Shown in pieces: positions 1 through 64,000 of a DNA stretch of 64,000 nt. The DNA comes from Candidatus Magasanikbacteria bacterium RIFOXYC2_FULL_42_28. GTDB taxonomy: Bacteria > Patescibacteriota > Patescibacteriia > Magasanikbacterales > GWA2-37-8. A program made the position numbers and the translations under genes. The DNA lies in assembly GCA_001784435.1 (NCBI GenBank), contig MFQZ01000002.1:12502-76501 (forward strand), in the 5' to 3' direction. The stretch's first letter is position 1; each line of letters starts with the position of its first letter. Below the pieces are notes generated by a model, which was not told where the DNA came from, made no database searches, and was given only the letters and a program-made list of their open reading frames with translations.

Positions 1-24
1 CCTTCAAAGGGAGGTGTCCTGCCG

Positions 25-729
25 TTAGACGACCTCGGAATAATTAATAAATTGTTCATGAGCTGCAAATACCCAACCCATAATCTTTCTATTTAAATTA
101 GTGCTTCGACGAACTTTAATCCTTAACACCCCATGATAATCAATGCCTTTATTTCGCCTATAACTATTAATATTACCCTTCTTAAAATACACTTTATCAA
201 AATACTGAAGACCAATTCCTAAAACATTGCTCCAGTATCTTTTTTGCTCACTAACGACTGGACCGTTTTTGTGAACATAAATTTCAAAGTGTAAATCTTC
301 CAGTGGTATTTTACAAATTTTTACCAACCATTGATAAAAAAATTTAATCATTTTATCATCACTGTTTGAAAAAATTACTTTGGCTGAAACATTATGTGTT
401 TTTTGCTTACTACCTTCCGCCCAATAAAGCGCGGCACCCATTAACAATAATGTCTGATTACTCAATTTATCAATGTCTTTTGCGGCATCTTCTCTGATAT
501 TTTTTTCAACTGAAATTCTTGCGTCCTTTTTAATTTTTGCACCTCTTAAAATTCCTTCGCGACTAATTCGTATTAATCGTTTTTTTGCTTCATCATCTAA
601 ATTAACATCTCTTAGCCACAAAGACAAAGACGCTTGAGACACAGACACTGATTTCAAAATTTCTGAATATGACAACCCTTGTTTACGCAATTTTATTGCT
701 AACTCTTTTTCTAGTGGCTTTGCTAACAT
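25..729 (-). CDS. HTH-domain protein with a single LAGLIDADG-like motif (putative free-standing homing endonuclease)
   Basis: N-terminal resolvase-like HTH (LSYSEILKSVSVSQASLSLWLRDV). The motif LLLMGAALYWAEGSK aligns to LAGLIDADGS with the conserved acidic residue and Gly-Ser. Size fits a single-motif enzyme. Inferred from motif only. Confidence 0.35.
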   Translation of the reverse strand: MLAKPLEKELAIKLRKQGLSYSEILKSVSVSQASLSLWLRDVNLDDEAKKRLIRISREGILRGAKIKKDARISVEKNIREDAAKDIDKLSNQTLLLMGAALYWAEGSKQKTHNVSAKVIFSNSDDKMIKFFYQWLVKICKIPLEDLHFEIYVHKNGPVVSEQKRYWSNVLGIGLQYFDKVYFKKGNINSYRRNKGIDYHGVLRIKVRRSTNLNRKIMGWVFAAHEQFINYSEVV

Positions 730-794
730 AATTAAACCAAGGTTATAATATTCTGTATTATATCACCTTGGTTTTATTGTGTCAACTACCCTAC

Positions 795-1748
795 TTACAC
801 CTTCAACTGCCTTCGCATTGCCAAACCACTGGACAATATGGTCAAAAGCAATACCGCCACGGCTTGGACACCGAATATAGAGAGAATATGCGAAAAATAG
901 TAATTTGTCAAGGAGAAGGCGCTGGGGAAAACTACGGCCAGATATTTATCCACAAAATTTAAGCCCCAAAATACCACTCCGGCTGTTAACGCTACACTTA
1001 CCACCGTAAACACCAATGACTCCAAAACATATGGTCCACGGATAAACCAATTGGAAGCGCCCACCAAACGTTTGATACTAATTTCCATGCGCTGACCTTG
1101 AATCGCCACCCGCACGGTGTTGAAAATAACCAAAAACGAAATAATGGCAAACAACACGGCCAGACCCAAAACCATTGTTTCCAAACGTTTGGTAATGTTA
1201 TGAATTTTATCAATCGCCTCACGATTCTCGTCAAAACTTTTGGCTTCAATTAAATTATTGTATTCCGGCAAATCCAGAGCCGTAATAATTTTTTGATAAT
1301 CATTTGGTTCGCGCGTTTTAATTATGGCCGTCGGACCAAAAGGATTATCACCCAATTCATCAAGCGCCTGCAAGACCTCGCCGTTTAAACTATGGCGCTG
1401 ACGAAATGACTCTAACACTTGCTCACGATTTAAAAGCGTAAAATCAATTACCTCCGGAAAACTTTTCACGTATTTTTGAATATCTTCAACATTTTTATCA
1501 GTGGCGTCCGCGCTAAAATACACGCTCACATTAATTTGTTCTTTTACCAATTTTATCGCTTCGTTAGTAACCACATCCACCGACCATAAGGTATTTACCG
1601 ACAACAACATTAAAACCAAAATAAACACGGTCATAAACGACATGCCGAAATTGCGACCAATGTCTTGAAAAGCGTATTTTATTGAGCGAACAAATAAAGC
1701 CATATATTGATTAGTGATAATTTCAAAATCCAAATTTCCAATTTCCAA
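795..1748 (-). CDS. ftsX: cell division ABC transporter permease FtsX
   Basis: Four-TM FtsX-like topology with a periplasmic loop. It lies immediately downstream of ftsE on the same strand. Confidence 0.85.
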   Translation of the reverse strand: MEIGNLDFEIITNQYMALFVRSIKYAFQDIGRNFGMSFMTVFILVLMLLSVNTLWSVDVVTNEAIKLVKEQINVSVYFSADATDKNVEDIQKYVKSFPEVIDFTLLNREQVLESFRQRHSLNGEVLQALDELGDNPFGPTAIIKTREPNDYQKIITALDLPEYNNLIEAKSFDENREAIDKIHNITKRLETMVLGLAVLFAIISFLVIFNTVRVAIQGQRMEISIKRLVGASNWFIRGPYVLESLVFTVVSVALTAGVVFWGLNFVDKYLAVVFPSAFSLTNYYFSHILSIFGVQAVAVLLLTILSSGLAMRRQLKV

Positions 1749-1850
1749 TTAATATCAAATTTCTAATAATAAATACCAAATTTGATATTTTGATTTTGGA
1801 TTTGATTTGATATTGGAAATTTGATATTTGACATTTCACAACACGTATTT
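1715..1850. repeat. AT-rich imperfect palindromic element, TTTCCAATTTCC/GGAAATTGGAAA word family, copy 1 (ftsE-ftsX intercistronic)
   Basis: Left arm gataatttcaaaatccaaatttccaatttccaat and right arm attggaaatttgatatttgacattt are read directly. It shares its 5' end with copies at 34298, 42571 and 57152. Confidence 0.7.
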
Positions 1851-2546
1851 ACCCTCGCTTTGATCCATAATAATTTCGCCGTTTTGTAAAGTAATAACGC
1901 GCCGGCGCAAACGATTGACCACATCGCGGTTGTGGGTCATAAGCAAAATTGTCGTGCCAAACTCATTTATCTTTTTTAAAATTTGCATCACTTCTTCGGT
2001 GTTAATAGTGTCTAAATTTCCGGTCGGTTCATCGGCGACAATTAATTTCGGCCGGTGCGCCAAAGAGCGGGCGATGGCCACGCGCTGTTGTTCCCCGCCG
2101 GATAATTGATACGGGTAGCGATTGCCTCGCCCAGACAAATTTACAATCTCCAATAACTCCGGCACGACTTGTTTAATGCGTCGTGAAACTTCACCGGCCA
2201 CCTCCAAAGCAAACGCCACATTTTCCGAAACGGTTTTTTTGGGTAATAATTTAAAATCCTGAAAAATTACGCCGATTTGGCGACGCAAAAACGGAATTTC
2301 GTCCGAACCAATGCCAGTGATATCCCAATCCCCGATTTGAATTTGCCCCTTGGTCGGCCGTTCTTCGGCAATCAAAAGTTTGGCCAGCGTGGTTTTGCCG
2401 CTACCGCTTTGACCAATTAAAGAAACGAATTCTCCGGATTTGATGTCTAAATTAACATCACGCAAAGCCACCGAAGTCGTAGAATAAATTTTACTAACGC
2501 CGTTGATTTTAATCATGTTAATAGTATACCATATCCACGAAAACAA
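1836..2546 (-). CDS. ftsE: cell division ATP-binding protein FtsE (ABC ATPase)
   Basis: Walker [13 protein letters not shown] signature [15 protein letters not shown] and Walker B LIVADEPT. Confidence 0.9.
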
Positions 2547-2589
2547 AAAAACCCCTCGGCTGGGGAAAAGTCAATATGAGTAAACTGTG

Positions 2590-2660
2590 AGCCCCCGATC
2601 AGAATCGAACTGATGTCTGCGGTTTACGATACCGCCGTTCTGCCACTGAACTATGGGGGC
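2590..2660 (-). tRNA. tRNA-Thr (anticodon CGT)
   Basis: The reverse complement folds as a cloverleaf. Acceptor is GCCCCCA/CGGGGGC, anticodon stem GCGGT/ACCGC, loop ATCGTAA and T-loop TTCGATT. CCA is not encoded. There is one A-C mismatch at the base of the acceptor stem. Confidence 0.8.
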
Positions 2661-2783
2661 ACGGCTTCGCTACGCTACGCCGTGTAAACTACGGTAGAAA
2701 ATTTCATTATTTACTGGCTAATAATAGGGCATAACGTAGTGAAGCCCTATTTTAACTCATAATAAGGCGAGATGTCAAACATG

Positions 2784-3491
2784 CTATTCAACAACTTCTA
2801 CTTTTGTCATTACGATTTCTTCTGTTGGTCGATCAGAAAAATCCACTTCACTTTTGGCAATCACATCCACCGTTTCAATTCCGCTAATAACGCGCCCAAA
2901 AATTGTATAATTGTGTGGTAACGGATAATTGGCGTGCATGATAAAAAATTGACTACCATTGGTATTGGGGCCGGCGTTGGCCATTGCCAAAACGCCACGT
3001 TCGTAACCGCGACCGTATGATTCTGTTTCCGCCCAGAGTTCATCTTCAAATTGATAACCGGGCCCGCCACTGCCCGTGCCGGTCGGATCTCCGCCTTGGA
3101 TCATAAAACCGGGAATGACCCGATGAAAAATCACGCCATCGTAAAAACCTTTTTTCGCCAGAGTTAAAAAATTTTCTACGGTTTTCGGAGCGTCGGTGAG
3201 AAATAGTTCTAAGGTAATTTCACCTTTGTTGGTTTTGATTTTTATCATAGGTTTTGTATTCTTTTTAGTAATTAAATTTGTTGGTGTGGTGGTGGGCGTT
3301 GGCGTTGTATTTTTGGCAGTGGTAGTCATCGGCTCCGGGGTTGACTCCACGACATTCTCTGGTATTGTTGTCGGTGTACCAATTATTCTCAAGTCATCTG
3401 TTTTGGGCGGTGAATAATATAATTTTATTAATCCGCCTCCGACTAAAATTACTACTGATACTCCGATTGAAGTTTTATAATAATTATTCAT
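2784..3491 (-). CDS. ppiB: peptidyl-prolyl cis-trans isomerase, cyclophilin type, with N-terminal TM and Thr/Pro-rich linker
   Basis: Cyclophilin core FHRVIPGFMIQGGDPTGTGSGGPGYQFEDE. The start is placed at the internal Met (MNNYYK), because the longer ORF to 3542 would overlap tRNA-Gly. Confidence 0.85.
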   Translation of the reverse strand: MNNYYKTSIGVSVVILVGGGLIKLYYSPPKTDDLRIIGTPTTIPENVVESTPEPMTTTAKNTTPTPTTTPTNLITKKNTKPMIKIKTNKGEITLELFLTDAPKTVENFLTLAKKGFYDGVIFHRVIPGFMIQGGDPTGTGSGGPGYQFEDELWAETESYGRGYERGVLAMANAGPNTNGSQFFIMHANYPLPHNYTIFGRVISGIETVDVIAKSEVDFSDRPTEEIVMTKVEVVE

Positions 3492-3510
3492 AAAAATAAT
3501 AAAAAATCTG

Positions 3511-3581
3511 AGCGAGTGAAGGGAATCGAACCCACGCCTCAACCTTGGGAAGGTCGCGTACTACCATTATACTACACTCGC
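3511..3581 (-). tRNA. tRNA-Gly (anticodon CCC)
   Basis: The reverse complement GCGAGTG...CACTCGC forms a perfect 7-bp acceptor. Anticodon stem is CGACC/GGTTG, loop TTCCCAA and T-loop TTCGATT. CCA is not encoded. Confidence 0.8.
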
Positions 3582-3670
3582 AGTGAGCGGAAAGAAAAGA
3601 AACTTGTTTATTTTCTTTCCCGAACTAAAAAGGCAGACCAAATGATCTGCCTTCATTATACTATATTTGG

Positions 3671-4663
3671 TTATTTTTTCAAGTCCGCAAACGGGTCGTG
3701 AATTCGCAAATATAAATTGATATTGGCCTGTTTGGAAGCATCATTTAAGTAAGTATCAATGGATGGCAAACGGAATAAAATATGGCTGGCCTGAACCGAC
3801 TCTACCTTTTCTTTTTTCTTGGTGTCAGGATTAACAACCTCTTCGGTTTTTTTATCAATCACTTTAATGACGTGATAACCAAACTGAGTTTCCACTAAAC
3901 TATCTACAACAGTACCCGTGGCAGTGGCAAAAGCGGCAATTTCAAATTCCGGTACCATTTCACCGGCTTTAAAAAATCCCAAATCACCGCCGGTAGCCGC
4001 TGTGCCGTCCTGGCCGTATTGCTTGGCCATCTCGGCGAAATCCGCGCCGGCTTTAATTTCACCCAATACTTTTTCGGCTAAAGCACGCGTATCGGTTAAT
4101 AATTTTTGGTCAGTGCCGATTTTATCAGTTAATTTTTGTTGCAAGACATAACCGTTAATAACTTTTTTCTCATAATCAGCCAAAGTCCAACCATAACGCT
4201 CCAGCAGGGCTTTGTCTAATTCCGCCGTATTGGCAAATTGTTGAAGTAATTCTGTTTTTAGCGCGTCCACGTCGGTCGCTTCCACCTTTACTCCATAGGC
4301 CTTGGCCGCGTCATCGATTAAAATATTGTTGACAGCGCGCCACAACACTTGATCAGATAAATTTTCTTCGGTCAAACTTGCGGTCGGACCGTTATTGGTT
4401 TTGTCAAACTCTCGCAAAGTTTGAATGGCTTTCATATCATCGGCATAATCAGCATACAAAATTGGCGTGCCATTCACTTTGCCGGCCGGTAAGCGCAAAA
4501 TTTTCGCCACTCCAACGGTAAACGGATCAGTCGCGGCTTTGGCATAAACCCGAAACACTGCGGTAAATACCACCACGAGTAAAACCACGCCGACAAGGGT
4601 GAGCGCGCCATAGCCAAACAGACGTAAATTTTTTCCCTCCAAAGATGTGTTGTTTTCAGTCAT
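3671..4663 (-). CDS. parvulin-type (PpiC) peptidyl-prolyl isomerase, SurA/PrsA-like, N-terminal TM anchor
   Basis: C-terminal rotamase motif GGDLGFF...FGYHVIKV and one N-terminal TM helix. Confidence 0.7.
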   Translation of the reverse strand: MTENNTSLEGKNLRLFGYGALTLVGVVLLVVVFTAVFRVYAKAATDPFTVGVAKILRLPAGKVNGTPILYADYADDMKAIQTLREFDKTNNGPTASLTEENLSDQVLWRAVNNILIDDAAKAYGVKVEATDVDALKTELLQQFANTAELDKALLERYGWTLADYEKKVINGYVLQQKLTDKIGTDQKLLTDTRALAEKVLGEIKAGADFAEMAKQYGQDGTAATGGDLGFFKAGEMVPEFEIAAFATATGTVVDSLVETQFGYHVIKVIDKKTEEVVNPDTKKKEKVESVQASHILFRLPSIDTYLNDASKQANINLYLRIHDPFADLKK

Positions 4664-4685
4664 AGAGTAAACTTAATTATTAGTT

Positions 4686-5096
4686 TTAATTTTTATTATC
4701 GGGTTTATGTAAAAAGTAGTTTAACCATTTAATCGGATTGGCCAAGTTTTTAAATTCTAACATATTATTGTTTTCCTGTCCAACTTTTATTCCCGCCACG
4801 TTGGGGATAATTCCGATTTGTTCACCCGGTTTAGCCAAATTCAATTCCAAACGAGCTTTTTCTTCAATAAAATCCTCGGATTTAACATATGCCAAAGCAT
4901 CCAAAGTGCTTAATTTTTTTACTTCCAAACGTTTAACATCTTCTTGTAAACGCGCGATTTCTTGACGCACCTGATAATCCTCATAAAAAGCGCGAGCAAA
5001 AGCGGTAATAACAAAAATAGCTACCAAAAAACCAATGGCTAAAAACCAACGCGACCAAAAGAAATTACGCCATTTTTTGTTTGTTACTCCGGCCAT
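4686..5096 (-). CDS. septum formation initiator FtsB/DivIC-like protein
   Basis: Single TM followed by a coiled coil (QVRQEIARLQEDVKRLEVKK), with the size typical of FtsB. Confidence 0.45.
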   Translation of the reverse strand: MAGVTNKKWRNFFWSRWFLAIGFLVAIFVITAFARAFYEDYQVRQEIARLQEDVKRLEVKKLSTLDALAYVKSEDFIEEKARLELNLAKPGEQIGIIPNVAGIKVGQENNNMLEFKNLANPIKWLNYFLHKPDNKN

Positions 5097-5103
5097 ATCA
5101 CCG

Positions 5104-6372
5104 CTATTTTTTTATTTTTAAAAGCAATTCCCGCGCCACTTGCCTGTCATCCCAAGGAATTTTTACGCCACCACTAACGCAAATTACCGGCTCGGTTCCT
5201 TTGGCGGTAAATACCACCACATCGCCAACTTTTGCCAATAAGTATGATAACGCAAAAGCGCGTTTACGGTCAACCTCAATAAATAAATTTTGATTATCAA
5301 TTTTACCGGCCGAACGCGCGCCCGAAGCGAGCATTTCTGCAATCTGGGTCGCGTCTTCATCAAAACAATTTACATCGGTAACAATGACAATGTCGCATAA
5401 CCGGCCGGCCACTTCGCCCATTTTGGAACGTTTACCCACGTCCCGACCACCGCCATCCGAACCAATGACGCCAATAATTTTTTTATCTTTGGCGAGCGCG
5501 CGCAACGATTTAAACAGCGCGGTCAAACTAATTGGTTCATGCGCGTAATCAACTATCACGGTAAAATTTTGTCCGGCTTTAATAAATTCCATGCGTCCGG
5601 CGATTTCTTTAACACTCGCTAAACCTTGAGCAATTTTATCGTCGGGCATGCCTTGCGACTTACCAACTTCGATTGCCAAGACAGCATTAATAACATTAAA
5701 TTCTCCCGCGACATTTATTCGGTAGCCATAACTGCTATAATCAAATTCAATTCCCGACGCATCGCTATTTTTTATTTTAGCTGAACTGGGTCGGGCTTGA
5801 ATTCTTTTGTCAGCCGTAAATTGCGCGTAAAAAGGCGCGTGTTCGTCGTCGGAATTGACAATGCTAATTTTTTGAACCGTTTGACCGCCAAAAACTTTTC
5901 GGAATGATTGTAGACTTTTAAATAATTTTCCTTTGGCAGATTTCAAATTTTCAAAACCGCCGTGGCGTTCGGAATGTTCTGTGCCGAGATTAGTAAAAAC
6001 GGCAATGTCGTAATTTAAACCATAATGGCGATATTGGGCAATGCCTTCCGAAGAAGTTTCGACAACTGCGTAACGACAGCCCGCCGTAACCATATCGCGC
6101 AACATTTTATGAATTTGCCCTAAACCCAGCATGGTCATTTTTTTGTCATTCAACCAACGTTTTTCCGCAATCTGGAATTCCACGGTGGTGAGTAGGCCGA
6201 CTTTGTGCCCGGTGGCCTCTAACACGCTCGCTATAAAACGACAGGTGCTGGATTTACCTTTGGTGCCGGTAACGCCGACGACAATTAGTTTGCGGCTAGG
6301 GCGACCGTAATACCAATAGGTGGCGACGGCGATTAGATAATGTTTTAGTTCGTTTAGTTTTTGTTTTAACAT
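5104..6372 (-). CDS. Mur ligase family protein (MurE/MurF-like central and C-terminal domains; N-terminal domain absent)
   Basis: The P-loop GVTGTKGKSST lies about 35 aa from the N-terminus, and the Mur ligase central and C-terminal domain pattern follows. Confidence 0.65.
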   Translation of the reverse strand: MLKQKLNELKHYLIAVATYWYYGRPSRKLIVVGVTGTKGKSSTCRFIASVLEATGHKVGLLTTVEFQIAEKRWLNDKKMTMLGLGQIHKMLRDMVTAGCRYAVVETSSEGIAQYRHYGLNYDIAVFTNLGTEHSERHGGFENLKSAKGKLFKSLQSFRKVFGGQTVQKISIVNSDDEHAPFYAQFTADKRIQARPSSAKIKNSDASGIEFDYSSYGYRINVAGEFNVINAVLAIEVGKSQGMPDDKIAQGLASVKEIAGRMEFIKAGQNFTVIVDYAHEPISLTALFKSLRALAKDKKIIGVIGSDGGGRDVGKRSKMGEVAGRLCDIVIVTDVNCFDEDATQIAEMLASGARSAGKIDNQNLFIEVDRKRAFALSYLLAKVGDVVVFTAKGTEPVICVSGGVKIPWDDRQVARELLLKIKK

Positions 6373-6386
6373 AAATTATTATCAAT

Positions 6387-6466
6387 TGTCATCCCGGACT
6401 TGATCCGGGATCTCTGTCCAACGATTTTACGAACGGACAGGGATCCCGATTTTCATCGGGATGACA
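6387..6466. repeat. GC-rich palindromic element (GPE), two units head-to-head
   Basis: TGTCATCCCGGActtgaTCCGGGATCTCTGTCC-spacer-GGACAGGGATCCCGAttttcaTCGGGATGACA. The left half is the reverse complement of the right half. Confidence 0.8.
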
Positions 6467-6480
6467 AAACGAGTGAACGA

Positions 6481-7053
6481 CTAAGCTCGCAACGATGTCT
6501 CATACACCACCTGCTCCAATTTATGCAACGCCTGTTTCGCCTGATCAAATTTATTGCGATTGTATCCGGTCAAATCCATATCTACCAGTTCACCAATAAT
6601 TTCTTCCGCTACCGCATGGCATCTTTTTACCATTGGAAAATTTTTAGCAGTCGCGGATTTAATGGCATAACGATAAAGCTCGCCCGGCAAATCACACATG
6701 CCACCAATATAGGTATCGGGCTCAATTGGCAAACCGGAAATTTTCCCCAATTCCTTGCCATCACAAAATTGCTTAAATAAATATGCTTCCACATATTCTT
6801 CCACACCGGCCAAATATGCGCCTTCATCAAACAATGCACTATCGCCTTTAAATTGTTTTTGCAAAGCCAACAACATTTTTTCCGATTGCGCCAAACATTC
6901 TTCACCAACTTTTTTATCATCGCGCTGAAAGGCAAAAATCGCTTTTTTGGCAAAATGCTGGGCATCGCCAGCGGACTTAATTACCTCCCGACGTTTGGTG
7001 CGATAGCCCAAAATTTGGGTGCGGATGGTGGCGAGATATTTTTTGTTAATCAT
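6481..7053 (-). CDS. Translin-family-like protein (tentative)
   Basis: The C-terminal motif YIGGMCDLPGELYRYAI resembles the translin/TRAX DLTGELMR catalytic-Glu motif, and the ~190 aa helical size fits. Recalled from memory, not verified. Confidence 0.35.
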   Translation of the reverse strand: MINKKYLATIRTQILGYRTKRREVIKSAGDAQHFAKKAIFAFQRDDKKVGEECLAQSEKMLLALQKQFKGDSALFDEGAYLAGVEEYVEAYLFKQFCDGKELGKISGLPIEPDTYIGGMCDLPGELYRYAIKSATAKNFPMVKRCHAVAEEIIGELVDMDLTGYNRNKFDQAKQALHKLEQVVYETSLRA

Positions 7054-7094
7054 ACGGATATCTTAAATATTAAACTTATCCACTCGCGTGGGTC

Positions 7095-7123
7095 TTGATA
7101 TTTTCTTAATAATAGTGTATCAT
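7095..7123 (+). promoter_or_regulatory. candidate sigma70-like promoter for tRNA-Lys
   Basis: TTGATA, a 17-nt spacer, then TATCAT, about 70 nt upstream of the tRNA 5' end. Confidence 0.3.
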
Positions 7124-7194
7124 ATAAACCAATGTTTTGTCTAACTCTAATTGCTTGCCACACGAGCTTGCTCGGCGTAGCGAAGCGAAGACGA

Positions 7195-7267
7195 GACCTG
7201 GTAGCTCAGCTGGTAGAGCGGCTCCCTTTTAAGGAGAAGGTCCCGGGTTCGATCCCCGGCCGGGTCA
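7195..7267 (+). tRNA. tRNA-Lys (anticodon TTT)
   Basis: Acceptor GACCTGG/CCGGGTC (one G-U pair), D-arm GCTC-AGCTGGTA-GAGC, anticodon stem GCTCC/GGAGA with loop CTTTTAA, and T-arm CCGGG-TTCGATC-CCCGG. Confidence 0.85.
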
Positions 7268-7312
7268 CTCAAAAAATCTTCACATTTATGTGATGATTTT
7301 TTTATATAGGTC
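7268..7312. terminator. candidate bidirectional terminator hairpin between tRNA-Lys (+) and the deaminase gene (-)
   Basis: A-tract, imperfect stem tcttcacat/atgtgatga, then a T-tract. Confidence 0.35.
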
Positions 7313-7325
7313 GAGTCGCATCGAC

Positions 7326-8045
7326 TTATTCCAAATCCGGCATCAAATCCTCAATGTATGTTTTATAATCACCCGCGAATTTTTTCGTATCTCCATGGCT
7401 TTTTAATAAATCTTCAATACTTATATCTTCAACAACTAGATGTTTTCGATCAACGTCGTTAACCATTACAATTCTCGTCCAAGGTTTTACCAAACCATCA
7501 TGACTCAACAGATTTAAGCATTGTCCGCAAGGATGTAACACTGCCCGCTCTTCTTTATAGGCATGTTCTGGTTGTTCTCCAGACCGCACTGTAGTGGTCT
7601 GATCTGAAGCAACAACTAAACCCACCACATCTAAGTTAGGTTCATATATATTTAATTCATCCTCCCTTTTACTTTCAAATTTTCCTTCTTGAGAAATCAA
7701 TGATCCTAAATGTAATTGTCGCAGCAGTCTTCTCTCGGCACACATTTTTGGTGGTGGCTGATTAACACTTCCCTTTAAATTCGCGTCAAAAGTTACTTTT
7801 CCTCTATCTAATCTCCGATCCCAGTAACACATACTTCCACCAACATGAAAATTTCGTGGAGATTCTGCAAACCTTTTCATGCTCATTGCAGCAGCGATTA
7901 AAGAATAATATTTATTACGCCAAAAATCAACATATTCCTGTGGCATTCCAGTAGTAATAATGTCTCTCGAAACTTGCGACTCAACTAACTTTATTAATTG
8001 TTGTATCGGCGTATATTCTTGACCTGCACCCTCTCTAATAAACAT
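7326..8045 (-). CDS. cytidine-deaminase-fold zinc enzyme with atypical architecture
   Basis: CAE (MCAERRLL) and PCGQC zinc-ligand motifs of the CDA superfamily. The inter-motif spacing is about 70 aa rather than about 30 aa, and there is a ~100 aa N-terminal extension. Confidence 0.5.
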   Translation of the reverse strand: MFIREGAGQEYTPIQQLIKLVESQVSRDIITTGMPQEYVDFWRNKYYSLIAAAMSMKRFAESPRNFHVGGSMCYWDRRLDRGKVTFDANLKGSVNQPPPKMCAERRLLRQLHLGSLISQEGKFESKREDELNIYEPNLDVVGLVVASDQTTTVRSGEQPEHAYKEERAVLHPCGQCLNLLSHDGLVKPWTRIVMVNDVDRKHLVVEDISIEDLLKSHGDTKKFAGDYKTYIEDLMPDLE

Positions 8046-8078
8046 ATAATTTAAAATATTACAGACATTATTGAAATT

Positions 8079-8480
8079 TTACCTCACCATCCTAATCGCC
8101 TCCCAATGATCAAAACCAATTTCATCAGGTGTAAGCTCGCTTAAATTTTTTATAATTACTTCTTTCGCATCGGTATCAGCTTTCAATTCCGGCATACTTT
8201 CTAAATCGATATGATATACAACTGAAATTCTTTTACCGGGTCGAGGGTCGCGATCGGGATAATCTAAAATTGTAAGTAATTTCAAATTTTCTGGTTTAAT
8301 TTTCAAACCAATTTCTTCTTCTAATTCACGCGCGCATGCACCCGCGACATTTACATCATCTTCATCAACATGTCCACCCGGCATAACAAATTTATTCATG
8401 AACGGTTCTTTAGCACGTTTAATTAAAATTATTTTTTGCTTATTAATTGTTATTAGGCCATCAGTCGTGAGAATTGGCAT
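8079..8480 (-). CDS. NUDIX hydrolase
   Basis: Nudix box GGHVDEDDVNVAGACARELEEEIGL. Confidence 0.8.
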   Translation of the reverse strand: MPILTTDGLITINKQKIILIKRAKEPFMNKFVMPGGHVDEDDVNVAGACARELEEEIGLKIKPENLKLLTILDYPDRDPRPGKRISVVYHIDLESMPELKADTDAKEVIIKNLSELTPDEIGFDHWEAIRMVR

Positions 8481-8490
8481 ACTATAAATA

Positions 8491-9048
8491 TTATTTAATC
8501 AAAAACTCTAATAAAATCTTCACCCCAATCGCAATCAAAATAATTCCACCAATTAGTTCCGCATGTTTACCCCAACGTCGTCCGATATTTATTCCGACAT
8601 AAACTGAACTCAAACAAAGTCCAAAAGTAATTAAGCCGATGAGCGATGACCCCAGCCAAATATTTACTGATACTAACGCGAGCGAAACACCTACGACTAG
8701 CGCATCCACACTTGTCGCAAATGACAATAAAATCAAAACTTTCCAATTATCCAAATCAACTTCTTTTTCACCCTTTGGTTTTTGCGATTCCAAAATCATT
8801 TTTGATCCTAAAATAACAAGTAAAATAAAAGCAATCCATGGGCCAAAAGTGCTGGCGATTTTTTCCAATCCCGTACCCATCATCCAGCCAATTATGGGCA
8901 TCAGCGCTTGAAATAATCCGAAAAAAAATGCGACTCGACAAGCACGCAAAAAAGACATCCTGGGATAACGCGCGCTATTGGCGGCAGAAACGGCCATTGC
9001 GTCGAGCGATAGTGTGACGGCGATTAGAATGATATTCAGAATTGACAT
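8491..9048 (-). CDS. mntP: manganese efflux pump MntP family
   Basis: Duplicated LSLDA/SVDA motifs with six TM segments, typical of MntP (DUF204). Confidence 0.75.
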   Translation of the reverse strand: MSILNIILIAVTLSLDAMAVSAANSARYPRMSFLRACRVAFFFGLFQALMPIIGWMMGTGLEKIASTFGPWIAFILLVILGSKMILESQKPKGEKEVDLDNWKVLILLSFATSVDALVVGVSLALVSVNIWLGSSLIGLITFGLCLSSVYVGINIGRRWGKHAELIGGIILIAIGVKILLEFLIK

Positions 9049-9104
9049 ATATTTATGCTTCTATTGTATCGTATTTCTCGTTATTAGTAAATGATTAATT
9101 ATTA

Positions 9105-9136
9105 GACAGAGATCCCGAATCAAGTTCGGGATGACA
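9105..9136. repeat. GC-rich palindromic element, single unit
   Basis: GACAGAGATCCCGAatcaagtTCGGGATGACA, followed by a separate terminator-like hairpin at 9145-9180. Confidence 0.8.
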
Positions 9137-9194
9137 GTTAAAACAAAAAAAATCCCTCCGAAATTCGGAAGGATTTTTGAGTCAAGGTTAAAAT

Positions 9195-9551
9195 TTAACC
9201 GTTGCGTCTCGCCTGCATGCAGTCCCGGCAGTAAACTGGTTTGTCACCAGACGGCTGGAACGGCAATTGGGTGATAGCACCGCCACAGGAGGCGCAGGTC
9301 AAATTGACCGAGAACATCTGGCGTGGGCCGGAAGAGAAACCTCCGCGAGCGCCACCACGAGAAGCGCCACGATCATCGCCACGAGTCGCGCGAAAAGCGC
9401 GGTTGCACTCGTTGCAATAAACTGGGCGATCACCAGACGGTTGAAAAGGCAATTGTGAGATGTGTGTCCCGCATTTTGCGCAGGCCAAATCCACATCAAA
9501 CATTTGTCTGTCAGTACCAAAAGCCATAGTATTTGTTGTTTTTGCTCTCAA
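9195..9551 (-). CDS. tandem zinc-ribbon protein with Arg/Gly-rich linker
   Basis: Two internal repeats, each C-x2-C-x18-C-x2-C with a conserved QLPFQPSGD(R/K)PVYC. They are separated by RGDDRGASRGGARGG. Confidence 0.5.
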   Translation of the reverse strand: MRAKTTNTMAFGTDRQMFDVDLACAKCGTHISQLPFQPSGDRPVYCNECNRAFRATRGDDRGASRGGARGGFSSGPRQMFSVNLTCASCGGAITQLPFQPSGDKPVYCRDCMQARRNG

Positions 9552-9675
9552 AATGTTGTTTGAGAATTTATAAAACGACCTATTTGGGGACTCTAACTTA
9601 CGCTAAAATTGCTATGGTTTTTGTTCCCAACTACATACAGTATAGCACAATTTTGACTTTTTGTCAAGATGTCCC

Positions 9676-10653
9676 CTATTTCTTTAAAGTTGTAATCGGC
9701 CGGCTCTGGGTAATGTAAAATTTTCCGCCTTCATATGCCCATTCAATATCGCAGGGGAATTTATAATGTTTTTCAATATTGGCGCTAATTTTCGCCAGTT
9801 CAATAATTTGTTTGCCGGATAATTTTTGCTTCTCACCTTCCGTGCCTAACTCAATCCACTCGTTCGCACTATCATCTTCTTTACCTTTAAATTCACCTTT
9901 TGATTTTTTTACTTTTACTAATTTTTTTGACTGCGCCCCAACATTTATATCAATGATACTCATTTCATTTTTACCGACCACATAACTATCAGGGGTAACT
10001 TGCCCCGACACTATCGCCTCCCCCAGGCCATAACCCGCTTCAATAATCATTTGATCGCGGTCTTCGGTAACCGGATGAACCGTAAAAGCAATTCCGGCAA
10101 TTTCCGATTGTATCATTTTTTGTACGACGACCGCCACGGAAACATAATGGTCAATCAGATTTTTCTCATGGCGATAAAAAATTGCGCGCGGCGTAAACAG
10201 CGACGACCAGCAGGTACGCACGGCTGCCGTAACATTTTTGCGTTCAATGTTTAAATATGTTTCTAACTCCCCCGCCCAACTGGCAATCGCGCTGTCTTCG
10301 GCCGTAGCGCTACTTCGCACCGCGACAAATTTCGCTTCCAATTTATCAAACGCCGTTAAAATTTCTTTTTCTAAATCTTTCGGAAATGGCCGATCATGAA
10401 TAGTATCGCGAATAACATTGCTGGCACGGTCAACCGAATTAGTATCATCAGGGTTAACTTCTTTCAAACGCGCAATAATTTCTTCTTCTAATTGTGTTTC
10501 TTTTAAAAATCGGTCAAACGCCGAAGCCACCACCACAAACCCGGGCGGAACCGGAATTTTTGCGTTCGTCATCTCGCCCAAAGACGCGCCTTTACCGCCG
10601 GCTTCGGGGACGGATTTTTTGGTGAGGTCTTTGAAAAATTTGATGTGGGGCAT
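9676..10653 (-). CDS. stand-alone PPDK_N / PEP-synthase N-terminal ATP-grasp (PEP/pyruvate-binding) domain protein
   Basis: Matches the PEP synthase N-domain throughout (GGKGASLGEM, AVRSSATAEDS, DIEWA...QSRP). There is no swivel or TIM-barrel domain. The start ATG lies 4 nt after the stop of 10658-11794. Confidence 0.85.
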   Translation of the reverse strand: MPHIKFFKDLTKKSVPEAGGKGASLGEMTNAKIPVPPGFVVVASAFDRFLKETQLEEEIIARLKEVNPDDTNSVDRASNVIRDTIHDRPFPKDLEKEILTAFDKLEAKFVAVRSSATAEDSAIASWAGELETYLNIERKNVTAAVRTCWSSLFTPRAIFYRHEKNLIDHYVSVAVVVQKMIQSEIAGIAFTVHPVTEDRDQMIIEAGYGLGEAIVSGQVTPDSYVVGKNEMSIIDINVGAQSKKLVKVKKSKGEFKGKEDDSANEWIELGTEGEKQKLSGKQIIELAKISANIEKHYKFPCDIEWAYEGGKFYITQSRPITTLKK

Positions 10654-10657
10654 AATA

Positions 10658-11794
10658 TTATTTTTTAATTAATGTTACAATTCCTTTATTCGCATCAACT
10701 TCTACCCAATCCCCGGTTTTTAAAATTTCCGTAGCATTTTTTACGCCAATAATCGCTGGAATTTTCAGTTCGCGAGCAACAACAGCCGCGTGCGAAAGGA
10801 CGCCGCCTTCGTTCGCAATAATTGCTTGAAATTTTTTAATAATGGCAACATCGTTAGGGTGCGTCGCACTCACCACTAATATTAAATCATTCCCAGGGAG
10901 TAATGTCAAAAGACGCGCGTCCAGACGATTGATAAATTTTACCGCTCGACCAATCACTTTTCCGCCCCCCCCCACCCCCTTACCGACAAGCCGGCGGTGG
11001 CTTGGGACGTTAACTTTTAAAAATTTCCGATTAATTTTGTCCACTATTTTTTTATTGGAAATAGTTAATTCTTCTTTATTTTCCGATGAAAAGAAAAAAT
11101 ATCCATTTTTTCGGTGACACAATTCTTGCAACTGATTATTATTCAAATTTAAATTGTCGTGTAAATTGACGCGTAATTCACTAATGGTAAAATACCGCAA
11201 GAGATCACCATCATAATTATATCGCCGACCGATTTGTTCGCAACAATTACTAACTATTTTCTCCACGCGCGGATAAATTTTGGCCATCTGCTCGCGCCGC
11301 GCGCTAATTCGCTCGATCAATTTTGCCTGATCCATCCTTTCATTTTTTGGGACACTGAAATACCTCCAAAAAACATTATATACTCCGATACCAGCGAGGT
11401 AACGCGAATAATGTTTAATTATTAAACACAAACATTTAATTGGATCGGCTTTTGCCAATACTTGCGCCTCTTTTTTCCAAATTAAACTATCATAATATAT
11501 TTTATAAGATAAAGCCAAAATTTTTGATAATTTTTGCTCATCATTTTGCTTCAACCAATCCGCAACTGATTTAATAATATAATTTTCATTAAACAAAAAT
11601 TTTAGTTCATTATCGCCACCACAAACCGCGACTGCTCGATAGGAAAAACCCATTATCCGACGCAACTGTCCCAGATATCCTTTTGCCACCGCGCTGGCAA
11701 AAAATAATGATAAATTTCTTTGACTGGCGAGCGCCAAGCCATATTTTTTAAGCTGTTTTGATAAATAATAATAGTCGCACGCGATTGGTTTCAT
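10658..11794 (-). CDS. swivel-domain paralog 1 (short N-domain plus C-terminal PEP-utilizing phosphohistidine domain)
   Basis: C-terminus GKGVGGGGKVIGRA...GGVLSHAAVVARELKIPAIIGV...GDWVEVDANKG is the PEP-utilizers mobile domain with the catalytic His. Confidence 0.7.
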   Translation of the reverse strand: MKPIACDYYYLSKQLKKYGLALASQRNLSLFFASAVAKGYLGQLRRIMGFSYRAVAVCGGDNELKFLFNENYIIKSVADWLKQNDEQKLSKILALSYKIYYDSLIWKKEAQVLAKADPIKCLCLIIKHYSRYLAGIGVYNVFWRYFSVPKNERMDQAKLIERISARREQMAKIYPRVEKIVSNCCEQIGRRYNYDGDLLRYFTISELRVNLHDNLNLNNNQLQELCHRKNGYFFFSSENKEELTISNKKIVDKINRKFLKVNVPSHRRLVGKGVGGGGKVIGRAVKFINRLDARLLTLLPGNDLILVVSATHPNDVAIIKKFQAIIANEGGVLSHAAVVARELKIPAIIGVKNATEILKTGDWVEVDANKGIVTLIKK

Positions 11795-11852
11795 AAATGA
11801 ATCTATTTTGTATACTCTGTTTCCAACCCTTATAATTGCCTATCAATTAATT

Positions 11853-12782
11853 TTATTCCTCTAACCTTTCGCCTCTTTTGAATCTAGAAACACGATTTTC
11901 TCGCGTAGCCATTCGCTCTTCAAACTTATAAAATAATTCTTCCACTTTGGACCAATCTAAACTCAACTTCTTGCCTTCAAATATTGCCTGTCTGTTAGGA
12001 TCAGTAAAAGAGCACTCAACTTTTTCATTACTGCCATTCCGTTTTATTTTAATCTTAAACGCTTCGGCTGGGGCAAAAAACCCGCCAATATCATCAACAT
12101 CCGATAATTTAACTTTTTTACCATTTTCATCCTCCACCTCCAATGTTTCTAATAAAAATGATTCATTAAAAAGACCATGGTTTACAATTGGCATAGCGAC
12201 CTTATTATCTGGGGTTACTCCCTTTTCAGCAAACTGTTTTAATAACCATAGATTAAAGGCGAGCCCTTCGGCTGCTTCCGCGCGAAAAGCCATATCTTTC
12301 AAACCCTCACGCAAGCCAACCTCTTGGGCACCCTGTCTTACTGTGGCACGCTCTTCTGGCGACAGACGACCATATTCGGGATGAGAACCAGCTTTGGCTT
12401 GAATTAAAGGTTTGGCGGCTTTAAGCATCGCTTGACCGTCTGGCCCTAATTCTTTATATGTAATTCCGCTTGCTTGATTAACCTGTCCGCGTTCTTGGCC
12501 AAACCCCTCTTCAATATCACTGGCAGTTTCGGCCGCGCGCCCTTCCATACTACCCACGCCTACTACACTATTATGTTCACCGCGTAAATCTAGACCAAAT
12601 TCCCGCGCTCGCGCTTTACCTTCTGGAGTTAAATCTTCAGTGTCGTTCCATTTAATAACTTCGCTAGTAGCCGGGTCAGTCCACTCACCTTTGCCACCAA
12701 AACGGTTAGAATGACGCATTAAATAAATATCCGTTTCGGTATTGTGTGTTAATTTTTCACTACTTCCTATATGTTCTGACAT
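11853..12782 (-). CDS. histidine phosphatase superfamily (PGAM-like) protein, paralog A
   Basis: LMRHS...LTPEGKARAREFG matches the RHG catalytic motif context. It is paralogous to 28438-29367. Confidence 0.5.
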   Translation of the reverse strand: MSEHIGSSEKLTHNTETDIYLMRHSNRFGGKGEWTDPATSEVIKWNDTEDLTPEGKARAREFGLDLRGEHNSVVGVGSMEGRAAETASDIEEGFGQERGQVNQASGITYKELGPDGQAMLKAAKPLIQAKAGSHPEYGRLSPEERATVRQGAQEVGLREGLKDMAFRAEAAEGLAFNLWLLKQFAEKGVTPDNKVAMPIVNHGLFNESFLLETLEVEDENGKKVKLSDVDDIGGFFAPAEAFKIKIKRNGSNEKVECSFTDPNRQAIFEGKKLSLDWSKVEELFYKFEERMATRENRVSRFKRGERLEE

Positions 12783-12793
12783 ATTTTTATATG

Positions 12794-13396
12794 TTAGTTA
12801 ATTAATAAATTAATTGATTGTTTTAATTTATCCATATTACCATCAAACACGATTCCTTTCATACCAATACTTTCACAATTAATCAGCATATCTTCTCGAT
12901 CATCAACATAAGCCGCTTCCTTTGGGTTGACGTGTGCTTTTGCGCAGGCCCCCACAAACATCTTTATATCAGGTTTGCGTAAATGTTCATAGCCAGATAC
13001 CATTCGCGCGGTTAAAACTTTTTCCAAGCCGGTTTTTTGGACAAAACGCGCGTACCACTCGGCCGGATGATTAGAAATAATGCCAGTGGCCAGTTGTTTA
13101 GAAATATCCTTGATATATTGTATCATGGCGACATTGGGTATTGTCAAATCATCAATTACCCTCACATAACATTCACTGTCAAATGGTATTTGTCCGGCTC
13201 GTTGCGCGCACATATTCAGATATTCTTTTTCGGTTATCAAACCCATGGTAAAATCTTTCCAACCTTGAAAATCATGTACCACGCGATAAAATTCTCCTTC
13301 GGGAATATTTTTCTCAATTTCATATTGTCTAATCCCAGATCTGAATCCTTCTTCACAAATCACTCCACCCATGTCAAAAAAAATGGCTTTAATCAT
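12794..13396 (-). CDS. HAD-like hydrolase (atypical motif I)
   Basis: N-terminus IFFDMGGVI (DxG rather than DxD) and a C-terminal YVDD motif. Confidence 0.5.
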   Translation of the reverse strand: MIKAIFFDMGGVICEEGFRSGIRQYEIEKNIPEGEFYRVVHDFQGWKDFTMGLITEKEYLNMCAQRAGQIPFDSECYVRVIDDLTIPNVAMIQYIKDISKQLATGIISNHPAEWYARFVQKTGLEKVLTARMVSGYEHLRKPDIKMFVGACAKAHVNPKEAAYVDDREDMLINCESIGMKGIVFDGNMDKLKQSINLLIN

Positions 13397-13402
13397 ATTT
13401 TC

Positions 13403-14881
13403 TCACTTAATCTTTCTTACCACCCCCGCGTACGCGTCAACTTCAACCAAATCACCTGTTTTTAAAAACTGAGTAGCAATCTTGGTCCCAATAACACAAG
13501 GGATTCCTAGTTCTCGAGAAATAATAGCGGCGTGGCAAGTAATACCGCCGTCGCTCGTGACAATAGCGGCGGCTTTTTTCATCGCCACTACAAACGATGG
13601 CGTGGTCATCATCGTAACCAATATCTCTCCTTCTCTCATTTCTGAAACTCGAGACGTTTCTAAAATAACTCTAACCAAACCCTGCGCTTTCCCCGACGAT
13701 GCCACTACGCCCTTAATTTCTTTTAAGGTTGGATCAATACGCGTTTCGCGATACTTATCAACTTCCTTGCCCCAAAATGATTTAAAAACATCTGTTCGTG
13801 AATCAAAATAAAAACCATGCATTTCATCTCTTGCCTCCAAGACACTCTCATCTGGTAATTTTCCAGTTTTTAAACCTTTGATGATTTCATCAATGCTAAG
13901 AAATACAACTTTGTCAAAACTCAATCCAAACTTCTCACCAATTGCGCACAATAATGGATAACCAAAATAATCAGTCCTCTGATAAAAGCGAACCAACTCG
14001 GTTTCAACAAAACTACTTTCAGCCAATAAATCTAATATTTTCTTATCGGCCACTTTAATTTTTAAGCGCCTAATCAATGCCTCTCTTTTTTCTCGTGACT
14101 TCTGACGATCAAAGGCCATAGTTCGCAATTTTGCTACTGGGTCACCCTTCTTGATATCATCAACAACTTCAATGTAAATATCCTCGGCAGTAGTATCTTT
14201 ACGAAGTAGAAACATGCTGTTGGCCCAATCGTATTTATTCTTAAATTCAACCAGTTCTTTTTTAACCGCCACCGGTAACTGAGAATATTTTAAATTTTGA
14301 AGTTTTAACTGTTTAATTTTTTTTGCCAAATGCAATATTTCAATTTCACGACGATAAAAAACTGACTCTCTATCAGAAAAAGAAATTTCAATCAATGTCT
14401 GCTTGGCCTCTTCTGGAGGCAGATGTCTTAGAATGTCAAAAAAAATACTTTCTAACAAATTACTTAAGCCACGGACAATATAATTACCGACCAACAAACT
14501 ACATACCGTTCTCCCGCGCAAATCAACATATTTTTTAAAATAATCTACCAAATCTTCGTTGTCGGCATTTTTCAATTTTTTATTTATTTCCACCATTACC
14601 AACGCGTTCTCTTCATCTTTCTGTCTGCGAGCATTATAAAAATCATCGAAGGTTCCTTTTTTTAATATGCGCCTAACAATTGACTTGGTATTTTTTTCAA
14701 AATCACTCTTATCATAATAATGTGCCCAATCCACATATTTATACCTTGATACTTTAAAACCAAAATCCGGGACATCTAACGTGGCTTTTTTAAGACAGAG
14801 ATAACGAATAAAAATATCGCGTGCCAAAAAAGCCCCCTTCCTTCTGGCAATCGCATACCATTTTATTTTTACTCTTGACAT
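13403..14881 (-). CDS. swivel-domain paralog 2
   Basis: C-terminus SDGGITCHAAIISRELGIPCVIGTKIATQFLKTGDLVEVDA. The N-domain carries the shared YDWANS-type motif. Confidence 0.7.
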   Translation of the reverse strand: MSRVKIKWYAIARRKGAFLARDIFIRYLCLKKATLDVPDFGFKVSRYKYVDWAHYYDKSDFEKNTKSIVRRILKKGTFDDFYNARRQKDEENALVMVEINKKLKNADNEDLVDYFKKYVDLRGRTVCSLLVGNYIVRGLSNLLESIFFDILRHLPPEEAKQTLIEISFSDRESVFYRREIEILHLAKKIKQLKLQNLKYSQLPVAVKKELVEFKNKYDWANSMFLLRKDTTAEDIYIEVVDDIKKGDPVAKLRTMAFDRQKSREKREALIRRLKIKVADKKILDLLAESSFVETELVRFYQRTDYFGYPLLCAIGEKFGLSFDKVVFLSIDEIIKGLKTGKLPDESVLEARDEMHGFYFDSRTDVFKSFWGKEVDKYRETRIDPTLKEIKGVVASSGKAQGLVRVILETSRVSEMREGEILVTMMTTPSFVVAMKKAAAIVTSDGGITCHAAIISRELGIPCVIGTKIATQFLKTGDLVEVDAYAGVVRKIK

Positions 14882-14919
14882 ATTATTTTGACTGTCAGTT
14901 AAATTTTAAATATCATCAT

Positions 14920-16413
14920 TTAGGCCCGTCCTAAAATTTTAACTAGGCCGGTGGCCGCATTGACTTCCAATAAATCACCATCGTGAATTATCCGAGTTCC
15001 ATTCATCGTAGCGATAACGCAAGGCACGCCCAGTTCGCGCGACACAATCGCCGCGTGCGAAGATAGCCCACCTTGGTCCGCCACAATCACCACTGCTTTT
15101 TCCATCGCTGGCACAAAATCGGGTGTGGTAAATTGCGCCACAAGAATATCCCCACGCAAAACTTTGTTAATTTCTTTTTTATCCATACAAATTTTCGCTC
15201 GACCAGTAATAATTCCACCAATGCAAGCGACTCGCCCTTGAATTGAATTCACCGCCGTATTGTCAACGGAATATTCTTTTTCCAATTCTTTTATTTTAAC
15301 CGGATCAGTAATCAAGGTAGTTTCAGAATCGCGTGCTAACATCGCGTAATTATGAAAACGAGCGTTCATTTCTTTTTCATCGGGTAGTGGCTTACCGGCC
15401 AAAGCACCAAACATTTCCGGAATTGATACCTCCATTATCCAATCAGGGTTAAAATGCGCGCGCTTGGCAATTTCCGCGTACATAAAACTGGCACCATAAT
15501 CCGCATTGAAAAATGCTTCCACGCGACGATTGCGAACATAGGAGTGAAGCTTGGCTTGGTCAATAATATGTTGGAAGTCAGGACGCGGTTTAATTTTATC
15601 TAATGCCCACGCATATTCATCGGCAACTTTTTGCTCGGAAGCATCATAAATCAAATCATCAATCTTTTTACCTTCACTAACCTGATGTTTCATTTCTTTC
15701 AAGCGATCGACAATATCGTCAAAATCATATGGCTTACTTGTAGCCAAACCACGGTTAATATAAGCAAACCTATCTAAATGCACGTCAATTTTTGCTGTCG
15801 CCTCGGCGGATAAATTATCCAAATCTTCATTGGCTGAAAAAAAATCTTTTGCAATCTGGGCTAATTTCCAACGTTCCTCACTGACTTCGGTCATCTGTTT
15901 TGGGTCAGTAAAAATCAAAACACATTTACGAAAATCGGGATCAGAAGCGGAAATATACTCCAACAACTTTGTTTCAATAGTTGATTCAAAATATTCATCC
16001 AAAGGATATTGCGCATACCAAGGGCCAGCCAAAACACGATACTCTTGCAATAATGGCTCTAAAATGCCAGCTATTTCCTCATTTGTTTTTTCTAACCAAT
16101 CAGTTTTCTTATATACCAAACCTTGTTTATACAAATGTTCATCTTGCTTTAACTCGCGATCGCAATATTTTTCAAACCAACCATCATCGGCTTGAGCATG
16201 CCCGATAATTTCCGCTTCAAATGGATCATATTCTTCTTGACGCCAATACATCATGTGATTTAAATAGGTACGATTAGGCATTGAAGTGCGTATGTCGGCT
16301 TTTTCCATGATTTCCTTCGTAAATGCCGAATTTATCATAAAACGAAGAAAAATGGGGAGTTTCCCCGATGGTTTAATTCTGTATTTTCCCGAACGCATTA
16401 CTGCTCCTGGCAT
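14920..16413 (-). CDS. swivel-domain paralog 3
   Basis: C-terminus DQGGLSSHAAIVSRELGVPCVIAT...GDLLEVNA. Confidence 0.7.
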   Translation of the reverse strand: MPGAVMRSGKYRIKPSGKLPIFLRFMINSAFTKEIMEKADIRTSMPNRTYLNHMMYWRQEEYDPFEAEIIGHAQADDGWFEKYCDRELKQDEHLYKQGLVYKKTDWLEKTNEEIAGILEPLLQEYRVLAGPWYAQYPLDEYFESTIETKLLEYISASDPDFRKCVLIFTDPKQMTEVSEERWKLAQIAKDFFSANEDLDNLSAEATAKIDVHLDRFAYINRGLATSKPYDFDDIVDRLKEMKHQVSEGKKIDDLIYDASEQKVADEYAWALDKIKPRPDFQHIIDQAKLHSYVRNRRVEAFFNADYGASFMYAEIAKRAHFNPDWIMEVSIPEMFGALAGKPLPDEKEMNARFHNYAMLARDSETTLITDPVKIKELEKEYSVDNTAVNSIQGRVACIGGIITGRAKICMDKKEINKVLRGDILVAQFTTPDFVPAMEKAVVIVADQGGLSSHAAIVSRELGVPCVIATMNGTRIIHDGDLLEVNAATGLVKILGRA

Positions 16414-16530
16414 ATAATTTTAGGTTAAATGTTGATTATATATTACACCTATATTTATATTACACCTTTTTTAAAATTCTGACAAATCAATTAACACGGT
16501 GGCCTGATAAATCCAAGTTATAAAAAATAA

Positions 16531-17760
16531 TCAAGAATAAGTATAGCCAGGGACAATTTGAATATCTTGAATTTCTGTTTCTTTAAGGCTATTCATTAAC
16601 GAACCGAGACATCCTGACGTTTTCGTCGGTAATTCTGTTACTATGTCAAAATCAACACCTGGATCATCACGCCAATCAAACCCGCCGACAAATTTAATAT
16701 CTTGTAAACCAAATGATTTTAGTAAGCCAGTAAATTCGTTAAAATACGTATACGGAAGCCTTGATGTGGCTTCGGCTGATATCACAAAGTAAGTATCTCC
16801 TTGCCTACCAACGCGCTTCACCCTTTCGATGGTTTGTGCCATTTTTGACTCTTCTTCAACAATGACGAGCGGCCCGCGATGTTCACTAAAAACGCGGTCA
16901 AACTTTGCTATGAGCTCCGAGCGTTCGGCTGGGGTCTTAGCATTTTTTTTACCAAATTGATCATAGTAATCCAAAAAATATGGATGTACTGCTCCCAAAA
17001 TATGCTCCGGTTCTTTTTTTTCAGTTGATTCCTGTTGTTGATTATGTTCCAATTTTAAAATTGCGCCAGGCACTTCCACCAAACCCATTGATTCATATTT
17101 TCGAATAAGCTCGCGAAACTTTTCATTTTGACGTACCGCAGTCTTAGTATCAGGATTAAGAACAGTTGTCTCGCTTGGAATACTATTCGCTAATTCAATT
17201 AAAAATTTATATTCAGTTGGTGACAATAGAACTGCATCTTCAAAAAATCTGGAAAAATGATCGGGGTCACGGTCAATGCCAAAAAGTTTTGGCACAAAAT
17301 TTTTTCCAAAATGCATGTAGATAACGAGGTCATTCGAAATACGAAACTGGCCGGGTAAATTTGGATCACTTGAAACTTTGCCGATCTCTATTATGGCTGG
17401 CACGCCCCGATCATTTCCTTTGTCTTCAAGGACAACCGCAAACGACCCTTCCAAACTATCACGATCCAATCTTGAATAATTATGAGATTTTTTTACAATT
17501 TCTACAAACGTTTTACTGATACGGGGATCTAAATTTTCCGGCTTGATAAAGCGGGTAAATAATGAACAACGACCAACATTATTTCCATCGATATCGCGAT
17601 CTTTAAGCGAACTTGAGCAGTAAACGTCGGAATATTCTCTAGTTCTATCAAATGTCCAGCCCGGATCAGGCACCGTTGTGATGGTGCCTTTTTGATCTGC
17701 CGGCGCAATATCAACCAAACTTTTTTCATCTGTTGGATGTCCAATATCACGTCTGCGCAT
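16531..17760 (-). CDS. hypothetical protein embedded in the swivel cluster
   Basis: 409-aa ORF with no motif I can recognise. Confidence 0.3.
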   Translation of the reverse strand: MRRRDIGHPTDEKSLVDIAPADQKGTITTVPDPGWTFDRTREYSDVYCSSSLKDRDIDGNNVGRCSLFTRFIKPENLDPRISKTFVEIVKKSHNYSRLDRDSLEGSFAVVLEDKGNDRGVPAIIEIGKVSSDPNLPGQFRISNDLVIYMHFGKNFVPKLFGIDRDPDHFSRFFEDAVLLSPTEYKFLIELANSIPSETTVLNPDTKTAVRQNEKFRELIRKYESMGLVEVPGAILKLEHNQQQESTEKKEPEHILGAVHPYFLDYYDQFGKKNAKTPAERSELIAKFDRVFSEHRGPLVIVEEESKMAQTIERVKRVGRQGDTYFVISAEATSRLPYTYFNEFTGLLKSFGLQDIKFVGGFDWRDDPGVDFDIVTELPTKTSGCLGSLMNSLKETEIQDIQIVPGYTYS

Positions 17761-17794
17761 ATGATAATATATATTTTACCAAAGTGAAATTAAT

Positions 17795-19243
17795 TTAATT
17801 TAAAATTCTAACAACCCCATGTTCGGCATCAACTTCAATTAAATCTCCATTTTTAATAATACTGGTAGCAAACTTAGTGCCAACAATACACGGCTTACCT
17901 AATTCGCGCGACACAATCGCCGCATGGCAAGTGGCACCACCATCATCGGTAACTATCGCCCCAGCGCGTTTCATCGCCGGCAAAGCATCGGGCAAGGTCG
18001 TGGTGGTTACCAAAATTTCACCTTCGACAATTTTCGCGTTCGCCTCTTTGGCATCTTTAGTAACAAACGCCCGACCCTTGCACTTGCCCTTGCCGGCAAC
18101 CAAACCTTTAATTTCTGCACTTTGATTTTTATGGTGAGACCACACCAATTTATCCGCCACTGCTTTGACGCGTATCCCCTCATATTTGTACAATTTACCG
18201 GAGTTAAAATACCACAGCATCCCCTGCTTACGTTTTTTAATTATTTTTTCCAGCACAAATTGTTCGCGCAATAGTAAATTTTCTACCTCCTGATTTTCAT
18301 AATACATCAAATCGTTAAAAGCAATCTTAAATCGACGTGATACCTCGCGCAAAACCCGATAGATAACTTGGTTGCTCCGCATCTGAATTTCTTTACGATA
18401 ATCATGATAAAGATTAAATTTATCCAATAAATCAAAATATACTTTAAACCGCGCCAACGGGATTTTATATTTAGCCAAAATTCTTTTACGTTCGCGTTTG
18501 ACCTTAATCGCAGTCAATTTTAAATCGTTTAATTCTCGCCGACGTGCCACCATCGCTTTCTTTTTTTCCAAAGCCACGTCCTTCGCCACTACATCAGAAG
18601 TAAGTTCGCCACTGCCATCCCAACTCATTTTCACCCAATCAAACTTATTCACAACTTTTAAAATATCCACTTTAGACGCCGACCGCCGCAATGACAATTG
18701 CAAAATTTCTTTATGATACGCGGCCACTGTTGACAAGGTCGCGGGATAAACCAAAGTCGCTAAATCTGGCGCGGATAATTCGCGCTTACTAAGCGAATTA
18801 ACCTTTTCTTTAAAAATAGTAGCGACATAATCATCAAACAGATCAACCGTGTACTCCGCATATTTAAGGTGGTCAACTGCTAGGCCAATAGCGCTGAAGC
18901 GAACTTTTAACAAATATTCCTTGTCAATTTTTTTTACATCAATTAACTTTAATTTTGACGTCTGTTCAAAAGTTTTTTTGCGATCCTTCTCAAATTGATA
19001 ATAAAGTTTTAGACGGGCGTTTTTGTTAGTTGACCATTTTTTAAACCAACCTCGAAATGATTTTTCTAAAATATCGGTTTTTCGCGCCCAAAAAAACTGA
19101 TCGCCAAAAAACATCACCGACCAACGGTTGATAATATAAGGATTTTTATCCAAAGGCAAACACAAAAAAACTAAATAATAGGAAATTGACTGCGGATACA
19201 AGTGGTCGCGTTCGTAAATTCTTAAATTATATTCTTTGCTCAT
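17795..19243 (-). CDS. swivel-domain paralog 4
   Basis: C-terminus DDGGATCHAAIVSRELGKPCIVGT...GDLIEVDA. The likely start is the internal Met (MSKEYNL), giving an ATGA overlap with the stop of 19240-19860. Confidence 0.7.
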   Translation of the reverse strand: MSKEYNLRIYERDHLYPQSISYYLVFLCLPLDKNPYIINRWSVMFFGDQFFWARKTDILEKSFRGWFKKWSTNKNARLKLYYQFEKDRKKTFEQTSKLKLIDVKKIDKEYLLKVRFSAIGLAVDHLKYAEYTVDLFDDYVATIFKEKVNSLSKRELSAPDLATLVYPATLSTVAAYHKEILQLSLRRSASKVDILKVVNKFDWVKMSWDGSGELTSDVVAKDVALEKKKAMVARRRELNDLKLTAIKVKRERKRILAKYKIPLARFKVYFDLLDKFNLYHDYRKEIQMRSNQVIYRVLREVSRRFKIAFNDLMYYENQEVENLLLREQFVLEKIIKKRKQGMLWYFNSGKLYKYEGIRVKAVADKLVWSHHKNQSAEIKGLVAGKGKCKGRAFVTKDAKEANAKIVEGEILVTTTTLPDALPAMKRAGAIVTDDGGATCHAAIVSRELGKPCIVGTKFATSIIKNGDLIEVDAEHGVVRILN

Positions 19244-19860
19244 ACTTTTTCGATTTTTAAAATATACATTAACCCGCCGATTTCGCAATACCAATCTTTC
19301 GGCCGTGCCCCTCCCTCGTCATTTAAAATATGATAAAACCGATAACTAAAATCAGGATTTTTTGCTTTCACGGTTTCGGCCGCGTTTTTGAAAAATACCC
19401 CATCAGCGAATTTGTCATCAGTATACACAACTGTATCATAACCCTCTAATACTTTTTTAGAAAGATAATCAACTAACATTGCTTCAGTTTTAACATTAGT
19501 CTCGCCATAATCAAAAGTGGAGTTAATTTTTTGAAAAAAAGAACGAATGTTAAAACCGACTTTCGGATTCAAATACTCCGCGCGCCAATCCATGCACTCC
19601 GCCAAACCCGTGCTGAAAGCTTCGTTATTTTTAGTCAAACTTAAAACTTCCTTAAAACCTTTGGCAGTTTGTAAGTTAAAATAATTTCCTAACTTGTAAA
19701 CTTCTTCATAGCCTTCTTCAAATTTTCTGGGCTCTGTCGCGTTATCAACTCCTTTTAATTTAATATATTCCTCGTAACTATCAAAATGAGTTAATTCTTT
19801 ATTCCACTTTTCAGGAAAAAGGGTGCCTGCCAAATCCCAAAGGTACAAAATTTTATTCAT
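19240..19860 (-). CDS. hypothetical protein, possibly a degenerate HAD-like fold
   Basis: The N-terminal LYLWDLAGTLF resembles the DxxGTL haloacid-dehalogenase motif I. The match is weak. Confidence 0.3.
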   Translation of the reverse strand: MNKILYLWDLAGTLFPEKWNKELTHFDSYEEYIKLKGVDNATEPRKFEEGYEEVYKLGNYFNLQTAKGFKEVLSLTKNNEAFSTGLAECMDWRAEYLNPKVGFNIRSFFQKINSTFDYGETNVKTEAMLVDYLSKKVLEGYDTVVYTDDKFADGVFFKNAAETVKAKNPDFSYRFYHILNDEGGARPKDWYCEIGGLMYILKIEKV

Positions 19861-21364
19861 ATCGTTTAATTATTTTTACTAAACCAATATTGGCGTTAAC
19901 TTCTACCAAATCGCCGTCTTTTAAAACATCCGTCGCAATAATTGTACCAATAATACAAGGGACACCAAGCTCGCGCGCGATAATAGCGGCGTGACAAGTA
20001 ATTCCGCCATCATCAGTAATAATAGCTTTGGCTTTTTTCATGGCCGGTAAATGTTCTGGTCTAGTCATAGAAGTCACCATAACATCACCTGAATTTATTT
20101 TATGATTATCACTACTGCTTAAAACTAATTTAACTCGACCGCGCGCGAACCCCAAAGAAGCAGGCATCCCTTTAAATTCAGAAATTTTAGATTCAGATTT
20201 TTTATATATTTTATCTAAAATTTTTCTAACCTCTTTTTTGGCGGTAATCACTCTTAAAATTTTTCCCCGACTAACCAAATACAGGCATCCGTTTTGGCGG
20301 ATTTTTAATTGTCTAATTATGTTATGATTGGATTTATGTGATAACAAACTCACAACATCTTTCGACGTACTATTAATTAATAAATTAAAATCCACACCAG
20401 CTCGCTTGGCCACTTCCCGCAAAAACCGATCATACAAAGTAGCAAAAGTAAGAGTAAATTCTTTGCGCTCATCTTGCCATTTAACAAAAATTTCGGTCAA
20501 ACGCGCAATGGCAATTATCTCCGGAGTAAACTTGTATCTTTTGAATAATGCCAATTTTCGTTTTTTTATTGCCACAATACTTTCGGGCGCTTTGATGTCC
20601 ACTAAAATGTGTTTAATTGATTCCTCTAAATTTTCTAACGTATATTCCTTCCAACCACGATAACTGCTTTTTATCCAAGAATACTTTTTTAGGTGTTTAT
20701 TTATCAATTCATTAAACTTTTTATTTTCACTTTTTTTAAGCCAATCTGCCAATTTATCATCAGTATTAAATCCAACCCGTCGCAATTTTATTACTATCTT
20801 TTTTAATTCGCTTTCCTCTCTGTTAATAAATGAAAAATCAGCGGAGGCAGTTAAGGGAGAAAAAATGCCGGCAAAATCCGAAATTCTATTTTTTTTACAA
20901 AAATCTTGTAGTAATCCCGACAAGCGTCTTTCCGCATAGAACACATACCCGTCAATAAATCCAGGCATAGAAACCTTGAACTCATAAAAATTTATAAACT
21001 TTTTTTGCCAAATGATCAATTGTTTCTCGCTTAATTTAGATAAATCATAATCATAATAAAAAGAATACCTTTTCATCATCAATTGATAATTTTTCTCCCA
21101 ACGCGCGCGCAAATTGATAATTGTCGCTGGATTACGCAAAAACTCTTTTATTACAAAAGAGCCGATGCGATTTTGGTCTTCCACCAAAGTTATCCAGTCA
21201 CCTTTTCCATCTCGGTAATTACACATGCAGAAACGAAAAGGTGGAATTTTTGTATTATAAAGCCGGCTGGTAAATCCGGTTCTGGTCATTGACAAAAACG
21301 CCAGATAGACATCAATATTTTTTTCAATATTTAACGGTTGTTTTACAAAACTATCTAAATTCAT
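19853..21364 (-). CDS. swivel-domain paralog 5
   Basis: C-terminus DDGGITCHAAIIARELGVPCIIGT...GDLVEVNA. The N-domain carries the KKYSWIKSSY motif. Confidence 0.7.
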   Translation of the reverse strand: MNLDSFVKQPLNIEKNIDVYLAFLSMTRTGFTSRLYNTKIPPFRFCMCNYRDGKGDWITLVEDQNRIGSFVIKEFLRNPATIINLRARWEKNYQLMMKRYSFYYDYDLSKLSEKQLIIWQKKFINFYEFKVSMPGFIDGYVFYAERRLSGLLQDFCKKNRISDFAGIFSPLTASADFSFINREESELKKIVIKLRRVGFNTDDKLADWLKKSENKKFNELINKHLKKYSWIKSSYRGWKEYTLENLEESIKHILVDIKAPESIVAIKKRKLALFKRYKFTPEIIAIARLTEIFVKWQDERKEFTLTFATLYDRFLREVAKRAGVDFNLLINSTSKDVVSLLSHKSNHNIIRQLKIRQNGCLYLVSRGKILRVITAKKEVRKILDKIYKKSESKISEFKGMPASLGFARGRVKLVLSSSDNHKINSGDVMVTSMTRPEHLPAMKKAKAIITDDGGITCHAAIIARELGVPCIIGTIIATDVLKDGDLVEVNANIGLVKIIKRYE

Positions 21365-21365
21365 A

Positions 21366-22853
21366 TTATTTTTGTATAATTTTCACGACTCCACGGTCGG
21401 CATCGACTTCCACCAAATCACCATCTTTTAAAACTTTGGTCGCGACTTTAGTGCCAATAATACAAGGAATGCCTAGCTCACGCGCTATAATAGCGGCATG
21501 ACACGTAAGACCGCCCTCATCAGTAATTATCGCTTTTGCTTTTTTCATCGCCGGTAAAAATTCCGGCTGGGTCATGCAGGCAACTAGGATATCACCTTGA
21601 CGCATTTTAGAGATTTCTTTTTCTCCTCGGCATACCTTGGCTATGCCAATCACCTTTCCCGAAGACGCACAGGCGCCTTTCAGTTCGGTTATTATACCAC
21701 CGTCTTGTTGCTGATTCATTTCTAAAATTTTGAAATACTTTTTCGCTTGCGCGCCAGAAAATACCAATCCTTTGAGGCCAGGCAAAAGAACAAATAAGCT
21801 TGTCTTTCGGCGTTTTTTTAATTCCGGCATAATACCCGGCAACTTCTCCAATTCTAACGCACGAATATAGCGCAGATCGTTCATAGAGACATTAAATCTA
21901 CGACTAATCTCTAACAACAAAGAATCAAGGTAGTGAATTGTTCGTGTCAGACATTCTTTACGCCGATCGTGAATTTGAAAAATTTTGTCACCGATGGTTA
22001 ATAAATTTTTTAATTCCTTATTTTTTATTTTTTTTCGTAGGGCATCACGCTTCTTAACACGAATAGATAACGATTGATAATCAAAGATAATTTTATCCAA
22101 ATCAACTTTCTTGGATAATAACTCCCTGATTTCATCTACAAAATCTTCCGGTAATAATTTTTTGGCCGAAGTATATCCATTTAATTTCCAAAAATATTTT
22201 TGCTGATGTTTTATTAATTTTTTCAGTATGTCGGGATATTTTTTTAAATCTGTGACTGATGAAAGAGTAATTTTTTTATTCTTAATTAAACGAGCCAGCA
22301 AACACAATTCATAATGCTCGATTATCATAAACGAATGGAGACGCGGGGTCGTTAAGAGTATTGTTTTATCTAAAATATCATCTTTAAATTCTTCTGCGAT
22401 TAATTTTCTGATTTTATCTTCAGTAGTCAAACTAAACCCTTCAACGATGTGTGACACACTGCACAAATAAGCAGACAAATCATTAATTTGCCGCCAAAAA
22501 GAAAAAAGCTGTTTGACACTTGCTGTTTGCCAGTTTTTTCGTTCAATTCTATCGTAAGCAGACAAAACTTCGTGGCAAATTTTTTCATTTTCACGAACCA
22601 AATAACCTGGATAATTTTTGTTACCTGCGCATTTTTTCAACAATATCTCTAAAATAGCGCAAAGATCATCCCAAGCATAAGCATAGTAACAGACATCATC
22701 TTTAAAATATTCAATACAGGCGCAATAACCAAATCCCAAAGCTTTTGGCATATCGCGCACCATGGAAAACGCCGGACCATAAAGCATCGCTGGAGTAGCG
22801 TTAAACCCTTGCAAATACCAATTCTTTTTCAATAAATTATCTACATTTATCAT
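21366..22853 (-). CDS. swivel-domain paralog 6
   Basis: C-terminus DEGGLTCHAAIIARELGIPCIIGT...GDLVEVDA. The N-domain carries QQKYFWKLNGY. Confidence 0.7.
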   Translation of the reverse strand: MINVDNLLKKNWYLQGFNATPAMLYGPAFSMVRDMPKALGFGYCACIEYFKDDVCYYAYAWDDLCAILEILLKKCAGNKNYPGYLVRENEKICHEVLSAYDRIERKNWQTASVKQLFSFWRQINDLSAYLCSVSHIVEGFSLTTEDKIRKLIAEEFKDDILDKTILLTTPRLHSFMIIEHYELCLLARLIKNKKITLSSVTDLKKYPDILKKLIKHQQKYFWKLNGYTSAKKLLPEDFVDEIRELLSKKVDLDKIIFDYQSLSIRVKKRDALRKKIKNKELKNLLTIGDKIFQIHDRRKECLTRTIHYLDSLLLEISRRFNVSMNDLRYIRALELEKLPGIMPELKKRRKTSLFVLLPGLKGLVFSGAQAKKYFKILEMNQQQDGGIITELKGACASSGKVIGIAKVCRGEKEISKMRQGDILVACMTQPEFLPAMKKAKAIITDEGGLTCHAAIIARELGIPCIIGTKVATKVLKDGDLVEVDADRGVVKIIQK

Positions 22854-22855
22854 AA

Positions 22856-24388
22856 CTATTTCAAAATTTTCATTACCCCCCTATCAGCATCAACTTCAAT
22901 TCTATCGCCTGTTTTTAAAACTCTAGTAGCATCTCTCACTCCTATTATACAGGGCATGCCAAGCTCGCGCGATAGCACCGCTGCGTGCGAAGTAATGCCA
23001 CCTTGTTCTGTCACAATCGCCGCCGCTTTTCTCATTATGGGCACAAATTCAGGCGTAGTGTTATTGGTGACTAAAATTTCTCCGGTTTTAAACTTAACCA
23101 TTTCTTTGGTTTTTTTAATTACCCGCACAATTCCCGCAACTTTTCCTTTACAAGCGGCGACACCATATAAATATCCCGCCTCGGCAATAGTTGTTGCCGG
23201 AAAAAATTTAAAAAACTTATCGGCATCCGCACCAGATGATAAAACATATTCACCTTTATGAGTGACAGCCCAAAACACTTTTTGTTTGCGCTTGGAAATT
23301 TCATCTTTATAATCTATTTTTCGCAGCAATATTCCGGCTATTTCTGGTAAAATCACAAATGACAAATCACGTTTAGAATAATTCGCGCGCCGCCCAACTT
23401 CTCCTAAAAATTTATCAAAACCAGCCATACCCATACATACCCCACTTTTACGAATATCCTTCCATTTGCTAAATAGATTTGCTGTCTTAATGATATTTTT
23501 ATATTTTGAAGGAAGTTCAATTTCTTTTTCCGCTTGCTGTCGAGCTTTTTTTGCTTTTAATAAATACGCTTGCTTAACACGCCAATCATTGAACGCCCAC
23601 GAACCACTTCGATTATTATTTAATAATTTTAATATTTTTTCATAAATTTCTAACGCGCCATATCGTTCGACATGAAAATAATTATTCCGCATCCAGTGAT
23701 AGTTTTGTTCGTGGCGATTGATTAACTTTTGAAAAGCGATTGATAATTTATTAAACTCTGGTAATTTATCACCATACGCTTTATAAAATTTGGCTGTCAA
23801 AGCCAACAAATCATGTTCTTCTTGCAAAGTAAAAGATAGATGAATAGGCGCGACTAATTCAGCAATTATTTTTTCAAAACTATCGGAATGGGTCTTTTTT
23901 AATTCTTTGCCTAATAATTCTTGTAACCAATCACTCTTGCCGGTGGACATAAACGAATCGCAAATATAGGCAACACCCCCGGCTTTTACGTACAACTCAT
24001 AATAATTTTTAAACAAATTGTATAATTGCTTATCGGATAATTTTTGTAAATCTAATTCATCAGCTTTTTTATCTAAAATCAAAAACTTATGCCAATCCTT
24101 TAGCCATTTATTATAATAACGCAAAATCCAGTCATACTTTTTTGAAACATTTTTTATAATAAATTGGCGAACTGCCAACGAACTATTCGAATCGGCAAAC
24201 CAACGCGCATGATCTTCGCGCAAAAAACAAAAGCAGTGTTTGTAGTGCCGAGGAAAATCCTTGGCTTTTTGAAACACATCACTTTCAGAAGAAGCAAACA
24301 AAGTAAAAACTTTGGAATGAAAATCTTTACTAAACTGTCCGGTTTCTCGTTTTAATATTTGTACGGAAAATTTTTTTATTTCTTTCAT
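22856..24388 (-). CDS. swivel-domain paralog 7
   Basis: C-terminus EQGGITSHAAVLSRELGMPCIIGV...GDRIEVDA. The N-domain carries EQNYHWMRNNY. Confidence 0.7.
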   Translation of the reverse strand: MKEIKKFSVQILKRETGQFSKDFHSKVFTLFASSESDVFQKAKDFPRHYKHCFCFLREDHARWFADSNSSLAVRQFIIKNVSKKYDWILRYYNKWLKDWHKFLILDKKADELDLQKLSDKQLYNLFKNYYELYVKAGGVAYICDSFMSTGKSDWLQELLGKELKKTHSDSFEKIIAELVAPIHLSFTLQEEHDLLALTAKFYKAYGDKLPEFNKLSIAFQKLINRHEQNYHWMRNNYFHVERYGALEIYEKILKLLNNNRSGSWAFNDWRVKQAYLLKAKKARQQAEKEIELPSKYKNIIKTANLFSKWKDIRKSGVCMGMAGFDKFLGEVGRRANYSKRDLSFVILPEIAGILLRKIDYKDEISKRKQKVFWAVTHKGEYVLSSGADADKFFKFFPATTIAEAGYLYGVAACKGKVAGIVRVIKKTKEMVKFKTGEILVTNNTTPEFVPIMRKAAAIVTEQGGITSHAAVLSRELGMPCIIGVRDATRVLKTGDRIEVDADRGVMKILK

Positions 24389-24418
24389 ACCGCCATGAAT
24401 TCTTAGTCGGCGATTTAA

Positions 24419-25459
24419 TTAAAAATAGTTTTTAACCGCAAATTCAAATTGTTGAATAAATAATTCTTTTAAATATGCCAAACTATTTTGCTCATAAAAT
24501 AATAACATGGCTTTTTTGTATTCAGTTTCATCTAAACTGCGCAGAGACATCGGACACCAATCATTGGCCAACAGCAAAGCATTCGCGACAATACGACTTG
24601 TGCGTTTATTGCCATCAACAAACGGCTGGGTGTAGGCAATGAGAGCCAGAGCAAACAGCGCTTTTTCTGGCGGACTTTTAGTTTTATTTATTACTTCAAC
24701 TATTTTTGCTACCGCGTCTTCGATTTGGAAGCGATTATCAATCGGCTGATAGTTGGTACCAATAATCCGCACTAAAATACTGCGCCAGTTATCAGGCACG
24801 TCCAAATCTTTTATAAGCAACGAATGAACGTCGCGTATTTTGATTGGCTTTAATAATTTAAATTTGGTCGGATCGGACAAAATATAATCAAAAGCGACTT
24901 TGTGATTTAAAATCATTATCGCTTCTTTTTTATTATGCCCACTCGCTTCACGTGCTTCTTTAATTAAAGTTTCCGTTTCAAAAAGCGAATAGGTATTACC
25001 TTCCAAACGCGATGATTTCCAGCTAATTTCAATTGTCAGCCGTTCTAATTCTTTTTTTAAGGCGATTGGACTTAAGCGCGTGCGTTTAGTTTGATATTCA
25101 TTGTTTATCTTTTCCAAACGCGTCAATTCCGATGAGGTAAATACATTTTCAAACCAATTAAAAATTTCCCAATTAAATTTTTCTTTAATATCGCGTTGAT
25201 CTTGTGATTTTTTAAAATACACATCTGGAGAATAATAATATAACAATGGATTACTAATTTTGGGCAAATAGACCACTGCTCTCGCCTTCCCCTTTTTAAT
25301 AATCAAATTAGCGATTAACAACGCTTCCAAATCACGTAAAATCGTTGGTTTGGAAATTGCATCAAATTTAGTGGCGATTTCAGCTAAAATTGAACTTTGG
25401 GGCGCCTCGCCATTTTTTTGAAGATACTCTAAAATAGCGTTTTGTCGCTGTGTTAACAT
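24419..25459 (-). CDS. Fic/Doc family protein with N-terminal wHTH. The motif is Doc-type (NKR) with His replaced by Gln
   Basis: The Fido motif reads QPFVDGNKRTSR where the canonical form is HPFx(D/E)GN(G/K)R. An HTH-like N-terminus is present. Confidence 0.55.
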   Translation of the reverse strand: MLTQRQNAILEYLQKNGEAPQSSILAEIATKFDAISKPTILRDLEALLIANLIIKKGKARAVVYLPKISNPLLYYYSPDVYFKKSQDQRDIKEKFNWEIFNWFENVFTSSELTRLEKINNEYQTKRTRLSPIALKKELERLTIEISWKSSRLEGNTYSLFETETLIKEAREASGHNKKEAIMILNHKVAFDYILSDPTKFKLLKPIKIRDVHSLLIKDLDVPDNWRSILVRIIGTNYQPIDNRFQIEDAVAKIVEVINKTKSPPEKALFALALIAYTQPFVDGNKRTSRIVANALLLANDWCPMSLRSLDETEYKKAMLLFYEQNSLAYLKELFIQQFEFAVKNYF

Positions 25460-25508
25460 AAAAAATTAAGGTTAAATATAATCGTCTCATTTTTATGTCT
25501 TAATTGTA

Positions 25509-26927
25509 TCATTTTGATACGATTTTTACAATCCCTTTTAAAGCATCAACTTCCACTTTATCCCCATCCTTGAAAATTTTTGTAGCAGTTTTAGTATTAA
25601 CAATACACGGAATACCAAGTTCACGCGAAACAATCGCGGCGTGACATGTAAGCCCGCCAAAATCAGTCACAATCGCCAACGCCTTTTTCATTGCAAAAAT
25701 ATATTCTGGACTGGTCATTGGTGCTAACAGAATTTCGCCAACTTTAAATTCACCTACTTGATTTGGGTCAAGTAATATTCGGGCGTGACCAATAACTTTT
25801 CCACCTTTTCCTTTACTCACAACTAACCCCTTTACTTCTGTCTGGCTAACAATTTTTTCTTCACCATATAATTGCCAAAATGATTTTGTTTCATTTTCGT
25901 CTAAAATCTTACAATTTTTATAAAAATTTACCCCAAAACCACTGCGACGATTATCCAATATGTTGTGCAAATCTTTCCCATCGATAATCTCTCCTATCTC
26001 CCAATACCAAGTGTTTAACAAATCATCAACTGGATAGTCAAACCGGCGCGCTACCTCAACAAGAAGCCGATCTTGGTAGTGCAAAGCCATAAATATATAC
26101 TTTTTACGCTCATCTTGCACAGTAATCCCCTCGCTAATTGCCTGCCCAATATTAATAATTGATTTTGATAAATTATACTGTTTTATTACCGCAACTTTAT
26201 TTCTTCTTGTTTCCGCCAATCTCTGACGCGTCTCTAACTTAATATTAGATGTGATCTCTTTTTTGCGTTCAACAAAAAAACTCAACGGTAACACTTGTGT
26301 TCCAGCATAACTATTTTTTAACCAATAAAATTTTTGTTGATGCTTTTTTAAATTTTCACTCGTCGCTAGAGCCATTTCTTCTTCTTGATAAAACGATGGT
26401 TTTTCCGGTGTTGTTAATATTTGAACAACTTGTTTTAAGTTCGTCTTATCCTTAATATATTTAGACAACTCCTTTTCTATATATTTATCCGCGCCATAAT
26501 TTGCCAATTCCGGCACTGTCCCGTAAATCCAAAAATTAATATAATCATGACTATAATCCGCCCAAAACTGATTAAATTGCTTATCGGTCAATTTTGCCAA
26601 ATCAATATTATCCAAATAGCGATGCCAACGCTCTAACTTAACAACCTCTTCTTTCCAGCGTTTATAAATATTATTTCGCGATTTTGGTGGCAACCAATAC
26701 TTTACAAATACTTTTTGCCCAGCACTGCGCAGAGTGGCGTATTCATTCAACCACAACATCTGACGATTGCGGAACAAGAATAAACTTCGCGACCAATTCA
26801 GCCCCAAAAACTTTTGACAAAAATACTTATAATTTACCTCGGTAAAAAATGAAGTATAAAAAAATCTGCCCGGAATCGGCCCCCAGCGAAAAATTTCTTT
26901 TTTAGGATTAAGTGGTAATTTGTTCAT
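25509..26927 (-). CDS. swivel-domain paralog 8
   Basis: C-terminus DFGGLTCHAAIVSRELGIPCIVNT...GDKVEVDA. The N-domain carries QQKFYWLKNSY. Confidence 0.7.
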   Translation of the reverse strand: MNKLPLNPKKEIFRWGPIPGRFFYTSFFTEVNYKYFCQKFLGLNWSRSLFLFRNRQMLWLNEYATLRSAGQKVFVKYWLPPKSRNNIYKRWKEEVVKLERWHRYLDNIDLAKLTDKQFNQFWADYSHDYINFWIYGTVPELANYGADKYIEKELSKYIKDKTNLKQVVQILTTPEKPSFYQEEEMALATSENLKKHQQKFYWLKNSYAGTQVLPLSFFVERKKEITSNIKLETRQRLAETRRNKVAVIKQYNLSKSIINIGQAISEGITVQDERKKYIFMALHYQDRLLVEVARRFDYPVDDLLNTWYWEIGEIIDGKDLHNILDNRRSGFGVNFYKNCKILDENETKSFWQLYGEEKIVSQTEVKGLVVSKGKGGKVIGHARILLDPNQVGEFKVGEILLAPMTSPEYIFAMKKALAIVTDFGGLTCHAAIVSRELGIPCIVNTKTATKIFKDGDKVEVDALKGIVKIVSK

Positions 26928-26932
26928 AATTG

Positions 26933-28432
26933 TTATTTTACTATCACTACGCCGTGATCAGCGTTGACTAACACCCAATCACCGTCTTTTAATTTCTTGG
27001 TTGCTGCTTGGGTGCCGATAATACAAGGAATTTTTAATTCTCGGCTGACTACGGCCGCGTGCGAGGTGATTCCGCCCTCGTCCGTCACTATGGCCACGGC
27101 GTTTTTCATAAGAGGTACAAATTCCGGGCGAGTGCTAACAGTCACCAGCACATCGCCTTGCGACATTTTTGAAAATTCACTCATTTTATTAATTACCACC
27201 ACTCTTCCCTCCGCTTTACCAGTACAAGCAATCACACCTCTAATTTCCGTGACAGCTGAATCAATTGACTTTTCAATAATTTTTTCAAGTTTGCTACTAA
27301 GTGCTGGATTAAGGTGATACTCGCTTTTACCGTTCCAAGCCAACATGTAACTCTTCTTAAACAAGGTCTCATATTTTTTGGTGAGCGACCGCTTAACCGG
27401 CAAACTCTTAATAGCCAGCGGATCGCATTTCTTAATATCTTCCCAATTCAAATTACTCCGACGCGCCATTTCTGTGCCCACGAGCTCTAAATAATGATTT
27501 AAGCGTTGCACTTGCACCTTGCGCTCATCGCGCCAAAAAGAAATTACTCCGAAAAAATGAAACATTTGCTTGCCCCATTTGGAAAGATGGTAATACTTGA
27601 AAATTTTAGTTTTTTTATCTTTAATCTCTTTGCTAAAATTTACTAGCATGTCTAATTCTTTGTGAGTATCTCTCGGACCAGATAAAATTTGTTTGATATT
27701 TTCTACTATTTCAAATGCGGTTAACACCTGTGTATGCCCCCAACTGTTGTAAATCCAAAAATAAGATGATTGATAATTCTCAATAGCTTTTTCTATTTCT
27801 GGGTACAATTTTAAACGATGTAAATTTTGCGGTGATGAAATATACAAAAAAGTGTTAAGTGCGCCGGGAGTTTTTTTGATATCTTCGACAATTTTTAACA
27901 AATCACGCTCACTACGCTGGTGACTGATTAATTTTTCTTGCGACATCAAATCCGCTATCTCGGCGTCTTCTAAAACTACATTCTCTTCAATTAATTCCTT
28001 CTTTACCAATCCTTCCGCGTCTAAATCATAAATATCAATATAAAATAAATTCCACATGAAAAAATTTGCCGAAGCCAATCGGTGATTAATTCGTAAGAGC
28101 GCTGAGTCACTAAATTTTTTAACTCCACTTTTATTTATCTCTTCAAAAATCTTTTCGCTTGCGACCCGTACTTTCTGGTACCAATCGTTGTAAAGATTAT
28201 CAATAAAACCAAAGTCTTCACGCTCTTTAAGTAAATATTTTTCCGCCAATTGTCGCATTAAGTCTTTACTAAAATAAGCCTTGGCTAAATCATTACGACA
28301 TAACCAAAAAATATTACTATCTTGATCGTGAAACCAATACAAACAACCACAACAAGGCCGATAAATAAAATAAGGCGCACTCTCGGTTTCCTGACGATAC
28401 CAGTCAGTGGTTCTAATTTTATCTAAATCCAT
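26933..28432 (-). CDS. swivel-domain paralog 9
   Basis: C-terminus DEGGITSHAAVVSRELKIPCIIGT...GDWVLVNA. The N-domain carries QSSYFWIYNSW. Confidence 0.7.
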   Translation of the reverse strand: MDLDKIRTTDWYRQETESAPYFIYRPCCGCLYWFHDQDSNIFWLCRNDLAKAYFSKDLMRQLAEKYLLKEREDFGFIDNLYNDWYQKVRVASEKIFEEINKSGVKKFSDSALLRINHRLASANFFMWNLFYIDIYDLDAEGLVKKELIEENVVLEDAEIADLMSQEKLISHQRSERDLLKIVEDIKKTPGALNTFLYISSPQNLHRLKLYPEIEKAIENYQSSYFWIYNSWGHTQVLTAFEIVENIKQILSGPRDTHKELDMLVNFSKEIKDKKTKIFKYYHLSKWGKQMFHFFGVISFWRDERKVQVQRLNHYLELVGTEMARRSNLNWEDIKKCDPLAIKSLPVKRSLTKKYETLFKKSYMLAWNGKSEYHLNPALSSKLEKIIEKSIDSAVTEIRGVIACTGKAEGRVVVINKMSEFSKMSQGDVLVTVSTRPEFVPLMKNAVAIVTDEGGITSHAAVVSRELKIPCIIGTQAATKKLKDGDWVLVNADHGVVIVK

Positions 28433-28437
28433 ATGGT

Positions 28438-29367
28438 CTATTTGTCACTCGTCTGAAATTTCTTATTAAACTCATCGCGGTCGGCCACTAATTCCTCTAA
28501 AACTACTTTAGGGGCGACCAGATCTATATCCTCATCACCCAGCTTAACTTTAATGTGAATTTCTTGTTGCGCAGGACCTGTGTTCTCAATCTCTACCCGA
28601 AAACCTTGCAATTCTTTAAACATCGGCCCAATTTTTGCCATCACTTCATTACGCCGATCCACCCCTTGTAATTTTTCAACCAACCTCAGAAGAAATGATT
28701 CATTTATAGTTGCGTGCGTTCCCAAATATCTTTCCATTTGGCTTTTTAATGGCTCATATTTTTCAGGCTTACGACCGACTAAGCGATTAAAATTTCCACC
28801 CATCTCTACATAGCGCAAAATTAAATCAGCAACATTACCAGCCACTCGGGTAATACTGGTCATTTGGGGATCGTTATCGGCTATCGCCACCTGATCACTA
28901 TTCTCCACCATAAATTTAGTTACCCAACCCTCGGCATAGGCCTTATCTAATAAACCACCCTTATCAGTGAAAAAATCCAATCGTGAATCAGGAATAATTT
29001 TTTTGCCATATTTAAGCTGTTTGGCAATTTCCGCTTCAATTTCTTCCATACTCATTCCCGTGGTATCGGGCTGGCCGGAAAGCATTACGTGCGTAGCCGA
29101 CTCCTGCGCCCGTTTACGCGGACTGGCAACGACCGCGGAAACTTCTAATTGTGGGGCAAGTCCCAGCCCTTTTTCTCTAGCGGCTGTTCTGGCAGACGGA
29201 ATTAAACGAACATCTTCGTCTGTCTGTCCGTCTGCGGTTTTTTCCTTTTTACCATGACGCATAAATTCCAACACGATTCTGGAGCGCGTTTTGCCCTCAA
29301 ACTCACTAATGCCACCATTCTTTCTCTCTGAACCAGGCATCTCAAAAGGATTCCTTGAGCTACACAT
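28438..29367 (-). CDS. histidine phosphatase superfamily (PGAM-like) protein, paralog B
   Basis: FMRHG...LIPSARTAAREKGLGL. Same length (309 aa) as paralog A, with a shared C-terminal region. Confidence 0.5.
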   Translation of the reverse strand: MCSSRNPFEMPGSERKNGGISEFEGKTRSRIVLEFMRHGKKEKTADGQTDEDVRLIPSARTAAREKGLGLAPQLEVSAVVASPRKRAQESATHVMLSGQPDTTGMSMEEIEAEIAKQLKYGKKIIPDSRLDFFTDKGGLLDKAYAEGWVTKFMVENSDQVAIADNDPQMTSITRVAGNVADLILRYVEMGGNFNRLVGRKPEKYEPLKSQMERYLGTHATINESFLLRLVEKLQGVDRRNEVMAKIGPMFKELQGFRVEIENTGPAQQEIHIKVKLGDEDIDLVAPKVVLEELVADRDEFNKKFQTSDK

Positions 29368-29385
29368 ATATTTTATGGTTAAAAA

Positions 29386-30837
29386 TTAAACCTTTTTAAT
29401 TACTTTTATTATACCACTATTAGCATCAACTTCAACCATGTCACCATCTTTCAAAATTGAAGTTGCGACTTGAGTGCCAATTACGCATGGAATACCAAGT
29501 TCTCGCGCTACTATCGCGGCGTGGCATGTTATACCACCCTCATCAGTTATAATAGCGACCGCCTTCTTCATAAGCGGTAAATACTCCGGTCTGGTCATTG
29601 GCGCCACTAAAATATCACCTGATTTCATTTTATTAAAATCTGCAGGAATTTTAATAACTTTAACAGTGCCAACGATAATACCCCGACTGGCCGATTGACC
29701 CTTTAATTCCTTAAATTGATTGTTAAATTGTTGTTCAAGTATTTTTAAAAACTCAACACATTCCCTACCGGTTAATACCACAGTTTTGTTATTGCGATCA
29801 CAATAATATATACTTTTTTTCGCGCGATTGGCTAATTCTTTTTTATAAGATTGGCCAAAATTCAAACGAGTAGAAAATATTTCTTCCGGCACAGCAAACA
29901 AAACATGTTTGTAAGGCGTACCGGCACGACGAGCAAATTCCTGCGCAAATAAATAATAATAACCAACCCCAATCATCGCTTCCCTTTTTCGTTCATCACG
30001 CCAATAACCCATACGGCGAAAAAAATAAAAAATATTATCCACCTCTTTGGGTAAACGCAATTCTTTCAACAAATTTCGACGATTCTCATTTTTATTTGAA
30101 TGTTCTAATTTAATCTTTTTAATTTTTCGTGTAATTTCTGACAGATGAATTTTTAACAATTTTTCAAAATTTTTAGTAAAATAATCTAATTTCAAAGTAG
30201 TCGCATGCGCCCAATCACGTTGAAGCCAAAAATATTTCTGTTGATGAAATTGTAGTAATGTGCCTCGCTTATTTACTGGAGACATCCTAACGTTTAACAA
30301 ACCTAATTCTTCTTGCTGTGTTAACGTCATCTCCTTCGGGGTCGTAATTAAAACCAGATCATCTGGTTTAATAGTTAAATTATATTTATTTATAACATCA
30401 TTAATTATTTTATCCCCCCATGGGTCAAACGCTTCAATATGAACACTAATAACCCACGACTGGTAATCAGCATTAACAAATTTCTTATACAAATTCAATA
30501 AATGCGACAAACTAAGTTTTGATAAATCTCTCAATTCTATATACTTAACAAGTGAATTTCTTTCATTTATGCAATTTTCCCAAGTAGTTATTTTAGAATC
30601 TATATAACGGCGATCGCGACTTTGTTTGACGATATCCGCATTTCCAGCTTTCAGCTCAGCTAAACTGTTAAAATACCCACGATGCATAACCCCATCTTGA
30701 TGGACTATAAGGTTTTTTTTGCCCCACAATTTCATACCAGAATAAAATGGAACAATAAAATAAAATGGCACGCCTGCTCCACCTTGCCGATACCAATTCA
30801 CTGTTTTAATATAATTTAAATCAATACCCGAAAGCAT
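29386..30837 (-). CDS. swivel-domain paralog 10
   Basis: C-terminus DEGGITCHAAIVARELGIPCVIGT...GDMVEVDA. The N-domain carries QQKYFWLQRDW. Confidence 0.7.
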   Translation of the reverse strand: MLSGIDLNYIKTVNWYRQGGAGVPFYFIVPFYSGMKLWGKKNLIVHQDGVMHRGYFNSLAELKAGNADIVKQSRDRRYIDSKITTWENCINERNSLVKYIELRDLSKLSLSHLLNLYKKFVNADYQSWVISVHIEAFDPWGDKIINDVINKYNLTIKPDDLVLITTPKEMTLTQQEELGLLNVRMSPVNKRGTLLQFHQQKYFWLQRDWAHATTLKLDYFTKNFEKLLKIHLSEITRKIKKIKLEHSNKNENRRNLLKELRLPKEVDNIFYFFRRMGYWRDERKREAMIGVGYYYLFAQEFARRAGTPYKHVLFAVPEEIFSTRLNFGQSYKKELANRAKKSIYYCDRNNKTVVLTGRECVEFLKILEQQFNNQFKELKGQSASRGIIVGTVKVIKIPADFNKMKSGDILVAPMTRPEYLPLMKKAVAIITDEGGITCHAAIVARELGIPCVIGTQVATSILKDGDMVEVDANSGIIKVIKKV

Positions 30838-30838
30838 A

Positions 30839-32314
30839 CTATTTCCTTATAATTCGAACTGAATTATGGTTGGCGTTAACTTCTACCAAATCACCATCTT
30901 TTAATAATTTAGTGGCAAATTTTGTGCCCACCACACAGGGAATTCCGAGCTCGCGCGAAACAATCGCGGCGTGACACATTACCCCGCCTTCGTCTGTTAT
31001 AATCGCACCGGCACGACGCATTGCCGGCACATAATCAGGACTCGTCATCGAGGCTACTAAAATATCACCCTGTTCAACTTTATTTACTTCATTAGCGCTA
31101 TGAAGCACTTTCACTTTACCACTGCAAAATCCCGCCGAGGCAATTATCCCATCGAGTTTGCCGGTACTAACTTCTTCCGGCAATAAATATTCTGCCATGC
31201 GAGCATCAGGATCGTTTAATTTAACATCGATATTCTTGCCTTGCCACCAAACATAACAATGCTTTTGGCGCTGTTCTAAAATTTCTTTTAAAATAATTTT
31301 GCCTGTTTTCAAAGCTAAAAATACTTCTTGCGGTAAATAATACTGCACTAACTCCCTTTTTATTCCTAAACGTCGACCAGTTTCAGCTAATATCCTCTCC
31401 GCCCAAAAATGTACTTGGGTAAATATTTCTTTTTTATAATCCATCAAATATCCACCTTGGCGCATAATTTTAAAATATGCGCGATACTCTGGTGAAATTT
31501 TTAATTCTTTTTCTAAACCCCGCTGGCGGATTGATAAATTTTTAAAATATTTTTCGCTCGATTTTATTTTTTCTGCCAATTTAGGATTTTTTATCATTAA
31601 ACGTAAAACTTCGGTAAAATATTTTTCATTCCAGATATACATTCCATAATCAAATGGTACCCAAAAATATTGACGGGTGTGATTTTTTATTACTAATTTT
31701 TTATTTTTTATTTTGTTATTACGAATTTTTAATGCCAACTTCGTCAAATCATCTTCTTCGCGTTTTACAAATGATTTTTCTGCTGGCGATACTAATATGT
31801 TATACATCGCCGAGTAATCTTGTCGATCGCCGTTTATCAATTTTTTCAGATAGTCAAATAATAACGGAGAAAGTTTTTCTTCTAATAATATTACTAACGG
31901 TTCGCTACAGATATAAGCGGCTTCATACATCTGTAAATATTGTTTCCAAAATTGAGATAATTCTGCATTAGAAAATTTTGACAAATCTTTCGTACTGACA
32001 TTTTTAACAAAAGTTAATAAACTATTAGACAACTTTGTGAATAATTTACTATTTTTTTTAATTAAATTTGGATCACTTTTTAGCTGATAAATTAATTCTT
32101 CAGCTGAACTTTTAATTTGACTACTTGAGGCGTACCAATACATAACATTATCCCGGTACACACATCTCGTCTCGCCAAAACTTTTCCCGCGCAATACGTT
32201 TTTCAAACCATAAGTAAAAACATGCCCGATGACATAAACATTGGGAAATATAAATACATTTTCTTTTCTTTGTTTAAAGATATAATCTCTTAACATACTT
32301 AAATATAATATCAA
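30839..32314 (-). CDS. swivel-domain paralog 11
   Basis: C-terminus DEGGVMCHAAIVSRELGIPCVVGT...GDLVEVNA. The N-domain carries TRQYFWVPFDY. Confidence 0.7.
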   Translation of the reverse strand: MILYLSMLRDYIFKQRKENVFIFPNVYVIGHVFTYGLKNVLRGKSFGETRCVYRDNVMYWYASSSQIKSSAEELIYQLKSDPNLIKKNSKLFTKLSNSLLTFVKNVSTKDLSKFSNAELSQFWKQYLQMYEAAYICSEPLVILLEEKLSPLLFDYLKKLINGDRQDYSAMYNILVSPAEKSFVKREEDDLTKLALKIRNNKIKNKKLVIKNHTRQYFWVPFDYGMYIWNEKYFTEVLRLMIKNPKLAEKIKSSEKYFKNLSIRQRGLEKELKISPEYRAYFKIMRQGGYLMDYKKEIFTQVHFWAERILAETGRRLGIKRELVQYYLPQEVFLALKTGKIILKEILEQRQKHCYVWWQGKNIDVKLNDPDARMAEYLLPEEVSTGKLDGIIASAGFCSGKVKVLHSANEVNKVEQGDILVASMTSPDYVPAMRRAGAIITDEGGVMCHAAIVSRELGIPCVVGTKFATKLLKDGDLVEVNANHNSVRIIRK

Positions 32315-32362
32315 ATAAACTCAAAAAAAACAACCTTGCTATTCGCGAGGTTGTCTATATAA

Positions 32363-34288
32363 CTATTCATCTATATTCTCCACTCGATTTGGCAAAATTG
32401 TTCTTGGCTGGGTTGGACGAGTGATTGACATGTTTCTAGGCTCGCTTTGCTCGCTCGGAACACCAAGGCTTCGCCGTGCTACGCCCCGCGAACCAGGACC
32501 AACAGAGTTTGATTTTGGTTGAAGTGATGACAGTGACATCCCCTTTTCGTTTGGATCTGTTAAAATTATTGGAGTGGGGCTACCAAAAGAATTACTGGCT
32601 TGATCATTTTTATGGCGATTGCGGTGGCGTTTTTTTTTAGGTGGTTGCGTGCCGAATTGAGGTTGTGCAATAGGTCGCGGTAAGGAATTGCTTACCGACT
32701 TAGTTGGGATCGGAATGATAGTTGAGCCAGAGATCCCGACTTTCGTCGGGATGACAGGCGAAGTTGGTGCACGGGATAGAGATTCCTCCTTCGGCGTCGG
32801 AATGACAAACGCATGCTTAACCGAAACCACCCCCTCGCCCCCTCCTTGAAAAGGAGGGGAAATTGACGGCGATTTAATTGGTACCGGTGCTTTTTCAAAC
32901 ATCGCCTCGTCATCATCTACTTCCAATTCCGATGCATCGTCATCGTTCATAATCACCATCCCACTCCAGCGCGCAATTTTATCTTCAATCTTATCTTTCG
33001 GCACGGCATAGCGTTCACGCGACACGCGCACTACTTTTTCTTGGCTATGCGTGGTTTGAGCAATGGGTGGCAAAGTTAAGGCGGAAAAGGGTTTACTCGC
33101 AATCCCATCAATCATTAATTTTAAATAAATATGATACTTGGGCAAATTCACCAGGTCCTCTTCAATAAAAGTTGGAATAAATTCTTTGGCCAAAATTTCC
33201 GCGTCCGTGGATCCAACCCGAAATGTTACCATCGTGCCCACGTTGCCGATGACCGCGGCCAACACTTCTTCTTCTAACTGTTCCATATACTGATGCGCCA
33301 TAATCAAATCCAAACGATATTTACGCGCTTCGGATAAAATATTAGCAAAACTTTCCGTGGCAAAATTTTGAAATTCATCAACATACAAAAAGAAATCTTT
33401 GCGATCTTTTTCCGGCGTGTCTACCCGCTCCATCGCGGCCAACTGTAATTTAGTGATAAGCATGCCACCCAAAAGCCGTGAATTATCTTCACCAATTCGG
33501 CCTTTAGCCAAATTCATGATTAAAATCTTTTTGTTATCCATTATTTCGCGAATATCAATGCGCGATTTAACCTGCGCCACAATATTGCGAATAACCGAGG
33601 CGGATAAAAATTGACCGATTTTATTTTGAATAGGGGCAACAGCTTCCTGGCGATATTTATCATTGTAAGCGGCGAATTCTGTCTGCCAAAACGCTTTCAC
33701 CACCGGATCTTTTAAATTGGCCACGACGCGTTTACGATAATCCGCGTCCGCGAGCAAGCGGTTGATACCAAGTAAAGTCGTACCGGGAAAATCCAATAAC
33801 GCCAAAATAGTATTGTTCAAAATATATTCCATACGCGAACTCCAAACATCCGGCCAGATTTTTTTAAACACACCCATTAGCCCCGACGCGACCAAATGTT
33901 TGTATTCCGGGCGCACGGTTTCTAAAATATTAAAACCGATTGGAAAATCAATGTCCGAGGGATTAAAATATATCACATCGTTGATGCGATGAGGCGGAAT
34001 GAAATCAATAATTTTTTCCGCGAAATCGCCGTGCGGATCAACTAACCCCACACCATGCCCGGCATAAATATCGTTCAAAACCATGTTTTCCAAAATCGTC
34101 GTCTTACCCATGCCAGTTTTGCCCACCACATACATATGGCGACGACGGTCATCAACTTTAATGCCAAATTTACGATTTTGATTACGATAATTTACCAAAC
34201 CAAAAAAATTGATCTCGGGGTTAATCGCGACCAAGGATTTTGGTTCTGCCGGAGCTGGTGTTATCGGTTGATCAAATTCGTCGGACAT
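32363..34288 (-). CDS. soluble VirD4/TrwB-like (type IV coupling protein family) P-loop ATPase with low-complexity C-terminal tail
   Basis: Walker A YVVGKTGMGKTT followed by GLVDPHGDF, compared with TrwB GxTGxGKS...VDPNGD. No N-terminal TM. The C-terminal ~200 aa is Pro/Ser-rich and hosts in-frame GPE copies. Confidence 0.5.
   Translation of the reverse strand: MSDEFDQPITPAPAEPKSLVAINPEINFFGLVNYRNQNRKFGIKVDDRRRHMYVVGKTGMGKTTILENMVLNDIYAGHGVGLVDPHGDFAEKIIDFIPPHRINDVIYFNPSDIDFPIGFNILETVRPEYKHLVASGLMGVFKKIWPDVWSSRMEYILNNTILALLDFPGTTLLGINRLLADADYRKRVVANLKDPVVKAFWQTEFAAYNDKYRQEAVAPIQNKIGQFLSASVIRNIVAQVKSRIDIREIMDNKKILIMNLAKGRIGEDNSRLLGGMLITKLQLAAMERVDTPEKDRKDFFLYVDEFQNFATESFANILSEARKYRLDLIMAHQYMEQLEEEVLAAVIGNVGTMVTFRVGSTDAEILAKEFIPTFIEEDLVNLPKYHIYLKLMIDGIASKPFSALTLPPIAQTTHSQEKVVRVSRERYAVPKDKIEDKIARWSGMVIMNDDDASELEVDDDEAMFEKAPVPIKSPSISPPFQGGGEGVVSVKHAFVIPTPKEESLSRAPTSPVIPTKVGISGSTIIPIPTKSVSNSLPRPIAQPQFGTQPPKKKRHRNRHKNDQASNSFGSPTPIILTDPNEKGMSLSSLQPKSNSVGPGSRGVARRSLGVPSEQSEPRNMSITRPTQPRTILPNRVENIDE
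32706..32807. repeat. GC-rich palindromic elements inserted in-frame in a CDS (two or three units)
   Basis: cagAGATCCCGActttcgTCGGGATGACAgg and GGATAGAGATTCCtccttcggcgtcGGAATGACAaa, translated on the minus strand as ...FVIPTPKEESLSRAPTSPVIPTKVGISGS... Confidence 0.75.
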
Positions 34289-34297
34289 AGTTGCTAT

Positions 34298-34392
34298 AAA
34301 ATTTCAAAATCCAAATTTCCAATTTCCAATCAAATCAAAATGTCAAATATCAAATTTTGACATTGGAAATTGGAAATTTGACATTATCGTAT
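34298..34392. repeat. AT-rich palindromic element, TTTCCAATTTCC family, copy 2
   Basis: aaatttcaaaatccaaatttccaatttccaat...cattggaaattggaaatttgacatt. Confidence 0.7.
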
Positions 34393-34417
34393 ATTATACC
34401 ACACTTCCCCTATTTTA

Positions 34418-34990
34418 TCACCTCCATCTATCCTTTTTTCTACTTTCGCAAATTTTTAAAACCATACCACGCGCCAGCGCCCAGGCCGACAAGGTGGAGC
34501 CGTCCATAATTTCGCCCCGTTTAATCATTTCTTCAAATTCATCAACGCGTCGAATGATAACTTCCGTAGTTTCGCGCGCCGACTGTTCCGGCGCGCCCGC
34601 CTGTGTTAATTCATCGGCCACAAAAACATGCAGTGGACTTTTGACATAACTAATACTACCGTGGAATGATCCTACCTTTAAAAAATTACTGGATTGGTAT
34701 CCGCTTTCTTCCAATAATTCTCGCTGTGCGCCTGCTTGCGGGGCTTCACCATCGTCAATTCGTCCGCACGGAAATTCGACGCTAATTTGATCACACAAAT
34801 ATCGATATTGCGCCACGAGCACCAGCCGACCATCATCTAAAATTGGCACGGTTAAAGCGCCGCCATTGGACTCGCCGTAATAATATTCGCTTTTCGTGCC
34901 GTCTGGCAATTCAATTAAATCACGCTTGTATTCCCACCAAGCGTTTTTGTTTATGATTTCTTCGGAAATTTTTTTATAGCGACCATTCAT
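34418..34990 (-). CDS. NUDIX hydrolase (ADP-ribose pyrophosphatase-like)
   Basis: Nudix box GRIDDGEAPQAGAQRELLEESGY. Confidence 0.8.
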   Translation of the reverse strand: MNGRYKKISEEIINKNAWWEYKRDLIELPDGTKSEYYYGESNGGALTVPILDDGRLVLVAQYRYLCDQISVEFPCGRIDDGEAPQAGAQRELLEESGYQSSNFLKVGSFHGSISYVKSPLHVFVADELTQAGAPEQSARETTEVIIRRVDEFEEMIKRGEIMDGSTLSAWALARGMVLKICESRKKDRWR

Positions 34991-34994
34991 ATTT

Positions 34995-35105
34995 TTAGTT
35001 CATAGTTCAAAGTTCACAGCCAATAGTCATAAATAATTCTACCAATAGTGTGTCACTCGCTTCATCACTCTATTGGCTCAGAACTATTGGCTATGAACTA
35101 CGAAA
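34995..35105. repeat. AT-rich palindromic element, CCAATAG/CTATTGG word family, full copy
   Basis: tagttcatagttcaaagttcacagccaatagtcat...ctattggctcagaactattggctatgaactacg. Confidence 0.65.
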
Positions 35106-36279
35106 ACATCACCCACTCGGGTTTAAAAATTAACAGCACGCCTAAAATTAAAATTAGCGCGCCGGCGACCAAATTAGTATATTTCGCGTATTTCGTGCCA
35201 AACACTTTTTGTTTCAATGTGACCATAGCGACCGCAAACACAATCATGTCATCTAACATGTAAAAAATTATATAACCAACCATGTATAGATATTTTTGCC
35301 AAGTTGGAATACCGGACATTGCCAAAACTTGTGTGTAAATCGCGGGAAATCCGGCCGAGCAGGCCATTTCTACTAAATTTACGGAAAAGCCAAGCAAAAT
35401 TATCCCTAAAACCGACCACCACAAACTTTGGCGATGGACAATATCTTTTATTTTGGCAAAAATTTTCTGATTCCACGATTGATTGCTTACTTCGCAAACA
35501 ACACCATCGGCTTTACGATTTTTCCAAAAATCATATAAATTTTTTCCACCGATGCCAACCGCCACCGCACCAATTAATGCTCTGATGGCAAAAACCGAAC
35601 CAATGAAAGTGATAAAATTAAACCACGCGGCCATGAACGCGAAATACACAACGCCGGAGGTGATAATAAATATTCCGCCCAAGAGTAACATCCGTTTGCG
35701 ACTTTCCATGCCGAGTAAAAGCGTGATTAAAAATAACAGCACCCACATCGCACAGGGATTAAAACCATCCAACAGCCCCACCACTACTGTTAAAAGTGGT
35801 AAAGAAAATTTCTGGGGATTAATTTCACCCAAAATTGGCACATTTACTTTTGGCCCACTGTCAGTAACCACGTTGTCTTGAGTTTTCTCGTGCGTTTTAA
35901 TCGCTTTTTCAATGGCACCAATTAAATCATCGCCGGTACTCACATCACTACTGTATCCGTAAAAAACTTTATCATCAATAAAAGTAATCGGCACACTCGT
36001 CGTCTTGGCACCGATGCGCGCGACAAATTCTTTTAATTTTTCTAGCGAAGCGGGTTCGGTCAATTCGTATAAACTAAAATTAACTTGCTCGCTATATTTT
36101 GGTTTTAAAGTGGAATTAATAAAAGCGATTTCCGCGCGACAATGCGGGCAGGTTTCCAAATGAAATAAAGTAAAATCAACTTTGTCGGCGCGCGGACCGG
36201 ACGAAATTGGTTGTGTCCAAACTACGGTCGGCGCAAGCGCTATCACTGTTAAAAAAATAATTACTAAACGTTTGAACAT
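35098..36279 (-). CDS. thioredoxin-fold (CPHC) domain fused to CcdA/DsbD-type transmembrane disulfide transporter
   Basis: N-terminal HLETCPHCRAE in a thioredoxin-like fold, then multiple TM segments with GFNPCAMW, a CcdA-type Cys motif. Confidence 0.65.
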   Translation of the reverse strand: MFKRLVIIFLTVIALAPTVVWTQPISSGPRADKVDFTLFHLETCPHCRAEIAFINSTLKPKYSEQVNFSLYELTEPASLEKLKEFVARIGAKTTSVPITFIDDKVFYGYSSDVSTGDDLIGAIEKAIKTHEKTQDNVVTDSGPKVNVPILGEINPQKFSLPLLTVVVGLLDGFNPCAMWVLLFLITLLLGMESRKRMLLLGGIFIITSGVVYFAFMAAWFNFITFIGSVFAIRALIGAVAVGIGGKNLYDFWKNRKADGVVCEVSNQSWNQKIFAKIKDIVHRQSLWWSVLGIILLGFSVNLVEMACSAGFPAIYTQVLAMSGIPTWQKYLYMVGYIIFYMLDDMIVFAVAMVTLKQKVFGTKYAKYTNLVAGALILILGVLLIFKPEWVMFS

Positions 36280-36289
36280 AAATATATAA

Positions 36290-36425
36290 AAATTCTAATT
36301 TCTAAATACTAAATCCTAAACAAGTTTAAAACCCAAAACTCAAATAAACAATCGATTTGAAACTTGAATTTTATTATTTGGATTTGTTTAGAATTTAGAG
36401 TTTGGGGTTTAGGATTTAAACTTAC
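36290..36425. repeat. AT-rich palindromic element, CTAAAT/ATTTAG word family, copy 1
   Basis: ctaatttctaaatactaaatcctaaac...gtttagaatttagagtttggggtttaggattt. Confidence 0.65.
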
Positions 36426-36828
36426 TTGCTAAATCCTTAACACTAATCTCACCTGGATTTTTAATTATAGAATGGACACTGCCACCACCATCACCGGTAT
36501 AGCGTGGCAAAATGTGCCAGTGCACATGCGGCACAGCTTGACCAGCAACTGGCGCATTATTAATGCCGATATTCATACCATCCGGATTTAAGCGCGCTTG
36601 CACTCGCCCGGCGGCAGCGCGCAACCCAACTGATAAAAGTTGAAAATCCTCTACGCTCATACTCCAAATATTTTCAAAATGTTTTTTGGGGACTACCACG
36701 GTATGGCCTTGGGCGTGCGGAAATACGTCTAAAAATGCTAAACAATTTTCATCTTCATAAACGGTGTAATTGGGAATTTGACCAGCGATGATTTTGCAAA
36801 ATATACAATCCATACAATTAATTTTCAA
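36409..36828 (-). CDS. HIT family protein (histidine triad nucleotide-binding)
   Basis: HIT motif HVHWHILPR. Confidence 0.85.
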   Translation of the reverse strand: MKINCMDCIFCKIIAGQIPNYTVYEDENCLAFLDVFPHAQGHTVVVPKKHFENIWSMSVEDFQLLSVGLRAAAGRVQARLNPDGMNIGINNAPVAGQAVPHVHWHILPRYTGDGGGSVHSIIKNPGEISVKDLASKFKS

Positions 36829-39037
36829 TTACTAAAATATCTCCAAATTTTTTAACAATTGCTTTATTATTATACCTCACTTCTCCTTCTTTTACCACCC
36901 CAAAACAACGACTCGCGCCGGTCAGTATTTTACTGTCCGCGAGTATTGCTTCGGCACTGCGCATTTTAAATTTATTAAATAATTGGACGCGTTCGGGTTG
37001 AGCAAAATTTTGGCCCATGGGAAATCCACCACCGATTATGGTTTTTGCGGAAATTGCTTCCAGGGCTAGTAGCGGATAAGTGTCAGCCAAGACACAGGGG
37101 CGCCGAGATTGCTTCTCTTCGCTCGCAATGACAGAATATACATAATCCATGGCCTGATATTCATCACGGCTGACCGTTTTAGCGTCTGGACCGAGAGAAT
37201 ATGAGGCGGTAATCGCGAGAGAGATAATAAAAATAATAAACAACAACGCGATAGATTGCTCCCCGCCAGAGGCGGACAGGCGTCTGATCCTCGCAATGAC
37301 AAAGTTGATTGCACCCGCTACCATTATGATGGCAAGCCAGGCCAAAACCACATCTAACCGGCGCGCTAATAAATTATCGCCAGTTAAAAAATAACGAGAA
37401 ATAATATTGCCGGACATTAGACCGAGAAATAATAGGGCAAGTAATTTTTGTCGCGGGCGATAGATTGCTTCGTCAGCGCCGGTGGCACCTCCTCGCAATG
37501 ACAAAAAGGCACCGAACAATGTCACGAACCAAAATAAAATCGCAAATCCAACCAGCCACCAGCGCCATTGCATTAGAATATTCACGACAAACGCGTAAGA
37601 CGGCGCTTGATTAAATAAAATATTTCCGGACGCGATGTCATGCGGACGCGGGCCACTTGCAAAATAATACGCGGAAAAATTACCAACGGTCTGTTGCGCT
37701 TGGCCGAGCCAATTTATATTAGGATTAAATTGTGAGTAATTGGTGATGAGTTCAATAATGGGGATGGATAGAGCAACGAGAATAAAAACCAACGGAAAGA
37801 TAAAAATAGATTGCCGCGTCGCTGCGCTCCTCGCAATGACAAAGTAAACCATCCACGCCAACCAAAATAAAATAAAATATAACGTATAACCAAAAATTAA
37901 TAACACGCCGGCAATTGCCAAAAATAGTATCCCTAATTTTTCGCCAACCGGACGCTTAACAATCATTAACAATAAAAACAGCCAAAATAAAAAATCGATA
38001 TTAACCGGCAAGGTGGTGGCGCCGGCAATTTGCAAGCCAAATGGCAAAAATCCCAACCAAACTAAAAATAATGATTCGGATTTCTTCCACCCCAAAGCCC
38101 TCCCCCATTCAAACGCCAAAATCGGAAAAAATAACGCCCACAAAATCGGCCCGAACCAGCGATTAAAACTCATTAAATCAAAATTGAAAAAAGTTTTGCC
38201 GATTATGCCCAATGACCAAAATTGCGCGTAACCCAATCGACCAATATCTAATTTTTGCCAAAAATTGGATTCGCCTATGGGAGCAACAGTTGAAAAACTA
38301 TTTCCCGCCACCAAATTTAATTCCTGTCCCAAATGCCGCCAACTATCGGCATTATAAAAATACTCATGTGTGGCTGGCAAATAACTGGTAAGCAAAAATG
38401 CGTGCGCGCAAAGTAAAAACAACACCACCTTGGCTGGTAATTTCGCAAAACATAAAAATCCTAAAACTAAAGTAGCGGCGCCGAACCAATAAATATAGGC
38501 GGACGGTAAAATTTGCCAAGGGGTAACAGGGCTTGGCTGCGTTACACCCTGTAAACCGTCAGTGCCAATTGTAAATAATTGATGGGCGGTAATTAACCAC
38601 AAAACAACATACAAAAACACCCCAGCTTTGTTGCGTGGCATTTCCTGCAAAATTTTCAAATTATCATCAAACCAAGCCAGCATTTCTGACTCCTCTTGAT
38701 TCTCTCTCCAAAAAATCAAAGGCAATAACCCTGCCCCAAATAGCGCCAAAGCCACGCTAAGGGGCGTAAAATGATAGAAACACAGCGAAAGCCCAATGAT
38801 CCACCCGGCGCTCATAAGCGCTCCCAAGGCCGCCAAGAGCCGTACACGCAAAGCGCGTGGTGAAAAATCAAATCTAACAACTAAAATTCGGCGCCACCAT
38901 TTGGCTGTAATTAGCCAATAAAATAAAAAAATGGCGCTTTTTTGCCAAGTAGGCGCGTTATAAAATAATAAAAAAAATATCAAACCGGATATAATAAATA
39001 GGCCCAATAACTTTTTGGAAAACACGCGAAAATTCAT
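36818..39037 (-). CDS. large polytopic membrane protein (about 20 TM; possible lipid-linked glycosyltransferase-like) carrying four in-frame GPE insertions
   Basis: Hydrophobic throughout. No catalytic motif recognised. Confidence 0.4.
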   Translation of the reverse strand: MNFRVFSKKLLGLFIISGLIFFLLFYNAPTWQKSAIFLFYWLITAKWWRRILVVRFDFSPRALRVRLLAALGALMSAGWIIGLSLCFYHFTPLSVALALFGAGLLPLIFWRENQEESEMLAWFDDNLKILQEMPRNKAGVFLYVVLWLITAHQLFTIGTDGLQGVTQPSPVTPWQILPSAYIYWFGAATLVLGFLCFAKLPAKVVLFLLCAHAFLLTSYLPATHEYFYNADSWRHLGQELNLVAGNSFSTVAPIGESNFWQKLDIGRLGYAQFWSLGIIGKTFFNFDLMSFNRWFGPILWALFFPILAFEWGRALGWKKSESLFLVWLGFLPFGLQIAGATTLPVNIDFLFWLFLLLMIVKRPVGEKLGILFLAIAGVLLIFGYTLYFILFWLAWMVYFVIARSAATRQSIFIFPLVFILVALSIPIIELITNYSQFNPNINWLGQAQQTVGNFSAYYFASGPRPHDIASGNILFNQAPSYAFVVNILMQWRWWLVGFAILFWFVTLFGAFLSLRGGATGADEAIYRPRQKLLALLFLGLMSGNIISRYFLTGDNLLARRLDVVLAWLAIIMVAGAINFVIARIRRLSASGGEQSIALLFIIFIISLAITASYSLGPDAKTVSRDEYQAMDYVYSVIASEEKQSRRPCVLADTYPLLALEAISAKTIIGGGFPMGQNFAQPERVQLFNKFKMRSAEAILADSKILTGASRCFGVVKEGEVRYNNKAIVKKFGDILVIEN
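37105..37842. repeat. four GC-rich palindromic element copies (ATTGC/GCAAT stem variant) inside a CDS
   Basis: Copies at 37105-37134, 37251-37302, 37460-37504 and 37806-37842. Each reads (G)ATAGATTGC-variable GC-rich hairpin-CTCGCAATGACA(A)AG. Three are translated as FVIAR... (a shortened VIAS version at the first copy), and the third copy in a different frame as FLSLRGG.... Confidence 0.8.
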
Positions 39038-39102
39038 ACCACCCTATTATACAAAACTATGCACACTTTATCAACACCACTCCCCTTGCGGGTAAATGAT
39101 GG

Positions 39103-40581
39103 ATGAGATACTATATACAAACTATGGCCACTGACGAACTTAATAAAATTCCACCGCAAAGTTTGGAAGCCGAGATGTCACTACTCGGTTCTATTTTGTT
39201 GGACAAAGACGCGATGCTTAAAATCGCGGATATTACCCAGCCGGATGATTTTTATAAAGACGCGCATTTTAAAATTTTTGAAACTATCGCCGAGCTGTAT
39301 TCCAAAAATGAACCAATTGATATTTTAAGTTTGAGCAACCGCTTGGAAGAAACCGGTACTTTGGAAAAAGTGGGCGGACGATCTTATCTCGCCACGCTGG
39401 CCAATTCCACGCCGACCGCCGCCAATATCGTCAACTACGCTAATATCGTTCACAAAAAAGCCGTACGCCGCCGCTTGCTCGGCGCGTCGCACGAAATTTC
39501 GCGTTTGGGTTATGAAGAAGTGGAGGATATTGAAACCATTTTAGATCAAGCCCAGCGCTCACTGTTTGGCGTATCGCAAATTTATTTTAAACAAACTTTC
39601 GCGCCCATTCGGAGTGTGCTGACGGACGCGTTTGACCGCATTGACGAGTTGCACCGTAACAAAGGGCAGATGCGCGGACTGCCGACCGGTTTTACGCAAT
39701 TGGATAATCTGCTGGCCGGTCTACAAAAATCCGATTTGGTAATTTTGGCCGCGCGCCCTTCTGTGGGTAAAACCTCTTTGGCTTTGGATATGATTAGGAA
39801 TATCGGTGTTAAACAAAAAAAACCGGTCGCGATATTTTCTTTGGAAATGAGTAAAGAACAATTGGTGGACAGATTGCTGTGCGCCGAAGCCGGTATTGAT
39901 TTGTGGCGGATGCGCACCGGCAAATTATCCGACCGACCGGAAGATGATGATTTTCCGCGTATTGGCCACGCGATTGGCGTGTTGTCCGAGGCGCCGATTT
40001 TTATTGATGACTCCCCCAATGTTAACATCATGCAAATTCGGACCAAGGCGCGCCGTTTGCAAGCCGAGCATGGTTTGGGTTTAATTGTCATTGATTATTT
40101 GCAACTGATGGAATCGCGCGGTAATATTGAAAACCGCGTCCAAGAAGTCGCGGAAATTACCCGTGGACTTAAAAGCATCGCCCGCGAATTAAATATTCCG
40201 GTAATGGCGCTATCGCAGTTATCGCGCGTGGTAGAACAAAGCAAGCCGGCGATTCCAAAATTGTCGCATTTGCGTGAATCCGGCTCTATTGAACAGGACG
40301 CGGATGTCGTTATGTTTATTTACCGCAAAGCCGCGGACAGAAATTATCGTCCCGAAGATGTGGCGCCCGATGAAAAAAACATCGCCGAAATTCACATTGC
40401 CAAACACCGCAATGGTCCAACCGGCGTGGTCAAGTGTATTTTCCGCGAACAATTGGCATCGTTCCGTAATTTGGATACTACTTACAGCACACCCACGCCC
40501 AGTGGCCCGCCAACGTTAAAACCTAAATCAGCGTTTGTGAAAATTCCACCCCAACGACCGCCGGAGGAACCAGAGTTTTAG
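39103..40581 (+). CDS. dnaB: replicative DNA helicase DnaB
   Basis: DnaB N-domain (PPQSLEAEMSLLGSIL), Walker A ARPSVGKTSLAL and RecA-like C-domain. The true start may be the internal Met at 39124. Confidence 0.9.
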   Translation: MRYYIQTMATDELNKIPPQSLEAEMSLLGSILLDKDAMLKIADITQPDDFYKDAHFKIFETIAELYSKNEPIDILSLSNRLEETGTLEKVGGRSYLATLANSTPTAANIVNYANIVHKKAVRRRLLGASHEISRLGYEEVEDIETILDQAQRSLFGVSQIYFKQTFAPIRSVLTDAFDRIDELHRNKGQMRGLPTGFTQLDNLLAGLQKSDLVILAARPSVGKTSLALDMIRNIGVKQKKPVAIFSLEMSKEQLVDRLLCAEAGIDLWRMRTGKLSDRPEDDDFPRIGHAIGVLSEAPIFIDDSPNVNIMQIRTKARRLQAEHGLGLIVIDYLQLMESRGNIENRVQEVAEITRGLKSIARELNIPVMALSQLSRVVEQSKPAIPKLSHLRESGSIEQDADVVMFIYRKAADRNYRPEDVAPDEKNIAEIHIAKHRNGPTGVVKCIFREQLASFRNLDTTYSTPTPSGPPTLKPKSAFVKIPPQRPPEEPEF

Positions 40582-40594
40582 CGCAACACACGCC

Positions 40595-40688
40595 TGTCAT
40601 TTCGAATCCCCCGTCGCAGTGGGGTGAGAAATCTCCATCTCGACGGGATAGAGATCCCTCGTCGGTGCGAACCTCGCTCGGGATGACA
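40595..40688. repeat. GC-rich palindromic element, complex copy
   Basis: TGTCATTTCGAA...cgacGGGATAGAGATCCCtcgtcg...CTCGGGATGACA. Confidence 0.7.
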
Positions 40689-40721
40689 AAATAAAAAAAT
40701 TAATTTTTAAATTAAAAATAT

Positions 40722-41027
40722 ATGAGCATGCTAGGAAAACTCAAGCAGTTTAAAGATTTACGCGAACAGGGTAAAAAAATGCAATCGTTATTAAAAGATG
40801 AAGCTACGACCGCAACTTCGGCCGGTGGAAAAGTCGCAGTGACCTTGGATGGAAATTTGCAAATGTCCGGATGTGCGATTGATACCAGCCTGTTAGTTGC
40901 GTCCGAAAAATCGAAATTAGAAAATGCAATAAAAGACGCACACAACGATGCTTTGAAAAAAATCCAGCGCGTGATTGCGACCAAGATGCAAGAGTCAGGT
41001 GATTTTAAAATGCCAGGTTTTAATTAA
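40722..41027 (+). CDS. ybaB: nucleoid-associated protein YbaB/EbfC
   Basis: About 100 aa, KLKQFKDL...MQ start and a C-terminal ...FKMPGF motif typical of YbaB. Adjacent to recR. Confidence 0.8.
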   Translation: MSMLGKLKQFKDLREQGKKMQSLLKDEATTATSAGGKVAVTLDGNLQMSGCAIDTSLLVASEKSKLENAIKDAHNDALKKIQRVIATKMQESGDFKMPGFN

Positions 41028-41624
41028 ATGTATTCCCAATCCATCGACAAACTAATTGCCGAATTAAAAAAATTGCCATCGGTGGGCCAACATACCGCCG
41101 AACGGTATGTTTTTCATTATTTAACTCGGGGCAAACGCGAAGTGGCGGATTTGATTTTGAGTTTAAATGGATTAATTAATAATGTAAAAAGTTGCGAAGT
41201 GTGCTGGGATTTTACCGATACGAGCCCGTGCAGAATTTGTTCGGATCCAAAACGTGATCAATCCGTGCTGTGCGTGGTCGCGGATTCGCAATCAGTTGTT
41301 GCATTACAAAAAACCGGCGCCTTTATCGGACGCTATCATGTTTTGCGCGGGGTATTAGATGGTAGTGACCCGGAAAGTTTTAGACGAATTAAATTAAAAG
41401 AATTATTTAATCGATCTGTAAAAGATAAAAATTTGAAGGAAATTATTTTGGCGCTTAATCCGGATTTGTCTGGTGAGACGACGATGTTGTATTTGGAAAA
41501 AGAATTACGTACAAAAAATCCAACAATCAAAATTGTGCGCCTGGCACGCGGATTACCATCGGGTAGTGATTTGCAATACGCCGATGAGATTACCTTGGAG
41601 AGCGCGTTGAAAAATAGGAGGTAA
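41028..41624 (+). CDS. recR: recombination protein RecR
   Basis: HhH LPSVGQHTAERYVFH, a C4 zinc finger CEVCWDFTDTSPCRIC and a Toprim domain. Confidence 0.9.
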   Translation: MYSQSIDKLIAELKKLPSVGQHTAERYVFHYLTRGKREVADLILSLNGLINNVKSCEVCWDFTDTSPCRICSDPKRDQSVLCVVADSQSVVALQKTGAFIGRYHVLRGVLDGSDPESFRRIKLKELFNRSVKDKNLKEIILALNPDLSGETTMLYLEKELRTKNPTIKIVRLARGLPSGSDLQYADEITLESALKNRR

Positions 41625-41628
41625 AAAA

Positions 41629-41647
41629 ATCCCGACTAAGTCGGGAT
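41629..41647. terminator. bidirectional rho-independent terminator, CCCGACTAAGTCGGG family
   Basis: aaaaaaATCCCGACTAAGTCGGGATtaaattttt, between convergent recR and rplU. Confidence 0.7.
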
Positions 41648-41667
41648 TAAATTTTTCTATTGCTTCT

Positions 41668-41973
41668 TTACGCGAATTTCACTTCGGTAAATCTTTGGCG
41701 CTGACCGTGGACTTTATGGTAGCGCACTTTGCGTTTGAATTTTTCTACGCGCAAGGTTCGGTTCTTGCCTTGGCGCACGACATTGGCTTCTACTTTGACG
41801 CCATCCAAATACGGCGTGCCGACTTTGGCATTACTGCCATCGTCGTCAGCCATAAGCAAAACTTTATCAAAATTAACTTTGTCGCCGGCAACGACTTCTA
41901 ATTTTTCAATTTTTAACACTTCGCCATTCTTGACTAAGTATTGTTTTCCGCCGGTTGCAATTACTGCTAACAT
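41668..41973 (-). CDS. rplU: 50S ribosomal protein L21
   Basis: MLAVIATGGKQYLV...RQGKNRTLRVEKFKRKVRYHKVHGQRQRFTEV. Confidence 0.9.
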   Translation of the reverse strand: MLAVIATGGKQYLVKNGEVLKIEKLEVVAGDKVNFDKVLLMADDDGSNAKVGTPYLDGVKVEANVVRQGKNRTLRVEKFKRKVRYHKVHGQRQRFTEVKFA

Positions 41974-41993
41974 ATAATAATATCAACTTAATT

Positions 41994-42059
41994 GTCATGC
42001 TGAACTTGTTTCAGCATCTCCTGAAAATCACGGGATCCTGAAACAAGTTCAGGATGACA
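41994..42059. repeat. GC-rich palindromic element, ATGCTGAA/ATCCTGAA stem variant, double hairpin
   Basis: TGTC-ATGCTGAActtgtTTCAGCAT-ctcctgaaaatcacggg-ATCCTGAAacaagTTCAGGAT-GACA. Confidence 0.75.
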
Positions 42060-42098
42060 CGAATAATGGGCTAATTATAATACACTTCTATGTTTTTG

Positions 42099-42566
42099 TC
42101 AATTGCCAACGGCAAAGCTATCCCCAATCTTGATATTTCGCGCCAAAACCTGCCCCGCCGGCATCTCTAAAACAAAATCCGAATCCTGGCGAGCAAAATA
42201 CACAATTAAGTCGGTTTCGGCCCGATTGGGCTCAATGGGCACGTTGGGAGCGATGTCTATTACTTTACCGTCACGAATCCACAGGATATCAATGGGGAAT
42301 TTCATATCGCGCATTACAATGCTGTGCTGGTCTTCGCTGGGAAATACAAAAAGCATGCCATCGTATTTATCTAGATTCTCTCGACCACCTAATCCTTTGT
42401 ACAAACGGGTTGATTCTTTGGCAACTAAAACTTTTAAATCATTATTATTAATTTTAACTTCTATACTTGGCCAGTGATAGGAATATAGTTTGACCACCAA
42501 AGCAAATAATATTATTCCGCCAAATAATATAATACTGCGCTTATTGCTATTTTTTTTATCAGACAT
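42099..42566 (-). CDS. DUF192-family protein (COG1430) with N-terminal TM
   Basis: GLGGRENLDKYDGMLFVFP...MRDMKFPIDILWI matches the DUF192 pattern. Confidence 0.6.
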   Translation of the reverse strand: MSDKKNSNKRSIILFGGIILFALVVKLYSYHWPSIEVKINNNDLKVLVAKESTRLYKGLGGRENLDKYDGMLFVFPSEDQHSIVMRDMKFPIDILWIRDGKVIDIAPNVPIEPNRAETDLIVYFARQDSDFVLEMPAGQVLARNIKIGDSFAVGN

Positions 42567-42570
42567 ATAT

Positions 42571-42690
42571 TGATAATTTCAAAATCCTAATTTCCAATTT
42601 CCAACCAATGCCAAAGCCAAAATATCAAATTTGTCATTATGATTTTGGATTTGATTTGACATTGGAAATTGGAAATTTGACATTATTATC
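42571..42690. repeat. AT-rich palindromic element, TTTCCAATTTCC family, copy 3
   Basis: tgataatttcaaaatcctaatttccaatttccaa...cattggaaattggaaatttgacattattatc. Its reverse complement is about 90% identical to the copy at 57152-57262. Confidence 0.75.
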
Positions 42691-43692
42691 GCCCCGTCCT
42701 ATCGCCAATGCTACCACACCCATAAGCGCAATAGCAAATAACAACGCCACCAACTTCCCCACACTTTGCAAAAACCACGCGAGTGATCCAAATCCGGCGG
42801 CGACTACATACAACATTAAAACAATCGTGCGCTCGGAAATTTTGAATTTATCCGCCAGCCAATAATATATATGTTCGCGATCGCCTTGAAAAATTGACTG
42901 GTGGCGACGGACGCGAACAATTATTACCCGAATTAGATCTAAAATCGGCACCGCCATCACGAGTAAGGCAGTGGCAATTTTACCACCGGAAATTACCGCT
43001 AAAATTCCCAAAATATATCCCAAAAACATTCCGCCACCTTCTCCTAAAAATATTTTCGCCGGTTGAAAATTAAAAATTAAAAAACCGAGAATCGCGCCAA
43101 CAAAAATTAATGCCAGTAGCGCCATATCGGGTTGATGCCAACGCTCGCCACTCGCCACGCCGTAAATGACGAGAGCCCCAATGGCCGTGATGCCGGCCGC
43201 GAGGCCATCTAAACCATCTAAAATTTTTACCGTGCTGGTCATCCCAAAAATCCAAACAAATACTAAAGCGCTCGCCCCCAAACCACTCAGACCAATTACC
43301 CCGCCCAAAGGATTGGTAATTTTGTCTATTCCCACTCCCCCACCAATTGCTAAAAAGCACGCCAAAGCAATTGCGGTTAAACGAGCAACCGGAGACAAGC
43401 GTTGTTTGTCGTCAAATAATCCAACAATTAATAATACCAAACTGCCAAAAAATACGCCCACTAAGTCAACCGGATGTAAATTTTTACCAAATAAATTAGT
43501 AAAATTTATAATATACCCAACCACCAGCCAAAAAGCCAAAAAAATCGCTATTCCACCTCCCAAAGGCACCGGCCGGCTATGCAGTTTACGCCCACCGTCC
43601 GGAATATCAAAAAGTTTTATGGTGGTGAATAATTTTATGGCACCAAAAGTAAAAAGTGCTGACAGTGCCAATGAAACAAGAAAAAAATACAT
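42637..43692 (-). CDS. polyprenyl-phosphate N-acetylhexosamine-1-phosphate transferase (MraY/WecA family, GT4)
   Basis: DIPDGGRKLHSRPVPLGGGIAIF signature and 10-11 TM segments. The last ~18 codons lie within the AT-rich element. Confidence 0.7.
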   Translation of the reverse strand: MYFFLVSLALSALFTFGAIKLFTTIKLFDIPDGGRKLHSRPVPLGGGIAIFLAFWLVVGYIINFTNLFGKNLHPVDLVGVFFGSLVLLIVGLFDDKQRLSPVARLTAIALACFLAIGGGVGIDKITNPLGGVIGLSGLGASALVFVWIFGMTSTVKILDGLDGLAAGITAIGALVIYGVASGERWHQPDMALLALIFVGAILGFLIFNFQPAKIFLGEGGGMFLGYILGILAVISGGKIATALLVMAVPILDLIRVIIVRVRRHQSIFQGDREHIYYWLADKFKISERTIVLMLYVVAAGFGSLAWFLQSVGKLVALLFAIALMGVVALAIGRGDNNVKFPISNVKSNPKS

Positions 43693-43697
43693 AAAAT

Positions 43698-46478
43698 TTA
43701 CTCAACTCTCAATTCCCCTCCCGCACCTATTACGACCACATCGCGTCGTTTTAACTTACCAGACAAAATCAAATCTGCTAATTTATTTTCCACTCGCTCC
43801 TGCAAAGCGCGACGCATTGGACGAGCGCCAAATTCGGGATCAAAACCAACTTTTGCCAAAAAATCTAAGGCCTCCTCTTCAACTTTCAAATCAATTCCTT
43901 TTGCTTCCAAATCTTTCGCCACGCGTTTTAACATCAATCCGGCAATTTTACGAATCGCGTCCTCGTCCAAACCGTGAAACAATACAATTCCATCAAACCG
44001 ATTTAAAAATTCCGGTTTAAAATATTGGCCTAATTCGCCGTGCAAGAGCCGTTCTTTAATTGCTTCACTGGATAATCCTTCGCGCATTTTATCTGTTACA
44101 TACGCGGTGCCGGCATTGGTGGTCGCGATTAAAATCACATTGGTAAAATCCGCCACTCGCCCGACACTGTCGGTCAAGCGCCCGTCGTCCATCACTTGTA
44201 AAAATAAATTCAAAATATCTTTATCCGCTTTTTCAATTTCATCTAACAACAATAACGCGAACGGATTTTGGCGCACGGCTTCGGTCAAAATTCCACTTCC
44301 CTTTTCTCCGGGCGCGCCCAGCAAACGATAAATGCCGGATTTATCTTGATACTCACTCATATCCAACCGAATCATCCGCTCTTCACCGCCAAAATATACT
44401 TGCGCGATGGTTTTGGCTAATTCGGTTTTGCCCACGCCGGTCGGACCCATAAATAAAAAGTTGGCAATAGGTTTATTTTGCGATCGAATTTCCGCGCGCG
44501 CCCGCCGGAGAGCACTCGCGACCATCCCGACCGCTTCGTCTTGGCCAATGACGCGTTCGTGCATTTTTGTTTCTAAATTAATTAATTTTGTGCTTTCATC
44601 GGCCGATACGGTTGATGCCGGAATATGGGTTTTTTCTGCCACCACCGCTCCGGTTTCTTCGGCCGTAACGAGCGAATTCGCGCCTTTGGTATTGCGAGTA
44701 TGCACCGCGGTTTCGCTCATCACTTCCAAAGCGCTCCCGGGTAAACAAGAGTCGTGAATAAAACGTTTTGACAGTTGCACGGCCTTGGCAATCGCGTCAT
44801 ACGAAAAAAAGACATTATTTTTGTATTCCGCGTAACCAACTTTTGATTCCAAAACTTGAATCGCCTGATTTTCATCCATTTCTTTAATTTCCACTTTGGT
44901 AAATACGCCACTTAAGGCCGAATTGGCAAAATTACGCGCGTACTCGTCGGTTGAGGTCGTCGCGAAAGTAAAAAAACGCCTGCTGGACAAATGTTCGGCC
45001 ATGGCATTGGCAACATCCAAGCCCCCTTCCGCGCCGGCCGAAACACCGATTAAATCATGAATGTTGTGAATAAATAAAATAATATTTTTTGCCCGCGCGA
45101 CTTCGTACATGATATTTTGTAATCGTTCGACCGCGCCGGACGGCGACGCGCCGGCCAACAATGCCGAGGTGCTGATGCGTACCAATCGTTTATCTTTCAA
45201 GCGGGGTGGCACATCTTCGGCCACCATTTTTTGCGCCAATCCTTCCATCACACTTTTTTTACCAACCCCATGTTCACCCACTAAAATTACATTTTCTCGT
45301 CCACCGTCCACCACGCGAAAAATTTCTTCAATTTCTTTATCACGCGCCACACAATTTTCCAAACGCCCAAATTGCGCCATTAAGGTCAAATCCTCGCTAA
45401 ATTGATTTAAAAATGGTGTTTGCACGGCCGTCATTGCCCGGTCCATTCCTTTGGTAGAACGTCGCCAAGCGGCTTTTCTAAATTCTTGATGTTGCCGATA
45501 CAGTCGTTCGCGAATTCGCACCCACTCTACCACATTTTCTAATTTTTGTTTGTTAATATCTAATCCAAATAAAATATCCTGCAAAACCGGCGCTTGTTTT
45601 ACAACCGCGAGCAATAATTCCGTCACACTGACATAATCTTGATGGGCGTGAAACGCTTCTTCATAGGCCTGAAAAATCACCTGCTGAAAATCGGCCGATG
45701 GCAACGGCAATAAATTTTTTGATTTATTTTTTGCTTTGGGAAATAATTTTCCTAATTCGGATTGAATTGATTTGGCCGGAACACTCAAACGAATAAAAAT
45801 ATTGGCGATGCGATTAAATGATAATAAGGTATAAAATAAATGAATCGGCTCGATCGCGGTGGAGCCGGCCCTGTCGGCAAAACGATAAGCATTGGCTAAA
45901 ACAATTTTGGCCTCGTCGGTATAGGATTCGGAAATATTAATGCGTCGCGCGCGCCGAATTTTAAACGCGGATTTCCAATCATCAATTTTGCGATCACTGC
46001 CACCTTCGTCACCTTGATAAGAATGACGCTCTACCAAACCAACCTGTTGTTTTTGGCGAATTAAACGATATTGAAAATACAAAACCAGTAGCGCGCCAAC
46101 CCAAAACAACGGCTCATTAAAAAACATTTTTAAACCGACCAACGGATCAATTTTCCATAATTGAATAAAAACCAGATGGCTTTTACTTTCATAAGAAAAC
46201 CACCCAAACCAAAGCCAACAAACCGCGATCAGAACTCCCACGGTAATAAAACGAATGATATTAAAAATTCGGCGACCACGCGCGAGTGACAAATGATAGC
46301 GAGTTAAAGGAAATTTCCAAAACAACCATTTTCCGCGAATCAAATGCCCCATTGCCAGGCCACGACAATTTGAACAGCGCAAAAAATTCTTAGTGCCGGT
46401 GGATTGACAATCCGGGCAAGTTACCAGATTTAGTGATGGCTGTTTTTCGAACATCATACAGACAAAATCAAAATGCAA
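43698..46478 (-). CDS. Clp/Hsp100 AAA+ ATPase (ClpA/ClpC-like) with N-terminal zinc ribbon and TM anchor
   Basis: N-terminal CPDCQ...CSNCRG and two or three TM helices, a Clp N repeat region, AAA1 GEHGVGKKS and AAA2 GPTGVGKTELAK. Confidence 0.8.
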   Translation of the reverse strand: MHFDFVCMMFEKQPSLNLVTCPDCQSTGTKNFLRCSNCRGLAMGHLIRGKWLFWKFPLTRYHLSLARGRRIFNIIRFITVGVLIAVCWLWFGWFSYESKSHLVFIQLWKIDPLVGLKMFFNEPLFWVGALLVLYFQYRLIRQKQQVGLVERHSYQGDEGGSDRKIDDWKSAFKIRRARRINISESYTDEAKIVLANAYRFADRAGSTAIEPIHLFYTLLSFNRIANIFIRLSVPAKSIQSELGKLFPKAKNKSKNLLPLPSADFQQVIFQAYEEAFHAHQDYVSVTELLLAVVKQAPVLQDILFGLDINKQKLENVVEWVRIRERLYRQHQEFRKAAWRRSTKGMDRAMTAVQTPFLNQFSEDLTLMAQFGRLENCVARDKEIEEIFRVVDGGRENVILVGEHGVGKKSVMEGLAQKMVAEDVPPRLKDKRLVRISTSALLAGASPSGAVERLQNIMYEVARAKNIILFIHNIHDLIGVSAGAEGGLDVANAMAEHLSSRRFFTFATTSTDEYARNFANSALSGVFTKVEIKEMDENQAIQVLESKVGYAEYKNNVFFSYDAIAKAVQLSKRFIHDSCLPGSALEVMSETAVHTRNTKGANSLVTAEETGAVVAEKTHIPASTVSADESTKLINLETKMHERVIGQDEAVGMVASALRRARAEIRSQNKPIANFLFMGPTGVGKTELAKTIAQVYFGGEERMIRLDMSEYQDKSGIYRLLGAPGEKGSGILTEAVRQNPFALLLLDEIEKADKDILNLFLQVMDDGRLTDSVGRVADFTNVILIATTNAGTAYVTDKMREGLSSEAIKERLLHGELGQYFKPEFLNRFDGIVLFHGLDEDAIRKIAGLMLKRVAKDLEAKGIDLKVEEEALDFLAKVGFDPEFGARPMRRALQERVENKLADLILSGKLKRRDVVVIGAGGELRVE

Positions 46479-46508
46479 ATATCAAAATGAAAAATGACAA
46501 TATAAAAT

Positions 46509-46895
46509 TTAAAATTTACGACCGGCCACTGCCCCACTTGCGACCTGAAAACTATTATAAAATCCCCAGATAACAAAAATCGGCAACAATAACCAGAACG
46601 AAAATAAAATTACACACGCGCCAAGCCAAACCGCCAACGCAAACGCGCGCGCGATAATTTGCACTACCCGCATGAAAAACGAAATCACCCTCCCCTGCCA
46701 GTCCGACTGCCCATACATCGGCACAAAAATATTTTTTAACCACAGTCCGGGAGCGAAAGTCCGATTGCCCCAAGCTAAAATCGCCAAACAAAAACGCGCG
46801 GCGCGTAAGGTGCCGAGTGTGTACCACCAAAATGGAAAATACAATATGTCTACAATGGCTTCAATAAATAGACGTTGTAGGACGAGGATAAACAT
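46509..46895 (-). CDS. hypothetical small membrane protein
   Basis: 128 aa with three or four hydrophobic segments. Confidence 0.3.
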   Translation of the reverse strand: MFILVLQRLFIEAIVDILYFPFWWYTLGTLRAARFCLAILAWGNRTFAPGLWLKNIFVPMYGQSDWQGRVISFFMRVVQIIARAFALAVWLGACVILFSFWLLLPIFVIWGFYNSFQVASGAVAGRKF

Positions 46896-46934
46896 AGTAA
46901 TTCTCTATAAATAGTATACCATATTTTTGAAAAA

Positions 46935-46985
46935 TAAAAAACCCGATGCTTAGCGTCGGGCATGGCACGCTAAGCGTGCCACCAA
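46935..46985. terminator. tandem hairpins with CTTAG/CTAAG loops
   Basis: CCCGAtgCTTAGcgTCGGG followed by GGCACGCtaaGCGTGCC. Confidence 0.4.
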
Positions 46986-47003
46986 AAATCTAACTGAAAC
47001 TGA

Positions 47004-47363
47004 CTATCGCAACGCCACCACCGCACCCACCGGAGTCAAATGTTTAACTTGCGCCACGGCGACCATATTCAATTCCGGCACGCGCTTTTTGATGTAGACG
47101 AGCGAGCTGTAATCTGCTACGGTAACTTCTAAATTTTTAATTTCATCAACCAAATCAGTCGATTGACGTTCTAAATCGTGAATTTGATAGCCGGCCGCCG
47201 CGGTATCACCAGTCTGAAATAAATACAATATGCCGAACATCGCGACACACATAACGAGCGACACGCGCGCTCCTAAACCAGACAGCCAAGACGGAGTGTC
47301 AATGGAAGTTAAAGAATCAATTAATCCAGAATAATGATTTTGAATTTGGTGTTTGAGTGTCAT
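47004..47363 (-). CDS. FtsL-like cell division protein
   Basis: Single TM plus coiled coil, positioned immediately downstream of rsmH as in dcw clusters. Confidence 0.4.
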   Translation of the reverse strand: MTLKHQIQNHYSGLIDSLTSIDTPSWLSGLGARVSLVMCVAMFGILYLFQTGDTAAAGYQIHDLERQSTDLVDEIKNLEVTVADYSSLVYIKKRVPELNMVAVAQVKHLTPVGAVVALR

Positions 47364-47367
47364 AGTA

Positions 47368-48273
47368 TTAAATTTTTTCCACGACTCGCAATTTGGCGCT
47401 CCTTGCGCTCGCGTTTTCGGCCACTTCGGCCTCGGTCGCGATTATGGGTTTTTTATTGATTAAATAAATTTCTTTGTTTTCAATTTTTTGAAAATATTGT
47501 TTGACGATCCGATCTTCCAACGAATGAAATGAGATTACTGCTAATCGTCCGCTTGGTGCCAATAATTTTACTGCGATTGGTAAAACTTCTTTTAGCACCT
47601 CCAATTCTTCGTTCACCGCAATTCGTAATGCTTGAAATATTTTTGTGGCCGGATGTAATCCTCCCACCCACGGAATTTCTTTGGTGCTCTTTAATTTTTG
47701 GCGATAAACTTGTAAAACTATTTCACTTAATTCGCTTGATCGTGCAATTAATTTGATTTTTCTGGCTTCGACAATTGCGCCGGCAATTTGTTCGGATAAT
47801 TCTTCTTCGCCAAATCTTTTAAAAATTCCATTCAATTCGTCTTCTGGCAACCTGTTTACCAGTTGTCCGGCCGTCGGAGTATCAGCGCTCGGATCAAATC
47901 TCATGTCTAATGGTTCGTCGGTTTTAAAACTGAATCCGCGTCCCCTTTCTTCAAATTGCGGTGTAGACCAGCCCAAGTCCATTAAAATCGCGTCCGCTTT
48001 ATCAAATTTATTTTCTAAAACAATTTTTTCTAAATTTCGAAAATTGCCTCTACTGAAAATTACTCGTTCGCCAAACCGGTATAAATTTCTTTTAGCGCGC
48101 AATAATGATTCCGAATCAGTGTCAATGGCTAATAATTTTCCTTTTGGGCCGATTTTTTCGAGTATTACTTCGCTATGGCCGGCATCACCAACCGTGCAGT
48201 CAATTACCTTGGAACCATTTTTCAGATTTAAACTTTCTAATACTTCATTTAATAAAACAGGAATGTGCCTCAT
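47368..48273 (-). CDS. rsmH: 16S rRNA (cytosine1402-N4)-methyltransferase RsmH (MraW)
   Basis: MRHIPVLLNEVLE...GHSE with the SAM-binding motif. Confidence 0.9.
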   Translation of the reverse strand: MRHIPVLLNEVLESLNLKNGSKVIDCTVGDAGHSEVILEKIGPKGKLLAIDTDSESLLRAKRNLYRFGERVIFSRGNFRNLEKIVLENKFDKADAILMDLGWSTPQFEERGRGFSFKTDEPLDMRFDPSADTPTAGQLVNRLPEDELNGIFKRFGEEELSEQIAGAIVEARKIKLIARSSELSEIVLQVYRQKLKSTKEIPWVGGLHPATKIFQALRIAVNEELEVLKEVLPIAVKLLAPSGRLAVISFHSLEDRIVKQYFQKIENKEIYLINKKPIIATEAEVAENASARSAKLRVVEKI

Positions 48274-48725
48274 ACGCCTAACTCAGCCATTTTTTCGGCA
48301 ATACCATTGCTATTCGTTTCGGTACGTGTTTTGTACTCATTCCATTTCGTTTCGTCCCAGATTTCCACTCGGCTATACAAACCGGCGACAGTCACATTCT
48401 TTTTTAAGCCGGCAAAAGTTCGTAGATATTCCGGTAAAACCGCTCGGCCTTGTTTATCTACTTCTAACTCCATCGCCCCACCGAGCATTGAGCGAGCAAA
48501 AGCGCGACTGTCAGAATTAGTTAATGGTAAAGCGGCTAATTTTTCCGCGAGTTTTGTCCACTCTGATTTAGTATAAAGAAACAAACAATTATCTAAACCG
48601 CGCGTGACAACTGAACCTTTTTTTAATTCATTGCGAAATTTAACCGGTATTGCTAATCGGCCTTTGTCATCCAAATTGTGCGCGTATTCGCCGATAAACA
48701 TATTGGCTATTTTTATTTTCCCCAC
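48270..48725 (-). CDS. mraZ: transcriptional regulator MraZ
   Basis: Duplicated DDKGRLAIP/DKQGRAVLP MraZ motifs. Confidence 0.85.
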   Translation of the reverse strand: MGKIKIANMFIGEYAHNLDDKGRLAIPVKFRNELKKGSVVTRGLDNCLFLYTKSEWTKLAEKLAALPLTNSDSRAFARSMLGGAMELEVDKQGRAVLPEYLRTFAGLKKNVTVAGLYSRVEIWDETKWNEYKTRTETNSNGIAEKMAELGV

Positions 48726-48823
48726 TGTTCCCCACCTATATCCATTTTACACCACTTTAAAACACCTGTCAACATTTTAAACCAAAAATTGCCCTTTAAA
48801 TTTTGGCTAAAATATAACAAAAA

Positions 48824-48842
48824 GTCCCGACTAAGTCGGGAC
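48824..48842. terminator. rho-independent terminator, CCCGACTAAGTCGGG family
   Basis: caaaaaGTCCCGACTAAGTCGGGACtgtgg, downstream of the beta-CASP RNase gene and upstream of mraZ. Confidence 0.6.
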
Positions 48843-48868
48843 TGTGGATAAGTTTTTATACTTTTATT

Positions 48869-50236
48869 TTATACCTTTACTTTTAACCCAAAATCCACAA
48901 CCGTGGCTTTCACGCCTAATTCAGTTTTCAGTAATTTAGCGAACGCTTCAGCCGGACCGGGTTCGCCGTGATTTAAATAAACTTTTTTGGGCAAAGTCGG
49001 GCCACCACCAATCCAATCTAACAATTTTTCCTGATCGGCGTGCGCCGAAAGCGCCCCGACCGCCTCTACATGACAGCGTACATTTACCGTCTCGCCTAAA
49101 ATATGCACGCGTTTATCACCATTAAAAATTTTTCTACCCAAAGTGCCTTCGGCTTGGTAACCGATAAATAATAACGTGCTATTTGGGTCTTCCAGATAAC
49201 GCAAAGCGTGATAAATAATGCGCCCACCGTTCATCATACCGGAACCGGCAATAATAATTTTGGGGCTGGGTACGGCGTTAATATGTTTGGAATCTTCGCG
49301 CGTTAAGCACATTTTTAAACCGGGAAAATTAAATAGGTCATCATCAGCTTGTAATAATTTTATTGATGCCTCATCGTAATACTGCGGATATTTTCGATAC
49401 ACAGCGGTGGCTTTTATAGCCAAAGGACTATCCACAAAAATCGGCACGCGTGGCAAACGTTTTTTTCTATCAACCAAATCATTTAAATCGTACAAAAGTT
49501 CTTGGGTGCGCTCCAAAGAAAACGCCGGCATCATCAACGTGCCACCCCGATCAATCGCTTCTTTTACCTTTTTTTCAATATAGGTCTGGCGGTCAAACTC
49601 ACGTTCGTGCAAACGATCACCATAAGTTGATTCGCAAATTAACGCGTCAATATCGGCTGGCAAGGAATCGGTCTCCCGAATTATCGGCATCTTGGCATTG
49701 CCAACATCGCCGGAAAATACCACCCGCTTGCCTTCGGCGCAAATTTCCACCGCAGCCGCGCCAAAAATATGCCCGGCATCGCGCAATTTTATTTTTATTC
49801 CGCCACTCACCGTTCCCGCCAAAATTAATTCTTCATAATAATCCAACGGCTTAAAATGAGCGGCGCACTCGGCGACCGCGATTTCATCGTATAAAATCGG
49901 CGTGCCATAATTAATGGAGTTATGTTCCATTACCGATACCGCGTCTTCCAAAATCAACCGCGCCAATTCCAAAGTTGCCGGCGTGCCATAAATCCAACCG
50001 GTGAAACCACGTTTGACTAATAACGGCAAACGACCAATATGATCCAAATGAGCGTGGGTAATTACCACGGCGTTTATTTCGGATGGAACAAAAAGAAACT
50101 GTTCGCCGTTGCGTTTTTCCATTTCCGACCCGCCTTGAAACATCCCGCAATCCACTAAAATTTTCTGACCGGTGGCCTCAACGAGCGAACAAGAACCGGT
50201 TACCACTCGCGCCGCTCCACAAAAAGTTATATTCAT
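48869..50236 (-). CDS. beta-CASP family MBL-fold ribonuclease (CPSF/TTHA0252-like)
   Basis: MBL motif HAHLDHIG, N-terminal FCGAARVVTGSCSLVE and a ~450 aa beta-CASP layout. Confidence 0.7.
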   Translation of the reverse strand: MNITFCGAARVVTGSCSLVEATGQKILVDCGMFQGGSEMEKRNGEQFLFVPSEINAVVITHAHLDHIGRLPLLVKRGFTGWIYGTPATLELARLILEDAVSVMEHNSINYGTPILYDEIAVAECAAHFKPLDYYEELILAGTVSGGIKIKLRDAGHIFGAAAVEICAEGKRVVFSGDVGNAKMPIIRETDSLPADIDALICESTYGDRLHEREFDRQTYIEKKVKEAIDRGGTLMMPAFSLERTQELLYDLNDLVDRKKRLPRVPIFVDSPLAIKATAVYRKYPQYYDEASIKLLQADDDLFNFPGLKMCLTREDSKHINAVPSPKIIIAGSGMMNGGRIIYHALRYLEDPNSTLLFIGYQAEGTLGRKIFNGDKRVHILGETVNVRCHVEAVGALSAHADQEKLLDWIGGGPTLPKKVYLNHGEPGPAEAFAKLLKTELGVKATVVDFGLKVKV

Positions 50237-50394
50237 ATATAGTTAGAATTATAATAATTATACCAGATATCACCCGACTATACAAATAACCCAAAATTTG
50301 TTATAATTACTAGGTGTGAAGAAATAAAAATTAAGATTTTTATTTCTAAGCACCGACGTAATTTCAAGCTCCGCTTATAATACTCTCAATTAAT

Positions 50395-51051
50395 ATGGTA
50401 CGCAGAAATTTAGACGACATTCAAATCGTAGAACCGCCTTTGGAAGAATTAACCAAACAACACTCACATAAACGTGGTTGTTTTTTGAGTTGCGTTTTTA
50501 TAATTTTTTTAATTGTGAGCAGTGTCATTGGCATCAGATTTTATTTGGGCGCCGGTCCGCAAACAATCAAAGCCGTCCCTCCTAATTTTCCGGCTGACAT
50601 TCCGCTTTATGACAAAAATAACATTGAACAGATAACTTTTATACCGGGGCAATACAAAGACCGCGGTTTGGAAATCGCCACTTTTATCCCCAAAATTTTA
50701 TTAGCCCCGTTTATTTCCCGTTTAAGCACCGGCACTACTACTGCCGGAGTAACGGAAACAGATTCATATTGGAATGGCTTGCGCCAAGTGATTTCTCGTC
50801 CACCCGGCGACTATCACGATACTGTTCAAATTGAATGGCGTAGTATTGACGCTGATTATGGTTTTATTATTTCTTATTATAAAAAAGAACTCTTAAAAAA
50901 GAATTTTATTATCGAGACAGAATCAGAGGGTCAAAACACCAAACAATTCTCTTTTAAACGCGATAACGCCAGTGGGTCAATTTACACTCGCGGTCATATT
51001 GACTCTTTGTCCGGCACGGAATATCTGATTTTAACCGTGAATTTGCCTTAA
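50395..51051 (+). CDS. hypothetical protein with N-terminal TM
   Basis: One TM (CFLSCVFIIFLIVSSVIGI). No recognised motif. Confidence 0.3.
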   Translation: MVRRNLDDIQIVEPPLEELTKQHSHKRGCFLSCVFIIFLIVSSVIGIRFYLGAGPQTIKAVPPNFPADIPLYDKNNIEQITFIPGQYKDRGLEIATFIPKILLAPFISRLSTGTTTAGVTETDSYWNGLRQVISRPPGDYHDTVQIEWRSIDADYGFIISYYKKELLKKNFIIETESEGQNTKQFSFKRDNASGSIYTRGHIDSLSGTEYLILTVNLP

Positions 51052-51052
51052 C

Positions 51053-52666
51053 ATGTTAAAAATTTTTCATTCATCTTACAAAACCGTCACCGCGGCCGCC
51101 ATTATGCTTTCGGGAGCAAGTTTGATTTCACGTCTAGTCGGCATTGTGCGCGACCGAGTTTTGGCGCATAATTTTGGCGCCGGACCGATTATGGATGCCT
51201 ACTACACCGCGTTTAAAGTACCGGATTTAATTTATAATTTATTAATTGTGGGCGCGCTCACGGCCGGATTTATCCCCACTTTTACCAAATTATTTCAATC
51301 AGACGATAAAAACCCGGCCTGGAAACTTGCCAATAATTTATTAAATATTTTAGCGATTGGGTTGATTGTTTTATGCGGAATTGGCGCGCTAACTGTTCCC
51401 TATTTCGCGCATTTCATCGCGCCCGGATTTACCGGAGAAAATTTAGCCCGCGTCATCAACTATACTCGCATAATGTTTTTATCGCCGTTAATTTTGGGGG
51501 TTTCCATGATTACCGGCGGAATTTTACAATCTCTGCGTCGGTTTACTTTATATTCTTTCGCGCCGGTATTTTACAACTTTGGTATTATTGTCGGCGCGGT
51601 TGGACTAGTGCCTATTATTGGCGACATTGGTTTGGCTTGGGGTGTGATTTTGGGTGCCGCCCTTCATTGCGCTTTGCAAATTTATGGCGCAAGCCATGCC
51701 GGCTACCGATGGAAATTTTGGTTTGATTTAAAAGACGCCAATACTCGCTTGATGGGAAAATTAATGGTACCACGAACGCTCGGCGTCGCTGCCACCCAAA
51801 TCAGCCAGGTCGCCTTCACCATGATCGCGACTTTGTTGCCAATTGGCAGTGTGGCGGTTTTTAATTACGCCAATAATTTACAGGGCTTGCCCATTGGCAT
51901 AATCGGCATTCCTTTCGCGCTCGCGGTCTTTCCTCTTTTATCCGAAGCGGTAGCCAAAAATGATGATCGGCAATTTATCGCCTACGTCTCCGGCACCGCG
52001 CGCAAAATTATTTTATTAATTGTTCCTTTTACAATTTTATTTTTATTATTGCGCGCGCAAATTGTGCGGGTAGTTTTAGGAAGTGGCAGTTTTGATTGGA
52101 CCGCGACTATTAGCACCGCCGACACTTTGGCTTTTTTTGCTTTAGGCATGCTCGCGCAATCATTAATCCCACTGTTAGCGCGGGCATTTTACGCTCTGTC
52201 CGATACCAAGACGCCGTTTATCGCCGGCGTGATTGCCGAACTCATCGGCATCATCTTCGCTCTTCTACTATATAAACGACTGGGCACGCCGGGATTGGCG
52301 CTGGCCACCACCATCGCTGCCACCTTAAATTTAATTTTTTTAACCGCATCATTCCGACATCTGGCCAAAGGGCTGGAAGAAAAAATATTATTACCAATGT
52401 TATTTAAAACCAGTGTCGCCGGACTAATTATGGCGGTCGTGGTGCAATATTTAAAAACCCCGTTGGCAAAAATATTCAACCAGGACTATTTCTGGGGCAT
52501 ATTTGGCCAAGGCGCGGTCGCGGGAATTGTCGGGGTTGCGGTTTACGCGTTATTATGCTATATATTAAGGATTCAAGAGTTTGTGGAAATTGCTGGATCG
52601 TTGCGTAAACGCTTCTTAAAAGCAGAAAATATACCTACAAGCGAAGGGATTACACTTATTGAATAG
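51053..52666 (+). CDS. murJ: lipid II flippase MurJ (MviN)
   Basis: N-terminal SRLVGIVRDRVLAHNFGAG...DAYYTAFKVPDL with 14-TM MOP-superfamily layout. Confidence 0.85.
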   Translation: MLKIFHSSYKTVTAAAIMLSGASLISRLVGIVRDRVLAHNFGAGPIMDAYYTAFKVPDLIYNLLIVGALTAGFIPTFTKLFQSDDKNPAWKLANNLLNILAIGLIVLCGIGALTVPYFAHFIAPGFTGENLARVINYTRIMFLSPLILGVSMITGGILQSLRRFTLYSFAPVFYNFGIIVGAVGLVPIIGDIGLAWGVILGAALHCALQIYGASHAGYRWKFWFDLKDANTRLMGKLMVPRTLGVAATQISQVAFTMIATLLPIGSVAVFNYANNLQGLPIGIIGIPFALAVFPLLSEAVAKNDDRQFIAYVSGTARKIILLIVPFTILFLLLRAQIVRVVLGSGSFDWTATISTADTLAFFALGMLAQSLIPLLARAFYALSDTKTPFIAGVIAELIGIIFALLLYKRLGTPGLALATTIAATLNLIFLTASFRHLAKGLEEKILLPMLFKTSVAGLIMAVVVQYLKTPLAKIFNQDYFWGIFGQGAVAGIVGVAVYALLCYILRIQEFVEIAGSLRKRFLKAENIPTSEGITLIE

Positions 52667-52669
52667 TGA

Positions 52670-52790
52670 TAATTTTCAATTATCAATTTACAATTTTCAT
52701 TGAATTTTCAATTTCGAAATTTTCAAACACGAATTGGAAATTGATCATTGTAAATTGAGTGAAAATTGAAAATTGGACATTGAACATTAT
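52670..52790. repeat. AT-rich palindromic element, GAAAAT/ATTTTC word family
   Basis: aattttcaattatcaatttacaattttcattgaattttcaatttcgaaattttc...gaaaattgaaaattggacattgaac. Confidence 0.6.
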
Positions 52791-54597
52791 GAACGACAAA
52801 ATTCGAAACTTTTGCATTATTGCCCATATCGATCACGGGAAATCTACTCTCGCCGATCGCTTTTTGGAATTGACCGGCACGGTGTCTAATCGCGATATGA
52901 AAGCGCAGATGTTGGATTCAATGGATTTGGAACGTGAGCGTGGCATTACCATTAAACTGACTCCTGTACGAATGAGTTACAAGGATTATATTTTAAATTT
53001 AATTGACACTCCCGGACATGTGGATTTTAATTATGAGGTATCACGCTCGCTCGCGGCGGTGGAAGGCGCGGTATTACTTGTGGACGCCACCCAAGGCGTG
53101 CAAGCCCAAACTATCGGCAATCTATATCTGGCGCTGGAACAAAATTTAACCATTATTCCGGTCATCAACAAAATTGACATGCCGGCGGCGGATATTAAAA
53201 AAACCATTGCCGAAATTATTCATTTAATCGGTTGCGCCGAAGCCGATATTTTACTGGCCTCTGGGAAAACCGGCCAAGGGGTCCCAGAAATTTTGGAAAA
53301 AATTATTGAAAAAATTCCTCCCCCACCCGACTTGAGCGCCGAACCGGCGCGCGCGCTAATTTTTGATTCGGAATATAATGAATACAAAGGCGTGGTCGCG
53401 GCTATCCGCGTGGTGGATGGCGAATTAAAAAAAGGTGATAAAATTTTGCTAATGGGCACAACGACGGTGGCGGATATTTTAGAAATTGGCTATTATAAAC
53501 CAAAATTTGTTCCGGCGCAATGTCTCAAAAACGGCGAAATCGGTTATGTCGTTACCGGGCTAAAAGCCGTAGTTGACTGTCGGGTGGGCGATACTATCAC
53601 CACCTTAATTGACGTTCCCAATTTAATCGCCACAGCTAAAAATGCTTTGCCGGGCTACAAAGAAGTCAAGCCGATGGTCTTTGCCGGCGTCTTTCCGAGA
53701 GAAGGTGATGCGTATCAAGAATTACGCAATGCAATTGAACGGTTAAAATTAAATGATTCAGCGCTGTATTATGAACCGGAACAATCCGCTGTCTTGGGCT
53801 TTGGTTTTCGCTGTGGATTTTTGGGAATGTTGCATTTGGATATTTTTCAAGAACGGTTAAAACGCGAACACAATTTAGATATAGTAATTACCACCCCGAG
53901 CGTCGCTTATAATATTACTAAAATTAACAAAGAACAGCTTACTATTCACAGCCCGCAAGAAATGCCTAACCCCAGCGCGATTTTAGAAATGTCCGAGCCG
54001 TGGATGAATTTGGATATTATTACACCCAAAGATTATGTTGGCAATATTATGGGCTTGATTGCCGAGCGCAAGGGTCGCTACGTAAATACCGAATATTTAA
54101 GCACTGGTGTTGATCAACGCGCGTTGTTACACTACAAAATTCCCTTGGCATCGCTTGTTACGGACTTTTATGATAAACTAAAGACATTGACCTCGGGCTA
54201 TGCCAGCATGAATTACGAAGTGTGTGGCTATGAAAAAACCGACGTGGTCAAATTAGATATTTTAGTAGCCGAAGAACCGGTGGAAGCATTGTCAATCTTG
54301 GTTTGGCGCGATGACGCGTTTAAAGTTGGCAAAAAAGTGGTGGAGTCATTAAAAGAAGCACTCCCCCGCCAACAATTTGAAGTAAAAATCCAAGCGACCA
54401 TTGGTGGTAAAGTCATCGCGGCCGAACGCTTGTCGGCTTTGCGTAAAGATGTTATTGCGACATTGTCCGGCGGAGATTATTCCCGCAAAAGAAAATTATT
54501 AGAAAAACAAAAAGCCGGTAAAAAGAAAATGAAAGCACATGGCGCTGGTAAGGTGGAAATTCCAACCGAGGCGTATTTGGCGGTGTTGAAAAGATAG
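52788..54597 (+). CDS. lepA: elongation factor 4 (LepA)
   Basis: MNDKIRNFCIIAHIDHGKSTLADR. The ORF-table start at 52759 lies inside the palindromic element, so I use the internal ATG at 52788. Confidence 0.95.
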
Positions 54598-54645
54598 TGA
54601 AGTTCAAAGCCAATAGTTCATAGCCAATAGCACGAATGGGGCTGA
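54598..54645. repeat. half copy (one arm) of the CCAATAG family element
   Basis: gtgaagttcaaagccaatagttcatagccaatagcac. Confidence 0.5.
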
Positions 54646-54681
54646 GCGATCTATTACAAAATATAATATAAATTTGTCATT

Positions 54682-55020
54682 ATGGAAATTATTTTAAAAA
54701 GTTTAATATCGGCGGTAATAACAGGACTAATTTTAGTTGTTTCAAATTATGCTAGCCCAAAATTGGCTGGGGCGCTTGGTGGCATACCGATTGTATTCGC
54801 AGTGTCGTATGTTCTGATAACAATGCAAAACAAATCGGTTGCCAAAGATTTCTTGGCGGGGGGGGTATACGGCGCCATTGCGGCCATATTTTTCAGTATA
54901 ATTCTGATACTATTCAATTACTTATTCCCCAAATATCACTGGGTTAATTTTATAATTGCTTACGCGCTTTGTTTTTTAGCCGCGTTTGGCATGTCATATT
55001 TTACAACAAAAAATGTATGA
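54682..55020 (+). CDS. hypothetical small membrane protein
   Basis: Four hydrophobic segments. Confidence 0.3.
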   Translation: MEIILKSLISAVITGLILVVSNYASPKLAGALGGIPIVFAVSYVLITMQNKSVAKDFLAGGVYGAIAAIFFSIILILFNYLFPKYHWVNFIIAYALCFLAAFGMSYFTTKNV

Positions 55021-55038
55021 AACACAAAACCATAAAAT
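55016..55038 (+). repeat. 23-bp direct repeat, copy 1
   Basis: TATGAAACACAAAACCATAAAAT, identical to 57046-57068. It encodes a truncated MKHKTIKLP*. Confidence 0.7.
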
Positions 55039-55042
55039 TACC

Positions 55043-55075
55043 ATAAAAAAAACAACCCTTATAAAAAGAGTTGTT
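55043..55075 (-). terminator. rho-independent terminator of the tRNA-like RNA
   Basis: On the minus strand, AACAAC-13 nt loop-GTTGTT followed by T8, immediately after the encoded CCA. Confidence 0.5.
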
Positions 55076-55080
55076 TAACT

Positions 55081-55169
55081 GGTGGACGGAGGGGGAATCG
55101 AGCCCCGAAACTAGAGTAGCAATTCTAGACGTGGAGCCATCCACTCTCCGCCCTCGAGTCCACCGTCCA
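55081..55169 (-). ncRNA. tRNA-like small RNA (89 nt, encoded CCA; non-canonical fold)
   Basis: The 5' GGACGG pairs with the 3' CCGTCC-A-CCA. T-arm GGGG-CTCGATT-CCCC. The internal segment forms GTGGA-TGGC-TCCAC and CTAGA-ATTGCTAC-TCTAG hairpins instead of a canonical anticodon arm. Confidence 0.5.
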
Positions 55170-55170
55170 C

Positions 55171-55179
55171 ATTATATCA
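55171..55179 (-). promoter_or_regulatory. extended -10 promoter (TGaTATAAT) for the tRNA-like RNA
   Basis: On the minus strand, TGATATAAT ends about 6 nt before the first G of the RNA. Confidence 0.45.
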
Positions 55180-55367
55180 TAATTACAGACAAACAAAAAG
55201 AACTCCCTTGCGGGAGTTCCGAGATCGGAGTGGATATAGATTCCACGCCTGAATTGCTACTAATGATAGTATATTCTAAACTAAATATTTTGTCAATCCA
55301 TTTATCCACACCTTATAAAACACAAAATCATAAAATACCGGAACATTCCTAACAAATTCAACATTCT

Positions 55368-56534
55368 ATGTACAAACAAATAACCGAAATTTTTACTTAC
55401 AATTTTACTGTCGCCACTGACGGCCTGTATGCAATTTATTTATCCGCCTCTTGTGGTAGAAAAAATTACTTACGCACGGAACTTGACGGATCGGCTTTAA
55501 AAAGTCTTACGCCAAAAAGAAAAAATAAATATTTTAATATTCCCCCATCGTGGAACGGCAACGAATTGAAAGGGACTTCCAAAACAATTGTTTTTGTTAT
55601 AAAATTGCTCAAAGGCAATCATGGATTAAATTTCATTCCCAAAGGAAAAGTGGAAATAACAACGGAGCCGAAAATTACAGAAATAAATGATGCCGGTCTG
55701 GTAGCGCTTTTCAGTGATATTCAAAGCGAAAATAAAAATTGCCAACCATGGATTACGGTCGCACTGATTAATTTGCCTTTAAGATTTTTTGATGCTTCAA
55801 TAATGTGTAAAAAGAAATTTTTAGACAGCGACGATGTAAAATTGATAATTGATGAACAGATTCAAAAAAATCCACTCAAATCTATCTGGCGCGGCAAGAA
55901 CTGGTTTTGGCGTGGCGCGGAAATAAAAGGCAATGCTCAAACTAACAGGTTTTACCCTGACTTGCCGACAGGTACCCATTATATAGATCTGTGGTCAGAT
56001 GGCACACCAATTTTAAAAAGTTTGGATATTTTGTTGATTAGAGAGGACGCAATAAAAAGAATTCCGACCGTAGATAACCCAGAGTGGACCGGCGATTTTT
56101 TAGACGATCCCGAAGAAATTATTTTAGCCAGATTGATATTCGGCGAAGCCAATAGTGAGCCACAAAAGACCAAAGAATGGGTCGGCTGGTCGGTGATTAA
56201 CAGGACTAAAGCAAAATCGTGGTGGCCGAATACTATTCATGGCGTAATTCTGCAGGCGGGACAGTATGATCCATTTAAAACCAAGGATCCGAATTTTGAA
56301 AAAATAATCAATCCTCTTAATTATAAAAATGTCGGCGAGACGGACAAAAAAAACTGGTTCGAATGTTATGATGTCGCAAAAAGTATTATCTTAAAACAAA
56401 GCGCTAATCCCACGGAAGCTACACATTTCCACGGCGCTGGCGTCACCGAAGATTGGTTTCGAAGACACATAGTACCAAAAGGCAAATTTATTAAAAAAAT
56501 CGGCAATACTTATTTTTACTGGAGTCCAAATTAA
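55368..56534 (+). CDS. protein with C-terminal SleB/CwlJ-type cell-wall hydrolase domain
   Basis: C-terminal ARLIFGEANSEP...VILQAGQYDPF...ATHFHG matches Hydrolase_2 (SleB) motifs. The ~250 aa N-domain is unknown. Confidence 0.5.
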   Translation: MYKQITEIFTYNFTVATDGLYAIYLSASCGRKNYLRTELDGSALKSLTPKRKNKYFNIPPSWNGNELKGTSKTIVFVIKLLKGNHGLNFIPKGKVEITTEPKITEINDAGLVALFSDIQSENKNCQPWITVALINLPLRFFDASIMCKKKFLDSDDVKLIIDEQIQKNPLKSIWRGKNWFWRGAEIKGNAQTNRFYPDLPTGTHYIDLWSDGTPILKSLDILLIREDAIKRIPTVDNPEWTGDFLDDPEEIILARLIFGEANSEPQKTKEWVGWSVINRTKAKSWWPNTIHGVILQAGQYDPFKTKDPNFEKIINPLNYKNVGETDKKNWFECYDVAKSIILKQSANPTEATHFHGAGVTEDWFRRHIVPKGKFIKKIGNTYFYWSPN

Positions 56535-56537
56535 GAT

Positions 56538-57035
56538 ATGTTTTTTAGAATTACCAAAATTATTATTTTTTTTACGATTGTCGCAATTTTTGAAATCATC
56601 GGTATTTATCTATACCGCCCGTCTTTGATGATTGACACTTACCGCGGAGACGACGAATCCAGTATTTGGATTACAACCAGATATTTTGATTTTCAGAAAA
56701 AAATTTCTGATACAGATATGTACAAGTTTGACGACATCCAATGGTCGCCAAATGGCAGATATTTTTCTTATTATGATTTTGTGAGATTAGAATGGGCGGA
56801 TAAAGAATGGGCATTAAAAATTGTTGATGCCAGATTTTTTATCACAAAAATATTATTTATCGGCGATTATCATACGGGTTCTTATGATTGGCTCGATGAT
56901 AATACAATAAGAGTTTGCGCCAACGCCGGCAGTGGAGTAAGACAGTGCCGAAATATTGATATACACGAAAAACAGCCGGTGGTCGCGATAGACGATTATG
57001 GCTCTGACGCATGGCAAATGATTAAAACTTTTTGA
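56538..57035 (+). CDS. hypothetical protein with N-terminal TM
   Basis: 165 aa with one TM. Confidence 0.3.
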   Translation: MFFRITKIIIFFTIVAIFEIIGIYLYRPSLMIDTYRGDDESSIWITTRYFDFQKKISDTDMYKFDDIQWSPNGRYFSYYDFVRLEWADKEWALKIVDARFFITKILFIGDYHTGSYDWLDDNTIRVCANAGSGVRQCRNIDIHEKQPVVAIDDYGSDAWQMIKTF

Positions 57036-57045
57036 TTTATTAAAT

Positions 57046-57068
57046 TATGAAACACAAAACCATAAAAT
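57046..57068 (+). repeat. 23-bp direct repeat, copy 2
   Basis: TATGAAACACAAAACCATAAAAT, here starting an intact 31-codon ORF. Confidence 0.7.
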
Positions 57069-57143
57069 CACTTTGGACAGTAGTTGCTATAATTGGAATT
57101 TTGGCGATGCTATTTTTTACGATGTTGCCGATATTTCAGTAAA
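57048..57143 (+). CDS. small hydrophobic peptide (31 aa), not in the ORF track
   Basis: ATG AAA CAC ... CAG TAA translates to MKHKTIKSLWTVVAIIGILAMLFFTMLPIFQ. Its first 21 nt are duplicated at 55018. Confidence 0.3.
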
Positions 57144-57151
57144 CCAGGATG

Positions 57152-57262
57152 AAATGTCAAATTTCCAATTTCCAATGTCAAATCAAATCCAAAATCCTAA
57201 TATCAAATTTGACATTTTGGCTTTGACATTGATTTGAAATTGGATATTTGGATTTTGAAATT
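57152..57262. repeat. AT-rich palindromic element, TTTCCAATTTCC family, copy 4 (inverted orientation relative to 42571-42690)
   Basis: The first 44 nt are identical to the reverse complement of copy 3 (aatgtcaaatttccaatttccaatgtcaaatcaaatccaaaatc). The remainder is about 85% identical. Confidence 0.75.
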
Positions 57263-57268
57263 ATCACT

Positions 57269-57673
57269 ATGCACATCTTGCGCAAATACCAACTAGACAT
57301 CGTTTTCTTATTTTTTGCGCTCACAATTTTACTTTGGGCATTTTTTTATGCGTTGGAATATTTTGGCGTTGATCCGCGCGACTACGAATGGTACGTGGCC
57401 GGGCCATTGTTAATTTTTTATGGCGTTTTTATCTGGCAAATACGCGGTAAAATAAGTATCGCCGACCGACGCGCGCTAACGACCAAATCAATGCTGTATT
57501 GGATCACGCTTGGTGTAATTATGTTCTTAACCTTTGATACACCAGTTTCAGCAATTGACTTCTGGAGCGTGCGGGTATTTTTCATAATTTTCACTTTACT
57601 GTTAGCAGATTCTTATTGGGATTTTAAAAAAATAAGTATTAGGTGTTTGGCAAGGGAAAAAAATAAATGCTAA
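57269..57673 (+). CDS. hypothetical membrane protein
   Basis: Four TM segments. The ORF-table start at 57248 lies within the repeat, so I use the internal Met (MHILRKY). Confidence 0.3.
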   Translation: MHILRKYQLDIVFLFFALTILLWAFFYALEYFGVDPRDYEWYVAGPLLIFYGVFIWQIRGKISIADRRALTTKSMLYWITLGVIMFLTFDTPVSAIDFWSVRVFFIIFTLLLADSYWDFKKISIRCLAREKNKC

Positions 57674-57677
57674 TTCT

Positions 57678-57800
57678 GTCAAATTCTAAACACTAAACTC
57701 TAAATCCTAAACAAATACCAATTTCAAAATCCAAATTAATTTTTATATATTTGAATTTAGAGTTTGTTTAGAATTTAGTATTTAGAATTTAGAGCTTAAA
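57678..57800. repeat. AT-rich palindromic element, CTAAAT/ATTTAG word family, copy 2
   Basis: caaattctaaacactaaactctaaatcctaaac...gaatttagagtttgtttagaatttagtatttagaatttagagc. Confidence 0.65.
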
Positions 57801-57810
57801 AAATTCACCT

Positions 57811-59592
57811 ATGAAGCAGTGGAATATACTACCGACACCGAGCCCGGAATTTTTAACTTCTCACCCGGAATTACCAAATATTATCGCGCGCTTACTTTGG
57901 AACCGCGGATTACAAACTCAAATTCAAATTGATGAATTTTTAAATCCGGATTATTTGGGCGATTTACACGACCCGGCTTTATTTCGCGACATGGAAAAAG
58001 CCGTGGATATTTTGTTTGACGCAATTAAAACCGACAAACGAATTGTCGTGCACGGCGACTATGACGCCGACGGTGTGTGCGCGGCGGCGATACTCGTCAA
58101 TACTTTAAAAAAATTAGGACACAAAAATGTCGGCGTATTTTTGCCCCACCGCGAAACCGATGGTTATGGCTTAAATTTAAATACGGTAAAATATCTGGCC
58201 GAACAAAAAACTGATATTATTATTACCTGCGACTGCGGTATTAGCAATGTCGCCGAAATTACCGCGGCCAAAACGGCCGGTATGAAAGTGATAGTCACCG
58301 ACCATCATACTATCCCACCGACACTTCCGCCCGCTGACGCGATTATTCATCCGCTCATAGAAGGGGAAACTTATCCGGACAAAGGCCTATCGGGCGGAGG
58401 CGTGGCTTTTAAATTAATGCAAGCACTTTTGAATCGTCATCATTTGGAAAATGAATTTTTGCCAGACGGTAAAACCCACGAATCATTTGAAAAATGGCAA
58501 TTGGATTTGGCGGCTATTTCCACGGTTGGCGATATGGTGCCATTAATTGGCGAATCCCGCACCATTGTGCGTTACGGCCTAACCGTGTTAAACAAAACCC
58601 GCAATTTGGGATTACAAAAATTATTACGCGTTATCGGCATTCACGACGAGAACGGCGAACCAAAACGTGGCACGATCACGGCCGAAACATTATCGTTCCA
58701 AATCGTCCCACGCATTAATGCCGCTGGCCGGATGGATCACGCTAATACCGCTTTCCAATTATTAACCGCCGAAACCGAAGCGGAAGCCAAAAAATTAGCC
58801 GAACTGTTAAATCAAAATAATTTAGACCGCCAAAAATTAACCGAAACGATTGTAACAGCGGCACGGGCACAAATCAAAGCCAATTCCCTCCCCGCCGACC
58901 CGGTGTTATTTGCTTACGACGAAAAGTGGATTACTGGCATTTTGGGTTTGATCGCTGGAAAAATTAAAGACGAATTTAATAAACCAACCATCATCATGGG
59001 AAAAAATAGTGGCGAAATTACTGGCTCGGGTCGCAGTATTCCGGAATTTAGTTTAATCGGGGCACTCCAAAAAATGCCGGAACATTTTCATAAATTCGGT
59101 GGCCACCCGATGGCTTGCGGTTTTTCTTTGAAATCAGAGGACGGGTTAGAAAATTTTAAAAAGGACTTGATAAAGTTGGCAAATGAGACAATCGCGGACG
59201 CTAATAAATTAGTACCGACAATAATTGTGGACGCGGAAGTAAATTTGGAAGATATCCACTGGGAATTATACGATTTATTACAAAAATTTGAACCATTTGG
59301 CCAAAAAAATGAAGAGCCAAAATATCTGGCACGCGGTTTAACTATTGTAAGCGTTGACCCGCTCGGCCAAACCGGCAAACATTTACGTCTGATGGTCAAG
59401 CACAACAATCAAACTGTTCGCAAAACTATCGCCTTTGGCCTAGGCGATATTAATAAGCATCCGGACGATTGGAAGGTGAATTTAAAACCAAATGATAAAG
59501 TGGATTTGGTGTTTACGGTGGGAGTAAACGAATGGAACGGCAATCGTGAGCTGGAATTAAAAATAATTGATATTAAAAAATCCCCCGACTAA
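57811..59592 (+). CDS. recJ: single-stranded-DNA-specific exonuclease RecJ
   Basis: DHH motifs (VVHGDYDADGVCAAAIL, DHH at TDHHT) and a DHHA1 region with GGHPMACGFSL. Confidence 0.85.
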   Translation: MKQWNILPTPSPEFLTSHPELPNIIARLLWNRGLQTQIQIDEFLNPDYLGDLHDPALFRDMEKAVDILFDAIKTDKRIVVHGDYDADGVCAAAILVNTLKKLGHKNVGVFLPHRETDGYGLNLNTVKYLAEQKTDIIITCDCGISNVAEITAAKTAGMKVIVTDHHTIPPTLPPADAIIHPLIEGETYPDKGLSGGGVAFKLMQALLNRHHLENEFLPDGKTHESFEKWQLDLAAISTVGDMVPLIGESRTIVRYGLTVLNKTRNLGLQKLLRVIGIHDENGEPKRGTITAETLSFQIVPRINAAGRMDHANTAFQLLTAETEAEAKKLAELLNQNNLDRQKLTETIVTAARAQIKANSLPADPVLFAYDEKWITGILGLIAGKIKDEFNKPTIIMGKNSGEITGSGRSIPEFSLIGALQKMPEHFHKFGGHPMACGFSLKSEDGLENFKKDLIKLANETIADANKLVPTIIVDAEVNLEDIHWELYDLLQKFEPFGQKNEEPKYLARGLTIVSVDPLGQTGKHLRLMVKHNNQTVRKTIAFGLGDINKHPDDWKVNLKPNDKVDLVFTVGVNEWNGNRELELKIIDIKKSPD

Positions 59593-59601
59593 GTCGGGGG
59601 A
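59581..59601. terminator. bidirectional rho-independent terminator, CCCGACTAAGTCGGG family
   Basis: aaaaaaTCCCCCGACTAAGTCGGGGGAttttttg, between convergent recJ and 59616-59924. Confidence 0.7.
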
Positions 59602-59615
59602 TTTTTTGCAATTAT

Positions 59616-59924
59616 TTAACCACGGACTTCTTTTTCCAACTGCGCCCATTTCTTTTTCAAACGACGAACCAAAATCATTTTCACATCATCGGCCAATTCT
59701 TTTTTAGCGCCATATTCTTCTACCGCCCGCTCGACGAGGGCATTATACATTTCTTTGGTCGGGCCATCTAACTGCTTAATACTTACCTTCAACTCGTTAT
59801 ACAGTGGCTCCAAATGCGCCAATAATTTCGCGCGCATTTCTTTGCCTTTCGGGGTGGCGTTAAGCCACATCGCGGCGGCGCCAACTAAACCACCAAACAA
59901 CAGTCCGCGTTTGAAATTACCCAT
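59616..59924 (-). CDS. YtxH-like small protein (tentative)
   Basis: N-terminal GLLFGGLVGAAA glycine zipper followed by an amphipathic helical region. Confidence 0.3.
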   Translation of the reverse strand: MGNFKRGLLFGGLVGAAAMWLNATPKGKEMRAKLLAHLEPLYNELKVSIKQLDGPTKEMYNALVERAVEEYGAKKELADDVKMILVRRLKKKWAQLEKEVRG

Positions 59925-59951
59925 ATAATTGAAATTAATTTATTGAGCTAT

Positions 59952-60806
59952 TTACACTCCACAATCAACCGGCGCGTCTTGGCCGGAAGAACTAACCCAA
60001 CCAAACCCGGATTGAAAGCCAATATTGGGCAGGGCTTCATCACATTCAGACGGTGGATTTTCAAACCCGGCACAAATCGCCTGTTTGACCGCTTCCGGTG
60101 TACGCGATACCTGGGCTTCTACGCCATTTATTATCAAAGTCGGCGAGCCCTGCACTCCATATTTTTGCGCTAACTCGGTATGGATCGGATAAATTGGATA
60201 ATTACCAGATAACCAAGAAGCCTTATCATCAAATTTGGCGGTAATACCAAATTGTTTATCAGCCGAAGCCATACAGGTGTTAACCTTACTTTCGGAAATT
60301 TTCGCTTCTTTCAAGCAAGCGGCTGAGTCATCTTTACCGGAAAAACACTGCAAGTACGAAATCAATTCTTCTTCAGAGTGGGTTTCGCCAACACAATACT
60401 GGCGAGTATTTTCATCGATTTCTTTTTTACCATGCATGGCGTAATCCACATATTTTACAGAAATATCCGCCTCATTTCGGAGCAATCCCCAAGCCGGTAA
60501 ATAGGCCTTTTGCATTTGCAAACCATAAGGGCAATATGACATTACAAACAATTCCACGACCGGTTTTTTGGTTTTAGGAACGGTTGGTGGTGGCGGTAAG
60601 GGTTGACCGGCAGTATCTTGGGCCGTAGCGATAGCGGCGTTATAACCCGCCGACCCTGAACCACCCAAACTTACTTTACCTCCGAAGACCAAACCCAACA
60701 TTATAAAAAATCCCAAAGTACACAAAACTAACAGCCCGCCTACTCCCCCTAAAATTAAGGCGCTTTTAGAATCCAAAAGCGCAAAAAATGATTTTTTTTC
60801 TTCCAT
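59952..60806 (-). CDS. membrane-anchored DsbA/thioredoxin-fold protein with degenerate CPYG active-site motif
   Basis: N-terminal TM, a Pro-rich linker and FVMSYCPYG, which is CxxG rather than CxxC. The C-terminal GVQGSPTLIING is DsbA-like. Confidence 0.5.
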   Translation of the reverse strand: MEEKKSFFALLDSKSALILGGVGGLLVLCTLGFFIMLGLVFGGKVSLGGSGSAGYNAAIATAQDTAGQPLPPPPTVPKTKKPVVELFVMSYCPYGLQMQKAYLPAWGLLRNEADISVKYVDYAMHGKKEIDENTRQYCVGETHSEEELISYLQCFSGKDDSAACLKEAKISESKVNTCMASADKQFGITAKFDDKASWLSGNYPIYPIHTELAQKYGVQGSPTLIINGVEAQVSRTPEAVKQAICAGFENPPSECDEALPNIGFQSGFGWVSSSGQDAPVDCGV

Positions 60807-60857
60807 AGAAAAATTAAATTAATAAATGTTTAAAACTTAAAAAAGAAATTAATACAG

Positions 60858-61484
60858 TTAATCCCCCACTAATTCATTATACATTATAATCAAATTCTCC
60901 GCAACCGTTTCAGGCGAAAGGGGGTGTGGATAATCCGGATTGGTGGTTTTGTCAAGGCCAAGCATATATACTTTACTGCCAAATTTGGTGGTTTGTTCCC
61001 GAGTGGCGGCTTTGGGCTCAATCAACAAAATCGCATCTGCTAAAGTAAAAAATTCTGGTAGATAATAGCGATTATAAAAATAAATATAAACTGAAATCAA
61101 GTCAACAAACTTTACCGGCCGATGGTGAGTGACGACCAAATGAGCATTAGGCCGTGATTTGATAAATTTAAATATCTCACCACCGCCACCTAAAAACGGC
61201 GTGTGGAGATGAATTATTTCCGGTTCTTTACGAGTAATCTTGGTAGCCATTATTTTAGTCATGGCTTGAACCGACGCGGTTTTTTCATAATTGCGCGAAG
61301 GCGCGACCGTGGCCACCTCTTCTCGAACAGTGATAGGCGGTTTGCCGCCATATTGCAAAGTAAACACATCAACCTCAACTCCCAAATTATTTAATGCTTC
61401 CACCCACGAAAACGCGCGATCGCGAATATCATCGAAATATTCAAAGGCCGATGGAATGATATGGGTAAGTTTCATACAACGCAT
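60858..61484 (-). CDS. glycosyltransferase N-terminal (GT4-like) domain-only protein
   Basis: 208 aa resembling the N-half of GT-B enzymes (IIHLHTPF). It overlaps the upstream full-length GT4 gene by 13 nt. Confidence 0.35.
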   Translation of the reverse strand: MRCMKLTHIIPSAFEYFDDIRDRAFSWVEALNNLGVEVDVFTLQYGGKPPITVREEVATVAPSRNYEKTASVQAMTKIMATKITRKEPEIIHLHTPFLGGGGEIFKFIKSRPNAHLVVTHHRPVKFVDLISVYIYFYNRYYLPEFFTLADAILLIEPKAATREQTTKFGSKVYMLGLDKTTNPDYPHPLSPETVAENLIIMYNELVGD

Positions 61485-62617
61485 TGGTAAAACTTTTCTA
61501 ATTTATTCACAATTTTTTCCCAAGAATAATCCGTTGACCAAACGTGGGCGCGCTCGCCAATACTTTTTGCTTGTTCAGGATTGTCTAATAATTTTTTAAT
61601 TTTTTCAGACAAATCTTGACTGTCACCGGGTTTAAATAAAAATTCATTACCAAAATTATTAAAAATAGCTTGTAAGCTTGACAAGTCGCTGGCCACCGTC
61701 GGCTTGGCGCAAGCTGATGCTTCCAAAAGCACCATCGGCAATGATTCGGATAATGACGGAATGATAAGTGCCGTGCTTAAATTATATAATTGCGCCAATT
61801 TCGCTGGTGATTTACGGCCTAAAAATCGGACACTATCAGACACCCCTAAATCTTGAGCTAAGTTTTCGTATCCCGACCGTAATTCCCCCTCCCCGACCAT
61901 AAACAAAAAAACATTATTATAAATTGCCTGTTTTTTTAAAATTGCCCAGGCGCGCAATAAAACCTCCGCACCTTTATAAAAATACGCCTTACTCATGCCG
62001 GCCACAAACAATAAAACCCGCGCGTTTTCCGGCAAATTATACTTACTAAATTCCCCGCCAACGGAATGCGGTTTAAAAATATCCAAATCCACGCCATTGG
62101 GCAGAATTGAGTAATTAATTTTTTTAGCAACTACTAAATTTTTTATCGCGCTTTCGTCCGGTTGATCGGGACGCAAAAATAAAACTTGGTCGCAGACAGA
62201 AACTAAACGCGGGGTAATATGACGACCATACCAACTAAAAAATCTACCCAGTAGTCCCCCATTTATCACCGGATCGTTATGATAATGTAAGATTACTTTT
62301 GCCTTAATTTTTTTACGAAACAACCAAATTAATTCCGCCACGCCAAAAAACGGATAATGGAGATGAACAATATCAAAGTTTTTTAATTCACTAATTATCC
62401 CCGGCAAAAAAGCGGCGTTACCATAACTAAACAACGGTTTTAAAGGTTTTATTTTGAAAGGTAATTCCGGTGACGCGCCCAACTCAAGGTGATAATCCGG
62501 CGTAATCACTGTCACATCGTGCCCGCGCTCATGTAAATTACACGCCAAATAATACGCCACGCTCGTCATGCCACTTTGATAAGGTAAAAATGTACAGACC
62601 ACTTGAGCAATTTTCAT
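61472..62617 (-). CDS. glycosyltransferase family 4 (GT-B fold)
   Basis: The N-terminal Glyco_trans_4-like region plus the C-terminal ESLPMVLLEASACAKPTVASD (E-x7-E-type motif). Confidence 0.8.
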   Translation of the reverse strand: MKIAQVVCTFLPYQSGMTSVAYYLACNLHERGHDVTVITPDYHLELGASPELPFKIKPLKPLFSYGNAAFLPGIISELKNFDIVHLHYPFFGVAELIWLFRKKIKAKVILHYHNDPVINGGLLGRFFSWYGRHITPRLVSVCDQVLFLRPDQPDESAIKNLVVAKKINYSILPNGVDLDIFKPHSVGGEFSKYNLPENARVLLFVAGMSKAYFYKGAEVLLRAWAILKKQAIYNNVFLFMVGEGELRSGYENLAQDLGVSDSVRFLGRKSPAKLAQLYNLSTALIIPSLSESLPMVLLEASACAKPTVASDLSSLQAIFNNFGNEFLFKPGDSQDLSEKIKKLLDNPEQAKSIGERAHVWSTDYSWEKIVNKLEKFYQCVV

Positions 62618-62681
62618 TTGATACGGAATATGTATTTAAATATATATTCAAGTATATACTTGAATATATACTTTTTAAAAA

Positions 62682-63014
62682 CTATTTATTTTTATCAGCG
62701 CGCAAACCTAACGCGCGCGTCAAAATCGTAATCTCGCGTTTCATTTTCTCCATTCGCACATTTAATCTAAACAATAAATAAAACATTAGCGCCAACGCCA
62801 AATACACCACCAAATCCGCGCCCCGCCCCACGCCGAATAATTTTGCCAACGCCGAAGCACTGTCAGGCAAAATCGCCACCACCATTACTAAAAACCAAAA
62901 CAACGACCAACCCGCCAATTCCAACGCGGACAATTGCGCGACGCGAAATTTTTGAATAGTTTTAAAAATGGCGAATACAGAAAAGGCAACAAGTAAAATT
63001 TGGATTAGGTACAT
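62682..63014 (-). CDS. DUF2304-like small membrane protein
   Basis: 110 aa with three TM segments, adjacent to a GT2 gene as is typical for this family. Confidence 0.35.
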   Translation of the reverse strand: MYLIQILLVAFSVFAIFKTIQKFRVAQLSALELAGWSLFWFLVMVVAILPDSASALAKLFGVGRGADLVVYLALALMFYLLFRLNVRMEKMKREITILTRALGLRADKNK

Positions 63015-63019
63015 ATTTT

Positions 63020-63685
63020 TTATTTAACAAATAAACTAATCAACCAATCAAAAATAATTTTAACCCCCCCGCCGGTTCCTTGGCCAAATTCGTGGTAAAC
63101 AACTTTCACGGGATATTCGGCAAAAGGCAATTTTAATTTTTTAATTTGGCGCAAAATATCGGAATTGTGCGCCATGCCGTCTTGAGTGATGACAATTTTT
63201 TCCGTTGCCAAGGGCGTCAAAACCCGAAAACCGTTATGAACATCAGTCAACCAAACTCCGGTCATTAAAAAATTTACCACCCGACCAATCGGAATTATAA
63301 AATATTTTTTAAGTCCGGGAATTAATGAGCGATTGTCTAAAATTTTTGATCCCAATACAACATCCAAACTATTATTTTGCAACAATTCTACCGCCCCTTT
63401 AATATCGCCCGCGTCAAATTGATCATCGCCGTCAAAATGCACGATAATTTCCGCGCTCTGCGCCCAGGCATATTCATTGCCGGTTTGCAAAGCCGCGCCC
63501 TGTCCGCGATTTATTTCGTGTCGTACCAAATTCACACCTTCAGCCCGCGCCACCTCCGCCGTATTATCACTTGACCCATCATCAACCACCACCACATTTT
63601 TCCACCCATGTTCAAAAAGGCCGCGAATAACGCGACCAATTCGCTCGGCTTCGTTGTGAGCGGGAATAATAACCCAAACTAACAT
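63020..63685 (-). CDS. glycosyltransferase family 2 (dolichyl-phosphate mannose synthase-like)
   Basis: VIIPAHNEAERIG...VVVVDDGSSDNT DxD-type GT-A motifs. The start is placed at the internal Met (MLVWVII). Confidence 0.8.
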   Translation of the reverse strand: MLVWVIIPAHNEAERIGRVIRGLFEHGWKNVVVVDDGSSDNTAEVARAEGVNLVRHEINRGQGAALQTGNEYAWAQSAEIIVHFDGDDQFDAGDIKGAVELLQNNSLDVVLGSKILDNRSLIPGLKKYFIIPIGRVVNFLMTGVWLTDVHNGFRVLTPLATEKIVITQDGMAHNSDILRQIKKLKLPFAEYPVKVVYHEFGQGTGGGVKIIFDWLISLFVK

Positions 63686-63689
63686 AAAA

Positions 63690-64000
63690 TTACCTTTTGC
63701 GATCAAACAACAGCGCCTCCTTATTAGCCATAGTATAATCAATCGTGCTTTGCAAACCATCTTCCAAGCGCGTCAAAGGCATCCAATCCAAAACATCTTT
63801 CGCGTAAGCCAAATCCGGCAAACCTTTTTTAGTGGCGAATAAAAGCGCCGGCTCAAAGGCCACAGTAGACGACGAACCAGTCAGGTTGATAATTTTTTGC
63901 GCGACTTCAATAATCCGATGATTGGTGTCCCCGCCCAAATTAATGAGCCAGACATCCGGTGGCGCGGACATCAAGCGCACCAAACCGTCAATCATATCAT
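63690..64000 (-). CDS. NAD-dependent sugar epimerase/dehydratase (SDR, UDP-sugar 4-epimerase-like), C-terminal fragment running off the window
   Basis: The C-terminal segment resembles the GalE/UDP-glucuronate decarboxylase family. The N-terminus lies beyond the window edge. Confidence 0.5.
   Translation of the reverse strand, partial: DMIDGLVRLMSAPPDVWLINLGGDTNHRIIEVAQKIINLTGSSSTVAFEPALLFATKKGLPDLAYAKDVLDWMPLTRLEDGLQSTIDYTMANKEALLFDRKR

What the first reader, a model, noticed from the sequence alone, without database searches (positions are those of the whole stretch)
55043..55179. Autonomously transcribed 89-nt tRNA-like RNA with encoded CCA that does not fold as a canonical tRNA
On the minus strand: an extended -10 (TGATATAAT) about 6 nt upstream. 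Then GGACGGTGGACTCGAGGGCGGAGAGTGGATGGCTCCACGTCTAGAATTGCTACTCTAGTTTCGGGGCTCGATTCCCCCTCCGTCCACCA. Then a stem-loop plus T8 terminator. The 5' GGACGG pairs with the 3' CCGTCC-A-CCA (an 8-9 bp acceptor with one U-U). The T-arm is GGGG-CTCGATT-CCCC. The interior has a D-like arm (ACTC...GAGT or GGAG-AGTGGATGG-CTCC), an extra GTGGA-TGGC-TCCAC hairpin, and a CTAGA-ATTGCTAC-TCTAG arm with an 8-nt loop containing GCT. It has no long variable arm and no 7-nt anticodon loop. The true tRNAs in this window do not encode CCA. It could be a tRNA-derived regulatory RNA, an aberrant or suppressor tRNA, or an att-associated pseudo-tRNA. A mini-ORF (ATG GCT CCA CGT CTA GAA TTG CTA CTC TAG) lies inside, but I do not regard it as a tmRNA.
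Basis: seen in the sequence. Interest (0 to 1): 0.6.

Follow-up and report, generated by a model that had tools for sequence, protein, structure and literature searches.

The report
Odd alanine-type tRNA with antisense partner
A small piece of inserted DNA in an uncultured groundwater bacterium (Candidatus Magasanikbacteria) encodes an intact but non-standard tRNA-like RNA and, next to it, a small RNA complementary to that tRNA's front half; this pairing is unusual, but it has been seen in only one clonal population and its function is untested.

Summary
The sequence, the encoded CCA, the T-arm and the terminator are real.

**Better fold.** A 74-nt cloverleaf lies at 55153..55080 (minus strand). 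It has:
- an 8-bp acceptor stem and a 4-bp T stem (an "8/4" branch of 12 pairs with no mismatch);
- a G3·U70 pair, A73 and CCA, which are the alanine identity marks;
- a compact D-arm (5 bp, 4-nt loop);
- an 8-nt anticodon loop, AUUGCUAC.

Standard tools do not call it a tRNA. The best Rfam match is tRNA-Sec at 22-24 bits, below the threshold of 47.

- A 67-nt sRNA lies just upstream on the same strand, with a near-consensus promoter and a strong terminator. It is antisense to the tRNA from the leader to position 39 (alignment score 43; shuffles average 15, maximum 32).
- Both RNAs sit in a ~0.3-kb module inside a 2.4-kb insertion that relatives lack. The module is bounded by 22-nt repeats.

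**Limits.** No homolog was found anywhere, and five assemblies are identical, so there is no covariation evidence.

**Best reading.** An acquired irregular tRNA, possibly a suppressor, controlled by a dedicated antisense RNA. A rearranged tRNA relic remains a serious rival.

The parts
55080..55153 (-). Proposed mature 74-nt tRNA-like RNA. Acceptor GGGCGGAG/CUCCGUCC (8 bp, G3·U70). A9. D-arm GUGGA-UGGC-UCCAC. GU linker. Anticodon arm CUAGA-AUUGCUAC-UCUAG (8-nt loop). UUUC. T-arm GGGG-CUCGAUU-CCCC (4 bp). A73. CCA.
   Evidence: ARAGORN -ps80 cloverleaf 'tRNA-?(Ala|Ser)(tgct)'. Rfam tRNA-Sec 22.4 bits, E 0.0075 on this stretch. It is the only zero-mismatch 12-bp branch plus NCCA in the window. 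Cloverleaf energy is -30.2 against an MFE of -32.7 kcal/mol.
55154..55168 (-). 5' leader and flank (GGACGGUGGACUCGA). The stretch contains two alternative partners for the 3' end: GGACGGUG and GGUGGAC.
   Evidence: Read from the sequence. Inverted repeat I7. In the precursor MFE, GGUGGAC pairs with GUCCACC.
55171..55179 (-). Extended -10 element TGATATAAT. The expected transcription start is about 55164 (inferred).
   Evidence: Read from the sequence. One of 10 TGnTATAAT sites in the window, against 4.7 in random sequence.
55042..55076 (-). Intrinsic terminator after the tRNA-like gene: 11-bp stem, 5-nt loop, U8.
   Evidence: Terminator scan.
55195..55261 (-). 67-nt sRNA, AGUAGCAAUUCAGGCGUGGAAUCUAUAUCCACUCCGAUCUCGG plus terminator hairpin. 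Its first ~50 nt are antisense to the tRNA-like RNA from leader -8 to position 39. This includes 11 contiguous bp with the anticodon loop.
   Evidence: Fold z-score -3.7. Exact 10-mer complement. Antisense local score 43 against shuffles 15±3, maximum 32 of 3000. Duplex -52.5 against -27.5±3.8 kcal/mol. Heterodimer -68.1 against -57.2 for the monomers.
55268..55296 (-). sRNA promoter TTGACA-17-TATACT (11/12 match). The predicted +1 at 55261 is exactly where complementarity begins.
   Evidence: Promoter scan. One of 13 sites with ≥11/12 match in the window, against 2.5 expected.
55199..55220 (-). sRNA terminator hairpin (9 bp, 5 G-C pairs), followed by a U-tract.
   Evidence: Terminator scan.
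55017..55038 (+). Repeat R1, ATGAAACACAAAACCATAAAAT. It bounds the RNA module on the left and overlaps the stop codon of the 112-aa ORF.
55315..55336 (+). Repeat R2, ATAAAACACAAAATCATAAAAT (2 mismatches). It bounds the RNA module on the right.
57047..57142 (+). Intact 31-aa membrane ORF whose first 22 nt form repeat R3. In relatives this ORF directly follows lepA.
54598..57046 (.). 2.4-kb insertion relative to related genomes. It holds the 112-aa membrane ORF, the RNA module, and a SleB-like hydrolase plus a 165-aa ORF.
   Evidence: Relatives L005 and L101-L104 have lepA-smallORF-141aa-recJ with nothing in between.

Best explanation
The locus is a small, recently acquired two-gene RNA module.

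**Gene 1** is a structurally intact but non-canonical tRNA.
- It is transcribed from an extended -10 promoter with a leader of about 11 nt.
- The leader is presumably removed by RNase P, giving a 74-nt RNA.
- That RNA has an 8/4 acceptor/T branch, a compact D-arm, an 8-nt anticodon loop and an encoded CCA.
- G3·U70 with A73 make it a likely AlaRS substrate whatever its anticodon. AlaRS does not read the anticodon (established knowledge).
- The loop reads as UGC plus one extra U, or as GCU with an extra 5' U. If the RNA enters the ribosome, it would therefore act as an alanine-inserting frameshift or missense suppressor.

**Gene 2** is a 67-nt sRNA made from a near-consensus promoter.
- Its free 5' end pairs with the anticodon loop over 11 bp.
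- Pairing can then extend through the D-arm, the 5' acceptor strand and the leader.
- This would trap the precursor or the mature tRNA in a duplex and block its processing or use.
- The logic is that of an antisense 'antidote' or switch.

**Shown:** the sequence features, the fold geometry, the complementarity and the insertion context.

**Inferred:** transcription, processing, charging, ribosomal use and the direction of control.
For: - **Fold.** All 22 base pairs of the cloverleaf are standard, and the single G·U sits exactly at 3:70.
- **Chance.** A perfect 12-bp branch with T-loop motif and NCCA is expected 0.03 times per window. Interior hairpins of this kind occur with p≈0.012.
- **Covariance models.** Models of the tRNA clan give the only E<0.05 hits: tRNA-Sec at 24.4 and 22.4 bits.
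- **Foreign origin.** CCA is encoded here, whereas the host tRNAs lack it.
- **sRNA signals.** The promoter matches 11/12, the predicted +1 coincides with the start of complementarity, and the terminator is strong.
- **Antisense match.** It is far beyond chance, and the heterodimer is about 11 kcal/mol more stable than the monomers.
- **Insertion.** The module lies in an insertion absent from relatives and is bounded by 22-nt repeats.
- **Precedent.** 8/4 tRNAs with G3:U70 insert alanine in E. coli, and irregular tRNAs sit near toxin-antitoxin and mobile elements (PMC5389517). A natural tRNA with an 8-nt anticodon loop is translationally active (PMC7609411).
Against: - No homolog was found in 80 lepA-syntenic genomes, in loci of hydrolase homologs, in about 0.5 Mb of CPR (Candidate Phyla Radiation) loci searched with a covariance model, in viral contigs, in phage or plasmid collections, or through the mis-called ORF.
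- All five assemblies are identical, so there is no covariation or conservation evidence at all.
- There are no expression data.
- No tool calls it a tRNA at default thresholds.
- It departs from tRNA consensus in several ways: G8 in place of U8, C54 in place of U54, a 4-nt D-loop and a 2-nt D/anticodon linker.
- The cloverleaf is not the MFE fold. The leader can sequester the 3' end.
- Tandem and inverted partial duplications of the 5' end could equally be recombination scars.
Confidence: 0.42

Rival explanations
1. Recombination debris. The locus is the rearranged remnant of a tRNA gene carried in by, or targeted by, an integrating element. The tandem copy of the 5' acceptor strand, the inverted copy of the 5' half and the 22-nt flanking repeats are scars. 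The promoter-like and terminator-like sites are incidental or are leftovers of the donor. Nothing here has a function in this cell.
For: - The locus is restricted to one clonal population and has no homolog anywhere.
- It lies in an insertion hot spot with repeated target sequence.
- Three competing 5' registers suggest local duplication.
- It scores below threshold with every tRNA model.
Against: - A decaying relic should carry stem mismatches. All 22 pairs are intact.
- The inverted copy has a near-consensus promoter placed so that +1 is the first complementary base. It also has its own strong terminator.
- The divergence between the two copies falls in the loop and linker rather than in the stems.
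Confidence: 0.27
2. A tRNA-scaffolded riboregulator that does not take part in translation. The acceptor/T minihelix and the CCA serve only as processing and stability signals (RNase P, 3' trimming). This is the arrangement in the C4 RNA of phages P1/P7 and the CI RNA of P4. The loops of the tRNA-like RNA are the antisense element, and the upstream 'sRNA' is the target. The sRNA would be a leader with an attenuator-type terminator whose read-through, or whose own activity, the tRNA-like RNA controls.
For: - Both units are co-oriented, with the terminator of the first 16 nt before the -10 of the second.
- Complementarity reaches the 5' arm of the sRNA terminator.
- The 8-nt loop and the aberrant core (G8, C54) argue against ribosomal use.
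- Precedent for RNase P-processed antisense RNAs with CCA comes from my own knowledge and was not tested here.
Against: - There is no Rfam match to C4 or the IsrK/CI families even at E≤10.
- Nothing lies downstream to be regulated. The next gene is convergent.
- A complete four-arm cloverleaf with an alanine identity pair is more than a processing handle needs.
Confidence: 0.15
3. One reading: an 89-nt RNA starting at 55168, with a GGACGG(UG) acceptor, an extra internal hairpin and no real anticodon arm. This would be a class-II or Sec-like tRNA mimic, or a mini-tmRNA with the internal ORF MAPRLELLL.
For: Rfam tRNA-Sec aligns the full 87-nt stretch at 24.4 bits. In that alignment the second hairpin plays the variable arm. 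The 8/4 branch with one mismatch is also found by my scan.
Against: - It has a U·U mismatch where the 74-nt register has none.
- It requires a start only 2 nt after the -10 hexamer.
- Its 'anticodon' loop would be only 4 nt.
- ARAGORN's tmRNA search is negative even when relaxed.
- Its 3:70 pair is A-U, so it would have no alanine identity for a tmRNA.
- There are no pseudoknots.
Confidence: 0.06

Closest known systems
(8/4) allo-tRNAs and other irregular bacterial tRNAs (Mukai et al. 2017, NAR 45:2776, PMC5389517)
   Same: - A 12-bp acceptor branch split 8/4.
- tRNA-Sec-like appearance to covariance models.
- Some members carry G3:U70 and insert alanine.
- They are often found near toxin-antitoxin or mobile elements and may be non-translational.
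   Different: - Allo-tRNAs have a long variable arm and a 7-nt anticodon loop. This RNA has a 4-nt variable loop and an 8-nt anticodon loop.
- No antisense partner is reported for allo-tRNAs.
- The phylum is different (Patescibacteria here).
tRNA-Sec (Rfam RF01852)
   Same: It is the best-scoring Rfam family. Both have a long acceptor stem, a 4-bp T stem and a D-arm with a long stem and a 4-nt UGG-containing loop.
   Different: - It scores 22-24 bits against a gathering score of 47.
- The branch has 12 pairs, not 13.
- There is no UCA anticodon.
- There is no long variable arm.
Frameshift-suppressor tRNAs with 8-nt anticodon loops (sufD/sufA/sufJ type, from my own knowledge) and yeast mitochondrial tRNA-Thr(UAG) (PMC7609411)
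   Same: An anticodon loop enlarged by one nucleotide on an otherwise complete cloverleaf.
   Different: - The sufD/sufA/sufJ suppressors are mutants, and tRNA-Thr(UAG) is a dedicated variant, of normal 7/5 tRNAs.
- Decoding by this RNA is untested.
C4 (P1/P7) and CI (P4) antisense RNAs
   Same: A small RNA whose paired 5' and 3' ends plus CCA mimic a tRNA acceptor for RNase P. Its loops pair with a nearby complementary transcript in an accessory element. This comparison rests on my own knowledge.
   Different: - No sequence or structure match in Rfam.
- Those RNAs lack a full cloverleaf and a T-arm.
- They regulate downstream protein genes, and there are none here.
RNA-RNA (type VIII-like) and type I toxin-antitoxin modules
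   Same: A compact accessory module with a strongly expressed antisense RNA and a potentially harmful RNA partner. The initial contact is between a 5' tail and a loop.
   Different: - No known toxin is a tRNA.
- Toxicity is not shown.
- No peptide toxin is plausible. The 9-codon internal ORF has no ribosome-binding site.

Membership tests
Canonical tRNA (Rfam RF00005 / ARAGORN default) | Scores above the gathering threshold or is called at default settings | tested here: not met
   There was no call at 55080-55168 by ARAGORN or by Rfam gathering. It appears only at ARAGORN -ps80.
Canonical tRNA | 7/5 acceptor/T branch, 7-nt anticodon loop, U8, T54 | tested here: not met
   The best fold is 8/4. 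A 7/5 split needs a C·C mismatch. The anticodon loop is 8 nt. Position 8 is G and position 54 is C.
tRNA-Sec (RF01852) | Gathering score of 47 bits; 13-bp branch; UCA anticodon; long variable arm | tested here: not met
   It scores 24.4 and 22.4 bits. The branch has 12 bp. The loop is AUUGCUAC. The variable region is 4 nt.
(8/4) allo-tRNA | 12-bp branch composed of an 8-bp acceptor and a 4-bp T stem | tested here: met
   GGGCGGAG/CUCCGUCC plus GGGG/CCCC, with no mismatch. This rests on a single sequence, with no covariation support.
(8/4) allo-tRNA | Long variable arm (serine-type) and a standard 7-nt anticodon loop | tested here: not met
   The variable region is UUUC and the anticodon loop is 8 nt.
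Alanine-accepting tRNA | G3·U70 wobble pair with A73 | tested here: met
   G3·U70, G2:C71, A73 and CCA are present in the 74-nt register. Actual charging is not testable here.
tmRNA | tRNA-like domain plus a tag reading frame and pseudoknots, detectable by ARAGORN or Rfam | tested here: not met
   ARAGORN -m and -m -ps80 found none. There was no Rfam tmRNA hit. The RNA is only 74-89 nt long.
C4/CI antisense RNA (Rfam C4, IsrK) | Match to the family covariance model | tested here: not met
   Not among the hits at E≤10 in 54700-55600.
Antisense RNA pair | Extended complementarity beyond chance between two separately promoted transcripts | tested here: met
   Alignment score 43 against a maximum of 32 in 3000 shuffles and a maximum of 28 among 2981 genomic 45-mers. 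Transcription itself was not tested.
Toxin-antitoxin module | Toxicity of one partner that is neutralised by the other | not testable with these tools
   This requires expression experiments.

The most novel reading that the evidence does not exclude
An RNA-only addiction or recoding cassette. A mobile ~0.3-kb module carries an alanine-charged tRNA with an expanded anticodon loop. That tRNA would cause frameshifting or Ser/Ala miscoding, and it is kept in check by its own antisense sRNA. The sRNA unfolds the tRNA by pairing from the anticodon loop through to the leader. This would be the first toxin-antitoxin-like or switchable suppressor system in which the effector is a tRNA and the regulator is an anti-tRNA sRNA.
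Probability: 0.13. Interest if true: 0.85.

Novelty: new variant of a known kind. Interest (0 to 1): 0.55.

Why it matters
Irregular tRNAs are known from metagenomes (8/4, 9/3 and G3:U70 'allo' forms), but what controls them and why cells keep them is unclear.

This locus combines three things I could not find described together:
- an 8/4 alanine-type cloverleaf;
- a naturally expanded anticodon loop;
- a dedicated, separately promoted antisense RNA that covers the anticodon loop and the 5' half.

If the pair is functional, it would show that bacteria can gate a potentially miscoding tRNA with an sRNA. It would also add an RNA-RNA module to the repertoire of small mobile cassettes in CPR (Candidate Phyla Radiation) genomes. 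If it is debris, it is still a clean example of how partial tRNA duplications can create an antisense transcript.

Tried and rejected
**Homolog searches. All were negative apart from self matches.**
- nhmmer of the tRNA-like RNA, the sRNA and the whole module against 80 lepA-syntenic GTDB loci, hydrolase-homolog loci and lepA loci at 78-86% identity.
- The mis-called 93-aa ORF that covers the module, used as a protein query. It found only itself. Its cluster mate has identical DNA.
- Four viral-contig pattern scans. One hit was an ordinary phage tRNA-Cys that shares the CUCGAUU T-loop.
- A metagenome scan with the flanking repeat. It found the small ORF in other CPR contigs and, by coincidence, some mutS coding sequence, but no module.
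- blastn against phages and plasmids.
- A single-sequence covariance model over about 0.5 Mb of CPR loci. It found only ordinary tRNAs at ≤21 bits.

**Ideas rejected.**
- oriC or DnaA-box cluster. There is one perfect box at 55302 but no clustering.
- Integron attC.
- T-box-like pairing of the NCCA end. There is no UGGU in the sRNA.
- tmRNA.
- Split or intron-containing tRNA. ARAGORN's intron modes gave only implausible models.
- A link to neighbouring proteins. Pfam, NCBIfam and PADLOC gave nothing relevant for the 112-aa, 165-aa or 141-aa ORFs, and there is no Fem-type transferase in the window.

Full report
**Source and context.** The window is a chromosomal segment of an uncultured CPR (Candidate Phyla Radiation) bacterium. 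Its proteins are 100% identical to Candidatus Magasanikbacteria RIFOXYC2_FULL_42_28. The finding lies in a 347-bp gap between a 112-aa membrane ORF (54682-55020, + strand) and a SleB-like cell-wall hydrolase (55368-56534, + strand). lepA and murJ lie upstream and recJ lies downstream.

**Checking the observation.**
- The quoted 89-nt string is at 55168..55080 on the minus strand.
- TGATATAAT (55179-55171), the ACCA end, the GGGG-CUCGAUU-CCCC hairpin and an 11-bp/U8 terminator are all present.
- ARAGORN at default settings and Rfam at gathering thresholds report only the three ordinary tRNAs of the window. None of those encodes CCA.
- With permissive thresholds, the only notable Rfam match is tRNA-Sec at 24.4 bits (E 0.028, gathering score 47).

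**A better fold.** ARAGORN at 80% threshold finds a 74-nt cloverleaf inside the 89-mer, at 55153..55080. Refined with the Rfam alignment, it is:
- an 8-bp acceptor, GGGCGGAG/CUCCGUCC, whose only wobble pair is G3·U70;
- A9;
- a D-arm, GUGGA-UGGC-UCCAC;
- a GU linker;
- an anticodon arm, CUAGA-AUUGCUAC-UCUAG;
- a variable loop, UUUC;
- a 4-bp T stem with loop CUCGAUU;
- A73 and CCA.

This fold has 22 pairs and all are standard. It also starts only 2 nt after the -10 hexamer. With the extended -10, transcription should start near 55164, which gives a leader of about 11 nt before G1. That is the normal layout of a tRNA gene (inference).

My scan for a perfect 12-bp acceptor/T branch with an NUCRANN loop and NCCA finds only this site in the window. 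It finds 0.03 sites per shuffled window. Two perfect hairpins filling the interior occur in 1.2% of shuffles. The tRNA-like fold is therefore not a chance pattern.

It is also not a normal tRNA:
- the branch is 8/4;
- the D-loop is 4 nt;
- position 8 is G and position 54 is C;
- the anticodon loop is 8 nt;
- the cloverleaf (-30.2 kcal/mol) is slightly less stable than the MFE fold (-32.7);
- in the precursor, the leader can pair with the 3' end (GGUGGAC/GUCCACC) to give a rod.

**The antisense partner.** Directly upstream on the same strand lies a second unit.
- Its promoter is TTGACA-17-TATACT (55296-55268). This is one of 13 sites with ≥11/12 match in the window, against 2.5 expected.
- Its predicted +1 is at 55261.
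- It ends in a 9-bp GC-rich terminator (55220-55199).
- Its fold z-score is -3.7.
- Starting at its first base, it is complementary to the tRNA-like RNA. There are 11 contiguous pairs with G29-U39, which covers the whole anticodon loop. Further blocks match the D-arm, the 5' acceptor strand and about 8 nt of leader.
- The antisense alignment scores 43. The mean of 3000 dinucleotide shuffles is 15±3 with a maximum of 32, and the maximum among 2981 genomic 45-mers is 28.
- The duplex energy is -52.5 kcal/mol, against -27.5±3.8 for shuffles.
- The heterodimer with the mature 74-mer is about 11 kcal/mol more stable than the two monomers.

In DNA terms, the sRNA gene is an inverted, diverged copy of the tRNA's 5' half that stops right after the anticodon loop.

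**The module is an insertion.**
- The sequence ATGAAACACAAAACCATAAAAT occurs at 55017, at 55315 (2 mismatches) and at 57047.
- The third copy is the start of a 31-aa membrane ORF.
- In related Magasanikbacteria and other relatives, this small ORF follows lepA within a few bases, and the 141-aa ORF and recJ come next.
- The window therefore carries a 2.4-kb insertion (54598-57046) made of modules separated by copies of the target sequence. The RNA pair is one ~0.3-kb module.
- The hydrolase plus 165-aa pair occurs elsewhere in other contexts.
- Together with the encoded CCA, this points to acquisition from outside (inference).

**Conservation.** None could be shown.
- Every search for a homolog returned nothing but self matches.
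- The five assemblies that contain the module are identical to the window over 2.5-7 kb.
- The structure and the pairing therefore rest on one sequence.

**Interpretation.**
- The intact stems, the exact placement of G·U at 3:70 with A73, the separate expression signals and the design of the antisense contact (a free 5' tail meeting a loop) favour a functional pair.
- In that reading, the tRNA is irregular and probably alanine-accepting, and an sRNA can sequester it or its precursor.
- Published work shows that 8/4 tRNAs with G3:U70 are processed, charged with alanine and used by E. coli ribosomes. It also shows that irregular tRNAs cluster with toxin-antitoxin and mobile elements (PMC5389517).
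- An 8-nt anticodon loop is compatible with decoding in yeast mitochondria (PMC7609411).
- Whether this RNA decodes is unknown. It might read GCA plus a base, read AGC as Ala, or not enter the ribosome at all.
- The main rival is that the tandem and inverted partial duplications are recombination scars in an insertion hot spot.
- A second rival is a C4/CI-like riboregulator that is processed like a tRNA.
- The tmRNA idea and the 89-nt fold are not supported.

**Verdict.** This is a real, statistically supported tRNA-like gene. It is best filed as a new variant of the known irregular (8/4, G3:U70) tRNAs. Interest is moderate to good, limited by the lack of any homolog or expression evidence.

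Noticed in passing
window 9676-32314 (minus strand): A split PPDK_N-domain protein is followed by at least ten tandem paralogs of ~470-510 aa. Each paralog ends in a PEP-utilizers mobile domain and has an otherwise unrecognised N-terminal part. They are interspersed with two His_Phos_1 proteins and a Fic protein (24419-25459). This is an unusually large paralog array for a small CPR genome.
   Followed up: no
window 54598-57046; repeats at 55017-55038, 55315-55336, 57047-57068: The junction between lepA and a conserved 31-aa membrane ORF is an insertion hot spot. Three modules (a 112-aa membrane ORF, the RNA pair, and a hydrolase plus 165-aa ORF) are separated by copies of the first 22 nt of the small ORF. 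Relatives have an empty site. No integrase lies nearby, and the mechanism is unknown.
   Followed up: partly
window 6385-6467 (minus strand); similar element in L099 about 4800-4930: A GC-rich, three-way-junction repeat element (GTCATCCCG...CGGGAT / CCCTGTCC...GGACAGAG / ATCCCGGA...TCCGGGATGAC) lies in the short gap between the Translin-family ORF (6481-7053) and the Mur ligase gene (5104-6372). My acceptor/T-branch scan picked it up as a false tRNA-like hit. A related GTCATTCCGAGC...GGGATGAC element lies upstream of the small ORF in another CPR contig.
   Followed up: partly
window 32363-34288 (minus strand): A TrwB/TraG-like type IV coupling ATPase sits among housekeeping genes. A Translin-family protein is at 6481-7053.
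   Followed up: no
L089 1956-2738 and L091 2169-2996: In a related genome, and at a second locus of the same genome, the homologous hydrolase plus 165-aa gene pair sits directly after an AbiEii-family nucleotidyltransferase toxin gene. This suggests that the pair travels with accessory or defence DNA.
   Followed up: no
window 55302-55310: A perfect DnaA-box 9-mer (TTATCCACA) lies just upstream of the sRNA -35 element. A 15-nt stretch containing it (CCATTTATCCACACC) recurs upstream of the hydrolase homolog in L085. There is no clustering of boxes, so it is not an origin.
   Followed up: partly
L092 307-380: A phage tRNA-Cys(GCA) with encoded CCA has the same unusual T-arm, GGGGCUCGAUUCCCC (C54), as the tRNA-like RNA. 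This could be coincidence or a hint of a phage source.
   Followed up: partly
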